DNA of 64,000 nt from a plasmid, in sequence record NZ_CP020440.2; one strand, written 5' to 3'. Of the stretch, positions 1 to 64,000 are shown piece after piece. Numbering within the stretch: position 1 is the first letter of the stretch; the number at the start of each line of letters is the position of its first letter. Position numbers and translations under genes: made by a program. The notes under the pieces are model-generated. The model saw only the letters and a program-made list of their open reading frames with translations, did not search any database and was not told where the DNA came from.

Positions 1-1062
1 CGTCACCAGCCCGACCCGTGCCAGCCGGTAAAGCCCGGCCAGCAGGCTGTGGCTGAAGGCGCGGTTGATATAGCGCACCGGAACCCAGTCGAGCGTGCCG
101 TAGCTGGCGTTCAGCCGGCCCGCGCGCTCGGCCACCTCTTGCTGGATGCGATCGTAGCCTTCGATCCCGCTGCGCGAGGCCGGGGTGATCTGCAGGAAGC
201 TGACGCGGTTGTGCAGCCCGGCATGGTTTTCCAGCAGCTGCTCGATGGCGCGCAGGCGCTCGGGCAGGCCCTTGGAGTAGTCCAGCCGGTCCACCCCGAT
301 CACCAGGTCGCGGGGGCCGAAGCGCTGGTGCAGGTCGCGGATGCGGGGCAGGTCGCGGGCGCGGCGGGCGCGGGCGGTGAAGCCGCGCGTGTCGATCGAG
401 ATCGGATAAGCGCCGATCCGGGTCCCGCGCGGCGAGGTCGCGCGCTCCAGCCGGTGGCGCGCGGCGTCCAGCGCGTCGCGCAGGTTCTTCGCGTCCCCGG
501 GCGTCTGCAGGCCCACCACATCATAGGCCAGCATCTCGGACAGGAAATCGTCGGCGCGGGGCAGGGCGCGGAACAGGTCATGCGCCGGCCAGGGAATGTG
601 GTGGAAATAGCCGATGCGGTTCGTCACCCCCAGCGCGCGAAGCTTGGCCGCAAGCGGCATCAGGTGATAGTCGTGCACCCACACCAAATCGCCCGGCTGC
701 AGCAGCCCGACCAGGACGCGGGCGAATTTCTCGTTCACCGCCAGATAGCGCTCCATCGCCGTGCGGTTGAATTCCAGCAGGTCCGGGCGGTAATGGCACA
801 GCGGCCACAGGACCGAATTCGAGATGCCCTCGTAATAGCCCGCGATGTCCTCCGGGGTCAGGTCCAGGGCGGCATAGGTGACGTTGCCTTCGTCGACCAG
901 CCGCAGGTCGTCGGTCGCGTCCTCGACCGCGCGGCCCGACCAGCCGAGCCACAGCCCTTCGTGATGTTTAAGCGCGGCTTCCAATGCCACCGCAAGCCCT
1001 CCGGCCGCGACGCCCTTGCCAAGGGCGGGCAGGCGATTCGACACGACGACAAGGCGGCTCAT
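1..1062 (-). CDS. otsA: Trehalose-6-phosphate synthase (GT20); N-terminal 354 aa present, C-terminus runs off window start
   Basis: Reverse-strand translation from ATG at 1062 gives MSRLVVVSNRLPALGKGVAAGGLAVALEAALKHHEGLWLGWSG...VWVHDYHLMPLA, a typical OtsA N-terminus. The frame stays open to position 1. Its ATG overlaps the upstream gene stop (ATGA). Confidence 0.85.
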   Translation of the reverse strand, partial: MSRLVVVSNRLPALGKGVAAGGLAVALEAALKHHEGLWLGWSGRAVEDATDDLRLVDEGNVTYAALDLTPEDIAGYYEGISNSVLWPLCHYRPDLLEFNRTAMERYLAVNEKFARVLVGLLQPGDLVWVHDYHLMPLAAKLRALGVTNRIGYFHHIPWPAHDLFRALPRADDFLSEMLAYDVVGLQTPGDAKNLRDALDAARHRLERATSPRGTRIGAYPISIDTRGFTARARRARDLPRIRDLHQRFGPRDLVIGVDRLDYSKGLPERLRAIEQLLENHAGLHNRVSFLQITPASRSGIEGYDRIQQEVAERAGRLNASYGTLDWVPVRYINRAFSHSLLAGLYRLARVGLVT

Positions 1063-2855
1063 ACGACCTCCTCCCAGCTTCTGGACAGTTTCATCGCGGC
1101 ATCGACCAGGCCGACCATGGAATAGGTCTGGGGGAAATTGCCCCAGAGCTGGCCCGTTTCGACGTGGATCCCCTCGGACAGCAGCCCCAGCCGGTTGCGC
1201 TGCGCCAGCACCTCGTCGAAGATCTCGCGCGCTTCGTCGTGGCGACCCAGCCGGCACAGCGCGTCGATCAGCCAGAAGGTGCAGGCGTTGAAGGCCGTCT
1301 CGGGCGTGCCGAAATCGTCCGGAGCCTTGTAGCGGAACAGGTGGTGGCCCTGGCGCAGCTGCTCCTCGATCGCGGCGACGGTGGACTGGTAGCGGGCGTT
1401 CGCGCCCGTGGTATAGCCGACCTCGGTCATCAGAAGCAGGCTTGCGTCCAGATCCTCGCCGTCGAAGGTCATCACATAGCTTTCCAGCCGGGGGTTCCAG
1501 CCGCGCGCCTCGATGGCGTCGCGGATGGTGTCGGCATGGCCCGCCCAGAACGAGGCGCGGTCGGGCAGCCCAAGCTGCGCCGCGATGCGCGCCAGCCGGT
1601 CGCAGGCGCCCCAGCACATCAGCGCGGAATGGGTGTGGATGCTTTCGCGGGTGCGGAATTCCCACAGGCCGGCGTCGGGCGTGTTCCAGCGCGCCACCGC
1701 CTGGTGGCCCAGGTTCTCGAGCCGCTCGAACAGGTCTGTGCCGCCCAGACGGGGCAGACGTTCGTCGAAAAAGCACTGGCTGACCGCCAGTATGACCGAG
1801 CCGTAGCCGTCGTTCTGGACCTGGGTATAGGCCGCGTTGCCGCGCCGCACGGGGGCATTGCCGCGGTAGCCGGCCAGATGGGGGCACTCCTCCTCGGTGA
1901 TGATGCGTTCGTGGCCCAGGCCGAACAGCGGCTGCATGTAGCCGTCCGGCGCCCCGGTCGCGAGGTTCAGGACGTAATCGAGATAGTCCTCCATCGTCTT
2001 GGTGACGCCAAGCGCGTTCAGCGCCTTGACCGTGAAGAAACTGTCGCGCAGCCAGCAGAAGCGGTAATCCCAGTTCCGGCCGGTGCCCTGGTATTCGGGG
2101 ATCGAGGTGGTCAGCGCGGCCACGATGCCGCCGGTTTCCTCGTATTCGCACAGTTTCAGCGTGATCGCGGCGCGGATCACCGCCTCCTGGTAATCGGGCG
2201 GGATCGAGAGCGCGCGGACCCAGTCCAGCCAGTAATCCTGCGTCCGTTCAAGGAAGCGGTCGGCGATCACCTGCGGCGCATCGCTCAGCGGCTCGTTCGG
2301 GCCCAGCAGGAAGACTTGCGGCCGGTCCAGCAGGAAGGGCGTTTCGTTCAGCACGAATTCGATCGGCGCGGTGGTGGTCAGGCGCAGTTCTTCGGGGCCG
2401 AGCTCATAGCGGACGTGGTTCGATCCGCGCCGGACCCGCGCCGGATGCTCGCCATAGCCGTGCCGCGGGCGCAGGCGCATGGTGATGCGGGGCATGCCCG
2501 TCAGGGGCTCGATCATGCGCACCAGGGTACGGCCGCGGAACATCCTGCCGCGGTCGCGAAAGCGCGGCATGAAGTCGGTGATGCGCAGGCTGTTGCCCTG
2601 GTCGTCCGTCAGCACGGTTTCCAGGATGGCGGTGTTGCGGCGATAGGCCTGGTGGCACTCGGCCAGGTTGTCCACCCGGATCGACCAGCGCCCCTCGTCG
2701 GGGCCGGCGACGGGTTCCAGAAGGCCGCAGAACAGCGGATCGCCGTCGAAGCGGGGCAGGCACATCCAGCAGATGTCGCCCCGCGCGTCGACCAGCGCGG
2801 CGGTCGCGGCATTGCCGATCAGGCCCAGGTCCAGCGAGGTGGGCAAAGCGGTCAT
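1059..2855 (-). CDS. Glycoside hydrolase family 15 (glucoamylase/trehalase-like) protein, about 598 aa
   Basis: C-terminal ~600 aa of the 1059..3668 minus ORF starting MTALPTSLDLGLIGN; GH15 motifs (WLRDS, alpha/alpha toroid region). Start ATG at 2855 overlaps otsB stop (ATGA); stop overlaps otsA start. Confidence 0.8.
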   Translation of the reverse strand: MTALPTSLDLGLIGNAATAALVDARGDICWMCLPRFDGDPLFCGLLEPVAGPDEGRWSIRVDNLAECHQAYRRNTAILETVLTDDQGNSLRITDFMPRFRDRGRMFRGRTLVRMIEPLTGMPRITMRLRPRHGYGEHPARVRRGSNHVRYELGPEELRLTTTAPIEFVLNETPFLLDRPQVFLLGPNEPLSDAPQVIADRFLERTQDYWLDWVRALSIPPDYQEAVIRAAITLKLCEYEETGGIVAALTTSIPEYQGTGRNWDYRFCWLRDSFFTVKALNALGVTKTMEDYLDYVLNLATGAPDGYMQPLFGLGHERIITEEECPHLAGYRGNAPVRRGNAAYTQVQNDGYGSVILAVSQCFFDERLPRLGGTDLFERLENLGHQAVARWNTPDAGLWEFRTRESIHTHSALMCWGACDRLARIAAQLGLPDRASFWAGHADTIRDAIEARGWNPRLESYVMTFDGEDLDASLLLMTEVGYTTGANARYQSTVAAIEEQLRQGHHLFRYKAPDDFGTPETAFNACTFWLIDALCRLGRHDEAREIFDEVLAQRNRLGLLSEGIHVETGQLWGNFPQTYSMVGLVDAAMKLSRSWEEVV

Positions 2856-3598
2856 GCGGCCAGCCTCCGTTCCAGCCACAGCGCCAGGGCGGCGGGTCCG
2901 GGCAGATGGACATCGGCGGGCATGTCGCGTTCGCCCATGGCGACGGCGATGCCGCCCGCCTCGCGCGCGGCCCGCAGCATGGGCAGGTCGTTCAGGTCGT
3001 CGCCGAAGGCCACGGGGCGGCGCCCGGCAAAGGGCGGCACGGCCAGGAAGCGGCGTAGCGCCGTGCCCTTGTCGGCCCCCCGCGGCCGGATCTCGGCCAC
3101 GAACTTGCCGGGCTGGATGATCCAGCCGTCGCCCAGGTCGGCCAGGGCGCGGGTCGCGGCCTCGGTCATCGCGGCCTCGGCCATGGGGACGGCGCGCCAG
3201 TGCAGGGCCAGTCCTTCGCCCTTGTCCTCGAGGACAGAGCCGGGATGCGCCTCGGTCAGGGTCCGAAGCGGTTCGAGCAGCGGGCGCACCGCCGCGACGC
3301 GCCGCGCCCGGTCCGGGTCGTCGGACTCGGCCGGGTCGGGAAACTCGACCCCGTGCAGCCCCGCGACCGGGATCACCTCGCCCAGGCGTTCGTTGATCTC
3401 GGACCGCCCGCGCCCCGAGATGATCGCCACCGCGCCGCCCGTCCGCTCGCTGAGCCGCAAAAGGTCGTCGCGCAGCCGGTCCGAGATCGAGGCGTCCTGC
3501 GGGCGGTTGGTGAATTCGGCCAGGGTGCCGTCGAAATCGAAGAAGAAGGCGTGCCGGTCCAGGTCCAGGGTGGCAAGGTCGACGCTGGTGTCTTTCAA
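2852..3598 (-). CDS. otsB: Trehalose-6-phosphate phosphatase (HAD family)
   Basis: HAFFFDFDGTLAE (HAD motif I), ...GDDLNDLPML (motif IV). There is no ATG upstream of the HAD motif. A TTG at 3598 lies 4 nt after GGAGAG; the alternative is the far-upstream track start at 3769. Confidence 0.75.
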   Translation of the reverse strand: MKDTSVDLATLDLDRHAFFFDFDGTLAEFTNRPQDASISDRLRDDLLRLSERTGGAVAIISGRGRSEINERLGEVIPVAGLHGVEFPDPAESDDPDRARRVAAVRPLLEPLRTLTEAHPGSVLEDKGEGLALHWRAVPMAEAAMTEAATRALADLGDGWIIQPGKFVAEIRPRGADKGTALRRFLAVPPFAGRRPVAFGDDLNDLPMLRAAREAGGIAVAMGERDMPADVHLPGPAALALWLERRLAA

Positions 3599-3831
3599 GG
3601 GTCTCTCCGTTCCTTTGCGGGTCTTGCGACCGGCGGGACGCCTCCCGCCGGGGCGCCCGGTCACGCAAGAAATGCGTTCCGCCGCGCCATGGTTCCGCGC
3701 TGCGGCGCCCGGGGCCCGGCCGCGCCGCGCGATTGTTCGACAGGCAGGCAAGGATGCCCCCAAGGGCATGCCGCGACAGGGGTCATGCCTGGGGGTTTCG
3801 CACGATTATCGCGGAAAATCAAACGCCGCCG

Positions 3832-4011
3832 TCAGCGGCCGCGCCGCAGGAACAGCGCATAGGCCAGATACAGCCCCGCCGCGGCAAAGAGGCCCGCCCA
3901 GACATGGGCGCCGGAATAAAGCTCGACCCCCGCCCAGGCAAGCGGCAGGATCACGCACAGGAGCCGCACCCAGAGCGCGTCGAAGAAGGGATTGTTTGGA
4001 TCGACCAGCAT
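3832..4011 (-). CDS. Small hypothetical membrane protein (59 aa, two predicted TM helices)
   Basis: Hand-translated ORF not in the track (under 60 aa): MLVDPNNPFFDALWVRLLCVILPLAWAGVELYSGAHVWAGLFAAAGLYLAYALFLRRGR. Hydrophobic; weak RBS. Confidence 0.3.
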   Translation of the reverse strand: MLVDPNNPFFDALWVRLLCVILPLAWAGVELYSGAHVWAGLFAAAGLYLAYALFLRRGR

Positions 4012-4096
4012 GCCCCTTGATAGCCGGGCCCGGCCTGCGCCGAAAGGGCCAATCGGGGGGGACTGCCGGCCGGAACGGGCCGGCGGTCGTGTCGTG

Positions 4097-4838
4097 TCAC
4101 CAGCTGAAGTCGTCGCTGCTGAGCTGGTTCAGGCGCATGTCCTGGATCACCACCCGGTCGGCGCCAGCATTGATGACCACGCTGTCGCCGCTTTGAACCG
4201 CCGCGCCGCGAATGTCGGCGAAGCTGTCGAAACGGGCATAATAGGACAGGTCGATGCGGTCGTCGCCGTTCTCGAAATCGGTGATCACGTCGCGCCCGCC
4301 GTTCCAGACGAAGACGTCCGCGCCTTCGCCGCCGCTCATGGTGTCGTTGCCGGCACCGCCGTTCAGGGTATCGTTGCCTTCGTGTCCGAACAGCCGGTCG
4401 TTGCCGGCCTCGGCCAGGATGCGGTCATCGCCTTCGCCGCCATAGATGATGTCGGCGCCCGCGCCCGAACGGACCACGTCATTGCCTTCGCCCGCCCAGA
4501 TCCGGTCGGCGCCCGAGCCGGTCACCGCGCTGTCGTTGCCTTCGCCCAGGGTGATGCGGTTGTTGCCGTGGCCGGCGTTCACCACGTCGTTGCCGTCACC
4601 CGCGTCGATGATGTCGTTGCCGGCGCCGGCCGTGATGACGTCGTTGCCTTCGCCGCCCAGGACGCGGTTGTGGCCCTGGCCCGCGTTGATGCGGTCGTTG
4701 CCTTCGCCCCGTCGATGGTGTCGGCACCGTTGTAGCCGTTGATGGTATCGTCCCCGGACATGCCCCAGATCCGGTCAACCAGATTGGTGCCGTTCAGGCG
4801 GTTGTCGTCGTCGTTGCCACGAATGTTGGCCATGATGG
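4097..4838 (-). pseudogene. RTX-type (hemolysin-type calcium-binding GGxGxD repeat) secreted protein, disrupted by a single-base frameshift
   Basis: Two minus-strand ORFs (4579..4848 and 4097..4585) both carry GGxGxDx[LIV] nonapeptide repeats (GGEGNDxI, GGAGNDTM, etc.). Inserting one C in the CCCC run at 4707-4710 restores ...TIDGGEGNDRINAG... in frame. This could be a real pseudogene or phase variation, or a homopolymer sequencing error. Confidence 0.55.
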
Positions 4839-4988
4839 TCTCCGTCATGCAATCGTCTGTGCCGGCGGGTCAGAGCGGACCCAAGGGACCCCTCGCCGCG
4901 CAGGGCTGCCGGTTCGGCCGCTGCGCGGGGCGGTGCGCGGCTTGGTCGGCCCGCACGTTCCACAAGGATGACGCGGCGGATGGGGGGA

Positions 4989-6020
4989 TTATTCCGCACC
5001 CGCGGCAAATATCTGTCCTTCGGCGGAAGCTTGCCGGTCGCAGGCCCCGGCGGCGCTGTCGCGGTAACGGGCCGGGGTCGTGCCCTCGAGCTTGAGAAAG
5101 GCGCGGTGGAAGGCCCCCGGCTCGGCATAGCCCAGCCGCGCGGCGATGCGGGCGACGCTGTCGGTGCCGTCGCGCAGCAGGCGGCAGGCCTGGGCGTGGC
5201 GCATCTCGGCGCGCAGGGCGGCAAAGCCCTGGCCCTCGGCCCGCAGGCGGCGGCGCAGCGTGGCGGGCGACAGGCCAAGGTCGCGCGCGAGCCTGTCGAA
5301 GTCGGGCCATTCGGCGGGCGCCGTCGCGCGCAGCAGCGCCCGGACCCGCCCCGAGACGCCCTGATCGTGGCGATAGCGCAGCAGGATGTTCGCCGGCGCC
5401 CCGCGCAGAAAGGTCTTGAGCGCCTTTTCACTGCGGATCGTCGGCAAGGCGAGGTGCCGGGCGGCCAGCACCAGCCGGCTTTCGGGCTGGTCGAAATGCA
5501 CCGGCGCGCCAAAGAACTGGCGGTAATCCTGCCGGTTCGGCGGGGCCGGGCCGGCAAAGTCCACCCGGACCAGCGGCAGGCGGCGTCCGACCAGCCAGCA
5601 CATCAGCCCCAGCAGGATCAGCCAATAGGCGCGATAGGCGAAGGCCGGGCGCGGGCCCGCCCGGTCGGTCAGCACGATCTCGGCCCGGCCGTCGCGCAGG
5701 ACCACCCGGCCCTGCGGATCGTCCAGCACCACGTTCAGGAAGCGCAGCGCCCGGGGCAGCGCGCGTTCCAGCCGGCCCGCGTGCAGCACGGCATGGCCCA
5801 TCAGCGCAAAGCTGCCCGGCCGCATCGGCCGCGCGGCCATGCCGAAGATCTCGCAGCCGATGCGGTCCGCGATGGCCAGCCACAGCCGGCCGTATTGCAG
5901 GTTGTCGACCGGCCCCCGGGCGTCGGGCGCGATCCCCGCGCGGGCGAGCACCGGGCCGGGGTCGATGCCGCGCGCGGTCAGGCTGGCCAGCGCGTCCTGC
6001 ACGAAGCCTTGAGAAATCAT
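4989..6020 (-). CDS. AraC family transcriptional regulator
   Basis: C-terminal AraC HTH (…ARIAARLGYAEPGAFHRAFLKLEGTTPARYR). ATG at 6020 (MISQGFVQDA); the track start at 6035 is a GTG. Divergent from the acyl-CoA synthetase operon. Confidence 0.8.
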   Translation of the reverse strand: MISQGFVQDALASLTARGIDPGPVLARAGIAPDARGPVDNLQYGRLWLAIADRIGCEIFGMAARPMRPGSFALMGHAVLHAGRLERALPRALRFLNVVLDDPQGRVVLRDGRAEIVLTDRAGPRPAFAYRAYWLILLGLMCWLVGRRLPLVRVDFAGPAPPNRQDYRQFFGAPVHFDQPESRLVLAARHLALPTIRSEKALKTFLRGAPANILLRYRHDQGVSGRVRALLRATAPAEWPDFDRLARDLGLSPATLRRRLRAEGQGFAALRAEMRHAQACRLLRDGTDSVARIAARLGYAEPGAFHRAFLKLEGTTPARYRDSAAGACDRQASAEGQIFAAGAE

Positions 6021-6176
6021 GCTGCGTTCGGCCACGCGCGCGCCCCTTCATGGCATTTCCGATCAGCAATTCTGGCCGCGAATGTCATTGCCTGCAATGC
6101 CCGCCGCATTATCCTTGCCCCGAACTCAGGGAGCCGCCCGATCGTCAGGGGCGGGAGTTTGACGGGAGGATCGACC

Positions 6177-7850
6177 ATGTCCGACACGACAGTGTCCCCG
6201 GCGCCGCTGCGCCCTGCCTATGCCGATGCCTATGCCGGGTTCCGCCTGGATCAGGCCCGCGCCCGCCTGTCGGGCGACCTGGACAGCGGGCTGAACGCCT
6301 GCGTGGAATGCTGCGACCGCCATTGCGGGGCCAATCGCATCGCGCTGCGCTGCCTGTCGGCGGGCGAGGTGCTGACCGAGTACAGCTTCGAGGACCTGCG
6401 CGCCCTGTCCGCCAAGGCGGCGAACGTCCTGCGCGACAAGGGCGTCAGGCCCGGCGATGTGGTGGCGGGCATGTTGCCGCGCACGGTCGAACTGGTCGCG
6501 CTGATCCTGGGCGCCTGGCGGCTGGGGGCGGTCTATCAGCCGCTGTTCACCGCCTTTGGTCCCAAGGCGATCCAGCACCGGCTGGAGACCAGCCGCGCCA
6601 AGCTGGTCGTCACGAACAGCGCGAACCGCCCCAAGCTCGATGAGGTTCAGGGCTGCCCGCAGATCGCCACGGTGCGCGACGGCGAGGCGCCCCTGGCCCC
6701 CGAGGACGTCGATTTCCGCAAGGCGCTGGCCGAGGCGTCGACGGATTTCGCCCCGGTGATGCGCAAGGGCGACGATCTTTTCATGCTGATGTCCACCTCG
6801 GGCACCACGGGCCTGCCCAAGGGGGTGCCGGTGCCGTTGCGGGCCCTGCTGGCCTTTGACGCCTATATGCGCGACGCCATCGACTTGCGCGACGACGACG
6901 TGTTCTGGAACATCGCCGACCCGGGCTGGGCCTATGGGCTTTACTATGCGATCTGCGGGCCGCTGCTGCTGGGCCGCACGACGCTGCTTTACGAAGGCGG
7001 GTTCACGGCGGAGTCGACCTTTCGCATCGTCCGGCGGATGGGGGTGACGAACCTTGCCGGCTCGCCCACCGCCTATCGGCTGCTGATCGCGGCGGGCCCC
7101 GAGGCCGCGGCGCCCGTCAAGGGCCAGCTGCGCGCCGTCAGTTCGGCCGGCGAGCCCCTGAACCCCGAGATCCTGCGCTGGTTCGCCCAGCATCTGGACG
7201 CGCCGATCCACGACCATTACGGCCAGACCGAGATGGGCATGTGCGTGAACAACCACCACGGGCTGGACCATCCGGTGCGCCCCGGCTCGGCCGGGTTGTC
7301 GATGCCGGGCTATCGCGTCGTCGTGCTGGACGATCAGGATCGGGAAATGGGCCCGAACCAGCCGGGGGTGCTGGCCATCGACCTGGAACAGTCGCCGCTG
7401 ATGTGGTTTTCGGGCTATCTGGGCAAGCCCGCCCTGGACGGGCGGTATTACCGGACCGGCGACAGCGTCGAGTTCGAGCCCGACGGCTCGATCAGCTTCA
7501 TCGGGCGCTCGGACGATGTGATCACAAGCTCGGGCTATCGGATCGGGCCCTTCGACGTGGAAAGCGCGCTGATCGAGCATCCCGCCGTGGTCGAGGCCGC
7601 GGTGATCGGCGTCCCCGACCCCGGGCGGACCGAGGTGGTGAAGGCCTTCGTGGTGCTGGCCAAGGGGGCAGAGGCCTCGGCCGCGCTGGCCGAGGAACTG
7701 CAGGCCCATGTCAAGCGCCGCCTGTCGGCCCATGCCTATCCCCGGCTGGTCGAATTCGTCACCGAACTGCCCAAGACCCCCAGCGGCAAGATCCAGCGGT
7801 TCCTGCTGCGCAAGGCCGAGGTCGAGAAGCTGGCGGAAAGTCAGGTCTAG
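6177..7850 (+). CDS. AMP-dependent acyl-CoA synthetase/ligase
   Basis: MSTSGTTGLPKGV (AMP-binding motif I), YGQTE, GYRIGPFDVESAL, PKTPSGKIQR. Real start MSDTTVSPAP at 6177, inside the long 4968..7850 track ORF. Confidence 0.85.
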   Translation: MSDTTVSPAPLRPAYADAYAGFRLDQARARLSGDLDSGLNACVECCDRHCGANRIALRCLSAGEVLTEYSFEDLRALSAKAANVLRDKGVRPGDVVAGMLPRTVELVALILGAWRLGAVYQPLFTAFGPKAIQHRLETSRAKLVVTNSANRPKLDEVQGCPQIATVRDGEAPLAPEDVDFRKALAEASTDFAPVMRKGDDLFMLMSTSGTTGLPKGVPVPLRALLAFDAYMRDAIDLRDDDVFWNIADPGWAYGLYYAICGPLLLGRTTLLYEGGFTAESTFRIVRRMGVTNLAGSPTAYRLLIAAGPEAAAPVKGQLRAVSSAGEPLNPEILRWFAQHLDAPIHDHYGQTEMGMCVNNHHGLDHPVRPGSAGLSMPGYRVVVLDDQDREMGPNQPGVLAIDLEQSPLMWFSGYLGKPALDGRYYRTGDSVEFEPDGSISFIGRSDDVITSSGYRIGPFDVESALIEHPAVVEAAVIGVPDPGRTEVVKAFVVLAKGAEASAALAEELQAHVKRRLSAHAYPRLVEFVTELPKTPSGKIQRFLLRKAEVEKLAESQV

Positions 7851-7853
7851 GCG

Positions 7854-8621
7854 ATGCAGATGCAGGACAGGGTTTTCGTGATTACCGGCGCGGGCTCGGG
7901 TCTGGGGGCGGCGGTCGCGCGGATGGCGGTCGATGCCGGCGCCCGCGTCATGGTGCTGGACATCGACGCCGAGGCCGGCCGCGCCACGGTCGACGCCTTG
8001 GGCAAGGCCGCGCGCTTTCAGCGCTGCGACGTGACCAGCGCGGCCGAGGGTGAGGCGGCGATCCAGGCCGCACTGGACAGCTTCGGCCGGATCGACGTGG
8101 CGGTGAACTGCGCGGGCGTCGCCCCGGGCGAGCGGATCGTCGGCCGCGACGGGCCGCACAGGCTGGAGAGCTTCGCCCGCGCCATCCAGATCAACCTGAT
8201 CGGCACCTTCAACATCCTGCGGCTGGCGGCCTCGGCCATGACCGGGAACGCGCCGCTTGAGGGCGGCGAACGCGGGGTGATCGTCAACACCGCCTCGATT
8301 GCGGCTTTTGACGGGCAGATCGGCCAGGCGGCCTATGCGGCCTCCAAGGGGGGCGTCGCCGCGTTGACCCTGCCCGCCGCGCGCGAACTGGCGCGCCACG
8401 GCATCCGGGTGGTGACCATCGCGCCCGGCATCTTTGCCACTCCGATGATGGCGGGTCTGCCGGCCGAGGTGCAGGACAGCCTGGGCGGCACGGTCCCGTT
8501 CCCCGCGCGGCTGGGCGATCCCGCCGAATACGCCGCCCTGCTGCGCCACATCGTCGAGAACCCCTACCTGAACGGCGAGGTGATCCGGCTGGACGGCGCG
8601 CTGCGCATGGCCCCGAAATAA
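7854..8621 (+). CDS. SDR-family 3-hydroxyacyl-CoA dehydrogenase (HSD17B10 / 3-hydroxy-2-methylbutyryl-CoA dehydrogenase-like)
   Basis: ITGAGSGLG Rossmann motif, NCAG, YAASKGG catalytic YxxxK. Starts 4 nt after the synthetase stop. Confidence 0.85.
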
Positions 8622-8631
8622 GGATATCAGG

Positions 8632-9807
8632 ATGGACCCGATTGTGATCACAGGCGCTGCCCGCACCCCGATGGGCGGCTTTCAGGGCGACCTGGCGGGG
8701 GTTCCCGCCGCCACGCTGGGCGCGACCGCGATCCGCGCCGCCCTGGCGGGGCTGGACCCGCAGGCGGTGGACGAGGTGCTGATGGGTTGCGTCCTGCCCG
8801 CGGGCCAGGGCCAGGCGCCCGCGCGTCAGGCGGCGCTGGGGGCCGGCCTGCCGCTGGGGACCGGGGCGACCACGGTCAACAAGATGTGCGGCTCGGGGAT
8901 GAAGGCCGCGATGCTGGGCCACGACCTGATCCTGGCGGGCTCGGCCGGGGTGGTGGTCGCAGGCGGCATGGAGAGCATGTCGAACGCGCCCTATCTGCTG
9001 CCCAAGGCCCGCGCCGGCTATCGCATGGGCCACGGGCAGGTCATCGACCACATGTTCCTGGACGGGCTTGAGGATGCCTATGACAAGGGCCGGTTGATGG
9101 GCACATTCGCCGAGGATTGCGCCGAGGCCTATCAGTTCACGCGCGAGGCGCAGGACGCCTTTGCCATCGCCTCGCTGACCCGAGCGCAATCGGCCATCAC
9201 CCAGGGGCGCTTTGCGGCCGAGATCGCGCCGGTCGCGGTCAAGGGCCGTGGCGGAGAGGCGATGGTCGATACCGACGAACAGCCCGGCAAGGCGCGGCTG
9301 GACAAGATCCCGACCCTGAAGCCCGCCTTCCGCGACGGCGGCACGGTGACGGCGGCGAACGCCTCGTCGATTTCGGACGGAGCGGCGGCGCTGGTCCTGA
9401 TGCGCCAGTCCGAGGCCGAGCGGCGCGGCCTGACCCCGCGGGCCCGCATCCTGGGCCATGCCACCCATGCCGACGCGCCGAACCTGTTTCCCACCGCGCC
9501 CATCGGCGCCGTCAGGAAACTGCTGGAAAAAACCGGGTCGACTACCCGGGACTTCGACCTGTTCGAGGTCAACGAGGCATTCGCCGTCGTCGCCATGGCC
9601 GCGATGCGCGACCTGGGCCTGCCGCATGACGTGGTGAACGTGCATGGCGGGGCCTGCGCGCTTGGCCATCCCATCGGCGCCTCGGGCGCGCGGGTGCTGG
9701 TCACGCTGCTGGCCGCGCTGGAAACGCACGGGCTCAAGCGCGGCATCGCCTCGCTTTGCATCGGCGGCGGCGAGGCGACCGCCATGGCGATCGAGGTGCT
9801 GGCATGA
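8632..9807 (+). CDS. Acetyl-CoA C-acyltransferase (thiolase II)
   Basis: [13 protein letters not shown] (active-site Cys), [26 protein letters not shown]. Confidence 0.9.
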
Positions 9808-10943
9808 TGCTGACCGAGGAGCAGGAGCAGATCCGCGACGCCGCCCGCGCCTTCGCGCAAGAACGCCTCGCCCCCGGCGCGGCGGAACGCGACCGCGACA
9901 GCCGCTTTCCGCGCGCCGAACTGACCGAGATGGGCGAGCTGGGCTTCCTGGGGATGCTGGTCCCCGAGGAACACGGCGGGTCGGAAACCGGCACCGTCGC
10001 CTATGCCCTGGCGCTCGAGGAAATCGCGGCGGCGGACGGGGCCTGCAGCACCATCATGTCGGTGCACAGTTCCGTCGGCTGCGTCCCGATCCTGCGCTTT
10101 GGCACCGACGACCAGAAGGCCCGCTTTTTGCCCCGCATGGCCAGCGGCGAATGGATCGGCGGCTTTGCCCTGACCGAGCCGCAGGCGGGTTCGGACGCCT
10201 CGAACCTGCGCACCAGGGCGCGGCGCGACGGGGATCATTACGTCATCGACGGGGCCAAGCAGTTCATCACCTCGGGCAAGAACGGCAAGGTCGTGATCGT
10301 CTTTGCCGTCACCGACCCGGATGCGGGGAAAAAGGGCATCTCGGCCTTTCTGGTGCCGACCGATACGCCGGGCTATCAGGTGGTCACCGTCGAGCAGAAG
10401 CTGGGCCTGCACGCCTCGGACACCTGCGCGCTGGCGTTCACCGACATGCGGGTGCCGGTCGAGAACCGGCTGGGCGCCGAGGGCGAGGGCTATCGCATTG
10501 CACTGGCGAACCTGGAAGGCGGCCGCATCGGCATCGCCGCGCAATCCGTCGGCATGGCGCGCGGCGCCTGGCAGGCCGCGCTGGCCTATGCGCGGGACCG
10601 CATCGCCTTTGGCCGGCCCATCGCCGAACATCAGGCGGTGGCCTTCATGCTGGCCGACATGGCGGTGCAGATCGACGCCGCGCGGCTGCTGGTCCTGCGC
10701 GCAGCCGGGCTGCGCGAGGCCGGCAAGCCCTGCCTGACCGAGGCCAGCATGGCCAAGCTGTTCGCATCCGAGATGGCGGAAAAGGTCTGCTCGGCGGCGA
10801 TCCAGATCCACGGGGGCTATGGCTATCTGGCCGATTACCCGGTCGAGCGCATCTATCGCGACGTGCGCGTGACGCAGATCTATGAAGGCACAAGCGAGGT
10901 GCAGCGGATGGTGATCGCCCGCGGCCTGGACGCCGCGGGCTGA
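9804..10943 (+). CDS. Acyl-CoA dehydrogenase (short/branched-chain type)
   Basis: [15 protein letters not shown]..., [50 protein letters not shown] overlaps the thiolase stop (ATGA). Confidence 0.9.
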
Positions 10944-10946
10944 CCG

Positions 10947-10967
10947 GGGCCGTCAGTTGCTGACGGC
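10947..10967. terminator. Perfect 9-bp stem / 3-nt loop hairpin GGCCGTCAG-ttg-CTGACGGCC between convergent ACAD and opgG genes
   Basis: Seen directly. The stem contains the opgG stop codon. There is no U-tract, which is common in GC-rich genomes. Bidirectional. Confidence 0.35.
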
Positions 10968-12605
10968 CGCGGGCGTGGCCTGGGCATCGGCCCCGGGTCG
11001 GGCGCGGTCGAACTGGGCCGGATGGACCTGGCCCAGCCAGGTTTCCGTCAGCGGCTGGCCGTCCTTGGCCAGATAGGCGCGGATGTCGGCCGTCTCGACC
11101 CCCGGCGCGTCGATGTCGAAGATCAGCCGCCAGCGCGAGGTGCCCACCACCGGCAGGGCATAGCTTTGCACGATGGTGACGCCTTCGGGGACCGTCACGA
11201 CGGGTTCGACCCCCTGGTTCTGGCCCAGCGTGCCGATCTGGCCGCCGTCGAAGTCGATCACGATCTTCAGCTCGTCCTTGGGCCGGGGCAGGCCGGGAAC
11301 GCCGCCCGCGCCGATGCGGGTGGACACGGTGCGGGCCAGCGGCTGCGGCACCGGCGCCTGGTCGACCCAGCTGAGCGTATAGTCGAAGTCCATTTCCTGG
11401 CCCGGCTGCGGCTGGCGTTCGGGGTTCCAGAAGGCGACGATGTTGTCATAGACCTCGTCCTCGGTCGGGATCTCGACCAGCTGGACGTTGCCCTTGCCCC
11501 AGCCTTCCCTGGGCGCGATCCAGACCGAGGCGCGCCTGTCATAGAACACGCCGTCGTCCTCGTAGTTCTCGAAGCGGCGGTCGCGCTGGATCAGGCCGAA
11601 CCCTTTCGGATTCTCGGTCTGGAAGCTCGAGGTGACGACGCGGGGCGGGTTCATCAGCGGGCGCCAGATCTGTTCGCCGTTGCCCATGACCATCATCAGC
11701 CCGTCGGCGTCATGCACCTCGGGGCGCCAGTCAAAGGCCAGCACGCGGTTGGTTTCCGAATACCAGTACATCGAGGTCAAGGGCGCGATCCCCAGCCGCT
11801 GGACCGCGTTGCGGAAGAACAGCTTCGAGGACACCTGCATGGTCTGGCCCTGGCCGGGCGTGCCCTTGCGGATGTCCATGCGATAGGCGCCCGCGACCGA
11901 GGGGCTGTCCATCAGCGCATAGATCGTCACGTCGGTCTGCCCGTCCTTGGGCTTTTCGATGTAGAACTCGGTGAACAGGGGAAATTCCTCAGGCTCGGTC
12001 ATGCCCGAGTTGATGGCCAGGCCGCGCGCCGACATGCCGTATTGGCCGAAGGGGCCCGAGGTGCGGAAATAGGACGCGCCCAGAAAGCTGATCCAGTCGG
12101 TCCTGAGGTCGGGGTCCATCAGGCGGAACCCGGCAAATCCGGTCCCTCGGGTCAGCTGCCGCGCCGGGCTGTCGGCAGGCATGTCGAAAAAGCGCGGGTC
12201 ATAGGTGATGGCGCGGGCCGCGCCGTCCTCGACCACGGCGATCCTGACCGGGTTGCGGAAATAGGTTCCCAGGTGGAAGAACTGCACCGGCACGTCGCCG
12301 ACCCGGACCGTCGCCTCGGGGCGGAAGCGGATCTTCCAATGGGCGTCGTAGTCGATCTTTTCCAGGACCTCGGGCTGTTCGACCACGGGGGCGCGATAGG
12401 GCTGGGCGGCCAGGTCGCGGGCGCGCTGGGTCAGCACGTCCATGCTGAAGGGCTGCGCCTGCCCCAGCGCCGGCTGGAACGCGGCCGCTTGTTCCTGCGC
12501 CGCGGCAAGAGGGGGCAGGGCGGTCTGGCCAAGCGCCAAGGCAAGGACGGCGGCGCAAAGGGCGGCGGGACGGCGAAGGCGCAAGTCGGGGACTCCGTTG
12601 AACAT
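10953..12605 (-). CDS. opgG: Periplasmic glucan biosynthesis protein G (MdoG/OpgG family)
   Basis: 550 aa with an N-terminal signal peptide and MdoG-family conservation along its length (…DYDAHWKIRFRPE…FRNAVQRLGIAPLTSMYWYSE…). Confidence 0.85.
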   Translation of the reverse strand: MFNGVPDLRLRRPAALCAAVLALALGQTALPPLAAAQEQAAAFQPALGQAQPFSMDVLTQRARDLAAQPYRAPVVEQPEVLEKIDYDAHWKIRFRPEATVRVGDVPVQFFHLGTYFRNPVRIAVVEDGAARAITYDPRFFDMPADSPARQLTRGTGFAGFRLMDPDLRTDWISFLGASYFRTSGPFGQYGMSARGLAINSGMTEPEEFPLFTEFYIEKPKDGQTDVTIYALMDSPSVAGAYRMDIRKGTPGQGQTMQVSSKLFFRNAVQRLGIAPLTSMYWYSETNRVLAFDWRPEVHDADGLMMVMGNGEQIWRPLMNPPRVVTSSFQTENPKGFGLIQRDRRFENYEDDGVFYDRRASVWIAPREGWGKGNVQLVEIPTEDEVYDNIVAFWNPERQPQPGQEMDFDYTLSWVDQAPVPQPLARTVSTRIGAGGVPGLPRPKDELKIVIDFDGGQIGTLGQNQGVEPVVTVPEGVTIVQSYALPVVGTSRWRLIFDIDAPGVETADIRAYLAKDGQPLTETWLGQVHPAQFDRARPGADAQATPAAVSN

Positions 12606-12717
12606 TTCGGCGGCGAGGGGGGTGATGCCCGCCTTATCGCTAGGGCGAATGCGGCGGCGCTGGCAAGCAATTTGGCTGCACGATCAAGCGAATGTTGCGG
12701 ACTGTCGCCGGCGGGCG

Positions 12718-14085
12718 TCAGCCTTGCCGGCGGTCTTTCGCCGGTTCCCCGGCACCTGCACAGGGCAGATGCAATTCCGCGACGAGCCCGCCCGCCGGGG
12801 CGTTCGCCAGCGCCAGAGTGCCGCCATGGGCGCGGGCGATGTCGCGCGCGATGGAAAGGCCCAGTCCTGCGCCGCCGGTGCCTGCGTTGCGGCTTTCCTC
12901 GCCCCGCACGAACGGCTCGGTGACACGGGACAACAGCGCCTGGGGGATGCCGGGGCCGTCGTCCTCGACCCGGATCACGGCCTCGCCCGCCTTACCCATG
13001 GCAAGGGTCACGCGGGCATTGCCGGCATAGCGCAACGCATTGCCGACCAGGTTGCAGACCGCGCGGCTGATCGCCACCGGGCGCAGCCGGACGGGCACGG
13101 GCCCCGGCCCGCGATAGGGCACGCCCTGCTCGGCGCAAAGCCGGGACAGCAGCCGGTCCAGGTCGGTCACCTGGCGCGGTTCGGTCGTGGCGCCGGTGGT
13201 GGCGGCCTGCAGCAGCCCCTCGGCCATCACCGCCATGTCGTCCAGGATGCGGATCATGTCGTCGCGCTGGTCGTCGTCCTCCAGCAGCTCGGCCCGCAGG
13301 CGGAGGCTGGTGATCGGGGTGCGCAGGTCGTGGCCAAGCGCGGCCAGCATCCGCATCCGCTCGGCCTCGAGCCCGGCGATGCGGCGCTGCATGTCGTTGA
13401 AGGCCACGGCGGCCTCGCGCAGTTCGCTGGCCCCCGTCTCGGCCGCGCGGGCGGCGCGGTCGCCCCGGCCGGCGGCGCGCGCTGCCTGGGCCAGCGATTG
13501 CAGCGGGTGCGTCATCCGACGGATGAACCACAGCCCGACCAGCAGCGTGCCCACCAGGGATGCGCCCAGCGGCACGAACAGGCCCGACTTGACCGCCCAG
13601 GCGCGGGTGGTGGGCAGCGGATAGGCCAGCGTGTTCAGCCAGTCGCCCCGATAATGCCCGGCCTTCAGCCGGACCGAGACCGTCATCAGGGGGGCGCCGC
13701 GCGCGGCCCCGATCGGAGCGCCCCCTTCGCGGATCTGGATGTCGTGGGCGGGCAGGTGGGCGGCCAGCACCGCCTCCTCGGCCGGCAGGCGGTGCGAGTC
13801 GCCGGGATCGACCGGGGCGGCATCGACCGAGAACCGGGTAAATCCCGTGCTGCTGCGCCGGGGCAGCAGCCGCGCCGTCGCCGCATCGGCCGATTCCAGC
13901 GCCGAGACCAGCGCCATCAGCCGCTGCGTGTCGCCCTGCAAGCGGATCGCACGGTCAAAGGACGATCCTTCGCGCGCCAGAAGGATCGCGGCGATCAGGT
14001 TCATGCCCAGCACCGCCGCGACCAGCAGCAGCGAAAACCGCGCCGCCAGCCGGTCGGGCAGCAGCCGGCGCAGCGGGGCGATCAC
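12718..14085 (-). CDS. Sensor histidine kinase (HAMP-HisKA-HATPase)
   Basis: AALGHDLRTPITSL (H box), N/G boxes (VGNALRYAG, DDGPGIP, GGAGLGLSIAR). GTG at 14085 (VIAPLRRLL) overlaps the response regulator stop. Confidence 0.8.
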   Translation of the reverse strand: MIAPLRRLLPDRLAARFSLLLVAAVLGMNLIAAILLAREGSSFDRAIRLQGDTQRLMALVSALESADAATARLLPRRSSTGFTRFSVDAAPVDPGDSHRLPAEEAVLAAHLPAHDIQIREGGAPIGAARGAPLMTVSVRLKAGHYRGDWLNTLAYPLPTTRAWAVKSGLFVPLGASLVGTLLVGLWFIRRMTHPLQSLAQAARAAGRGDRAARAAETGASELREAAVAFNDMQRRIAGLEAERMRMLAALGHDLRTPITSLRLRAELLEDDDQRDDMIRILDDMAVMAEGLLQAATTGATTEPRQVTDLDRLLSRLCAEQGVPYRGPGPVPVRLRPVAISRAVCNLVGNALRYAGNARVTLAMGKAGEAVIRVEDDGPGIPQALLSRVTEPFVRGEESRNAGTGGAGLGLSIARDIARAHGGTLALANAPAGGLVAELHLPCAGAGEPAKDRRQG

Positions 14086-14801
14086 GGCAGGACCTCGACC
14101 TCGGCGGCCAGCCGATAGCCGCCGCCCCATTCGGTGACGATCAGGCGCGGGTTGCGCGGATCGGCCTCGATCTTGTGGCGCAGGCGGCTGATGGTGTTGT
14201 CGACGGCCCGGTCGTAGGCCCGCGCCTCGCGGCCCGCGTGCAGGTCCAGCAGCCGCATCCGGGTCAGCACCTGGCCCGGATGGTCCAGAAGCAGCCCGAG
14301 CATGCGGCTTTCCCCCGAAGTCAGCGCGATCTCGGCCCCCGAGGGGCGGATGATGCGCCGGCTGGCGGGGTCGTGGACAAGCCCGCCGAAACGGCGGCGC
14401 AGCGCGCTGGGGCCGGGCTGGAGCGGGGGCGCGCGGCGCAGCACGGCGCGGATGCGCGCCAGCAGTTCGCGCGGGTTGAAGGGCTTGGTCACGTAATCGT
14501 CGGCGCCGGTTTCCAGTCCGGTCACCTGATCCTCGGACGTGGCCAGGGCGGTCAGCAGGATCACCGGAACCCGGCCTTCGCGCGCAAGCGAGGCGCACAG
14601 GCTCAGCCCGTCCTCGCCCGGCATCATCACGTCGATGACGGCCAGGTGCACCGGGTCCTCGGCCAGGGCCTGACGGGCCTCGGCGGCATCGGCGGCCAGG
14701 CGGGTGCGATAGCCGCTGCGGCGCAGGAACTGGCCCAGCGGCTCGCGGATGTCGCGGGCGTCGTCGACGATCAGGATGCGCGGCTCGGCTGCGTCGGTCA
14801 T
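14082..14801 (-). CDS. OmpR-family response regulator
   Basis: Receiver domain (ILIVDDARDIRE…DVMMPGEDG) plus winged-helix (…LIVTEWGGGYRL). Confidence 0.85.
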   Translation of the reverse strand: MTDAAEPRILIVDDARDIREPLGQFLRRSGYRTRLAADAAEARQALAEDPVHLAVIDVMMPGEDGLSLCASLAREGRVPVILLTALATSEDQVTGLETGADDYVTKPFNPRELLARIRAVLRRAPPLQPGPSALRRRFGGLVHDPASRRIIRPSGAEIALTSGESRMLGLLLDHPGQVLTRMRLLDLHAGREARAYDRAVDNTISRLRHKIEADPRNPRLIVTEWGGGYRLAAEVEVLP

Positions 14802-14882
14802 GGGGCCCTCGGCTTGGGAATGCGAACGACGGCGGCATCCCGGATGCCGCCGCCCATGGTGGGGGAAAGGCCAGTCGGCCGA

Positions 14883-17183
14883 TCAGAACGAGGCGGTCAG
14901 CCCCATGTAGAAGGCGCGGCCCGGTTCGTTGAACGTGTTCGCGCCGTCGCTGGTATTGGTGCGCAGGATCTGCTTGTCGAACAGGTTCGTCACCCCCGCC
15001 GACAGCCGCGCGGTTTCGTTGACCTGCCAGTTTGCGCCCACGTTGACCAACGTATAGCCGCCGCGCGCCTCGGGGTCCTCGATCTCGTTGCCCATGCTGT
15101 TGCCGATCGTTGCCGGGTCGATCTTGCCGTAGTGCGTCGCACCCAGGGTCAGGGTCAGATCCGGCGTCGCATACCAGTCGAGCGAGGCGTTGATGGTATA
15201 GTCCGGCACCAGGCTCAGCGGTTGGCCGTTTTCGTCCTCGGACTTGATCATCTTGGTGAAGTTGGTGTTGAAGGCATAGCGGTCGCCCAGCGGCGTCGAG
15301 AAGTTGCCCTCGATCCCCGAGATCACCGCGTTCTTCTGGTTCTCCCAGCGGAACAGGCGGTTTTCCGTGGCGCCGGGGTTGTGCTGGATCCGACCCGAGC
15401 CGATGCGGTTGTCATAGTCGTTGTGGAACCAGGTCAGGCTGGCGTTCAGATCGTTGGCGCCCTGATAGGCGATCCCGATTTCCTTGTTCAGGCTGCGTTC
15501 GGCCTCGAGATCGGGGTTTCCCAGGACATAGCACGGACCGCTGATCTGCACGCCGTCCACATAGGGGCAGCCGCGCCCGCGCGTGGTGTAGACGTAGTTC
15601 GGGTTCAGCTGATACAGGTTCGGTGCCTTGAACGCGCGCGCCACGCCCAGCTTCATGGTCCAGGCCTCGTTGAACGCATAGGTCGCGTTCAGGCTGGGCG
15701 ACCAGGCGGCGCCGAAATTGTCGTTGTAGTCGAAGCGCAGACCGGGGGTCAGGGTCAGCCTGTCGTTCCACAGGATATTCGCCTCGGCATAAAGGCCGAT
15801 GGTCTGTTGGTCGGTCTTGGGATCGCGGTTCTCTCCGTCGGGATCGACGCCGATGTCTTCGCCCAGGTCCGGATCCAGCGACCCGCGGATCGACACGCCG
15901 TCCTCCATGAACTCGCCGCGGTATTCGGCGCCGAAGGTCACGCGGCTGTCCCGGCCGGCCAGCTGCATCGGCAGGATCCATTCGCTTTTGGCGGTGATGT
16001 TGTCCAGCGTGATCGTGCTGAACGCCATCGCGTCGTCTTCGCCGTCGCCATCGGTATCGACGCAGTTGGTGATCGCGCCCTCGCCACTGCCGGCCGTGCC
16101 TTCGCACAGCCGCGCGTTGCGGGTGTTTTCCCATTGCAGATAGCTGAAGGACTCGCCGAAGTCATATTCGCCCCGGTGGGTCACCGACAGGGTGCGGCGA
16201 TACATCCGGTTGGTCTCGGTGCCGATCAGGTTGACGCCGTCCTGTTCCTCTTTCACCGAGCCGAACATGGTGTCGCCGGCATAGATGTTGCCCTGGCGCG
16301 AGAAGCCCGCTTCGAAGTCGATGACATGGCCGGGGGCGACCTGCCAGCTCAGCAACCCGTTCAGATCCTTGTTCACCACGCCTTCGCGGCCAGCGAGGTT
16401 GCTGTATTCGGGGTTGCCCTCGTCATCGAGGACCGGGTTGCCGTCGTCGTCCAGCAGGGGCACGCGGTTGATGTCGGGGGAATCGGCATCGGTCTTGTTG
16501 TAATTGCCGAACAGCCGGAAGGTAAGATTTTCACCGATGGGCCCGGCCAGCATGAAGTTGCTGCGCACCGAGTCGCCTTCCTGCCGGCTTTCGGGCGAGT
16601 TGTAGTGCATCCCGACCTGCCCCGAGAAGGTTTCGGGGCGCTTGGTGATGATATTGACCACCCCGCCCGACGAGCCCGAACCATAGCGCGCCGCCGCCGG
16701 GCCGCGCAGAACTTCAATGCGCTCGATCATCTCGGCCGGCACCCAGTTCGAATCGCCGCGCGAATCGCGTTCGCCGTTGCGGCTCATGCGGACCGAGTTG
16801 CGCGACATGACGGGCTTGCCGTCGATCAGGATCAGGGTGTTTTCCGGCCCCATGCCGCGGATGTCGATCTGGCGCTGGTTGCCGCGCTGGCCGCTGGCGG
16901 TGGCGCCGGTCAGGTTGACGCCGGGCATCTTGCGCACGATTTCCGAGATGTCGTTGACGACCGGCTGTTTTTCGATGTCCTCTGCGGTGATGGTCGAGAT
17001 GCCCAGGGCCTGCTTGCCCTGTTCCTCGGCGGAAAGGACGACGGTTTCAAGGACGACGGTGTCGTCGGTATCGGTGGTTTCGATCGTGTCCTGGGCCAGG
17101 GCAAAACCTGCGAAGGCCGGGATCGAGATCAACAGGCAAAGGGCGGTGCCCATTGCTGGGCGCGGGATAAGCGTAGCCATCGC
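14883..17183 (-). CDS. TonB-dependent siderophore (catecholate-type) receptor
   Basis: Signal peptide, plug domain (DTIVL…PGVNLTG…IEVLRGPAAARYGSGSSGGVVNIITK) and a C-terminal beta-barrel ending in F. ATG MATLIPRP at 17183. Confidence 0.85.
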   Translation of the reverse strand, partial: AMATLIPRPAMGTALCLLISIPAFAGFALAQDTIETTDTDDTVVLETVVLSAEEQGKQALGISTITAEDIEKQPVVNDISEIVRKMPGVNLTGATASGQRGNQRQIDIRGMGPENTLILIDGKPVMSRNSVRMSRNGERDSRGDSNWVPAEMIERIEVLRGPAAARYGSGSSGGVVNIITKRPETFSGQVGMHYNSPESRQEGDSVRSNFMLAGPIGENLTFRLFGNYNKTDADSPDINRVPLLDDDGNPVLDDEGNPEYSNLAGREGVVNKDLNGLLSWQVAPGHVIDFEAGFSRQGNIYAGDTMFGSVKEEQDGVNLIGTETNRMYRRTLSVTHRGEYDFGESFSYLQWENTRNARLCEGTAGSGEGAITNCVDTDGDGEDDAMAFSTITLDNITAKSEWILPMQLAGRDSRVTFGAEYRGEFMEDGVSIRGSLDPDLGEDIGVDPDGENRDPKTDQQTIGLYAEANILWNDRLTLTPGLRFDYNDNFGAAWSPSLNATYAFNEAWTMKLGVARAFKAPNLYQLNPNYVYTTRGRGCPYVDGVQISGPCYVLGNPDLEAERSLNKEIGIAYQGANDLNASLTWFHNDYDNRIGSGRIQHNPGATENRLFRWENQKNAVISGIEGNFSTPLGDRYAFNTNFTKMIKSEDENGQPLSLVPDYTINASLDWYATPDLTLTLGATHYGKIDPATIGNSMGNEIEDPEARGGYTLVNVGANWQVNETARLSAGVTNLFDKQILRTNTSDGANTFNEPGRAFYMGLTASF

Positions 17184-17287
17184 ATGCTCCGGGATCGGGG
17201 GACTGAGGGAGGGATGGCTGGCTTGCGCGGGCTTGGGGCCTTCAATCACTTACAGGCACAAGCATCAAGAAAACTTACAGAATATTT

Positions 17288-17305
17288 TGTCGCAATCTGT
17301 CGCAA
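17288..17305. promoter_or_regulatory. Direct repeat TGTCGCAA-tc-TGTCGCAA (TGTCGC-N4-TGTCGC) about 105 nt upstream of the TonB receptor start
   Basis: Seen directly in an AT-richer promoter region. The same TGTCGC-N4-TGTCGC spacing recurs at 18962-18977. Confidence 0.3.
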
Positions 17306-17330
17306 AGCTGCGGCTGCGCCGCACGGAAAC

Positions 17331-17357
17331 GCCCGGCGGAAGGCTGTTCCGCCGGGC
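17331..17357 (-). terminator. Hairpin GCCCGGCGGAA-ggctg-TTCCGCCGGGC downstream of the beta-propeller gene
   Basis: Perfect 11-bp inverted repeat 27 nt after the YVTN gene stop; followed on the minus strand by GUUUCC. Confidence 0.4.
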
Positions 17358-17383
17358 GCTCGTCGGTCAACCGGCCAGGCCGA

Positions 17384-18784
17384 TCAGGACTTGGGCGTGA
17401 TCTTCCAGATGCGGTCGCCCGCCTCGTCGCCCTGCGCGCCCTTGTTCACGGCCCAGATGTTGCCCTTGCCGTCGGCGCGCAGCTGGTTCGGCATGCCGCC
17501 GATGTCCAGGTTCGCGACGATTTCGCCCTGCGGGCTGACGACGGTGACGGTGCCCGCGCCGCGGTTCGCGACATAGGCCAAGCGCCCCACCGGGTCGAAG
17601 GCCACGTTCAGCGCACCCGCGCCCACCGCCACGTCATGCAGGACCTCGCCCGTGTCGGCCTTAAGGATCAGCAGGTTGTCGGTTGCTTGCGAGGCGACGA
17701 AGATCAGCCCTTCCTGCGGGTCATAGGCCACGCCCGAGGCGGCCTTGGCGCCCGGCAGCGCGTGCACCTCGACCTCGCCGGTCTTGAGATCGACGATGGC
17801 CGCTTCGGGCGTGGACAGGCTGACGGTGACGAGCTTGCCGCCCGGCTCGTCGATGTCCAGCGCCATGGTCGAGAACTCTTCGCCCCGGATCTTGGACGGG
17901 ATGACGATGGGGTCCAGCGGCTCCAGCGTCTTGGTGTCGAAGACCTTGATCTCGTTCGTGCCGGTCGCGCTGGCATAGGCGCGGCCATTGGATTCGTCCA
18001 CCACCACGTCGCGGGCGTGCGGCACCGCGCCCGGTTCGAACTGCTTGACCAGCGACAGATCGGATTGCTTGTAGACGGCTGCCGTGTCCTGGCGGGTGTT
18101 GGTGACCCAGACATTGCCGTTGGCCTCGTCCACGTCCACGCCATAGACGGCCAGCAGGCCGCCGTCGCTGCCGTCGGCACGGGCGGGGGCGGCGGCGGGC
18201 GTCACCTCGGCCAGGACCTTCAGGCTGTCGGCGTCGATCTTGACAAGCTTGGATTCCTTGACCGGCGGCCGGCCGACGGCGCTGGTCACGAAGGCGGCAT
18301 TCGCACCCTGGCTGTATTTCACCTGGTACAGCCCGCGCGTCACCGGCTGGTTTTCCACGGTGAACTTGTCCGCCCCCGACACAGGCACCTCGGGCGAGAC
18401 CTTCAGCTGCACGACCTCGGCGCTGGCCGGATTCTCGGTCACGACCAGGATCGGTTGCAGGCCGATTTCCGCATCGGCGTCCAGCGCCAGGTCAAAGCTG
18501 AAGTTGCCTTCGGCATCGACGGTGATCGGCTGCGGGTTCAGGGGGGTCGTTCCGCGCAGCAGGGTCACGGTCTGGCCGGGCACCAGCCCCTCGCCGGAAA
18601 TGACCGCCTTGCCGCCCTTGAGGATCGGCGCGCGGTCTACCCCCTGGGCCGAAACGCGACCCACGAAATCGGGGACGGGTTTGGTGAAAAGCGTATCGGC
18701 CAGGCTGGCCGTGGCGCCGCCGGCCAGCGCGATCGCCGAGGCGCACAGCATCAGCCGCATACGGGACATCCGGATCATCGACAT
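17384..18784 (-). CDS. YVTN-family (YncE-like) periplasmic beta-propeller repeat protein
   Basis: Signal peptide (MSMIRMSRMRLMLCASAIALAGGATASLA) and repeated …YV(T/A)N…-type blades (AYVANRGAGTVTVV, VWVTNTRQDTAAVY, IFVASQATDNLLIL). Confidence 0.75.
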   Translation of the reverse strand: MSMIRMSRMRLMLCASAIALAGGATASLADTLFTKPVPDFVGRVSAQGVDRAPILKGGKAVISGEGLVPGQTVTLLRGTTPLNPQPITVDAEGNFSFDLALDADAEIGLQPILVVTENPASAEVVQLKVSPEVPVSGADKFTVENQPVTRGLYQVKYSQGANAAFVTSAVGRPPVKESKLVKIDADSLKVLAEVTPAAAPARADGSDGGLLAVYGVDVDEANGNVWVTNTRQDTAAVYKQSDLSLVKQFEPGAVPHARDVVVDESNGRAYASATGTNEIKVFDTKTLEPLDPIVIPSKIRGEEFSTMALDIDEPGGKLVTVSLSTPEAAIVDLKTGEVEVHALPGAKAASGVAYDPQEGLIFVASQATDNLLILKADTGEVLHDVAVGAGALNVAFDPVGRLAYVANRGAGTVTVVSPQGEIVANLDIGGMPNQLRADGKGNIWAVNKGAQGDEAGDRIWKITPKS

Positions 18785-18961
18785 GAAACGTTCCTTATCA
18801 TGTAGTTCGCGCCGCAGGCCGAGGCCACCATCGGGTCGCGCAAGGCTGCCCCGGGGCCGGTCGTCCTGACGGTCGAAAGTTGGCAGGCTGGCGTGGGGCT
18901 GGCACGGCGCGATTAAGACCAGCACCCCGATCCGAGTGCAAGCGAAAACCCGCGGCGAGTT

Positions 18962-18977
18962 TGTCGCGAAATGTCGC
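18962..18977. promoter_or_regulatory. Second TGTCGC-gaaa-TGTCGC direct repeat, about 180 nt upstream of the beta-propeller gene and just 3' of the gntR stop
   Basis: Seen directly; same half-site and spacing as 17288-17305. Confidence 0.3.
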
Positions 18978-18989
18978 TGGCCCGGATGG

Positions 18990-19736
18990 TCAGGACTTGT
19001 CGGGCGCGGCCAGGAAGGCCTCGCGCGCGCGGTCGGCCCCCTCAAGGATGACGGCGCGCATGGCCGCGGCGGCGGCCTCGGGGTCGCGCGCGGCGATGGC
19101 GCTGGCGATGGAGAGGTGCTGGGCCGCGCAGCGGGCGATGCCCTCGGGGCTGAGCGCGGGGGACGACATCTGGAACGACACGGCCAGCGCCGCCTCGATC
19201 AGCGTGGTGACCGAGCGCATGAAGGGGTTGCGCGACATGGCGGCGACCGCCAGGTGAAAGTTCAGGTCCTCTTGCGCGACGGATTCGCGGCTGTGGCCCG
19301 GGTTGTCGATGCGCGCGGCGATGCCGAACAGCGCTGCGATTTCCTCGGCCGTGGCGTTCAGCGCGGCCAGGCGGGCCGCGGCCGGCTCGAACGCCAGGCG
19401 CATTTCGCTGAGATGGTCGATGAATTCGGCGCTCATGCCCGATTGCATCGTCCATGTGATCACGTCTGAATCGACGAAGTTCCAGGCGGCGCGGGGATTG
19501 ACCCGCGTGCCGACGCGGGATTTCGCGCGGACCAGCCCCTTGGCGGCCAGCGTCTTCATCGCCTCGCGCAGGACACTGCGGGACACGCCGAAGCGGTCCA
19601 GCAGCTGCGGATCGCCGGGCAGGGTGGCGCCTTCGGGGAACTCGCCCGCGATGATGGCGCGGCCCAACTGGTCCACCACCCGGGCGTGGCTGGATCGCGG
19701 CGCGTCCCCGAACATGCGCTGGCGCAGGATTCCCAT
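18990..19736 (-). CDS. GntR-family (FadR/FCD subfamily) transcriptional regulator
   Basis: N-terminal wHTH (…LGRAIIAGEFPEGATLPGDPQLLDRFGVSRSVLREAMKTLAAKGLV) plus an FCD-like C-terminal domain. Confidence 0.8.
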   Translation of the reverse strand: MGILRQRMFGDAPRSSHARVVDQLGRAIIAGEFPEGATLPGDPQLLDRFGVSRSVLREAMKTLAAKGLVRAKSRVGTRVNPRAAWNFVDSDVITWTMQSGMSAEFIDHLSEMRLAFEPAAARLAALNATAEEIAALFGIAARIDNPGHSRESVAQEDLNFHLAVAAMSRNPFMRSVTTLIEAALAVSFQMSSPALSPEGIARCAAQHLSIASAIAARDPEAAAAAMRAVILEGADRAREAFLAAPDKS

Positions 19737-19741
19737 CGGCC

Positions 19742-20722
19742 TCAGCCCCCCGACGCGCGCAGGGCGGCGCGACGTTCAGAGACCAGCAGGATCAGCCGCT
19801 GCAGCACGATGAAGGCGAAAAGCAGCAATCCCACCACGATCTTGGTCCACCAGGACGACAGCGTGCCGTCAAAGACGATATAGGTCTGGATCAGCCCCTG
19901 GATCAACACGCCGAACAGCGTCCCGAGAACCAGGCCCGATCCGCCGGTCAGCAAGGTGCCCCCCACCACCACGGCGGCGATGGCGTCCAGTTCCAGCCCG
20001 ACCGCCGCCAGCGAATAGCCGGCCGAGGTGTAAAGCGTATAGGCCAACCCCGAAAGCCCCGCCATGAAGCCCGAAAAGGCGTAAAGCTGCACCATGGTGC
20101 GGCGCAGCGGCACGCCCATCAGCTCGGCCGATTGTTCCGACCCGCCTAGCGCATAGACATTGGCGCCGAAGCGGGTGCGATGGGCCAGCACCACGCCGAC
20201 GGCAAAACCCGCCAGCATCAGCATGGCCAGGAAGCTGAGCTTGCCGCGGTCGGGCAGGGCGATGAACAGCCCCTTGAGCGCGCGCAGGAAGTCGTGGCTG
20301 ATCGGCACGCTGTCGGTCGAGATCAGGAAGGCCGCGCCGCGCGCCAGGAACATCCCCGCCAGCGTCACCACGAAGGCCGGCATCTTGAGCGCGTGGATGG
20401 TCAGCCCCATCAACGCCCCGAACCCGGTCGAGACGGCCAGCGCCAGGGCGAAGGCCAGCGCCGGATGCACGCCGGCCCGGACCAGCACCGCCACGAAGAC
20501 CGAGGTGAAGGCGATGACCGAGCCCATCGACAGGTCGATCCCGCCCGACAGGATGACGAAGGTCATGCCGACCGCCGCGATGCCCAGGAAGGCGTTGTCG
20601 GTCAGCAGGTTTCCCGCCACCCGCCAGGACAGCATGTTCGGGAACTGCGCCGCGCAAAGCGCATAGGCCGCCAGAAAGATCAGGACGGTCGCGGCAAAGG
20701 GCAGGTGGCGGGCGCGGATCAT
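19742..20722 (-). CDS. yjfF: Sugar ABC transporter permease (YjfF-like)
   Basis: Polytopic ABC branched-chain/sugar permease family; start MIRARHL at 20722 overlaps the upstream permease stop (ATGA). Confidence 0.75.
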   Translation of the reverse strand: MIRARHLPFAATVLIFLAAYALCAAQFPNMLSWRVAGNLLTDNAFLGIAAVGMTFVILSGGIDLSMGSVIAFTSVFVAVLVRAGVHPALAFALALAVSTGFGALMGLTIHALKMPAFVVTLAGMFLARGAAFLISTDSVPISHDFLRALKGLFIALPDRGKLSFLAMLMLAGFAVGVVLAHRTRFGANVYALGGSEQSAELMGVPLRRTMVQLYAFSGFMAGLSGLAYTLYTSAGYSLAAVGLELDAIAAVVVGGTLLTGGSGLVLGTLFGVLIQGLIQTYIVFDGTLSSWWTKIVVGLLLFAFIVLQRLILLVSERRAALRASGG

Positions 20723-21717
20723 TCCGGGGCCTTTCGACGGGCTGTCAGGCCCTTCAGCATCGTCACCTGGTCGGTGACCGCGGGCGATTGCAGCGTCAGG
20801 ATGGCGACGATGACCACGGCCTTGACGATCAGGTTGAACTCGGGCGGCCAGCCGGACATCAGGATGCCCGTATTCAGGGCCTGGATGATCAGCGCCCCGA
20901 TCAGCGAGGCGGTGATGGAAAACCGCCCTCCCGCCAGCGAGGTGCCGCCGATCACCACGGCGAGGATCGCGTCCAACTCCAGCCAGAGGCCCGCGTTGTT
21001 GGCGTCGGCGCCGTGGATGTCGGCGGTGACGATCATTCCCGCCATGGCCGCGCAAAGCCCCGAGATGGCATAGGTCGCAAGGATCAGGAACCGCGCCCGC
21101 ACCCCCACCAGCATCGCGGCGCGGCGGTTGATCCCCACCGCCTCGATCAGCAGGCCAAGCGCGGTGCGGCGAACGGCCAGCCCGACCGCGGCCCCCATCG
21201 CCAGCCAGATCAGGATCGGCATGGGCACGCCCAGGACCGCGCCCGAGCCCAGAAAGCTGAAGGCGTCCGAATTGAAGGTCAGGATCACGCCGCCGGTGAC
21301 AAGCTGCGCGATGCCGCGCCCCGCGACCATCAGGATCAGCGTGGCGATGATCGGCTGGATGTCCAGGAATGCCACTAGCACGCCGTTCCAAAGCCCGCAC
21401 AGCAGCCCCAGCGCCAGCGAGACCGCCAGCACCACCGGGACCGGCTGGCCGTCGGCCACCAGCGTCGCCGCGACCGCGCCGGTGATCGCCATGACCGCGC
21501 CCACCGACAGGTCGATGCCGCGCGTCGCGATCACCAGCGTCATGCCGATCGCCAGCAGCGCGACCGGCGCGACGCGCACGCCCACGTCGATCAGGCTGCC
21601 GTAAAGCCGGCCGTTCTGCACCGTGACCGAAAAGAACCCGGGCGAGACGAGGCCGATCAGCACCAGCACCACGGCCAGCGCGACAAGTTGCGGACGAAGC
21701 GCGACCAGCTTTTTCAT
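20719..21717 (-). CDS. ytfT: Sugar ABC transporter permease (YtfT-like)
   Basis: MKKLVALRPQLVALAVVLVLIG…; ATG at 21717 overlaps the ATPase stop. Confidence 0.75.
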   Translation of the reverse strand: MKKLVALRPQLVALAVVLVLIGLVSPGFFSVTVQNGRLYGSLIDVGVRVAPVALLAIGMTLVIATRGIDLSVGAVMAITGAVAATLVADGQPVPVVLAVSLALGLLCGLWNGVLVAFLDIQPIIATLILMVAGRGIAQLVTGGVILTFNSDAFSFLGSGAVLGVPMPILIWLAMGAAVGLAVRRTALGLLIEAVGINRRAAMLVGVRARFLILATYAISGLCAAMAGMIVTADIHGADANNAGLWLELDAILAVVIGGTSLAGGRFSITASLIGALIIQALNTGILMSGWPPEFNLIVKAVVIVAILTLQSPAVTDQVTMLKGLTARRKAPE

Positions 21718-23228
21718 GCGGCCTCTCCGGGCACGGCCATGGCCTCGACGATGGCCTGGGCCGAGATGTCGGCGCCCCGCAGTTCGCGGACGTGCTGGCG
21801 GTCCGACAGCACGATGACGCGGGTGGAATAGGCGACCAGCTCCTCGATTTCCGAGGAGATGACGACCAGCGCCATGCCGTCGGCGCGCAGCCGCTCGATC
21901 AGGGCGATGATTTCGGCATGTGCGCCGATGTCGATGCCGCGCGTCGGCTCGTCCAGGATCAGCAGTCGCGGGTCGGTCGCAAGCCAGCGCGCCAAGATCG
22001 CCTTTTGCTGGTTGCCGCCGGACAGGAACTTGATCGGCCGGTCGGGGTCGGGCGGGCGGATGTCCAGCGCCTTGATATAGCGCCGCGCCAGCGCATCCGC
22101 CTCGCGCCGGGGGATGGGGCGGGCCCAGCCGCGCCGGGCCTGCAGGGCCAGCGCGATGTTCTGGCTTACCGACAGGTCGCCCACGATGCCGTCGGTCTTG
22201 CGTTCCTCGGGGCACATGCCGAAGCCCAGCGAGATCGCCTCTTCGGGCGAGGTCAGGGCGACGGGGCGGTCGTCGACCAGCGCGCGGCCGCTGTCGGGGC
22301 GGTCGATCCCGAACATCAGCCGCGCCGTCTCGGTGCGCCCCGAGCCCAGAAGCCCCGCGATCCCCACCACCTCGCCCGCGCGGATCGCCAGGTCGAAGGG
22401 CGCGACCGAGCCGCGCTTGCCGTAGCCTTCGAACCGGAAGGCGGCCGGCGTGTCGCCGGGGTTGCCCGCGCCGGGGTCGCGATGCGCCGTCGCCTCGGCC
22501 AGTTCGCGGCCCAGCATCAGGGCCACCAGATCGCGGCGGGGCAGGTCCGCCAGGCGGCGGCTGCCGACCATGCGGCCGTTCCTCAGCACCGTCACGCGGT
22601 CGGCGACCTGATAGACCTGATCCAGGAAATGGGTGATGATGACGATGCCCAGGCCCTGGTCGCGCAACTGTTTCAGGACGGTGAACAGCGCCTGTACCTC
22701 GCGCGCGTCCAGGCTTGCGGTGGGTTCGTCCAGAAACAGCACCTTGCCCGACAGATCCACCGCGCGGGCGATGGCGATGATCTGGCGCACGGCCACGGAA
22801 TAGCGGGCCAGGGTTTCGTCCGGGTCGGCGGCAATGCCATAGCGGGCCAGCAGCGCGCCGGCGCGGGCCCGCATCCGGCGGCGGTCGATCATGCCCCAGC
22901 GGCGGGGCTGCCGGCCCAGATACAGGTTCTCGGCCACCGTCAGATTGTCGAGCAGGTTGACCTCTTGATAGACCGTGCCGATGCCCAGGGCCTGCGCCTC
23001 GGCAACGGATCGCGGCTCGACCTCGGCACCCTCAAGCTGCATGGCGCCGTCGTCGCGGCGATAGGCGCCGGTCAGGATCTTGACCAGCGTGGACTTGCCC
23101 GCGCCGTTTTCACCCAGCAGGGCATGGATCTCTCCGGGATGCAGGGTGAAATCGACGCCGTCCAGCACCTTCACGCCGAAGAATGCCTTGTCGATTCCCC
23201 GTGCGGTCAGCAGCGCCGGGTCGGTCAT
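21714..23228 (-). CDS. ytfR: Sugar ABC transporter ATP-binding protein with duplicated ABC domains (YtfR-like)
   Basis: Two Walker A motifs (GENGAGKST and GLLGSGRTE region) and two signature motifs (LSGGNQQK). Confidence 0.85.
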   Translation of the reverse strand: MTDPALLTARGIDKAFFGVKVLDGVDFTLHPGEIHALLGENGAGKSTLVKILTGAYRRDDGAMQLEGAEVEPRSVAEAQALGIGTVYQEVNLLDNLTVAENLYLGRQPRRWGMIDRRRMRARAGALLARYGIAADPDETLARYSVAVRQIIAIARAVDLSGKVLFLDEPTASLDAREVQALFTVLKQLRDQGLGIVIITHFLDQVYQVADRVTVLRNGRMVGSRRLADLPRRDLVALMLGRELAEATAHRDPGAGNPGDTPAAFRFEGYGKRGSVAPFDLAIRAGEVVGIAGLLGSGRTETARLMFGIDRPDSGRALVDDRPVALTSPEEAISLGFGMCPEERKTDGIVGDLSVSQNIALALQARRGWARPIPRREADALARRYIKALDIRPPDPDRPIKFLSGGNQQKAILARWLATDPRLLILDEPTRGIDIGAHAEIIALIERLRADGMALVVISSEIEELVAYSTRVIVLSDRQHVRELRGADISAQAIVEAMAVPGEAA

Positions 23229-23245
23229 GATCGGGTTCCCTAAAA

Positions 23246-23269
23246 GGGGCGGGGCCGGACAGCCCCGCC
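23246..23269 (-). terminator. Intercistronic hairpin GGGCGGGGC-cggaca-GCCCCGCCC followed by UUUUA on the transcript (attenuator between the binding-protein and ATPase genes)
   Basis: 9-bp perfect stem just after the ytfQ stop; the minus-strand RNA continues CUUUUAGGG. Confidence 0.4.
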
Positions 23270-23276
23270 CGCAGGC

Positions 23277-24239
23277 TCAATAGCCCAGGTCCTTCTTGGA
23301 TTCGTAGACCGCCTTGGGGTCGTCGGCCTGGGTATAGAGTTTCGATTCCGTCTGGATCCATTTCGGCGGCTCGGTGCCGTCGGCCAGGTATTTCTCGAGC
23401 ACGTCGAAGGCGGGCCCCGCCATGTTCGGGGTCAGCTCGACCGTGGCGTTCGCCTCTCCGGCGGCCATGGCCAGGAAGATGTCGGGCACGGCGTCGATCG
23501 ACACGATCCTGATGTCGGTGCCGGGTTTCAGCCCCGCTTCCTTGATGGCCTGGATCGCGCCGACGGCCATGTCGTCGTTATGGGCATAGACCGCGCAGAT
23601 GTCCTTGCCGCCGTTTTCCGCCTTGATGAAGCTTTCCATCACCTCCTTGCCCTTGGTGCGGGTAAAGTCGCCGGTCTGGCTGCGGGCGATGGTGATGTTC
23701 GGATGGCCCGCGATGGCTTCCTCGAAGCCCTTCTTGCGGTTGATCGCCGGGGACGAGCCGGTGGTGCCCTGCAGTTCCACGACCTTGCACGGCTTGTCGC
23801 CCACGTCCTTGACCAGCCATTCGCCGGCCACCTTGCCTTCGTGGACCTGGTCCGAAGTGACGGCGGTCAGGTACAGGTCCTCGGGCGCGTCGATCTGGCG
23901 GTCCAGCAGGACGACGGGGATTTCGGCGTCCTTGGCCTCGGCCAGCACGTCCTCCCATCCGGTGGCGACGACCGGGGCGATCAGGATGGCGTCGACCCCC
24001 TGCGCGATGAAGCCGCGCACGGCCTTGATCTGGTTTTCCTGTTTCTGCTGGGCATCGGCGAATTTCAGGTCGATGCCGCGGTCCTTGGCCTGGTTCTGCG
24101 TCACCGTGGTTTCGGCGGCGCGCCAGCCCGATTCCGAGCCGATCTGCGAAAAGCCCACGGTCATGTCCGCGGCGAAGGCGCCGGCGCCGGACAGCATCAG
24201 GCAGGCGGCCGAACTGGCCGCCAGAAGCGTGCGTTTCAT
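23277..24239 (-). CDS. ytfQ: Periplasmic sugar-binding protein (YtfQ-like, galactofuranose/ribose-binding family)
   Basis: Signal peptide MKRTLLAASSAACLMLSGAGAFA; periplasmic-binding-protein type I fold residues. Confidence 0.8.
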   Translation of the reverse strand: MKRTLLAASSAACLMLSGAGAFAADMTVGFSQIGSESGWRAAETTVTQNQAKDRGIDLKFADAQQKQENQIKAVRGFIAQGVDAILIAPVVATGWEDVLAEAKDAEIPVVLLDRQIDAPEDLYLTAVTSDQVHEGKVAGEWLVKDVGDKPCKVVELQGTTGSSPAINRKKGFEEAIAGHPNITIARSQTGDFTRTKGKEVMESFIKAENGGKDICAVYAHNDDMAVGAIQAIKEAGLKPGTDIRIVSIDAVPDIFLAMAAGEANATVELTPNMAGPAFDVLEKYLADGTEPPKWIQTESKLYTQADDPKAVYESKKDLGY

Positions 24240-24309
24240 GATGATCCTCCCCTGTGAAGGTCCTTCAACCCTCAGACTCAAGGGATAAAGTATGATTTAT
24301 TACCGGTCA

Positions 24310-24323
24310 ACAGTTTCAACTGT
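24310..24323. promoter_or_regulatory. Inverted repeat ACAGTT-tc-AACTGT about 75 nt upstream of ytfQ (candidate GntR operator)
   Basis: Seen directly; a GT…AC-type palindrome typical of GntR-family operators. Confidence 0.25.
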
Positions 24324-24359
24324 CATCCCGAACGGTGGCAGGTCCGCCGAATAGTCAGA

Positions 24360-24566
24360 TCAATCGCGATGCCGCCGGTCGCAGCGCAGGACCCAGAGCC
24401 AGCCCAGCAGGTGCAGGATGACGCCGATGCGAAAGGCCAGGCCGACATGGCCCACCAGCCAGCCGATCAGCAGCGCGACCTCCAGCACCAGGGCCAGCGA
24501 CATCGCGAACCAGATCAGCCCGCAGCACAGGCGCATCAGCCAGTTCTGGTCGCGATCGAGTGTCAT
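24360..24566 (-). CDS. Small hypothetical membrane protein (68 aa, two TM helices), last gene of the emrAB transcription unit
   Basis: MTLDRDQNWLMRLCCGLIWFAMSLALVLEVALLIGWLVGHVGLAFRIGVILHLLGWLWVLRCDRRHRD; taken from an internal ATG of the 24360..24806 track ORF. Confidence 0.3.
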   Translation of the reverse strand: MTLDRDQNWLMRLCCGLIWFAMSLALVLEVALLIGWLVGHVGLAFRIGVILHLLGWLWVLRCDRRHRD

Positions 24567-24854
24567 GTGGGGAATACCTTGGACCGCCAAAGGGGCAAGG
24601 GCGTGTCGGCAAGCCGCGTTGCCACGTCGATGCAGACGCGCGGCGTCCGCGCCACCAGGGTGTTCGGCGCCAGGCCCATCACGCGGCCGTCGCGAAGGGC
24701 GCCGACGCTTTTCTGGCCTGTCCAGGATGAAATCAGCCTTCGCCCCATCGGGTCCGCTCCGCATGTGCAGAATCGCAGTAAAACATCGCCGCGAGCGAGC
24801 CAGCAATGGCTGATTACAATTTCCCCGATTCCTGTGTTCTGCTTCGCGGGCGGG

Positions 24855-26441
24855 CTAGTGCCCGCCGCCGCCCCCGCCCCCGGCCGCCGGTTTCTGGACA
24901 AAGGCCAGAAGCAGGCCGAGCGCGGCGAAAAGTCCAGCCAGCAAAAGGAAGATATCGCCCAGCGACATGACCATGGCCTGCATGCGCACAAGGCCCGTCA
25001 ACGTCGACAGCGCCGCGGTGTCGGCCACATCGCCCAGCGAGGCGTAAGCGCCCTGAAGCATCCCCATCGCCTGATCGGCGGCCGGGTTCGTGGCGCTGAC
25101 GCTTTCGGCGATCCGGGCATAGTGGAAGTCCTGGCGATTCGACAGGATCGTGTTGATCAGCGCCAGCCCCACCGCGCCGCCCAGGTTGCGCGTCAGGTTG
25201 AACAGGCCCGAGGCGTTCTTGACCTTGTCGGGCGGCAGCATCCCCAGCGCGATGTTCGACACCGGCACCATGCACAGCATCAAGGACACCCCGCGCAGGA
25301 TCTGAGGCACGAAGATCTCCCAGTAATCCCAGTCGTCGGTCAGCCGGGTCATCATCCAGCAGCTCAGCGAGAACATGACGAAGCCCACGGCCATCATGAT
25401 CCGGGGATCGACCGAGCGCGACAGCCGTCCCGCCACGGGCGCGGTCAGGAACATGGCGATGCCCGACACCATCATCGCCTCGCCGATCTGCAGCGAGTTG
25501 TAGCCGCGGATCCCCGACAGATAGACCGGAAAGATATAGATCAGCCCGTAAAGCCCGATGCCAAGGCCGAAGCTGAACATCGAGCCCATGGCGAAGTTGC
25601 GGTCGGCGAAGGCGTCCAGCCGCACGATGGGCTCGCGCGCCGTGAAGGCCCGCCAGAAGAACAGGAATCCCCCCACCAGCATCACGGCCGTCAGAAGCAC
25701 GATGGTCTCGTCCGCGAACCAGTCGTTCTTGGCGCCTTCCTCAAGCACGTACTCCATGGCCCCCAGCAGCAGCGCCAGGCCCAGAAAGCCCCACCAGTCG
25801 AACCGGCTGAGCAGGCTCATGTCCGGTTTGTCGAAGTCGATCAGCAGGAAGGCCGCCGTGGTGACGATGATGCCGGGGATCACGTTGATGAAGAACAGCC
25901 AGTGCCAGCTGAGGAACTCGGTCAGATAGCCGCCCAGCGTCGGGCCGATGGTCGGCGCCAGCGTCGCCACCAGCCCGATCATGGGCGAGACTATGTGCAT
26001 CTTGGAGCGCGGAAAGATCGTGAAGGCGCAGGCAAAGACCGTCGGGATCATCGCGCCCCCGATGAAGCCTTGCAGCGCGCGCCACAGGATCATCTCGCTG
26101 ATGTTGTTCGAAAGGCCGCACATCAGGCTCATCAGCGTGAAGCCGGCCGACGAAATGGTGAACAGCCAGCGCGTCGACAGCATCCGCGACAGATAGCCCG
26201 ACAGCGGGATCATGATGACTTCGGCGATCAGGTACGAGGTCTGGATCCACGGGATCTCGTCGCCCGAGGCCGCAAGCCCGGACTGGATTTCGGACAGCGA
26301 GGCCGAGACGATCTGGATGTCCAGGATCGCCATGAACATGCCCAGCACCATCAGCAGGAAGGTGATCAGCCGCCTGGGGTCGATGCGGTCGTCCGCCGGG
26401 GCGCCCGCGGGCCCGGCCACCGTCGCGGCGGGGCTTGCCAT
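24855..26441 (-). CDS. emrB: DHA2-family MFS multidrug efflux transporter (EmrB-like, 14 TM)
   Basis: 528 aa; 14-TM drug:H+ antiporter motifs (…GPTLGGYLTE…). Confidence 0.85.
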   Translation of the reverse strand: MASPAATVAGPAGAPADDRIDPRRLITFLLMVLGMFMAILDIQIVSASLSEIQSGLAASGDEIPWIQTSYLIAEVIMIPLSGYLSRMLSTRWLFTISSAGFTLMSLMCGLSNNISEMILWRALQGFIGGAMIPTVFACAFTIFPRSKMHIVSPMIGLVATLAPTIGPTLGGYLTEFLSWHWLFFINVIPGIIVTTAAFLLIDFDKPDMSLLSRFDWWGFLGLALLLGAMEYVLEEGAKNDWFADETIVLLTAVMLVGGFLFFWRAFTAREPIVRLDAFADRNFAMGSMFSFGLGIGLYGLIYIFPVYLSGIRGYNSLQIGEAMMVSGIAMFLTAPVAGRLSRSVDPRIMMAVGFVMFSLSCWMMTRLTDDWDYWEIFVPQILRGVSLMLCMVPVSNIALGMLPPDKVKNASGLFNLTRNLGGAVGLALINTILSNRQDFHYARIAESVSATNPAADQAMGMLQGAYASLGDVADTAALSTLTGLVRMQAMVMSLGDIFLLLAGLFAALGLLLAFVQKPAAGGGGGGGH

Positions 26442-26442
26442 G

Positions 26443-27639
26443 TCAGCCCTCGGCGTTGGCAGCGGCGGTCACCGCGCCGCGCCGGTCCAGCGCGCTGGTC
26501 GCCGGGGCCTCGCCCGGGGCGGCGTCGGTGGGCCGCTTCGTCGCGGGGGCGGCGGCGGGCAGGGGCTCGTCCTGACCGGTGCGGGTGTCGACCTCGACCA
26601 CGACGGACATGCCGGGGCGCAGCGGCAGGCGGGCGCGGTCCTGGGCCTCGATCTCGATGCGGACCGGGACGCGCTGGACGACCTTGGTGAAGTTGCCGGT
26701 CGCGTTCGAGGCGGGCAGCAGGCTGAACACCTGCCCGGTCCCGGCGGTCAGGCTGTCCACATGGCCGCGCAGCTCGGCGTCGGGCCAGGCGTCCACGGTA
26801 ATGCGCACCGCTGCCCCCGGGCGGATGCCGGCGATCTGGGTTTCCTTGAAGTTCGCCTCGACATAGACGGCGCCGGTGGGCACCAGCGTTCCGATGCGCG
26901 AGCCGGTGGTCACGAAGGAGCCGACCTCGATCTGGCGTTCGGTCAGGATGCCGTCGAAGGGCGCGCGGACCCGGGTAAAGTCCAGGTCGCGCTGCGCCAG
27001 CCGCAGCCCGGTCTGGGCCGAGCGGACATCCAGCGCGGCGCTGTCGCGCTTGGCTTCGAGGACCTGCACCTCGGCCTTGGCCTGCGACAGCGCGGCGCGG
27101 GCGCTGGCGACCTGGGCGCTGGCCGATTTCGCCGTCGCCTCGGCCGCGTCAAGCGCCGCCTGGGTTCCGGCCGATGTCACTTTCAGTTCCTGGGCGCGGC
27201 GAAAGCTTTTCTGCGCGCCATCGTTCGTCGCCTCGGCGGCGGCAAGGGCCGCGCGGGCCTGTTCGACGGCGGCCTGGCCCGCGACGATCTGCGCGTCCAG
27301 CTGGACCTGCGCGCTTTCGGCCAGGGCCAGGGCGTTCTGCGCCTTTTCCAGCGCCAGCGCGTAATCCTGCGGGTCGATCACCGCGATCACCTGGTCCTTT
27401 TTCACGGGCGCGTTCGGGGCGACCAGCACCTCGGCGACATAGCCGGTATCGCGGGCCTGCAGCATGATCAGGTCGGCCTGCAGATAGGCGTCGTCCGTTT
27501 CCTGGTGAAAGCGGCCGTGGCTGTACCAGCGCCACCCCTGCCAGCCGGCCAGCACCAGCACCAGAAGGGCCACGATGGCCAAAACGCGCTTGGCCTTGCC
27601 GCCCTTGGCGGGCTGCGGGGCAGAAATATCGGAAGCCAT
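26443..27639 (-). CDS. emrA: HlyD/EmrA-family membrane fusion protein
   Basis: N-terminal TM anchor, long coiled-coil and a beta-barrel (…FTRVRAPFDGILTERQIEVGSFV…). Confidence 0.85.
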   Translation of the reverse strand: MASDISAPQPAKGGKAKRVLAIVALLVLVLAGWQGWRWYSHGRFHQETDDAYLQADLIMLQARDTGYVAEVLVAPNAPVKKDQVIAVIDPQDYALALEKAQNALALAESAQVQLDAQIVAGQAAVEQARAALAAAEATNDGAQKSFRRAQELKVTSAGTQAALDAAEATAKSASAQVASARAALSQAKAEVQVLEAKRDSAALDVRSAQTGLRLAQRDLDFTRVRAPFDGILTERQIEVGSFVTTGSRIGTLVPTGAVYVEANFKETQIAGIRPGAAVRITVDAWPDAELRGHVDSLTAGTGQVFSLLPASNATGNFTKVVQRVPVRIEIEAQDRARLPLRPGMSVVVEVDTRTGQDEPLPAAAPATKRPTDAAPGEAPATSALDRRGAVTAAANAEG

Positions 27640-27694
27640 GGTGGCGGCCTTTCTAAGGGAGGCGAATCTGATCAGGAGGCTTTGCAATATAGTG

Positions 27695-27715
27695 TTGACC
27701 GAACCGTTCGGTCAA
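27695..27715. promoter_or_regulatory. Perfect 10-1-10 palindrome TTGACCGAAC-c-GTTCGGTCAA in the emrA/tetR divergent promoter (probable TetR operator)
   Basis: Seen directly, 34 nt upstream of the tetR ATG. Confidence 0.5.
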
Positions 27716-27748
27716 TATACCAAAAGCCGATATTACAAAGGAAAAACG

Positions 27749-28423
27749 ATGACCGAGACCGCGCCCTCTGTCGCCGGGCCCGAGGCCGCGCCGAGCGACA
27801 GCCCCAAGCGCCAGCAGATCCTGGATGGCGCCCGCCGGATGTTCCTGGCCAAGGGGTTCGAGGGCGCGTCGATGCAGGACGTGGCCAAGGCGGCGGGCGT
27901 GTCGAAGGGGACGCTCTATGTCTATTTCGACAGCAAGGAGGCCGTGTTCGAGGCGCTGGTGCTGAAGGAATGCGGCCGGATGCAGGACACCGTCCGCCGG
28001 CTGGGTTCCGGCGCGGGGCAGGCGGGGGACGAACTCTGCGCCATTGCCCGGCAGATGGTTTCGACCCTGCTGCAGCCCGAGGTGCTGGCCGCCATGCGCA
28101 TGATGATCGGCGCGGGCGAGAAGTTTCCCGACCTGGCCCGCAAGATCTACGAAGCGGGGCCCGCGCGCTCGGCCGCGATCCTGGCGGACTATCTGCAAGG
28201 CAGGGTCGACCGGGGCGACCTTGCGATCCAGGATTGCGGGGCGGCTGCGGCCGAATTCCTGGACCTGGTGATCGCGGGGCTGCAGCGGCGTGCGCTGTTG
28301 ATGATGCCGCCGCTGCCCGATGACCGGATCGAGGCGCATGTGACGTCCCGCGTCGGCCGCTTCCTGGCGGTCTATGCGCCCTCAGACGCTTTGCAGGAAG
28401 CCGCCCGACTGCCGCGCCCATAG
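27749..28423 (+). CDS. TetR-family transcriptional repressor
   Basis: QQILDGARRMFLAKGFEGASMQDVAKAAGVSKGTLYVYF (TetR HTH). ATG at 27749 with an AAAGGAAAAAC RBS. Confidence 0.8.
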   Translation: MTETAPSVAGPEAAPSDSPKRQQILDGARRMFLAKGFEGASMQDVAKAAGVSKGTLYVYFDSKEAVFEALVLKECGRMQDTVRRLGSGAGQAGDELCAIARQMVSTLLQPEVLAAMRMMIGAGEKFPDLARKIYEAGPARSAAILADYLQGRVDRGDLAIQDCGAAAAEFLDLVIAGLQRRALLMMPPLPDDRIEAHVTSRVGRFLAVYAPSDALQEAARLPRP

Positions 28424-30226
28424 GCCGGCATAGATGCCGCCCCGGGCCAGCAGCGCCTCGTGCGTGCCCTGTTCGACGATGCGGCCCCGGTCCATGACGA
28501 TCAGCCGGTCCATCTGCGCGATGGTGGACAGCCGGTGCGCGATGGCGATGACGGTCTTGCCCTGCATCATCAGCTCCAGCCGGGACTGGATCGCGGCCTC
28601 GGCTTCGCTGTCAAGCGCGCTGGTCGCCTCGTCCAGGACCAGGATCGGCGCGTCCTTCAGCAGCACCCGCGCGATGGCGATGCGCTGGCGCTGCCCGCCC
28701 GACAGTTTCACGCCGCGTTCGCCGACATGGGCATCCAAGCCCCGGCGGCCCTGGGAATCGGTCAGCCCCTCGATGAACAGGTCGGCCTCGGCCAGTTCGG
28801 TTGCGCGGCGGATCTGCGCCTCGGTCGCGTCGGGACGGCCGTAGGCGATGTTGCCGCGGATCGAGCGGTGCAGAAGCGAGGTGTCCTGCGTCACCACCCC
28901 GATGGCAGCGCGCAGGGATTCCTGCGTGACCTGCGAAATGTCCTGCCCGTCGATCAGGATCGCCCCCGATTCCAGGTCATGAAACCGCAGCATCAGGTTG
29001 ACGAGCGTGGATTTGCCGGCACCGGAACGCCCGACCAGACCGATGCGTTCGCCCGGCGCGACGGTCAGGTCCAGCCTGTCCAGAACCGCGCCGCGGCCGC
29101 TTTCCTCGGTCGCGCCATAGCGGAAGGTGACATCGCGGAACTCGACACCGCCGCTGGTCACGGCCAGCGGTCGCGCCGCCGGCGCATCCGTCACCATGCG
29201 CGGCAGCGCGAGCGAGCCGATGCCGTCCCGGACCGTGCCGATGTTTTCGAACAGCCCGGCGAATTCCCACATGATCCAGTGCGACATGTTGCCCAGGCGC
29301 AGCGCAAGGGGGATGGCGATGGCCACCGCGCCCACCTCGACCCGGCCCGAGGTCCACAGCCACAGCCCCAGCCCGGTCACGGCGAATGTCAGCCCCGAAT
29401 TCAGTGCCGACAGCAGGATGTTCTGGATCGACGCCAGCCGCATCTGCCCGTGCACCGTGTCCAGAAAGCCCTCCATGCTTTCGCGGACATAGCCTTCCTC
29501 GCGCGAGGAGTGCGAGAACAGCTTGACGGTCGAGATGTTGGTATAGCTGTCCACCACCCGGCCGGTCATCACGGCCCGGGCGTCGGCCTGCGCCTCGCTG
29601 ACGCGGCCGATGCGCGGGATCAGCCACCACAAAAGCACGCCGTAGGCGAGGCCCCACGCGAGGAAGGGCAGAGCCAGCCAGCCGTCGGTCGAGGCGGCCA
29701 GCACGATCGCGCCGATGAAATAGACCGCGACATAGACCAGCACGTCCAGGAACTTCATCGCCACTTCGCGCACCGCCAGTGCGGTCTGCATCAGCTTGGT
29801 GGCGATCCGGCCGGCGAATTCGTCCTGGAAATAGCTCATGGACTGGCGCAGCAGATAGCGGTGCGCCTGCCATCGGATGCGCTGGGGCAGGTTGCCCATC
29901 AGCGTCTGGTGCATCAGCAGCGAAAACAGCGTCTGCAGCAGCGGCAGGCCGATCATCAGGATCGCGCCCATCAGGATCAGACGGCCCCCCTCGTCGGCCC
30001 AGAATCCGGCCCGGTCGGCACCCGACATGCGGTCCACCAGATCGCCCAGATAGCCGAACAGCACCACCTCGGCCACCGCGATCAGGGCCGAGCAGGCCGC
30101 CATCGCCAGCATGTAGCCATGCGCCCCTTGCGTGAAATGCAGCATGAAACGCCACAGCCCCCGCGGCGGCATCTGCGGCGCCTGGGCCGGATAGGGATCA
30201 AGCCGGCTTTCGAACCAGCGGAACAT
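28382..30226 (-). CDS. ABC exporter, fused permease and ATPase (MsbA/NdvA-like)
   Basis: Six N-terminal TM helices, Walker A GRSGAGKST, signature LSGGQRQRIAIAR, Walker B ILVLDEATSALD. Its 3' end overlaps the convergent tetR gene by 42 nt. Confidence 0.85.
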   Translation of the reverse strand: MFRWFESRLDPYPAQAPQMPPRGLWRFMLHFTQGAHGYMLAMAACSALIAVAEVVLFGYLGDLVDRMSGADRAGFWADEGGRLILMGAILMIGLPLLQTLFSLLMHQTLMGNLPQRIRWQAHRYLLRQSMSYFQDEFAGRIATKLMQTALAVREVAMKFLDVLVYVAVYFIGAIVLAASTDGWLALPFLAWGLAYGVLLWWLIPRIGRVSEAQADARAVMTGRVVDSYTNISTVKLFSHSSREEGYVRESMEGFLDTVHGQMRLASIQNILLSALNSGLTFAVTGLGLWLWTSGRVEVGAVAIAIPLALRLGNMSHWIMWEFAGLFENIGTVRDGIGSLALPRMVTDAPAARPLAVTSGGVEFRDVTFRYGATEESGRGAVLDRLDLTVAPGERIGLVGRSGAGKSTLVNLMLRFHDLESGAILIDGQDISQVTQESLRAAIGVVTQDTSLLHRSIRGNIAYGRPDATEAQIRRATELAEADLFIEGLTDSQGRRGLDAHVGERGVKLSGGQRQRIAIARVLLKDAPILVLDEATSALDSEAEAAIQSRLELMMQGKTVIAIAHRLSTIAQMDRLIVMDRGRIVEQGTHEALLARGGIYAGLWARQSGGFLQSV

Positions 30227-30286
30227 GGCAGACCTCGTGGCAAGGGGACGGGGGCAGGCTAGCGGATCGGCCTGCCGGTCGCCAGC

Positions 30287-31108
30287 CTAGCGTTCCAGCA
30301 GGTCGCGGTGAAAGCGCTTGAGCAGCAGCAGCCCGAAGACCAGCAGCACCACCGAAACCCCGACGACATAGGCCTGGTTCACATAGGCGGCCTCGTAGGT
30401 TGGATAGATCCCGCGCCGCATCAGCCCCACGCAATGCAGCAGGGGATTGTACCACAGCAGGTTCTGGACGCTGGAGGGCATGAAATCGTACAGAAACAGC
30501 GTGCCCGAGATCAGGAACAGCGGACGCGTGACGATCTGCCAGGTCCGTTCCCAGACCGGAAAGGCCGTCATCAGGTAGCAGTTCATCGACCCGACTCCGA
30601 TGCCCAGCAACGAGATCATGACCAGCGACTCGAAGATCGCGGCCATGTTCACGACGGGCGGGATCTGGTAGACGATGAAGATCCCCGTGATCACGATGGC
30701 GATGACGGCGATGTTCGTCAGCATGTTCAAAAGCGCGCGCGCGATCATCGTGTCGATGAAGGTAACGCTGGGATAGGCCAGGAACGGGCGCGAGAAGCGG
30801 ATCGACAGCGCGATCTTGGCCGCCATGCTGTTGAACATCGTGAAGGGCAGAAAGCCGCTGGCATAGAACAGTGGAAAGCTGGTTCCCAGCGCGGGTTCGT
30901 TCAGCATCATCCCGAAGATCAGCGCCAGGATGACGATGCCCAGGACCGGCTCGATCACGGCCCAAAGATAGCCACCCGCGGACTTGCCATAGGTAGTCGC
31001 CATCTCGCGCAGGATCAGCGCCACGATGATGCGGCCCATGCGGCCGTGGGGGCGCCGGTGGGCGGCCGGAATCTGGGGCGCGCGCGGCTGGGACGTGATA
31101 TCGGACAT
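30287..31108 (-). CDS. kpsM: Capsule polysaccharide ABC-2 export permease
   Basis: MSDITSQ… 273 aa ABC-2 type permease with KpsM-like topology. Confidence 0.8.
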   Translation of the reverse strand: MSDITSQPRAPQIPAAHRRPHGRMGRIIVALILREMATTYGKSAGGYLWAVIEPVLGIVILALIFGMMLNEPALGTSFPLFYASGFLPFTMFNSMAAKIALSIRFSRPFLAYPSVTFIDTMIARALLNMLTNIAVIAIVITGIFIVYQIPPVVNMAAIFESLVMISLLGIGVGSMNCYLMTAFPVWERTWQIVTRPLFLISGTLFLYDFMPSSVQNLLWYNPLLHCVGLMRRGIYPTYEAAYVNQAYVVGVSVVLLVFGLLLLKRFHRDLLER

Positions 31109-31189
31109 GTGAATACAAATACTGGTCTTGGCAGGGCGCAATATGTAACAACGGCGTGGAAAAGGTAAACCAGCGAAAGCGCGACCGTC

Positions 31190-32713
31190 GTGACCACCCC
31201 GCCCAAGACCAATGACGGCAAGGCCGCCGCCGCACCCGGCCAGCCGGACGCCGTCACCCCTGTCGTCGCGCGCGCCGAGGCGGTGAATGGCGGTGCCCCC
31301 CGGCCGTTTTCGGGGGCGGGGGCCGGGGCGGCGGCCTCGCGGCCCGTTGCCTCGGCCCGGCCGGTCCGTCCGTTCGAGGGCCAGAACCGTCCGCCGCTGA
31401 GCCAGCAGGCGCCGGCTGCCAAGCCTCACGGCGGTGCCTTGGCGACCCGGCCGATTCCGGTCCAGCCCATGGCGCAACCGGCGCAGGCCCCCTTGCCGGC
31501 GGCCCGCCCGGCGCCCGGCCAGCCGGTGCCCGCACGGCCGAAGGGGCCGCCCGCGGGTCCGGGCGGGGCGCAGACCGCCGTGCGTCCCCCGGTTGCCCTG
31601 GCCAAGCCCAAGGCGCGGCATTGGCTGGTGCTGCTGTCCTTTCTGCTGGTCGTCGCCCTGCCCAGCCTGCTCTGGGCCTGGTATCTTTGGGGCCGCGCCA
31701 GCGACCAGTACCTGTCGACCGTGGGCTTTTCGGTCAGGCAGGAACAGCAGACGCCTTCGCTGGACATCCTGGGCGGGCTTGCGCCCTTTACCGGCGGCGG
31801 CGGGGCGGCGGACACGGATATCCTGTATCAGTACATCCGCAGCCAGGACATGGTCGAAAAGGTCGATGCGGAACTGGACATCCGGTCCCGGTTTTCCCGC
31901 GAATGGCCGCGGGATTTCGTCTTCGCCTTCGATCCCGAGGGTCATATCGAGGATCTGACCCGCTACTGGCAGCGCCAGGTGAAGGTGCTTTATGACAGCC
32001 AGACCCAGATCATCACCCTGAACGTCAGCGCCTTCACCCCCGAGGACGCGCAGCAGATCGCCGCGGCGGTGTTCCAGGAAAGCTCGGACAAGATCAACGA
32101 GCTGTCGGCCATTGCCCTGGACGATGCGACGCGCATGGCCAAGCTTGAACTGGACAAGGCGCGCCAGGAACTGACGGTGACGCGCCAGGCCATGACCGAT
32201 TTCCGCATGCGCTCGCAGATCGTCGATCCCACGGCCGACCTCAGCAGCCAGATGGGCGTCATCGCGGGCCTGCAGGGGCAACTGGCCGAGCAACTGGTCG
32301 CCCATGACCTGCTGCTGGACAGCGCCCCCCAGACCGACCACCGCGTCATCCAGTCGCAGCAAAAGATCGACGCCCTGCGCCGCCTGATCGACGCCGAGCG
32401 CAACAAGTTCGGCGCCGACGGCAAGGGCCCCTCGGGGGAAAGCTATTCGCAACTGATGGCGGAATACGAAAAGCTGTCGGTGGACCGCGAATTCGCCGAG
32501 GGCGCCTATCGCTCGGCCCGCATCGCCTATGAGGCGGCCTTGGCCACGGCGCAGCGGCAGTCGCGCTATCTCGCGGCGCATATCCAGCCCAAGGTGGCGC
32601 AAAGCTCGACCGAGCCCGACCGGCCCTGGCTGCTGTTCATGGTCTTCGGCCTGCTGCTGACCGGCTGGTCCATCCTGATCCTGATCTATTACAGCATCCG
32701 CGACCGCGCCTGA
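31190..32713 (+). CDS. kpsE: Capsule polysaccharide export inner-membrane protein (KpsE/Wzz-like, PCP-3) with a Pro/Ala-rich N-terminal extension
   Basis: A TM helix (WLVLLSFLLVVALPSLLWAWYLW) followed by conserved KpsE regions (SQDMVEKVDAELDIRSRF…, C-terminal TM LLFMVFGLLLTGWSILILIYY). GTG start at 31190; the true start is uncertain and the N-terminal ~140 aa is low-complexity. Confidence 0.7.
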   Translation: MTTPPKTNDGKAAAAPGQPDAVTPVVARAEAVNGGAPRPFSGAGAGAAASRPVASARPVRPFEGQNRPPLSQQAPAAKPHGGALATRPIPVQPMAQPAQAPLPAARPAPGQPVPARPKGPPAGPGGAQTAVRPPVALAKPKARHWLVLLSFLLVVALPSLLWAWYLWGRASDQYLSTVGFSVRQEQQTPSLDILGGLAPFTGGGGAADTDILYQYIRSQDMVEKVDAELDIRSRFSREWPRDFVFAFDPEGHIEDLTRYWQRQVKVLYDSQTQIITLNVSAFTPEDAQQIAAAVFQESSDKINELSAIALDDATRMAKLELDKARQELTVTRQAMTDFRMRSQIVDPTADLSSQMGVIAGLQGQLAEQLVAHDLLLDSAPQTDHRVIQSQQKIDALRRLIDAERNKFGADGKGPSGESYSQLMAEYEKLSVDREFAEGAYRSARIAYEAALATAQRQSRYLAAHIQPKVAQSSTEPDRPWLLFMVFGLLLTGWSILILIYYSIRDRA

Positions 32714-32716
32714 GCC

Positions 32717-33391
32717 ATGATCGTTCTGGACAATCTGACCAAGGTCTACCGTCTCAAGGGCCGGCAGACCGTGGTCGCCGACCGGCTGAGCGCCGTGTTC
32801 CCCACCGGCAGTTCGGTGGCGCTGCTGGGGCGCAACGGGGCGGGAAAATCGACCCTGCTGCGGATGATCGCGGGCACCATCGGGCTGGACGGCGGGCAGG
32901 TTCTGTCCGACGGGACCATCTCGTGGCCGGTGGGCTTTGCCGGCAGCTTCCATGGCGAGCTGACGGGTGCGCAGAACGTGCGCTTCGTCGCGCGCATCTA
33001 TGGCGTCGATACCGACGAACTGGTCGATTACGTCGCCGATTTCGCCGAACTGGGGCAGCACTATTACCAGCCTTTTGCCAGCTATTCCTCGGGCATGCGC
33101 TCGCGCCTGGCGATGGGCACCAGCATGGGCATCCATTTCGACACCTATCTGGTCGACGAAGTGACCAGCGTGGGCGACGCGAACTTTCGCGCCAAGTCCC
33201 AGCGCGTGTTCAACGACCGGATGAGCAGCTCCAGCGCGATCGTGGTCAGCCATTCGATGCCCATGGTGCGGCAGATGTGCAATATGGGCGCGGTGCTGGA
33301 GCACGGCCGGCTGACCGTCTTTCCCGACCTCGAAGAGGCCATCGCCATGCACGAAAGGAACATGCGCGTGCCGCCCGGCGTTCCCGATTGA
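32717..33391 (+). CDS. kpsT: Capsule polysaccharide export ATP-binding protein
   Basis: Walker A GRNGAGKST, YSSGMRSRLAMG signature, short (224 aa) KpsT-type ABC ATPase. Confidence 0.85.
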   Translation: MIVLDNLTKVYRLKGRQTVVADRLSAVFPTGSSVALLGRNGAGKSTLLRMIAGTIGLDGGQVLSDGTISWPVGFAGSFHGELTGAQNVRFVARIYGVDTDELVDYVADFAELGQHYYQPFASYSSGMRSRLAMGTSMGIHFDTYLVDEVTSVGDANFRAKSQRVFNDRMSSSSAIVVSHSMPMVRQMCNMGAVLEHGRLTVFPDLEEAIAMHERNMRVPPGVPD

Positions 33392-33501
33392 AGGCCGGAC
33401 CGTCAAGATTAACCTATGTTTGCTTTGACGCCAGGGGCGCGGCGGGCGTTGCAATTCGGGACAGCCGGCATTTACCAATGGCTGATGAAAGGGATGACGC
33501 C

Positions 33502-34038
33502 ATGAAACATGACGGTCTTCGCCATGCCCTGATGGCGGCCACGCGCGATCTGCACGAGACGCTGGACATCGGCATCGGCGGCTTTCGGTCGGCGCAGGAT
33601 TACGCGCGTTATGTGCAGGGCAGCCTGGCCTTTCGCCAGGCGATCGAGCAGGAACTGGCCCGTGGCGACGATGCCGGCTGGCAGGTTCTGCCCCTCGCCC
33701 CCTCCCTGCGCGGCGACCTTAAGGACCTGGGCCTGTCCGAATGGCCGGTCCCCGCCGCCCCCGCGCTGGAAGGAGCGGCCGCGCGGGCAGGCGCCTACTA
33801 TGTTCTGGAAGGGTCCGCCTTGGGTGCGCGGTTGCTGAAGCGGCGCGCGGGCGAACTGGGGCTGGATCAGGACCGCGGCGCGCGCCACCTTGCCGCACAG
33901 ACTCGGGACGCTGGGCGCTGGAGCCGTTTCCTGGCCTGGCTCGACGGTTCGGGCGCCGGCGCCGCCGAGGCCGGGGCGGCGGCCCGCTCGGTCTTCGGGC
34001 TGGCGCTTGCCGCGTACCGGCTGGACGCGACGGCATGA
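33502..34038 (+). CDS. bphO: Biliverdin-producing heme oxygenase
   Basis: Heme-oxygenase-like N-terminus (GLRHALMAATRDLHETLD), ~180 aa, immediately upstream of and overlapping (ATGA) the bacteriophytochrome gene. The ATG at 33502 has an AAAGGGA RBS; an alternative ATG lies at 33478. Confidence 0.7.
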   Translation: MKHDGLRHALMAATRDLHETLDIGIGGFRSAQDYARYVQGSLAFRQAIEQELARGDDAGWQVLPLAPSLRGDLKDLGLSEWPVPAAPALEGAAARAGAYYVLEGSALGARLLKRRAGELGLDQDRGARHLAAQTRDAGRWSRFLAWLDGSGAGAAEAGAAARSVFGLALAAYRLDATA

Positions 34039-36593
34039 CGGAAATCCCCGCTTCGGACATGATGCTGGCCGGCCAGCCCATCGACCTGACCAATTGCGAC
34101 CGCGAGCCGATCCACATTCCCGGCAGTATCCAGCCCCATGGCTGCCTGCTGGCCTGCGACCACGCCATGCGGCAGGTCCTGCACCATTCGGCCAATGCCG
34201 CTGCGATGCTGAAACTCGACGGCGCCCCGGTCGGGCGCTTCCTGGCCGAGGTGATCGGGGGCGAGGCGAGCCATGCCCTGGGCAACGCCCTGTCCGTTGC
34301 GCTGACCGGCACCGTGCCGCAGCCCGCGACGCTGTTCGGCGTGGAAATCAACGGTCGCATGCTGGATGTCACCGCGCATCGGTTCGACGAACGCACCATC
34401 ATCGAGTTCGAGCCCGCGACCCCTCTGCCGGGTCCGGTGCTGGGCATGGCGCGCACCGTCATCGGCCGCCTGCGCGCCGCCGAGACGCCCGAGCGCCTGA
34501 TCCAGCAGGCCGCGCTGCTGCTGCAGGCGCAGCTGGGCTATGACCGGGTGATGGTCTATGAACTGGGACCCGACGGCGCCGGCAAGGTCGTGGCTGAGGC
34601 CAAGCGCGATTGTCACGAAAGCTTTCGCGGCCAGTATTTCCCGGCAAGCGACATTCCCCGGCAGGCGCGGGCGCTGTATCTGCGCAACCCGATCCGGGTG
34701 ATCGGGGACGTGTCCTTTGCTCCGGTCCCGATCCTGCCCGGGGCCCAGGACCGGCCGCTGGACCTGTCCTATGCCCATCTGCGCAGCGTCTCGCCCATTC
34801 ATTGCGAATACCTGCGCAACATGGGTGTCGCGGCCTCGATGTCGGTCTCGATCATTCTCGACGGGGCGCTGTGGGGCCTGATCGCCTGCCACCATTATGC
34901 CCCACGCGTCCTGAGCATGGCCGAGCGCGCCGCGGCCGAGATGGTGGGCGAATTCTTCTCGATGCAGCTCGACACGCTGCGCCGCCGCCGCGCCCGCAAC
35001 GCGGAAATCGTGGCCCGTCGGGCGCTGGACGACCTGATGGTCGATGCCAGCCGCAGCGACGATGCCGCGGACACCCTGCGCAGCCGCCTGCCGCAACTGG
35101 CGGAACTGATCGCCGCCGAAGGGGTCGGGCTGTGGTTCGACGGCGAATGGACGCCCTTGGGCAACGCACCCGGGCGCGACCTGGTGGGTCCGCTGCTGCG
35201 CCTGGCGCAGGACAGTCCCGACGGGCAGGTGTTCCATACCGATCGCCTGATGGACCATCTGCCGGACGCGTCCGCCCTGACCGCGCAGATCGCCGGCGTC
35301 CTGATCGTGCCCCTGTCGCAGCGGCCGCGCGATTTCCTGTTCTATTTCCGGCCCGAGGCGGTGCGCACCCTGGATTGGGGCGGCGATCCGAACAAGACCT
35401 ACGAGACCGGCCCCTTGGGCGACCGCCTGACACCGCGCAAGAGCTTCGCGATCTGGAAGGAAACCGTCCGCGACCGCTCGCATCCCTGGTCCGAGGCCGA
35501 TCTGAGCTTTGCCGAGGCGCTGCGCATCTCGGTGGTCGAGGTGCTGCTGTTCAACAGCGAAGTCCTGGCGGACGAACGCACCCGGGCGGCGGTGCGCCAG
35601 CGCGTGCTGAACCAGGAACTGAACCATCGCGTCAAGAACATCCTGGCCATCATCCGCTCGCTCGTCTCCCAGCGCCCCACCCAGGGCGAGACGCTGGACA
35701 GCTATGTCGAAACGCTGCGCGGCCGCATCCAGGCGCTGGCCTATGCCCATGACCAGGCCGGGCGGGACGACAGTGGCGGGCTTCTGCGCACACTGGTCCA
35801 GGCGGAACTGGCGCCTTATTCCGGCGATCTTTCCCGGATCGGGGTCGAGGGAACGGAAATCGCGCTGGATGCGCGGGCCTTTTCCGTGATGGCGCTGGTG
35901 CTGCATGAACTGGCGACCAATGCGGTCAAATACGGGGCGCTGGCCCAGGCCTCGGGGCGGCTTTCCATCACCTGGCACCTGGACGATGCCGGCAACTGCC
36001 GGATCGTCTGGCGCGAGACGGGCGTGCCGGACCTGGTCGCGCCGCAGCGCACCGGCTTCGGATCATCCCTTGTCAACGAGGCGGTGCCGTACGACCTGGG
36101 CGGGGAAAGCGGGCTCGACTGGCGCCCGGACGGTGTCGAGGCGCGCTTTACCTTGCCCGCGCGCTTCGTGCGGCTTGCGCCGGCGGCTGCCGCGGCCCCC
36201 AGGACCGAGGAGCCGCCGCCGCCGGAACCGACCCCGGCCCATGCGCTGGACGGTCGCCGCGTGATGCTGGTCGAGGACCAGATCCTGATCGCCATGTCGC
36301 TTGAGGCGGACCTTACGGACTATGGCCTGGTCGTGACCGGCATCGCACCGGATTCCGCGACCGCCTTCGAGATGATCCGCCGCGACCCGCCCGAACTGGC
36401 CGTTCTGGACGTGAACCTGCGCAACGAGGATTCCTTCGGCGTTGCCGCCGCCTTGCAGGATCTGGGCGTGCCCTTTGTCTTTGCAACCGGCTACGGCGGG
36501 GATTTCGAACCGCCGCCTCGGTTCGAGGCTGTCCCGGTCGTGGACAAGCCCTATCACATCAGCGACGTGCTGAGCGGCTTGCGGCAGGCCTGA
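34035..36593 (+). CDS. bphP: Bacteriophytochrome: PAS-GAF-PHY photosensor, HWE-type histidine kinase and C-terminal receiver
   Basis: Cys in the N-terminal CDREPIHIPGSIQPHG (biliverdin attachment site), GAF/PHY regions, HWE-HK H-box (NHRVKNILAIIRSLV), receiver (RVMLVEDQILIAMSLEADL…VLDVNL). Confidence 0.85.
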   Translation: MTEIPASDMMLAGQPIDLTNCDREPIHIPGSIQPHGCLLACDHAMRQVLHHSANAAAMLKLDGAPVGRFLAEVIGGEASHALGNALSVALTGTVPQPATLFGVEINGRMLDVTAHRFDERTIIEFEPATPLPGPVLGMARTVIGRLRAAETPERLIQQAALLLQAQLGYDRVMVYELGPDGAGKVVAEAKRDCHESFRGQYFPASDIPRQARALYLRNPIRVIGDVSFAPVPILPGAQDRPLDLSYAHLRSVSPIHCEYLRNMGVAASMSVSIILDGALWGLIACHHYAPRVLSMAERAAAEMVGEFFSMQLDTLRRRRARNAEIVARRALDDLMVDASRSDDAADTLRSRLPQLAELIAAEGVGLWFDGEWTPLGNAPGRDLVGPLLRLAQDSPDGQVFHTDRLMDHLPDASALTAQIAGVLIVPLSQRPRDFLFYFRPEAVRTLDWGGDPNKTYETGPLGDRLTPRKSFAIWKETVRDRSHPWSEADLSFAEALRISVVEVLLFNSEVLADERTRAAVRQRVLNQELNHRVKNILAIIRSLVSQRPTQGETLDSYVETLRGRIQALAYAHDQAGRDDSGGLLRTLVQAELAPYSGDLSRIGVEGTEIALDARAFSVMALVLHELATNAVKYGALAQASGRLSITWHLDDAGNCRIVWRETGVPDLVAPQRTGFGSSLVNEAVPYDLGGESGLDWRPDGVEARFTLPARFVRLAPAAAAAPRTEEPPPPEPTPAHALDGRRVMLVEDQILIAMSLEADLTDYGLVVTGIAPDSATAFEMIRRDPPELAVLDVNLRNEDSFGVAAALQDLGVPFVFATGYGGDFEPPPRFEAVPVVDKPYHISDVLSGLRQA

Positions 36594-36670
36594 GGGCACC
36601 TCCGCCCGTCAAGCTATCGCAGTGGTAAAGATAGTCTTTGACCTGCTCGCCCCATGCGATACACAGGCGA

Positions 36671-36688
36671 CATTGCCATCGGGCAATG
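36671..36688. promoter_or_regulatory. Palindrome CATTGCC-atcg-GGCAATG upstream of the Hint-domain gene
   Basis: Seen directly, about 115 nt upstream of the ATG at 36802. Confidence 0.25.
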
Positions 36689-36801
36689 CGATGACCATCG
36701 TGCTCGCGTGGGCTGTTTCCACGCTTGTTCCGACCCTGTTCATCCCTTGACTTTTCGGTGCCCCTCGGGGCGCCTGCGACCCTGAGTCCTGTGGAGTAAA
36801 A

Positions 36802-37899
36802 ATGGCCACCTATTCCCTTTATGTCCTGCCCGCGACGGCATTCACCACCTCGCCGGATGGTTACCAACCTTTTCAGGACGGCTACATCGCGCCTGATGGC
36901 TCGAACTGGCAATATGCGACGGGGACCTTCACCTACGCGCGCGACGCCGCCACCCTGATTACAGTCGATGACACCGACGGCCAAGACACGGTTCTGAACG
37001 ACTATGGCGTCGGTGAAAGCACCCAGCAGCTGGCCGAAGCCGTCGGCGGTTATCCCGCCGGCACGACGGTCGAGAACGAGTTCGAGATCACGGTGGTGGC
37101 CACGGTCGACGGCGTCGAGCGTGAATATCGCCTGGTCGCGCTCAGTGCAAATGGCGCAAGCGGCACCATCGCGGGCTATACTTTCGACGGCCCCTGGCCA
37201 CCCGAAGGCACGCTCTTGACCGCGCGCTGGTCCGGCACCCAGGACAGCGACGGTCAGTCGCTGGACAGCGGCAACATGTTGGCGCCCTGCTTTACCCGGG
37301 GCGTCCGCATCCTGACCGACGCGGGCGAGCGGGCGATCGAGGACCTGCGCGCGGGCGACCTGGTGCTGACCCTCGACCGTGGCTTGCAGCCGATCCGCTG
37401 GATCGGGTCGGCGCGGCTGACTGCGGCTGCGCTGGCGCGCAATCCGGCGATGCGCCCGGTCCGCATCCGCGCCCATGCGCTTGGCCGGGGCCTGCCGGCC
37501 ACCGACCTTGTCGTTTCGCCGCAGCACAGGATCCTGGTCCGTTCGAAGGTGGCGCGCACCATGTTCGGCGCCGACGAGGTGCTTGTCGCAGCCAAGCAGC
37601 TTTTGCAGATCGACGGCATCGACCTGGCCGATGATCTGCACGAGGTCGAATATTTCCACATGCTGTTCGACCGGCACGAGGTGGTCGTGTCGAACGGGGC
37701 GGAAACCGAGTCGCTTTATCCCGGTCCCGAGGCGCTGCGGTCCGTGGGGCGGGCGGCGCTGGACGAAATCCTGGCGCTGTTCCCCGAACTGCGCGCGCTG
37801 ACCCAGGCGCCTGTATCGGCCCGGCTCATGCCCTCGGGACGGCAGTCGCGCAAGCTGGCGGTGCGCCACCTGCAACACGGGCGGCCGTTGGTGTCCTGA
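36802..37899 (+). CDS. Hint-domain (bacterial intein-like, BIL) protein
   Basis: Central CFTRGVRILTDAGERAIEDLRAGDLVLTLDRGLQPIRWIG matches the Hint/intein N-terminal splicing block; C-terminal …VVVSNGAETESLY… Gly/Thr/Asp-rich N-terminal region; strong RBS GGAGTAAAAATG. Confidence 0.75.
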   Translation: MATYSLYVLPATAFTTSPDGYQPFQDGYIAPDGSNWQYATGTFTYARDAATLITVDDTDGQDTVLNDYGVGESTQQLAEAVGGYPAGTTVENEFEITVVATVDGVEREYRLVALSANGASGTIAGYTFDGPWPPEGTLLTARWSGTQDSDGQSLDSGNMLAPCFTRGVRILTDAGERAIEDLRAGDLVLTLDRGLQPIRWIGSARLTAAALARNPAMRPVRIRAHALGRGLPATDLVVSPQHRILVRSKVARTMFGADEVLVAAKQLLQIDGIDLADDLHEVEYFHMLFDRHEVVVSNGAETESLYPGPEALRSVGRAALDEILALFPELRALTQAPVSARLMPSGRQSRKLAVRHLQHGRPLVS

Positions 37900-37926
37900 C
37901 CCGGCGCGCGGCTTCGGAAACGGGAA

Positions 37927-37957
37927 GGGGGCAGGCCAGGCGGCCCGCCCCCTTTTT
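37927..37957 (+). terminator. Rho-independent terminator after the Hint-domain gene (GGGGGCAGGCC-agg-GGCCCGCCCCC then TTTTT)
   Basis: GC-rich hairpin with one mismatch, followed by a T5 tract; the convergent fba gene ends 20 nt downstream. Confidence 0.55.
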
Positions 37958-37976
37958 CGTTCTGCCGGCGCCCGGA

Positions 37977-39017
37977 TCAGGCGGCGTAGCGTTTCGCCAT
38001 CGCGGCCAGCGGCAGCGGCTTCAGCTTGGAGGCGTTGCCAGCGGTGCCGAAGGCTTCGTAGCGGGCCTTGCAGATCTCGGTCATCATCTCCATCGCCGGC
38101 TTGAGGTACTTGCGCGGGTCGAACTCGCCCGGCTCCTCGGCAAAGACCTTGCGGATCGCGGCGGTCATCGCCATGCGGTTGTCGGTGTCGATGTTGACCT
38201 TGCGCACGCCCGACTTGATGCCGCGCTGGATTTCCTCGACCGGGACGCCCCAGGTCGGCTTGATGTCGCCGCCATAGCTGTTGATGATCTGCTGCAGGTC
38301 CTCGGGGACCGAGCTCGACCCGTGCATCACCAGGTGGGTGTTGGGCAGGCGGCGGTGGATTTCCTCGATCACATGCATGGCCAGGATCTCGCCGTCGGGC
38401 TTGCGGGTGAACTTGTAGGCGCCGTGGCTGGTGCCCATGGCGATGGCCAGCGCGTCGACGCCGGTGTCCTTGACGAAACGCTCGGCCTCGGCGGGGTCGG
38501 TCAGCAGCTGGTCCTCGGACAGCTTGCCCTCGGCGCCGTGGCCGTCCTCCTTGTCGCCCATGCCGGTTTCCAGGCTGCCCAGGACGCCCAGCTCACCCTC
38601 GACCGAGACGCCGCAGGCATGGGCCATTTCGACCACCTTGGCGGTGACGCCGGCGTTATAGTCGTAATCCGCCGGGGTCTTGCCGTCGGATTTCAGCGAG
38701 CCGTCCATCATCACGCTGGTAAAGCCGTTCTGGATGGCGGTGGCGCAGGTCGCCAGGCCGTTGCCGTGGTCGAGATGCATGCAGATCGGGATTTCGGGAT
38801 AGGCGCGCGACAGGCCCTCGATCAGCGCCTTCAGCACCAGGTCGTTGGCATAGGCGCGCGCGCCGCGGCTGGCCTGCAGGATGACCGGGGAATTGGTCGC
38901 CTGGGCCGCGGCCATCACCGCGAGACCTTGCTCCATGTTGTTGATGTTGAAGGCCGGGACGGCATAGCCGTTCTCGGCCGCATGGTCGAGAAGCTGGCGC
39001 AGCGTGATCATGGACAT
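37977..39017 (-). CDS. fba: Class II fructose-1,6-bisphosphate aldolase (CbbA type)
   Basis: [29 protein letters not shown], zinc-binding His; the ATG at 39017 has an AAGGA RBS. Confidence 0.9.
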
Positions 39018-39023
39018 GGGCAA

Positions 39024-40067
39024 TTATCCTTTGCTGGTGGCAAGATAGGCGTGAATGGTGTCGATTTCGTCGCGCGCGCCGAAATACAGCGGCGTCATGG
39101 CGTGCAGGCTGCCGGGCCGGCGGTCCAGGATCGGCCCCTGGCCGTCGGTCGCAAGCCCGCCGGCCTGTTCGATCAGGAAGGCGATGGGCGCGGCCTCATA
39201 GACCAGCCGCAGCCGGCCGTCGCCGTAGCCCGGGCGGCGGTCGTCGGGATACAGAAAGACGCCGCCCTTCAGCAGGATGCGGTGCAACTCGCCCACGGCG
39301 GCGGCCAACCAGCGCATGTTGAAGTCGCGCCCGCGCGGACCCTCGGACCCGGCCCGCAGGTCGCGCGCCCAGGCCTGCAGGCCGGGCGCCCAGTGGCGTT
39401 CATTCGAGGCGTTATAGGCGATGGTCGACGCGGCGGGCTTCAGCGCGACGGCTTCGCGCGTCACGCGGAAGATCCCGGCCTCGGCGTCATGGGTGGCGAC
39501 ATGGGTGCCCTGGCCCAGCGTCCAGCCGAAATCCAGCGAATGGCCAAAGCTGGCGTATCCGGCCCCGACCAGCGCCCGGCCGGGCCGCAGGAACCCTTCG
39601 GGCGCGGCGGGCAGGATCGAATAGAGCATCCCCAGCGGCGCCCCGATGCCGATGCTGCCCGAGCCATCGATGGGGTCGATCGCCACGTCATAGGCCGCGC
39701 CGGGGTTCAACTCGATCACCGCCTCGGCCTCTTCGGACAGGACGCGGCCGACGCCGGCGCGGGCCAGGGCGTCCAGCATGTGGTGATGGGCGGCCAGGTC
39801 CAGCGCCTTCTGCCGGTCGCCGCTGTCGTTGGTGCCCACGACCGCCTCGGGGTCGCCGTGCAGCCGTCCAGCGGCCAAGCGCGCGGCCAGGGGCGGCAGA
39901 GCCTGGGCAATCGCCAGGGTGATGGCGGCGGGGCCGTCGCCCGCCAGCGCCTCGGGCAGGGGGCGTCCGGTCGCGGCGCAGTCGCCCGGCAGTCGCAGCA
40001 TGGCGGCCGGATCGGTCCCGGGGCGGGCCGGGCCGGGGCCTAAGTTGCCTGACTGTGCCAACGTCAT
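39024..40067 (-). CDS. fbp: Class I fructose-1,6-bisphosphatase
   Basis: …DPIDGSGSIGIGAPLGMLYSI… (FBPase metal-binding), GGVFLYP. ATG MTLAQ at 40067; the track start at 40223 lies further upstream. Confidence 0.8.
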   Translation of the reverse strand: MTLAQSGNLGPGPARPGTDPAAMLRLPGDCAATGRPLPEALAGDGPAAITLAIAQALPPLAARLAAGRLHGDPEAVVGTNDSGDRQKALDLAAHHHMLDALARAGVGRVLSEEAEAVIELNPGAAYDVAIDPIDGSGSIGIGAPLGMLYSILPAAPEGFLRPGRALVGAGYASFGHSLDFGWTLGQGTHVATHDAEAGIFRVTREAVALKPAASTIAYNASNERHWAPGLQAWARDLRAGSEGPRGRDFNMRWLAAAVGELHRILLKGGVFLYPDDRRPGYGDGRLRLVYEAAPIAFLIEQAGGLATDGQGPILDRRPGSLHAMTPLYFGARDEIDTIHAYLATSKG

Positions 40068-40228
40068 CAACGGATCCTGTCGAAACCTTGCAGGGGCGCC
40101 GCCGTCACCGGCGGCGGCCCCCCTCTGCCATGCCGCGCGCCGGATGAGAAGCCCTTGATTGCGACAGGGTCCATCCGGCGGCATCATGGGGCGGTTTCCC
40201 CGGGAAAACAGCCCCGGCGGCACCCCGC

Positions 40229-41554
40229 TCAGACGTGCCTGGGTTCGGGCAGCGGGACCTCGGGTTCGGCGTCCAGCAGGTCGAAGCCGTCCGGTTCTTC
40301 TCCGTTCAGGATGCGGCGGGCGCGGTCGCGGTCGATGTCGCCGACCCAGGCCGCGACCACGACGGTCGCCACGCAGTTGCCGATATAGTTGCCGACGGCC
40401 CGGGCGATGCCCATGAACCAGTCGACCGACAGGACCAGCACCAGCCCGATGGCGGGGATTGCCGGGATCGCGGCCAGCGTGGCGGCCAGGATAACGATGG
40501 CCGAGCCGGGCACCCCATGCGCGCCTTTCGAGGTGATCAGCGCCACGCCCAGGATGGTCAGCAGATCCACGGTCGACAGGGGCGTGTTCGTGGCCTGCGC
40601 GATGAACACCGCGGCAAGCGTCAGATAGATCGAGAAAGCGTCGAGGTTGAAGCTGTAACCCGTTGGCACGACAAGGCCCACGGTCGATCCCTTGATGCCC
40701 AGCCGCTCGAGCTTGCGCATGGTCTGGGGCAGGACCGAGTCGCTGGACGCGGTGCCCGCCACGATGCCCAGCTCGGTGCGCAGATAGCGCAGCAGCTTGA
40801 CGATGCTGAACCCGGCCAGACGCATGACGGTGCCCAGGACGACGAAGACGAAGATCGCGATGGTGACATAGAACAGCGCCACCAGATACCCCAACTGCGC
40901 CAGCGAGCCGATGCCGTATTTGCCGACGGTGAAGGCGATGGCGCCGAAGACGCCCAAGGGCGCCAGCCGGACGATGAAGGACATGATCTTGAACGTGACC
41001 TCTCCGGTCAGTTCGATCATGTGCAACAGCGGCTTGCCGCGTTCGCCGATCAGCGACAGCGCGCAGCCGAACAGGACCGCGACCACCAGCACCTGCAGCA
41101 CGTCGCCCTGCGCAAAGCCGCTGACCATGGTGGCCGGGATCAGCTTCATCAGGAAATCGACGGTGCCGCCGCTGCTGACTTCATGCGCGCGGTCCACATA
41201 GGTCGACAGCGCCGAGGCGTCCAGCTGGCTGGGGTCCACGTTCATGCCGTGGCCGGGGCCGAACAGATAGGCCAGCAGGATGCCAAGCGCCAGGGCGATG
41301 GTGGTGATGACCTCGAAATACACGATGGCGCGGACGCCGACGCGGCCCACCTTCTTCAGGTCGCCCGCCCCGGCGATGCCGTGGACGACGACGCAAAAGA
41401 CGATGACCGGGATCAGCATCTTGACCAGCTTGATGAAGGCATCGCCCAGCGGCTTCATCTTGGCGGCGAATTCGGGGGCGAAGAAGCCCGCCGCGACCCC
41501 AAGCACCAGCGCGATGCAGACCTGCCCGAATAGGGACCGTGACCAGCCTGGCAT
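40229..41554 (-). CDS. dctA: C4-dicarboxylate:cation symporter (DAACS family)
   Basis: 441 aa; conserved DctA blocks (…KMKPLGDAFIKLVKMLIPVIVFCVV…, …GVPGSAIVILAATLAA…). RBS GGAGAG. Confidence 0.85.
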   Translation of the reverse strand: MPGWSRSLFGQVCIALVLGVAAGFFAPEFAAKMKPLGDAFIKLVKMLIPVIVFCVVVHGIAGAGDLKKVGRVGVRAIVYFEVITTIALALGILLAYLFGPGHGMNVDPSQLDASALSTYVDRAHEVSSGGTVDFLMKLIPATMVSGFAQGDVLQVLVVAVLFGCALSLIGERGKPLLHMIELTGEVTFKIMSFIVRLAPLGVFGAIAFTVGKYGIGSLAQLGYLVALFYVTIAIFVFVVLGTVMRLAGFSIVKLLRYLRTELGIVAGTASSDSVLPQTMRKLERLGIKGSTVGLVVPTGYSFNLDAFSIYLTLAAVFIAQATNTPLSTVDLLTILGVALITSKGAHGVPGSAIVILAATLAAIPAIPAIGLVLVLSVDWFMGIARAVGNYIGNCVATVVVAAWVGDIDRDRARRILNGEEPDGFDLLDAEPEVPLPEPRHV

Positions 41555-41701
41555 TCATTCTCTCCCTGCAAGGCAGAAGGGGGCGGCGGATGCCGGTTGC
41601 ATCGCTTGTCCTGCGCACCCCTCCCGGACTGTCGTGGATAGTTGGTAAAAAGCCTCATTCATGTCTAATATTGATTTGGCATTGATCCATAGGGCCACCG
41701 T

Positions 41702-42604
41702 ATGCGCATTCGTCAGCTGCACTGTTTCGTGGCCCTGGCCGAGGAGCTGAGCTTTACCCGCGCCGCGCAGCGGCTGAACATGTCCCAGCCGCCCCTGAGC
41801 ACGCAGATTCAGACACTTGAGCGCGAGGTCGGGGTGGACCTGCTAAGCCGCACCAGCCGTCGCGTGGCGCTGACGCCGGCGGGGCAGGCGTTTCTGCTGC
41901 GGGCGCGCAACATGCTGGACCAATACGACCGCGCCCTGCAGGAGGTGCGCGAAATTCAGCATGGCCAGGACGGGCTGCTGGAAATCGGTGCAACGGGCTC
42001 GATCCTGCGGGGCGGGCTGGCGGGTCTGCTGGCGCGTTTCGCGGCCCGACACCCCCGAATCACCCTGCGGCTGCACGAACAGTCGCCCTCGGCGCAGATC
42101 GCCGAAGTGCTGAGCCGGCGCACCGATGTCAGCTTCAACCGCTCGATCCCGCGCGAGCCCGAATTGGCCCACGAATACGGCTGGCGCGAGGAAATGGTGG
42201 CGCTGTTGCCCGCATCCCATCCGCTTGCCGGACGGCCCGCGGTGTCCATCGACGACCTGCGCGCCGATCCCCATGTGGTGCTGCGGCCCGAAAGCTCGGA
42301 CTTCGCGGCTTATCTGATGGCCTGCCTGATGGCCCGGGGCCACCGGCCGCGCATCTCGCAGCAGGTGGTGGACGCGCAGTCGATTCCCAGCCTGATCGAG
42401 GCGGGTTTTGGCGTCAGCATCGTTCCGGCGGCCATCGCCACGTTGACGGCGGGACCGCTGGTCTTTCTGCCGATCCGGCCCGATCCGCCGGTCAGCGACG
42501 TCTTCATGGTCTATCGCCGGGACGATCCGGCTCCGGTCCTGCGCAGCTTTCTGGCCGAGATGCGCGCTTTTCTGGACGAAAAGCCGGCCGCCTCTGCCGG
42601 ATAG
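41702..42604 (+). CDS. LysR-family transcriptional regulator
   Basis: MRIRQLHCFVALAEELSFTRAAQRLNMSQPPLSTQIQTLE (LysR HTH) plus a substrate-binding domain. Confidence 0.85.
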   Translation: MRIRQLHCFVALAEELSFTRAAQRLNMSQPPLSTQIQTLEREVGVDLLSRTSRRVALTPAGQAFLLRARNMLDQYDRALQEVREIQHGQDGLLEIGATGSILRGGLAGLLARFAARHPRITLRLHEQSPSAQIAEVLSRRTDVSFNRSIPREPELAHEYGWREEMVALLPASHPLAGRPAVSIDDLRADPHVVLRPESSDFAAYLMACLMARGHRPRISQQVVDAQSIPSLIEAGFGVSIVPAAIATLTAGPLVFLPIRPDPPVSDVFMVYRRDDPAPVLRSFLAEMRAFLDEKPAASAG

Positions 42605-42673
42605 GGGCGGTTTCCTTTTTCGGCGCGGGGTGGTCTGCGCTATGCTGGGGCTGGGACGGACGGAGATGCCCCG

Positions 42674-43795
42674 ATGCAGCGGATCGTCGAAACCTTCCGG
42701 TCGCGTGCCTTTGTCGCCATGATCGGCGAGACCCCGTGGGACCATGCGCTGGCCGTGCTGGCCTCCGGCCTGCCTGGCGCAGGCGTGGCGATGTTCGTCC
42801 AGTTCCGGGGCGGGCCGACCGACGCGGGGCTTTATCTGCACGGGATCGACCGAGCGGTGGCGGACCTGTACCTGCGCGACTATGCCGCCATCAATCCGCT
42901 CTGGCCCAAGGATTACCGCTGCGATGTCGGCCGCGCCCGCGCCGATTTCGAGTCGGTGCCCCGCCCGGTGCTGGAGCGGTCGGCCTATTACCAGGACTTT
43001 GCCCGCCCGCACGGGATCCTGGGCACCTCGGGCATGGTCATCAGCGCTCAGCCGCAAGAGGCGGCGGTCATCACCCTGAACATGGACAGCACCAGCCCCG
43101 ATGTGGCGCTGCTGGCCCGGGCCCGGCTGACGGCGGTCTGGCCGATGCTGGCCGCGATGGCGCGCTATTACCGTGCCCTGGGGTCGCGTCCGCCCGGGGG
43201 CGAGGCGGCCTCGGCCCATCTGGCGGCGCTGGGGCTGGACATGGCGCTGGTCGGGCAGGACGGCCGGCTGCGCCACGCGACGGCGCCCGAGCCCGCGCCG
43301 GGGGCGATGCGGATCGTCGCGGGCCGGCTGGTGCTGGCCGACCCCGAGGCGCAGAACCTGATGCGGCTGATGCTGCGATCCGATTACGCGGGCCCCCAAC
43401 GCCGGGTCGTGCAGACCGGGCAGGAGCTGATGTCGCTGGTGCGCCATGGCGCCGACCCGATGACGCGGCTGTTCGCGGGGCCGACCGTTTCCGTCACGGT
43501 GGACCGCAGCCGCACGGGGCGCAGCCCGGCCGGCTGCGATGCGCTGCTGGCCCGCCACGCCCTGACCCCGGCCGAGCGGCGCGTCGTGAGCGCGATCCTG
43601 GCGGGGCACAGCGTGTCCGATATCGCCCAGGGCGCGGGCCTGTCGCGCGAAACCATCCGCAGCCAGCTGAAAAGCATCTATGCCAAGACCGGCGTGAACA
43701 CACAGGCGGGGCTGGTGCGGCTGCTTGGGTCTTTGTCGGAAATCACCCAACCGGGTGATGACAGGTCCCCGCGGCCCGCAGATGATACGGGGTGA
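42674..43795 (+). CDS. LuxR-family transcriptional regulator with an uncharacterised ~290-aa N-terminal domain
   Basis: C-terminal HTH_LuxR (LTPAERRVVSAILAGHSVSDIAQGAGLSRETIRSQLKSIYAKTGVNTQAGLVRLL). No autoinducer-binding or receiver motifs recognised in the N-terminus. Confidence 0.7.
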   Translation: MQRIVETFRSRAFVAMIGETPWDHALAVLASGLPGAGVAMFVQFRGGPTDAGLYLHGIDRAVADLYLRDYAAINPLWPKDYRCDVGRARADFESVPRPVLERSAYYQDFARPHGILGTSGMVISAQPQEAAVITLNMDSTSPDVALLARARLTAVWPMLAAMARYYRALGSRPPGGEAASAHLAALGLDMALVGQDGRLRHATAPEPAPGAMRIVAGRLVLADPEAQNLMRLMLRSDYAGPQRRVVQTGQELMSLVRHGADPMTRLFAGPTVSVTVDRSRTGRSPAGCDALLARHALTPAERRVVSAILAGHSVSDIAQGAGLSRETIRSQLKSIYAKTGVNTQAGLVRLLGSLSEITQPGDDRSPRPADDTG

Positions 43796-44131
43796 GAGTG
43801 AACGGCCTCTCGCGTGGTTAGTAGCCTTGTTGCAGTGAACGGATAGTCTTCCCCCGGCCGTCTGCGCGCCCTTGGCTTTCCTGGGGCCAAGGCGCAGCGG
43901 ACTTGGCGGCGGCGGCCCCAGGGCTGCCGCCCCGGCTGGCTTAAGGGCGATGGCGTTTGGCCGCCGTCGCCTGTTTTCTTTTCCATCGCGGTAATCCGAC
44001 AGAAACGATTAGGGGTCGGGCCATAAAAGCCGACTACTTCCGTGTGAATATGCCTGCGGAATTCCCAGAAAAAATATCAGGCATCAAAGCCCAAGAAAAT
44101 AAATCAACTATTTGTTTTTATTGAATCTTTG

Positions 44132-44160
44132 TTGACACTGCCGGAATGAGGATTTATCTG
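44132..44160 (+). promoter_or_regulatory. Candidate sigma-70 promoter TTGACA-N17-TATCTG inside a ~130-nt AT-rich island
   Basis: Seen directly. Region 44030-44160 is strongly AT-rich against a ~67% GC background, about 75 nt upstream of the small ORF at 44237. Confidence 0.3.
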
Positions 44161-44236
44161 CGGGTCCGGGTAAGCCAGCCAGCGCCACGCCAGCCAGCCG
44201 CCCATTCGGACAGTCAGCCAGACAGGAGAAAACAGA

Positions 44237-44433
44237 TGACCCATTCCGCATGCAATGCCTGCGCATTCTATGAGGATCACGTCGCGAACTCTGCCAGCAC
44301 GCTGTCGGATTCAGGTCTTTGCCGGGCCAATCCGCCGGTGACGCAGAAGGACCCGGAAAGCCGTGGATACTGGCCGGTGGTCAAGTCCAGCGACTGGTGC
44401 GGGCAATACACCGCCGCCTTCGCGGCCGAGTGA
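44237..44433 (+). CDS. Small Cys-rich hypothetical protein (65 aa)
   Basis: [65 protein letters not shown]; RBS CAGGAGAAAACAG ATG; four Cys (CxxC…C…C). No homolog recognised. Confidence 0.4.
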
Positions 44434-44614
44434 TCGCGGCACTGATGCCGGCACGGATGCAGGGCAGCCTTCGGGCTGCCTTTTGCATTGGGGGCAAACC
44501 GCCCTGACACGGGATAGTCATTGCGCAGGCCGTTGCACATCCCGCAGGACCACCGTCCTATGGGACGAAAGGCGGCGGGCCAGACCTGCCGCGCAATCGA
44601 CAGGAAAGCCGGAC

Positions 44615-45700
44615 ATGAACCGCCGTCATCTTCTTTGCCTTGCCCGGACAGGCAGCATCCTGGCCGCACTCTGGGCGTCGCCCGGCCAGGCCCAGCAGCC
44701 GCCGGCGCAGGGGGCCAGGGCAGTGGGGACGATCGTCCTGCAATCCGAATCGGTGCCGCTGATCAGCACCATCCCGGGGCGCGCGGTGGCGCGCGACGCG
44801 GTCAGCATCCGTCCCCGCGTCGACGGCTTCGTGACGGACATCCTGTACAGACCCGGCCAGCCCATCAAGGCGGGCGCGCCCATGTTCCAGATCGACCGCA
44901 CCACCTATCAGGCCTCGGTCGAACAGGCCCGCGCCAATCTCGCCTCGGCCAGGGCGGCGGTGCCGCAGGCCCAGGCGGCCTATGACCGGACCCGGCGGCT
45001 GCAGGGCTCTGCCGCGACCCAATCCTCGCTCGAAGAGGCGCTGGCGACGCTGGAACAGGCCCAGGCGGCCGAAATGGCGGCCGAGGCCGCCCTGCGCACG
45101 GCCGAGGCGCAGCTGTCCTGGACCACGATCACCAGCCCGCTGGACGGCCTGCCCTCGGTTTCGGCGGTGTCGGTGGGCGATCTGGTCACGGCCGGGCAAG
45201 GCGATGCGCTGGCCACCGTCACCCAGCTTGATCCCATCGACGTGGACATGTTCGAGCCATCGGCCCGGTTGCAGCGCATCCGCGACCGCATCGAGGCCGG
45301 CACGATCCAGCGCGCGGATTCGATCAACGCGCAACTGACGCTGGAAAACGGCCGGACCTATGCCGCGAAGGGAGAATTGGTGGCGCCGGGGTTCGAGGTC
45401 TCGACCTCGACCGGGGCCATCGACTTCCGCTTTCGCTTCGAGAACCCCGAACGCCGCATCCTGCCCGGCATGTTCGTGCGCGGCAGCATCGAAATCGGCC
45501 GCATCCAGGCGATCCTGGTGCCGCAGATGGCGGCAACCCGCGGCCGCGACGGCACGCTGAGCGCCTGGGTGGCCGAGGACGGCAAGGCCGTGCGCCGCAC
45601 CCTGACCGAGGAGGGCGTGCATGAAAACGCCTGGATCGTGACCGGCGGGCTGAACCCGGGCGAACGGCTGATCGTGAACGGCACCACGGGTCTGGCCTAG
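44615..45700 (+). CDS. RND efflux periplasmic adaptor (AcrA/MexA-like membrane fusion protein)
   Basis: Lipoprotein-like N-terminus (MNRRHLLCLARTGSILAALWASPGQA), biotinyl/lipoyl and beta-barrel MFP motifs (…ITSPLDGLPSVSAVSVGDLVT…). Confidence 0.85.
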   Translation: MNRRHLLCLARTGSILAALWASPGQAQQPPAQGARAVGTIVLQSESVPLISTIPGRAVARDAVSIRPRVDGFVTDILYRPGQPIKAGAPMFQIDRTTYQASVEQARANLASARAAVPQAQAAYDRTRRLQGSAATQSSLEEALATLEQAQAAEMAAEAALRTAEAQLSWTTITSPLDGLPSVSAVSVGDLVTAGQGDALATVTQLDPIDVDMFEPSARLQRIRDRIEAGTIQRADSINAQLTLENGRTYAAKGELVAPGFEVSTSTGAIDFRFRFENPERRILPGMFVRGSIEIGRIQAILVPQMAATRGRDGTLSAWVAEDGKAVRRTLTEEGVHENAWIVTGGLNPGERLIVNGTTGLA

Positions 45701-45820
45701 GGCGCGGAAATCGCCCCGACCGCGGTCGAAATCGACGAAAACGGCGTCGTGCGCGATCTGCCGCCGGACGGAACCGATCCCGCCCCCGCCACGCCCGCCG
45801 ACGCAGGGACGAACTAGGCG

Positions 45821-48800
45821 ATGGCGCGTTTCTTCATTCACCGGCCCGTCTTTGCCTGGGTCTTGGCGATCATCACCATGCTGGCGGGGGTGTTCGGCCT
45901 GTCCAGCCTGCCCATCGCGCAATATCCCGACATCGCGCCGACCACGGTGCGCATCAGCGCGACCTATACCGGCGCGTCGCCCGACATCGTGGAAAACTCG
46001 GTCACGACGGTGATCGAGGACGGGATGACCGGCATCGACGGTCTGATCTACATGACCTCGACGTCGTCGCAGGGCTCGGCCTCCATCCAGCTGACCTTCG
46101 ACGGCAGCGTGGACCCCGACATCGCCCAGGTGCAGGTCCAGAACAAGCTGCAGCTGGTGACTCCGCAACTGCCCGACGCCGTGCAAAGCCAGGGCGTGTC
46201 GGTCAGCCGCTCGACCTCGTCGATCCTGCTGGTGGGGGCGCTGACCTCGACCGACGGCAGCCATACCTCGCTGGAACTGGGCGACCTGGTCAGCCAGATG
46301 ATCGAGGATCCGGTCAAGCGCACCGCCGGGGTCGGTTCGATCAACGCCTTTGGCTCGGGCTACGCGATGCGCATCTGGCTCGATCCCGACCGGATGCTGC
46401 AATATCAGGTGACGCCCGCGGATGTCGTCGCGGCCGTCAGCGAACAGAACACCAACGTCACCGTGGGCAGCCTGGGCGACCAACCCACGGTCAAGGGCCA
46501 GCAGCTGAACGTGGCCCTGTCGGCGCAGTCGCAACTGACCTCGGTGCGCGAATTCGAAAGCATCCTGCTGCGCACCGACAGCGACGGCGCGACCATCTTC
46601 CTGGGCGACGTGGCCGACATCGAGATCGGGCAGGAGGACTACGGCAGCGCCTCGCGCTTCAACGGGATGCCGGCGGCGGGCTTCGGCGTGAACCTGGCGA
46701 CGGGGGCGAATGCGGTCGACACCGCGGCGGCCGTGCGCCAGGTGCTGGACGGGCTGCAAGCCTCGCTGCCCGCCGGGGTGCAGATCGTCTATCCCTACGA
46801 CACCTCGCCCTTTGTCGAGGAATCGATCAACCAGGTCTATCACACGCTGGCCGAGGCGGTGGTGCTGGTCTTCGTCGTCATCCTGATCTTCCTGCAAAGC
46901 TGGCGCGCGACGCTGATCCCGACGCTGGCGATCCCGGTGGTGCTGCTGGGGACCTTTGCCGTGCTGGCCTTCGCGGGCATGTCGATCAACACGCTGACCA
47001 TGTTCGCCATGGTGCTGGCGATCGGCCTGCTGGTCGACGACGCCATCGTGGTGGTCGAGAACGTCGAGCGGGTGATGGAGGAAGAGGGTCTTGGCCCCGT
47101 CGAGGCGACCGAGAAGAGCATGGACGAGATCTCGTCCGCGCTGGTCGGCATCGTGCTGGTCCTGTCGGCGGTGTTCCTGCCGATGGCCTTCATGTCGGGC
47201 TCGACCGGGGTGATCTATCGCCAGTTCTCGATCACCATCATCAGCGCCATGGTGCTGTCCCTGGCGGTCGCGCTGATCCTGACGCCGGCGATGTGCGCTA
47301 CCTTGCTGAAGCCGAAGAAGCACGGCGGGGGCATCGCGCCGGCGCGCTGGTTCAACCGCACGCTCGACCGTGCGACCAACGGCTATGCCGGCACGGTCGG
47401 CGCCTTCGTCAAGCGGCCGTTCCGCTTTCTGGTCGTGCTGCTGGCCTTTGGCCTGGGCGCCTGGATGCTGTACCAGAAACTGCCCGGATCGTTCCTGCCG
47501 TCCGAGGACCAGGGCGTGCTGATGGTCATGGTTGAAACCCCCGAGGGCTCGACCGCCGAACGCACCCGGGCGCTGGTTGAGGAAGTCGAGCAGTTCGTCC
47601 TTCAGGATGAAAAGGATACCGCCGACAGCGTGTTCGCCGCGCTTGGCTTCGGCTTCGGAGGCTCGGGCCAGCGCAATGCGATGGTGTTCATCAAGCTCAA
47701 GGACTTTGCCGAACGCAAAGGGTTCGACGCCGCCTCGATGGCGACGCGGGGCAACATGAAGTTCATGTCGAACAAGAACGGCCGCGTGTTCTTCATGCAG
47801 CCGCCGGCAATCCAGGGCATGGGCAACTCCGCAGGCTTCACCATGCAGCTGATCGACCAGGCCGGCACCGGGCAGGAACGGCTGGCGGCCGCCGCCGACG
47901 AACTGGTCGCCAAGGCCAATGCCGACGGCCGCGTGACCAGCCTGCAGGGCAACGACGCGCCGTTCCAGACCTCGCGGCGCATCACCATCGACCAGCAGAA
48001 GGCCGCGGCCTATGGGCTGTCGATCTCGGACCTGAACCAGACGCTGTCGATCATCTTCGCCAGCGCCAACGTCAACGACTTTTCGCTGTCGGGCGAACTG
48101 CGGCCGGTGATCGTGCAGGGGCAGGCCCAGGCCCGGATGCAGCCCGACGACATCGAGAAGTGGTATGTCAGAAACAGCGATGGCGACATGGTGCCCTTCA
48201 CCGCCTTCACTGCGCAAAGCTGGGACCAGCAGGCGCAAAGCCTGGCGCGCTATGGCGGCACCCGCGCCATGCAGATTTCGGGCGAGGCGGCGCAAGGCGT
48301 CTCCTCCGGTACGGCGATGGACGTGATGGAGGAGCTGGTCGGCCAGCTCGACGGCGGCTACGGCACGGCCTGGACAGGGCTATCCTATCAGGAGCGGCTG
48401 TCGGGGAACCAGGCGCCCATGCTGTTCGCCCTGTCCGCGCTGGTCGTGTTCCTGGCCCTGGCCGCGCTTTACGAAAGCTGGTCGGTGCCGATCTCGGTGA
48501 TGATGACCGTGCCCATCGGCATCGTCGGCGCGATGGCGGCCGCGCTGGTCTTCGGGCAGTCGAACGACGTCTATTTCAAGGTCGGGATGCTGACCACCAT
48601 CGGCCTTGCCGCCCGCAATGCCATCCTGATCGTCGAGTTCGCCGAGATGCTGCGAAAGCAGGGCAAGCCTTTGCTGGAGGCGGCGGTCGAGGCCTCGCGC
48701 ATGCGGCTGCGGCCGATCCTGATGACGACGCTGGCCTTCATGCTGGGCGTCATGCCGCTTGCCCTGGCCAGCGGCGCGGGGGCAGCCGCGCAGAAATCCA

Positions 48801-48916
48801 TCGGCATCGGGGTTCTGGGCGGCATCGCGACATCGGCTGTCATCGGCATCTTCCTGGTCGCCGTGTTCTATGTCGTGGTCCTGCGCGGCGTCAGTTTGAT
48901 TCGGCGTAGGGGTTGA
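45821..48916 (+). CDS. RND multidrug efflux transporter (AcrB/MexB-like, HAE1)
   Basis: 1031 aa, [43 protein letters not shown]… canonical AcrB N-terminus and 12-TM architecture. Confidence 0.9.
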   Translation: [1031 protein letters not shown]

Positions 48917-48955
48917 TGTCAGGCGCTTGCATGAAGAAGCTGGAAACGGACTGAT

Positions 48956-51559
48956 CTATTCGGCGGCCCTTGCGACCGCCTGGGCCTCCAGGATGGCGCG
49001 AATCTCGGGCCGGCACGAACCGCAGTTCGTGCCCGCGCCAAGCGCCTTGCCCACCGCCTCGACCGAGGTCAGGGCCTGGCTGGCGATGGCCCGGACGATG
49101 CTGTTCACCCCGACCGAGAAGCAGGCGCAGATCAGCGCCCCGTCATCCGGCCGTCCGGCCGCGGCCTGACCCGCCAGCAGGTCCGGCCCGCAGTCCGCGC
49201 CAAGCGCGGCGGCCACATGGCTGCGCGACAGCGCGACGGGTTCGGGCGCGACGAACAGGGCCGCCTGCAGCCGCCCGTCCCGGACAAAGGCCAGCCGCAC
49301 CAGGCTGCGGCGGCGATCCTGCATCACCAGCGGATCGCCCGGCAGGCCGAACAGGGCGCGCGCCTCCTGTATCCAGTCCTCGGGCAGGGCGCCGCCGGCC
49401 AGTTCCACCTGCTGGCCCTTGGGCAAGGTGGCCCGCGCCCAGTAATCCGCGCGCGGCGTGATCGGCCCGGCCGCGACCGCGAAGCCGTACCAGGCCGCCG
49501 CAAAGGGCCGGATCGCAACCTGCGCCGATTTCAGCGCAGGCTGGCCCGAGACGGGGTCGGTCAGCGCCGGCACCAGGGCGTCGACGCGCCCGGTCGGCGC
49601 GGTTTCGGCGGTCCAGTGCATCGGGGCAAAGGGCTGGCCGGGCGCCACGCGGTCGGTGACCAGGACGCGCAGGACGGCACGGCCCAAGGGGCTTTCCACC
49701 TGCGCCAGCGTGGCGGGCCGCAGGCCCAGCCGGCCCGCATCCTGCGGGTGCAGTTCCAGGAAGGGCTCGGCCATGTGCCTCGACAGCCGGGGTGACAGGC
49801 CGGTGCGGGTCATTGTGTGCCAATGGTCCCGCACCCGCCCGGTGTTCAGCCGGAAGGGATGATCGGGATCGGGGGCCATCGGGATGCGTGGGGCCACCGC
49901 CACCATCCGCGCCTTGCCCGACGGGGTATGAAAGCGGCCATCGCCAAAGAACCGCCCGCCCGTCTTGCGCGGCGATTGCGGCCACAGGAACGGCTGCATC
50001 GCGTCGTAATCGGCCGTCTTGATGTTGGCATGGTCCGAGATGTCGAAGTCGCTGCCCAGCCGACCGGCGACGCCCGACAGGGCGGCGTGCTCGGCAAAGA
50101 CCTGGGCCGGGTTTTCCCAGGCAAAGGCCTTGCCCCAGCCCATGCGGGCGGCAACATCCGCGATGATGCGCCAGTCGTCGCGCGCCTGGCCCGCCGGCGG
50201 CAGACTGCGGCGCTGGCGCGAGATGCGGCGTTCCGAGTTTGTCACCGTGCCGTCCTTTTCGCCCCAGCCGGTGGCGGGCAGCAGCACATGTGCAAGCCGC
50301 GTCGTGTCGGTCCGCGCCACCATGTCCGAGACCACCACGAAGTCGCAGCCGGCGATGGCGCGGGCGACCCGGTCGGCCTCGGGCATCGAGACGGCGGGAT
50401 TGGTGCAGACGATCCACAGCGCCTTGATGCGCCCCTCCTCGACCGCGCGGAACATGTCCACGGCCTTCAGCCCGGGCTTTTCCGCGATGGTGGGCGAGGC
50501 CCAGAAGGACTGGACGGCGGCGCGATGGGCGGGGTTCTCGATCTCGAGGTGGCAGGCCAGCATGTTGGCAAGTCCGCCCACCTCGCGCCCGCCCATGGCG
50601 TTGGGCTGGCCGGTGATGCTGAAGGGACCCGTGCCGGGTTGGCCGATGCGCCCCGTCGCAAGGTGGCAGTTCAGGATGGCATTGACCTTGTCGGTCCCGT
50701 CGTCGGACTGGTTCACGCCCTGAGAATAGACCGTCACAACCCTGTCGCTGCCCCGCCAGATCGACAGAAACTGCGCCAGGTCGGCGGGGTCCAGGCCGGT
50801 GGTTTCCACAGCCGCCAGGCGGGCCTGCGCCAGGGCCTCTTCCACATCCTCGACATTTTCAAGGAAGTCCATGCAATCCACTGAATTGGAAAGAAGCCAG
50901 TTGAACAGATTGGTGTCTGTCCCAGGCCTCAGTGCCAGATGCAGATCGGCGATGTCGCAACTGGCCGTGCGGCGGGGATCGACGACCACGACCTGCGTGC
51001 CCCGCGCCTCGCGCGCGGCGGCAAGGCGCTGGTACAGCACCGGATGGCACCACGCCAGGTTCGACCCGACCAGCACCACCACATCCGCCTGCTCAAGGTC
51101 CTCGTACAGTCCCGGCACGGTGTCAGAGCCGAATGCCCGGCGGTGCCCCGCGACCGACGAGGCCATGCACAGCCGCGAATTCGTGTCGATGTTGGCGCTG
51201 CCGACAAAGCCCTTCATCAACTTGTTGGCGACATAGTAATCCTCGGTCAACAACTGGCCCGAGACATACATGGCGACCGCATCCGGCCCATGCGCGGCGA
51301 TGGTCCGGGACAGGCGCCCCGCGACCATGTCCAGCGCCTCGTCCCAGCCTGCCTCGCGCCCGTTGATGCGGGGGGCGAGCAGCCGGCCCCCCATCCCCAG
51401 GGTTTCACCCAGCGCCGCGCCCTTGACGCAGAGCCTGCCGAAATTCGCCGGATGATCGGGGTCGCCCGCGATGGCGAGCCCGCCCCGACCGTCGGGCGTG
51501 GCCAGCACCCCGCAGCCGGTGCCGCAATAGGGACAGGTGGTGCGGATGGGCTGGTGCAT
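48956..51559 (-). CDS. nasC: Assimilatory nitrate reductase catalytic subunit (Mo-bisMGD) with a C-terminal BFD-like [2Fe-2S] segment
   Basis: N-terminal 4Fe-4S motif MHQPIRTTCPYCGTGCGV…C, molybdopterin oxidoreductase regions, C-terminal CxC…CxxC (ICACFSVG…GTNCGSCRPE). ATG at 51559. Confidence 0.85.
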   Translation of the reverse strand: MHQPIRTTCPYCGTGCGVLATPDGRGGLAIAGDPDHPANFGRLCVKGAALGETLGMGGRLLAPRINGREAGWDEALDMVAGRLSRTIAAHGPDAVAMYVSGQLLTEDYYVANKLMKGFVGSANIDTNSRLCMASSVAGHRRAFGSDTVPGLYEDLEQADVVVLVGSNLAWCHPVLYQRLAAAREARGTQVVVVDPRRTASCDIADLHLALRPGTDTNLFNWLLSNSVDCMDFLENVEDVEEALAQARLAAVETTGLDPADLAQFLSIWRGSDRVVTVYSQGVNQSDDGTDKVNAILNCHLATGRIGQPGTGPFSITGQPNAMGGREVGGLANMLACHLEIENPAHRAAVQSFWASPTIAEKPGLKAVDMFRAVEEGRIKALWIVCTNPAVSMPEADRVARAIAGCDFVVVSDMVARTDTTRLAHVLLPATGWGEKDGTVTNSERRISRQRRSLPPAGQARDDWRIIADVAARMGWGKAFAWENPAQVFAEHAALSGVAGRLGSDFDISDHANIKTADYDAMQPFLWPQSPRKTGGRFFGDGRFHTPSGKARMVAVAPRIPMAPDPDHPFRLNTGRVRDHWHTMTRTGLSPRLSRHMAEPFLELHPQDAGRLGLRPATLAQVESPLGRAVLRVLVTDRVAPGQPFAPMHWTAETAPTGRVDALVPALTDPVSGQPALKSAQVAIRPFAAAWYGFAVAAGPITPRADYWARATLPKGQQVELAGGALPEDWIQEARALFGLPGDPLVMQDRRRSLVRLAFVRDGRLQAALFVAPEPVALSRSHVAAALGADCGPDLLAGQAAAGRPDDGALICACFSVGVNSIVRAIASQALTSVEAVGKALGAGTNCGSCRPEIRAILEAQAVARAAE

Positions 51560-51563
51560 CGCG

Positions 51564-52409
51564 TCACTCGGCCGGCACGGCGGGGGCCTGCGGGGCCGGG
51601 TTGCGGTCCAGTTCGGGCGAGGTCTTGTGATGCGTGGCATAGATAACCCCGCCGACAAAGGTCAGCCCGCCGACCAGGTTCCCGATGACGGTCGGGATCT
51701 CGTTCCAGATCATGTAATCCATGATCGTGAAATTGCCGCCCAGCAGCAGGCCCGCCGGGAACAGGAACATGTTCACGATGGAATGTTCGAACCCCATGTA
51801 GAAGAACACCAGGATCGGCATCCACATCGCCATGATCTTGCCCGAAACGCTGGTGGACATCATCGCGGCCACCACGCCGGTCGAGACCATCCAGTTGCAC
51901 ATGACCGCGCGCACGAACAGCGTCAGCATTCCCGCCGCGCCATGGGCGGCATAGCCGAGCGTCCGCCCTTCGCCGATATGGCCGATCTTTTCGCCCACCG
52001 CGTTCGGGGCCTCGGACCAGCCGAAGGTCACGATGATCGCCATGAACAGCGCGACCGTAAAGGCGCCGGCGAAATTGCCCGCGAACACCAGCCCCCAGTT
52101 GCGCAGCATGCCGCGCAGGGTGACGCCGTGCCGCCGGTCGATCAGCGCCAGCGGGACCAGCGTGAACACCCCGGTCAGCAGGTCGAACCCCAGCAGGTAA
52201 AGCATGCAGAACCCGACCGGGAACAGCAGCGCGCCCAAAAGCGGGTTGCCGGTGTTGACCGTCACGGTGACGGCAAAGGCCGCCGCCAGCGCCAGGATCG
52301 CGCCTGCCATATAGGCGCGGATCAGCGTGTCGCGGGTGGACATGAAGACCTTCGCCTCTCCGGCGTCGATCATCTTCTTTGCAAAATCAGCGGGATTGAC
52401 GTAGGACAT
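51564..52409 (-). CDS. nasH: Formate/nitrite transporter family protein (nitrite transporter)
   Basis: FNT-family signature (…LGFDLLTGVFT… and …NWMVSTGVVAAM…), 281 aa. Confidence 0.85.
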   Translation of the reverse strand: MSYVNPADFAKKMIDAGEAKVFMSTRDTLIRAYMAGAILALAAAFAVTVTVNTGNPLLGALLFPVGFCMLYLLGFDLLTGVFTLVPLALIDRRHGVTLRGMLRNWGLVFAGNFAGAFTVALFMAIIVTFGWSEAPNAVGEKIGHIGEGRTLGYAAHGAAGMLTLFVRAVMCNWMVSTGVVAAMMSTSVSGKIMAMWMPILVFFYMGFEHSIVNMFLFPAGLLLGGNFTIMDYMIWNEIPTVIGNLVGGLTFVGGVIYATHHKTSPELDRNPAPQAPAVPAE

Positions 52410-52420
52410 GATGTGTTTCC

Positions 52421-52756
52421 TCAGGCTGCGGCGTTGCGGCGGATCAAGCTGGCGTCGATCAGGACGCGGCCCTGCTGGACGCGGATGGGATAGGTGCGGA
52501 CAGTGCCCTGGTCGGCGCCCTGCGCCGCGCCGGTGTTCATGTCGAAGACCCAGTTGTGCAGCGGGCAGGTGACGGACGTGCCGTGCACGATGCCCTCGGA
52601 CAGCGGGCCGCCCTTGTGCGGGCAGCGGTCGTCCAGCGCAAAGACCTGGTCGTCCATGGTGCGGAACACCGCCACGCAGCCCTGCGCGGTCTTGACTAGA
52701 CGCGCGCCCTGCCGGGGGATGGCGTCCAAGGGTCCGATGTCAACGAAGATGGTCAT
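52421..52756 (-). CDS. nasG: Nitrite reductase small subunit / Rieske-type ferredoxin (NirD family)
   Basis: MTIFVDIGPLDAIPRQGARLV…CPHKGGPLSEG…CPLHNW (Rieske-like CxH…CxxH). ATG overlaps the nasB stop. Confidence 0.8.
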   Translation of the reverse strand: MTIFVDIGPLDAIPRQGARLVKTAQGCVAVFRTMDDQVFALDDRCPHKGGPLSEGIVHGTSVTCPLHNWVFDMNTGAAQGADQGTVRTYPIRVQQGRVLIDASLIRRNAAA

Positions 52757-55182
52757 TCCGCAGCCTCCAGCGTCAGGTCGGCAAGGGGGGCCCATTTGGG
52801 CGTCTCGGCGGGGGTGGACAGGTCGGCCCAGGGGTCGCGGCGATAGATGGACTGGCTGATCTCGAACCGCTCGACCAGGGCGCGGCGGTTGTCCATGTCG
52901 TCCACGACCTGCGCCTTGATCCAGTCCAGCCCGACCTTGCCCATCCATTTCCAGATGCGGTCCAGATAGCGGGCGTTTTCGCGGTAAAGCTGTGTCACCG
53001 CCAGGATGATCTCGACCGCCTCATCCTCGGAGGGGGTCGAGGCCAGGGCCACGGTTTCCTTGACCTCCATCCCCGCCGCGCCGCCGATCGAGATGTTGTA
53101 GCCGCTGTCCACGCAGACCACGCCGATGTCCTTGCAGGTGGCCTCGGCGCAGTTCCTGGGACAGCCCGAGACGCCCAGCTTCAGCTTGTGCGGCGTCCAG
53201 GACCCCCACATCGCCTTTTCCAGCCGGATGCCCAGGCCGGTGGAATCCTGCGTGCCGACGCGGCAGAACTCCTTGCCGACGCAGGTCTTGACCGTGCGCA
53301 GCCCCTTGGAATAGGCCGCGCCCGACACCATCCCGGCGGCGTTCAGGTCGGCCCACATGTGCGGCAGGTCCTCTTTCCGCACGCCCAGCAGGTCGATGCG
53401 CTGGCCGCCCGTGACCTTGACCATCGGCACGTTGTATTTCTCGGCCGCGTCGGCGATGGCGCGCAGTTCCGCCGGCGTGGTGACGCCGCCCCACATGCGC
53501 GGCACCACCGAATAGGTGCCGTCCTTCTGGATGTTGGCGTGGTTTCTTTCGTTGACGAAACGCGACTGGCGGTCGTCGCGGTATTCCAGCGGCCATTCCG
53601 CCAGCAGGTAATAGTTCAGCGCCGGGCGGCAGGAATGGCATCCGCCGACGGTTTTCCAGCCCAGGTCCTGCATCACGGCGGGGATCGACTTCAGCCCCAT
53701 GGACCGGATCAGGCGGCGCACGTCCTCATGCGTGTGGTCGGTGCATTTGCACATCCCCGCCGGGGCCTCGGCCACCGCGCCGCCAAGCGCCAGCGCCATC
53801 ACCTGTTGCACCAGCCCGGTGCAGGTGCCGCAGGAGGCCGACGCCTTGGTGCAGGTCCGCACCGCCTCAAGCGTGCAGACCCCGCCCGCCACCGCGTCGA
53901 GGATGGTGCCCTTGGAAACGCCGTTGCAGCCGCAGATCTCCGCCTCAGGCGGCAAGGCTGCAACGGCCGCCATAGGGTCCGGCGCACCACCCCCCTGAAA
54001 GGCCGGGCCGAAGATCAGCGTGTCGCGCATCGGCCCGATGTCGGCCCCCTCCTTCATCAGCCCATAGAACCAGTTGCCGTCGGCCGTGTCGCCATACATG
54101 ACGACGCCGACAATGCGGTCGTTTTCCAGGACCAGCCGCTTGTAGATGCCGCGCCCCGGATCGCGAAAGACGATATCCTCGCGGCCCGGCGCGTCGGCGA
54201 AATCGCCTGCGCTGAACAGGTCGCAGCCGGTGACCTTCAGCTTGGTCGCGGTCTGGACCGGGGCAAAGGCGGCCGCCTCGCCCATCAGCGTGCGGGCCAG
54301 CACCTTGGCCTGGTCGTAAAGCGGCGCGACCAGGCCGAAAAGCTGGCCACGATGTTCGACGCATTCGCCAAGCGCAAAGATATGCGGGTCGCTGGTGCAC
54401 ATGGCGTCGTCGACGACAATGCCGCGCTCGACCTCAAGATGTGCGTCGGTGGCGATGCGGGTTTCGGGGCGGATGCCGACGGCCATGCAGACCAGATCGG
54501 CGGGATAGATGGTGCCGTCCTCCAGCAGCACGGCCTCGGCGCGGTCGCGGCCCAGGATCGCCTTGGTCGCGCCCTTGCAATGCACCGTGATGCCGCGCTT
54601 CTCCAGATCGCGCTGCAGCAGATAGCCGGCGGCGGGGTCCAGTTGACGCTCCATCAGGTGGCCCATCAGGTGGATGACGGTGACGCGGGCGCCGCGCGCG
54701 GCCATGCCTGCCGCAGCCTCAAGGCCCAGGAGCCCGCCGCCGATCACCACTGCGTCCTTGCCTGCAGTCGCCATCATGGCCTGCGTATCCTCAAGGTCGC
54801 GATAGGCGACCACGCCGGGCAGGTCCTTGCCCGCCACCGGGATGATGAAGGGCGCCGAGCCGGTGGCGATGACCAGCGCGTCGTATCCGACGCTGGATTT
54901 GTTTGAATGCACCACGCGCGCTGCGCGGTCGATGCGGACCACGGCCTCGCCGAAGCGGCAATCGACGCCATGGGCGGCATACCAGTCGGCGTCATGGGTG
55001 ACGATCTGTTCATAGGTCTTTTCGCCCGACAGCACCGGCGACAGCATCAGCCGGTTGTAGTTGCCGCGCGGCTCGGCGTTGAACAGGGTCACGTCCCAGG
55101 CGTCGGGGGCTGCATCGAACAGCTGTTCCAGCATCCGGCCCGAGGCCATGCCGGCGCCGATGACGACAAGTTTCTTCCTCAT
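52753..55182 (-). CDS. nasB: NAD(P)H-dependent assimilatory nitrite reductase large subunit (FAD, [2Fe-2S], sirohaem-[4Fe-4S])
   Basis: MRKKLVVIGAGMASGR (FAD/NAD Rossmann), BFD-like CGCNGVSKG…CGTC, sirohaem region TGGQRIDLLG…CPRNCAEA. RBS AGAAGGAGCAAGCC ATG. Confidence 0.9.
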   Translation of the reverse strand: MRKKLVVIGAGMASGRMLEQLFDAAPDAWDVTLFNAEPRGNYNRLMLSPVLSGEKTYEQIVTHDADWYAAHGVDCRFGEAVVRIDRAARVVHSNKSSVGYDALVIATGSAPFIIPVAGKDLPGVVAYRDLEDTQAMMATAGKDAVVIGGGLLGLEAAAGMAARGARVTVIHLMGHLMERQLDPAAGYLLQRDLEKRGITVHCKGATKAILGRDRAEAVLLEDGTIYPADLVCMAVGIRPETRIATDAHLEVERGIVVDDAMCTSDPHIFALGECVEHRGQLFGLVAPLYDQAKVLARTLMGEAAAFAPVQTATKLKVTGCDLFSAGDFADAPGREDIVFRDPGRGIYKRLVLENDRIVGVVMYGDTADGNWFYGLMKEGADIGPMRDTLIFGPAFQGGGAPDPMAAVAALPPEAEICGCNGVSKGTILDAVAGGVCTLEAVRTCTKASASCGTCTGLVQQVMALALGGAVAEAPAGMCKCTDHTHEDVRRLIRSMGLKSIPAVMQDLGWKTVGGCHSCRPALNYYLLAEWPLEYRDDRQSRFVNERNHANIQKDGTYSVVPRMWGGVTTPAELRAIADAAEKYNVPMVKVTGGQRIDLLGVRKEDLPHMWADLNAAGMVSGAAYSKGLRTVKTCVGKEFCRVGTQDSTGLGIRLEKAMWGSWTPHKLKLGVSGCPRNCAEATCKDIGVVCVDSGYNISIGGAAGMEVKETVALASTPSEDEAVEIILAVTQLYRENARYLDRIWKWMGKVGLDWIKAQVVDDMDNRRALVERFEISQSIYRRDPWADLSTPAETPKWAPLADLTLEAAE

Positions 55183-55195
55183 GGCTTGCTCCTTC

Positions 55196-56404
55196 TCAGG
55201 CGGCTTGCAGGGCGGGGGCGGGCAGGCGGCGGATCGAGGCGTGCATCCAGATCGCGCAGGCCGCGACCAGCAGGAACAGGACCGCGAAACAGCTGGACCA
55301 CAGCCCGGTCTGGTCCTTGAGCCAGCCAAACAGCAGCGGCAGCACGAAGCCGCCCAGGCCGCCGATCATGCCCACGAGCCCGCCGACCGCGCCAACGTTC
55401 TGCGGATAATAGGTCGGGATGTGCTTGTAGACGGCGGCCTTGCCGAGGCTCATGAAGAACCCGAGGACGAAGATCACCGCCAGGAACAGGCCCACCGGTA
55501 CGCCCGCGGGTAGCGCTAGGATCGCGGTCGCGGCCAGCGAGACGGCAAAGGTCGCATACATCACCTTGCGCGCGCCGATCCGATCCGACAGCACGCCGCC
55601 ATAGGCGCGAAAGATCGAGGCAGGGATGGAGTAGGCCGCGCCGACCATGCCCGCGACCTTGACGTCAAAGCCATAGACGCCGATCAGGTAATGCGGCAGC
55701 CACAGCGCCAGCGCGACGAAGGCCCCGAAGCTGAAGAAGTAATAGGCCGAAAAGCGCCAGACCTGCAGGTTCTTCAGCGGCGCGAATTCGGCCCGCAGGC
55801 TGCGCAGCGGCGCGCGAGTGCCCCGGCGGGCGGCGGTCACCGGGTCGTCCTTGCTGAAGGCCCAGAACAGCACCGCCGTCAGTGCCAGCGCGGCGGCCCA
55901 GATCTGCGCGGTCGCCTGCCAGCCCCAAGCCAGCATCACGAAGGGGGCGACGAACTTGGTCAGCGCCGCGCCGATGTTGCCGACGCCGAAAATGCCAAGC
56001 GCGGTGCCCTGCCGCGCGCCCTCGAAAAAGCGCGACACATAAGCCACGCCCACCGCGAAGGACCCGCCCGCCAGGCCCACACCCAGGGCCGCGACCAGCA
56101 ACTGGGGATAGGTCTCGGCCCGGCTCAGCAGGAAGGTGGCAAGCGCGGCGGCCAGCATGGTCAGCGTATAGACGCGCCGCCCGCCCAGCCGGTCGGTGGC
56201 GACGCCCAGCACGATGCGGACCAGCGATCCGGTCAGGATGGGCATGCCGGCCAGCAGGCCGAACTGCGTCTCGGTCAGGTTCAGCTCCCTGCCGATCTGG
56301 ATGCCTATGATGGAAAAGATCGTCCAGACGGCAAAGCAGATGGTGAAGGCAAAGGTCGACAGGGTCAGCGCGCGGCTGGAATCGGCGGGGGATGTGGCGG
56401 ACAT
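55196..56404 (-). CDS. nasA: Nitrate/nitrite MFS transporter (NNP family, NarK-like)
   Basis: 12-TM MFS with an NNP signature region (…GLAGGSFAVGVAYVSRFF…). ATG at 56404 with a GGAG RBS. Confidence 0.85.
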   Translation of the reverse strand: MSATSPADSSRALTLSTFAFTICFAVWTIFSIIGIQIGRELNLTETQFGLLAGMPILTGSLVRIVLGVATDRLGGRRVYTLTMLAAALATFLLSRAETYPQLLVAALGVGLAGGSFAVGVAYVSRFFEGARQGTALGIFGVGNIGAALTKFVAPFVMLAWGWQATAQIWAAALALTAVLFWAFSKDDPVTAARRGTRAPLRSLRAEFAPLKNLQVWRFSAYYFFSFGAFVALALWLPHYLIGVYGFDVKVAGMVGAAYSIPASIFRAYGGVLSDRIGARKVMYATFAVSLAATAILALPAGVPVGLFLAVIFVLGFFMSLGKAAVYKHIPTYYPQNVGAVGGLVGMIGGLGGFVLPLLFGWLKDQTGLWSSCFAVLFLLVAACAIWMHASIRRLPAPALQAA

Positions 56405-56680
56405 GGATGCTCCGATGGCGAAACTGGGGGCAGTGGCTGTCGGAAAGCGGCACAAGCGGTCGGGACGCCCCTTGGGGGTCCTGCGGCGATCCGCAGCGTG
56501 ACGCTTTCATCGGGAATGCCGCATCGTTGCGAGCGGGCCTGTGGCGCGCCATTGCGCCGGGCCATGTCCCTTGATCGCCTGTGCCGGGTGCCATCGCAAG
56601 CCTGGGATCCGGCCCAACGCAGGAAAACGGCCTGCCGCGCGAAAATGATGCGGGCGCGGCACCCGTTGCCTGCGGTTTCG
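56405..56680 (-). promoter_or_regulatory. 275-nt untranslated leader between nasS and nasA; candidate NasT (ANTAR) antitermination target with GC-rich hairpins
   Basis: Non-coding interval inside an otherwise tightly packed operon. The minus-strand RNA contains several short GC stems (e.g. GGCA-acgggu-GCC, GCAGG-ccguuuu-CCUGC). Assignment rests on the known P. denitrificans nasT/nasS control of a nasA leader. Confidence 0.35.
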
Positions 56681-57859
56681 TCAGTTTGTGGACGCGGGCG
56701 CGGCGGGGTCGAAGGTGAAGCCGTCGAAGAACCCGTCGGCACCCAGAATCATCTGGCCCTTTTCGGCGGCGACCAGGCGGTCTTGGGGCAGGGCGCCTTC
56801 GACCCGGGACGAGGCACCGGGCAGCGCCGCGCCGGCCGGGCGCAGGTGCTGGCGATAAAGGTCGGTGCGGAAATGGCCCATCGCCGCCTGCATGGCGGGG
56901 CCGGGGTCCAGACCGTGCCGTTGTGCAATGCGGTGGGCGAAGAGGGCCGCGCGGCTTTTCCACGGAAAATTCGCCGCGCCATCGTGGAACGCGATGAAGT
57001 GCGCGTCCTGCCGCATGTCGCCGTCGGGCGTGACCATGAGGCGGCCGGTCAGGCCCCGCTCGGCCAGTTCGGGGGACAGGTCCAGATAGGCCGGGCGGGA
57101 CAGGATGTCGGCGGCGGTGCCACGGTTCTGCGCCTCGTCCAGCCAGCGGCAGGCCCGCCAGACGGCGCGCATCAGGCGGCCGGTGATCTCGGGCCGGCCC
57201 TCGGCCAGGTCGCGGCGCATGACCAGCCCCTTTTCCGGGGCCGCCGCCCAGATCGCATTGCCCGGCAACAGCAGCGCGGCAAGGCCGCGTTCGACCGCGA
57301 ACGAGGCCCAGGGCTCGCCCACGCAAAAGGCGTCGACCTCGGCCGAGGCGAGGGCGTCGGCCATCATCGGCGGCGGCACGGTCGTCACGCGCACATCGCC
57401 GACGCCGCAGGCGCCCAGCCAATGCGCGATCAGCTCGTGCTGGGTCGAAAAGGCAAAGGGCACCGCCACCCGCAGCCCCTGGGGCGCGACGGCGCGCAAC
57501 GCAAGACCGGCGGCACGGGCGTCGTCAAAGGCGAAGTCTTGGCCCCGCGCGCGCAGCCGGGCGGTCAGATCGCGGCTGACGGCGACCGCCTGGCCCCCCT
57601 GCGACAGCACCATCAGCAGGTCCAGCGCCGGCATCCGGGGGCCCAGACCCATGGCCTGCGCGACCGGCATCGGCGCCAGCATATGCGCGGCATCGACCAG
57701 CCCCGCGCCCAGCATGTCGCGGCTTTGCGCCCAGGCGGTCTGGCGCACCAGATCGAGGCCCAGCCCTTCCTCGGCGGCAAAGCCCAGCTCATGGGCGACG
57801 ACCAGGGGCGCGGCATCGATCAGCGGCAGATAGCCCAGGCGCAGCGGCGTCAGGTTCAT
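56681..57859 (-). CDS. nasS: Nitrate/nitrite-sensing NrtA-like protein (NasS)
   Basis: NMT1/NrtA-like periplasmic-binding-fold protein without a signal peptide; ATG overlaps the nasT stop (ATGA). Confidence 0.8.
   Translation of the reverse strand: MNLTPLRLGYLPLIDAAPLVVAHELGFAAEEGLGLDLVRQTAWAQSRDMLGAGLVDAAHMLAPMPVAQAMGLGPRMPALDLLMVLSQGGQAVAVSRDLTARLRARGQDFAFDDARAAGLALRAVAPQGLRVAVPFAFSTQHELIAHWLGACGVGDVRVTTVPPPMMADALASAEVDAFCVGEPWASFAVERGLAALLLPGNAIWAAAPEKGLVMRRDLAEGRPEITGRLMRAVWRACRWLDEAQNRGTAADILSRPAYLDLSPELAERGLTGRLMVTPDGDMRQDAHFIAFHDGAANFPWKSRAALFAHRIAQRHGLDPGPAMQAAMGHFRTDLYRQHLRPAGAALPGASSRVEGALPQDRLVAAEKGQMILGADGFFDGFTFDPAAPASTN

Positions 57860-64000: not shown

Follow-up and report, generated by a model that had tools for sequence, protein, structure and literature searches.

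The window, a 64-kb stretch of a Paracoccus yeei plasmid, contains a cluster of genes on the minus strand in which a two-component system lies beside the genes of a catecholate siderophore receptor and of a YncE-like beta-propeller protein (Table 1). The GTG start of the kinase gene overlaps the stop codon of the regulator gene. The best NCBIfam models of the two proteins are OmpR for the regulator (211.5 bits, cut-off 331) and EnvZ for the kinase (188.5 bits, cut-off 415). These equivalog models (NF007005 and NF007004) are the top-scoring ones, yet neither cut-off is reached, and with scores of 211-236 against 331 the regulator is no OmpR orthologue by NCBI's criterion. Judged by these scores, the two-component system is OmpR-like rather than an OmpR equivalog. 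Homologues of the regulator with 64-81% identity are found across Rhodobacterales and Zhengella; the phospho-acceptor Asp57 of the regulator and His252 of the kinase are invariant, and the family's regulators show almost no variation in the recognition-helix segment, AYDRA(V/I)DN..SRLR.KIE.

The propeller protein, which carries an additional N-terminal region of ~130 aa, matches the YncE structure (PDB 3vgz) with 2.5e-7 and is named 'YncE family protein' by PGAP. Its orthologues sit in catecholate NRPS/uptake clusters of other Paracoccus. To our knowledge, the YncE-like beta-propellers have no known function. A search of positions 14700-19100 against Rfam returned no RNA family.

Table 1. Positions of genes and of predicted regulatory elements in the window.
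Feature	Position	Strand	Remarks
EnvZ-like sensor histidine kinase, 455 aa	12718..14085	-	HAMP, HisKA, HATPase_c
OmpR/PhoB-family response regulator, 239 aa	14082..14801	-	Predicted binder; Pfam Response_reg + Trans_reg_C
FepA-family TonB-dependent catecholate siderophore receptor, 765 aa	14883..17180	-	First predicted target; NF010048, 904.8 bits (cut-off 493)
Putative receptor core promoter	17240..17268	-	TTGATG 17263-17268, 17-nt spacer, TTGAAG 17240-17245; from conservation and geometry only
Box 1, TTGCGACA-ga-TTGCGACA tandem direct repeat	17288..17305	-	Hexamers 17298-17303 and 17288-17293; predicted regulator site of the receptor gene
Terminator-like hairpin 3' of the YncE-like gene	17330..17358	-	12-bp perfect inverted repeat, between the two transcription units
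YncE-like periplasmic beta-propeller protein, 466 aa	17384..18784	-	Second predicted target; NCBIfam YncE 3e-22, below cut-off
Putative core promoter of the YncE-like gene	18912..18941	-	TTGCAC 18936-18941, 18-nt spacer, CTTAAT 18912-18917
Box 2, GCGACA-tttc-GCGACA(AA) tandem direct repeat	18962..18977	-	Predicted site ahead of the YncE-like gene
GntR/FadR-type regulator gene	18990-19736		Adjoins Box 2

The two repeats and their promoter context

On the plus strand the two sites read ttTGTCGCAAtcTGTCGCAAag (17288-17305) and ttTGTCGCgaaaTGTCGCtg (18962-18977). The minus strand encodes the whole cluster, so the gene-sense reading is cTTTGCGACAgaTTGCGACAAAat and ccaGCGACAtttcGCGACAAAct, which corresponds to two copies of GCGACA-N4-GCGACAA with a 10-bp spacing. 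An earlier note on this DNA had claimed a shared TGTCGC-N4-TGTCGC repeat upstream of the receptor and propeller genes, and a pattern search of the 64 kb indeed gives two perfect matches, at 17288-17303 and 18962-18977, besides a single match with one mismatch at 12693. An independent repeat search found TGTCGCAA twice at a spacing of 10. The hexamer starts are 10 bp apart in both sites and in every related site from other loci.

Both copies are intergenic and have the same orientation, with the receptor and the propeller genes downstream, and they lie within ~400 nt of intergenic DNA ahead of adjacent, functionally linked genes. The flanking bases ..GCGACAAA are common to both. The nearest hexamer end is 107 nt from the receptor ATG (17180) and 177 nt from the propeller ATG (18784), close to the ~105 and ~180 nt of the earlier note, which also had the propeller start right. 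Its description of the two regions as the only AT-richer non-coding stretches holds for the region upstream of the receptor gene, the least GC-rich of the cluster with a GC fraction of 0.575, but not for that upstream of the propeller gene, which at 0.67-0.69 is not notably AT-rich.

The proximal hexamer of Box 1 ends 19 nt upstream of the TTGATG element of the putative receptor promoter, the spacer of which ends in TGa (TG at 17247-17248). In an alignment of the receptor promoters of six species (alignment A2), TTGA and AA.TG.TTGAA are invariant. The proximal hexamer of Box 2 ends 20 nt upstream of TTGCAC, and the propeller promoters of three other loci (L009, L015, and L006) are alike, with TTGnnn 19-20 nt past the box and a T.TA.T-like hexamer 18 nt further on. 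The gap of 19-20 nt between the box and a conserved TTGnnn, with the box on the coding strand, recurs in every examined Paracoccus receptor or propeller promoter. A scan with the sigma-70 consensus found no promoter. The hairpin between the two transcription units folds with -34.8 kcal/mol (z = -5.0). The gap between the receptor and regulator genes contains no box, so that autoregulation would hinge on read-through of a GC-rich hairpin.

Recurrence of the repeat in related loci

The receptor, regulator and kinase genes form a conserved three-gene module in Paracoccus, the flanks of which vary (L009, L011/12, L013/14, L015, and L024), and each module has GCGACATTT(C/T)GCGACAAAA 103-111 nt ahead of the receptor ATG. 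Box 1 is conserved in position in L009, L011, L013, L015, L024, and L006, and equivalents of Box 2 precede the propeller genes of L009 (3840-3855) and L015 (1884-1899). The motif accompanies the two-component system in 8/8 receptor loci, as compared with 1/5 loci of FepA-type receptors that lack the system; no box was found at such receptors in Haematobacter, Thioclava, Falsirhodobacter, and Ponticoccus. In L006, from a Paracoccus metagenome-assembled genome, a slightly degenerate box precedes a receptor gene that lacks a neighbouring regulator gene; the regulator may be encoded at another locus. In two further loci (L018 and L025) a second receptor type lies opposite the regulator gene, and the box is present.

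Outside Paracoccus, a gene of the regulator family is divergent from an EF-hand protein gene in Limimaricola, Roseovarius, Jannaschia, and Zhengella. Each of these four divergons has two opposed boxes in the shared intergenic region, facing the target and the regulator genes. Since the receptor-module loci are all from Paracoccus, they are not phylogenetically independent, and it is chiefly the four EF-hand loci that supply independence. Both subfamilies share a conserved cytoplasmic part of the kinase, the periplasmic domain of which is conserved solely among the receptor-linked members; a domain search assigned this periplasmic domain to no recognisable ligand-binding family. The two sites are unique on the replicon, and such sites co-occur and co-vary with the regulator family across genera. 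From the gene neighbourhoods, the repeat appears to travel with the regulator-kinase pair and not with the flanking genes.

A box at the propeller gene was also considered in P. kondratievae, P. versutus, and P. denitrificans (L002, L003, and L005) and was not counted as evidence. Conservation of its distal hexamer is attributed to coding, because the hexamer coincides in part with the start (ATG-TCG) of an esterase-like gene in divergent orientation; no more than two of five species have an intact proximal hexamer, and the box is ~42 nt from a TTGACA element.

In 29% of 300 order-2 Markov simulations of 64 kb with the same composition, some 6-mer-N4-6-mer word that includes two or more A/T recurs, and the recurrence statistic alone is therefore insufficient for the claim. 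The non-randomness lies instead in the location, the shared orientation and flanks, the conservation, and the scores of a position weight matrix (PWM) trained solely on sites from other organisms. This matrix gives 36.8 bits for Box 1 and 25.6 bits for Box 2, the next match in the window being at 10.9 bits; on the whole 225-kb sister plasmid pTT13-2 the values are 37.5 and 25.1 bits, followed by 7.7 bits. In 522 kb of non-redundant sequence, 15/15 perfect GCGACA-N4-GCGACA matches are in predicted regulatory intergenic regions.

The one-mismatch site (12693-12708), located between the kinase stop and the mdoG/opgG start, could have hinted at an envelope regulon. At 6.4 bits it is at background, and its distance to any -35-like element also differs; it was rejected as probably due to chance.

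A predicted operator and the circuit it would serve

The reading of the repeat as the tandem operator of an OmpR-family regulator, probably the adjacent one, which had been put forward in the earlier note, is supported by all comparative tests run. These include the linkage of motif and two-component system, the boxes at the EF-hand loci, and the near-invariance of the recognition helix, to which the closeness to the E. coli OmpR repeat and the ranking of OmpR and EnvZ as best models can be added. It is likely, on this comparative basis, that the boxes are operators of the OmpR-like regulator in a siderophore-inducible circuit of two transcription units. In the literature, we found no earlier description of GCGACA direct repeats in connection with response regulators or of receptor regulation in Paracoccus.

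Proteins of the OmpR/PhoB family occupy one face of the helix in a head-to-tail arrangement. Each operator would consist of two 10-bp units, a GCGACA followed by a 4-nt spacer, so that a phosphorylated dimer of the regulator would bind in this manner. The distance from the end of the box to the TTGnnn -35-like hexamer downstream is 19-20 nt at both promoters and would put the box centre near -63, a place suited to an activator that would recruit RNA polymerase (class I type); this position is uncertain, because the receptor promoter has a poor putative -10 element (TTGAAG) and the consensus scan is empty. We infer that the regulator binds the boxes and activates, rather than represses, transcription from starts at these putative promoters. 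On this replicon the regulon would comprise the FepA/PirA-type receptor gene and the YncE-like propeller gene, and the receptor transcript probably reads through into the regulator and kinase genes, which would give positive feedback.

The signal would be a ferric catecholate, a siderophore of other organisms, sensed by the periplasmic domain of the kinase after slight import by the receptor and turning both genes on. This proposal is made by analogy only with PfeS/PfeR and PirS/PirR, because the sensor domain belongs to no known ligand-binding family and the regulator is not a PfeR/PirR orthologue. A tie to iron limitation is suggested by the family of the receptor.

It is also conceivable, although unlikely, that the regulator binds the boxes in a circuit that is not a siderophore-inducible activator, acting by repression or responding to a signal of the envelope, osmotic or calcium type that goes back to an OmpR/EnvZ-like ancestor paired with an EF-hand protein. 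Such a circuit would be in line with OmpR and EnvZ as the nearest family models, with the pairing of the more widespread relatives with EF-hand proteins rather than iron genes, and with the conservation of the cytoplasmic part of the kinase between the subfamilies. However, the receptor-linked kinases have a periplasmic sensor domain of their own type, conserved among themselves, and this points to a new input. The system is a fixed neighbour of FepA/PirA-type receptors, in no fewer than eight loci, with a catecholate NRPS gene adjoining the module in L015. The location of the boxes 19-20 nt upstream of the -35-like element is in keeping with activation.

Much less probable is that the repeat is the operator of another factor, for instance the adjacent GntR/FadR-type regulator or a global iron regulator. 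Box 2 lies 13 nt past the stop of the GntR gene, a GntR gene neighbours the module in L009 as well, and iron-regulator sites are normal at iron-uptake genes, but the operators of GntR/FadR proteins and the iron boxes of alphaproteobacteria are palindromic and not 10-bp direct repeats. The box is present and a GntR gene absent in L011-L020, L024, and L025. The box also occurs at the non-iron EF-hand loci. Elements of the TGA-N9-TCA type, and no such tandem geometry, are found at FepA-type receptors that lack the system and at promoters of siderophore clusters in P. denitrificans-type loci. The consensus sites of iron regulators are palindromes, namely GATAATGATAATCATTATC, TTTAGAA-N3-TTCTAAA, and TGA-N9-TCA (PMC1698941, PMC9426570). 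The element described here, a direct repeat with no palindrome, is neither a Fur box, an Irr ICE motif, a RirA (IRO) box, nor an Iron-Rhodo box, which bears out the exclusion of the first three in the earlier note, and the P. yeei promoters show no evident Fur box.

That a short word recurs by chance in GC-rich sequence, which the simulations and the background score of the third match upstream of mdoG might be taken to favour, can hardly be entertained and is effectively refuted by the foreign loci and the PWM scans, since both copies fall in the two relevant intergenic regions in like orientation, about ten other loci keep the box at the same position though the non-coding DNA around it diverges, and the 225 kb of pTT13-2 contain no further match.

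Relation to known systems and possible origin

The predicted operator-regulator pair can be compared with several described systems. In P. aeruginosa, PfeS/PfeR and PirS/PirR respond to periplasmic enterobactin or catechols by inducing pfeA and pirA (PMC10654771, PMC9426570). As in those systems, the genes of an OmpR-family regulator and a periplasm-sensing kinase adjoin that of a FepA/PirA-family receptor, which here is 49% identical to PirA, and the regulator is predicted to act on the receptor promoter. The logic of small import, periplasmic sensing, and production of more receptor (PMC10654771, PMC9426570) is transferred to P. yeei by analogy. Unlike in those systems, the YncE-like propeller gene would be a second target, and the genes are arranged receptor-regulator-kinase, not regulator-kinase-receptor. 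Between pirS and pirA of Pseudomonas there is no GCGACA repeat but CTTTAC-type repeats and a Fur box, and the PfeR sites are described as pairs of palindromic sequences (PMC10654771). The regulator is only 33% identical to PirR over 235 residues, about the level between any two OmpR-family members, and its recruitment was therefore independent of the Pseudomonas systems. With this identity and differing promoter motifs, the proteins do not qualify as orthologues of PfeR/PirR and PfeS/PirS, and the resemblance is functional and not by descent.

In sequence, the box varies little from the OmpR repeat of E. coli, GTTACATTTTGTTACA, published as GTTACATTTTGTTACAT (PMC5438342). Common to both are tandem hexamers with a 10-bp period, the G..ACA pattern, a T-rich 4-nt spacer, and a location upstream of the -35 element, which in P. 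yeei is a putative one, the half-site being GCGACA here and GTTACA in the OmpR box. The regulator is 43% identical to E. coli OmpR, the sequence used for the latter scoring 459 bits against the OmpR model. The targets differ, a siderophore receptor and a propeller protein as opposed to porins, and so does the sensor domain of the kinase from that of EnvZ.

In Vibrio parahaemolyticus, a two-component system (PeuR-PeuS) likewise adjoins the gene of an enterobactin receptor, PeuA, the promoter of which has a tandem direct repeat resembling a CpxR box, GCAAA-N4-GTAAA (PMC4141801). That system is, however, CpxRA-like, its receptor is FhuE-like rather than FepA-like, an alternative transcription start relieves a translational block, and Fur and alkaline pH exert co-control (PMC4141801).

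Further candidates are more distant. We considered whether the regulator is FeuP of a FeuP/FeuQ system and rejected this identity, as a study of FeuPQ describes another locus layout and gives no binding motif, and nothing links it to the present family. Rhizobial FeuP is associated with cyclic-glucan and iron phenotypes. In the Pho box, TGTCA-like hexamers are directly repeated, and PhoB binds them as a winged-helix dimer in head-to-tail arrangement. The P. yeei boxes share the direct repeat of such hexamers, but the period is 11 bp in the Pho box, which takes the place of the -35 element, whereas the period here is 10 bp and the box lies ~20 nt upstream of a -35-like element. In addition, the TGTC reading is on the strand opposite the gene, and the PhoB model scores below OmpR for the regulator.

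The OmpR-like two-component systems of this family are widespread in alphaproteobacteria but uncharacterised, and the present analysis offers for them a concrete predicted operator together with a predicted regulon of two operons. Control of a catecholate receptor by a neighbouring two-component system, hitherto studied in Pseudomonas and Vibrio, would have an independent origin in Rhodobacterales. Predicted co-regulation and gene neighbourhood in several species tie a YncE-like beta-propeller to catecholate-siderophore uptake. P. yeei is known as an opportunistic pathogen of humans. In P. aeruginosa, PirRS sets the level of receptors that import siderophore-antibiotic conjugates such as cefiderocol (PMC9426570), and the P. 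yeei circuit could by the same role affect susceptibility to such drugs.

Concerning its origin, we tentatively suggest, as a history that is possible but somewhat doubtful, that Paracoccus duplicated a widespread alphaproteobacterial OmpR/EnvZ-like system with a periplasmic EF-hand protein as ancestral partner, kept the GCGACA-N4-GCGACAA specificity, and swapped the sensor domain, giving a mobile receptor-regulator-kinase cassette that senses foreign catecholate siderophores and is convergent with Pfe/Pir. In this history the YncE-like propeller would be a periplasmic component devoted to the acquisition of catecholate iron. If this is true, the envelope/calcium-type and the siderophore systems could cross-regulate each other's targets, since the output motif would be unchanged. 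A paralogous 'core' regulator, if present, could likewise bind these boxes, given its almost identical recognition helix.

Occurrence of the box

The tandem repeat TGTCGC-N4-TGTCGC is present in two exact copies in the 64-kb window, 107 nt before the start codon of the receptor gene and 177 nt before that of the propeller gene, which bears out the position claimed in the earlier note. The genes around both copies all lie on the minus strand, in whose direction the repeat (the box) reads GCGACA-N4-GCGACAA. The window is matched with 100% protein identity by the P. yeei plasmid pYEE46822P12 and with 99% DNA identity by three other P. yeei plasmids.

A recurring word of this type appears in 29% of order-2 Markov simulations of 64 kb, and because such recurrence is not rare, independent evidence was sought. 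With a weight matrix trained solely on sites from other organisms, the two boxes score 36.8 and 25.6 bits in the window, the next-best site reaching 10.9 bits, while in the complete sister plasmid pTT13-2 (225 kb) the scores are 37.5 and 25.1 bits, followed by 7.7. All of the perfect matches in 522 kb of non-redundant compared DNA (15/15) fall inside predicted regulatory regions.

A one-mismatch match, GCGACAgtccGCAACA (12693-12708), which shares the orientation of the boxes and falls between the kinase stop codon and the start of mdoG/opgG, was considered as a further site upstream of mdoG. Its weight-matrix score of 6.4 bits is that of the background and its spacing to promoter-like elements is different; it is probably a chance occurrence.

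Features of the P. yeei window and of the compared loci
Feature	Locus	Position	Strand	Remarks
GntR/FadR-type regulator	window	18990-19736	-
Box, propeller gene	window	18962-18977		ccaGCGACAtttcGCGACAAAct in gene orientation
YncE-like beta-propeller protein	window	17384-18784	-
Terminator-like hairpin, strong	window	17330-17358		-34.8 kcal/mol, z = -5.0
Box, receptor gene	window	17288-17303		cTTTGCGACAgaTTGCGACAAAat in gene orientation
FepA-family TonB-dependent siderophore receptor	window	14883-17180	-	NF010048, 905 bits vs cut-off 493
OmpR-family response regulator	window	14082-14801	-
EnvZ-like histidine kinase	window	12718-14085	-
MdoG/OpgG-type glucan protein	window	10953-12605	-
Propeller gene	L002, L004, L005, L007	~7001
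Propeller gene	L003	~1144
Propeller gene	L015	2052
Partner gene	L016	5234-5773		faint EF-hand matches
Partner gene	L017	5239-5754		faint EF-hand matches
Partner gene	L019	4152-4745		faint EF-hand matches
Partner gene	L020	4224-4763		179 aa; no Pfam match on record
GCCAGCC leader element	window	18887-18903, 17208-17235
GCCAGCC leader element	L006	6906-6922
GCCAGCC leader element	L009	3911-3927
GCCAGCC leader element	L015	1957-1974
GCCAGCC leader element	L023	5557-5573
GCCAGCC leader element	L027	5568-5583

Association with the regulator-kinase pair

The contexts of the regulator homologues reveal a conserved receptor-regulator-kinase module in several Paracoccus species. The module flanks are unrelated among L009, L011/12, L013/14, L015 and L024 (P. 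aminovorans), and every one of these loci has GCGACATTT(C/T)GCGACAAAA at a distance of 103-111 nt upstream of the receptor ATG, the box being the best-conserved non-coding block of the six-species alignment. A propeller gene situated ahead of the module (L009, L015) has a separate box of its own. P. pantotrophus (L018) and P. methylovorus (L025) carry, opposite the regulator gene, a receptor of a second type, and the box is found there again. It is absent at the FepA-type receptors lacking this two-component system in Haematobacter, Thioclava, Falsirhodobacter and Ponticoccus, the one exception being the Paracoccus MAG L006, where a box that is slightly degenerate occurs with no regulator beside it. 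The tally is 8/8 receptor loci with the system versus 1/5 without it (one-sided Fisher p ~0.007, calculated by hand, the Paracoccus loci not being independent).

The strongest evidence for the predicted link between box and regulator comes from distant regulators, 64-69% identical, of Limimaricola, Roseovarius, Jannaschia and the rhizobial genus Zhengella. These have no adjoining receptor; the gene opposite encodes a small EF-hand protein, and each shared intergenic region contains two opposed boxes, GCGACAnnnnGCGACAA directed toward the EF-hand gene and GATACA/GTTACAnnnnGCGACAA toward the regulator. The regulator-kinase pair is the sole element that these loci and the receptor-module loci have in common.

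In agreement with the earlier note, the box is not a Fur, Irr-ICE or RirA/Iron-Rhodo box, because it is a direct repeat, whereas those are palindromes (PMC1698941). The Paracoccus consensus, GCGACATTTCGCGACAA, shares with the published OmpR repeat, GTTACATTTTGTTACAT (PMC5438342), an equal 10-bp period, the G..ACA frame and a T-rich spacer. The best-scoring models are OmpR for the regulator and EnvZ for the kinase, both under the equivalog cut-offs. Identity between the regulator and E. coli OmpR is 43% (OmpR sequence validated against the OmpR model), and the recognition-helix segment of the regulator is near-invariant across the family. The operator type is that of OmpR, and the earlier suggestion of an OmpR-family tandem operator for the adjacent regulator stands as a prediction, with the repeat tracking the regulator-kinase pair.

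A weak third unit is seen in the 10-bp register, 10 bp upstream of the distal hexamer (GGCACA, GCGCCG and GTGACT in L009, L011 and L015; GCCGCA in P. yeei, 17308-17313). It would agree with the multi-unit arrays described for OmpR, but it is poorly conserved.

Promoter layout and proposed circuit

In all Paracoccus receptor and propeller promoters examined, 19-20 nt separate the end of the proximal hexamer from the conserved TTGnnn that follows it, with a -10-like element 17-18 nt further on (TG two nt before TTGAAG for the receptor; CTTAAT or TGTAAT-like for the propeller). A consensus promoter scan was negative. From these distances we infer a transcription start that would put the box at about -63, the position of a class I activator. 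The gap between the receptor and regulator genes contains no box and only a GC-rich hairpin with no U-tract; read-through from the receptor gene therefore probably supplies the transcription of the regulator and kinase genes, and would result in positive feedback.

In Pseudomonas, ferric enterobactin or catechols that have been imported are detected in the periplasm by the kinases PfeS and PirS, which switch on pfeA/pirA through PfeR/PirR (PMC10654771, PMC9426570). The P. yeei receptor is 49% identical to PirA. The receptor-linked kinases have a common periplasmic domain, unlike that of the EF-hand-linked kinases, and the cytoplasmic parts align well, which fits a changed input with a conserved output. 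On the basis of the Pfe/Pir parallel, the likeness to PirA and this domain pattern, a catecholate-inducible circuit is proposed, with catecholate as the signal by analogy. The circuit is a well-supported regulatory prediction, the logic of which is already known from Pfe/Pir and from Peu of Vibrio (PMC4141801). The P. yeei regulator is not orthologous to those of Pfe/Pir (only 33% identity to P. aeruginosa PirR), and operator, gene order and second target differ. No description of the box motif or circuit was found in the literature on Paracoccus or Rhodobacterales.

Other promoter elements and related loci

Directly after the box, overlapping the -35-like TTGA, most orthologous receptor promoters carry TGA-N9-TCA (e.g., TTGATGCACCGGCTCACAAATGG), in agreement with the RirA/Iron-Rhodo-box consensus that Rodionov et al. 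gave (PMC1698941). The element occurs in L009 (5549-5575), L013, L015, L024, L006 and L018 and is degenerate in P. yeei (TGA-N9-CTG, 17240-17268), L011 and L025. A clear TGAC-N7-GTCA is found in the propeller promoters of P. denitrificans type (L002-L005). Iron repression of these promoters may act through the element, possibly less strongly in P. yeei.

Propeller-gene leaders contain a tandem GCCAGCC-N3-5-GCCAGC(C/T) about 40-110 nt before the ATG, and a related CCAGCCCGC...GCCAGCCA precedes receptor genes, even those without the two-component system (Thioclava, Ponticoccus). The element is invariant in alignments A2 (receptor promoters) and A3 and has no Rfam match; GCCAGC is a frequent word in this GC-rich DNA, which limits the significance that can be given to it. 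The element may function in the 5'-UTR or be bound by some other protein. On the two sides of the receptor -35-like hexamer, P. yeei alone has the 8-nt sequence ACTTACAG (coding strand, CTGTAAGT), repeated directly and without mismatch at 17248-17255 and 17273-17280 with 25-nt spacing.

The propeller gene is named "ATP-binding protein" in the PLSDB gene tables of two P. yeei plasmid records (NZ_CP024424.1, 34069-35469; NZ_CP031080.1) and "YncE family protein" in a third; the former looks like a mis-annotation. Orthologues 65-82% identical occur in P. kondratievae, P. versutus, P. thiocyanatus, P. denitrificans and Paracoccus sp. DMF-8, and these five share a conserved TTGACA/TGA-N9-TCA-type upstream block. 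At the only annotated locus of the five (P. kondratievae, L002), the gene lies inside a catecholate siderophore cluster with an EntF-like NRPS, an enterochelin-esterase-like gene and an FhuD/FecCDE-type ABC transporter, and in L015 its neighbours are an NRPS gene on one side and the receptor module on the other. These contexts link the propeller family, which has an extra N-terminal region of ~130 aa, to a predicted role in catecholate-iron uptake.

In P. kondratievae (L002, 6855-6870) and P. versutus (L003, 986-1001), the esterase-like gene that diverges from the propeller gene has a perfect GCGACA-N4-GCGACA overlapping its start codon (ATGTCGC...). P. thiocyanatus and DMF-8 no longer have the proximal hexamer, and in P. 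denitrificans it is mutated; the repeat could be an additional target in certain species or a coincidence of the coding sequence. A propeller of 50% identity (7001-8350) is directly 3' of a TonB receptor gene (4870-6729; 31% identity to the P. yeei receptor) in the betaproteobacterium Kerstersia gyiorum (L008), and the pairing thus reaches beyond Alphaproteobacteria; no GCGACA box was seen at this locus.

The EF-hand-linked regulators of the other Rhodobacterales and Zhengella are always divergent from the partner gene, which encodes a 170-200-aa protein and is followed in Zhengella by a gene for a Ferric_reduct-domain membrane protein. The arrangement points to a conserved OmpR-like system, as yet undescribed, whose periplasmic partner would bind calcium.
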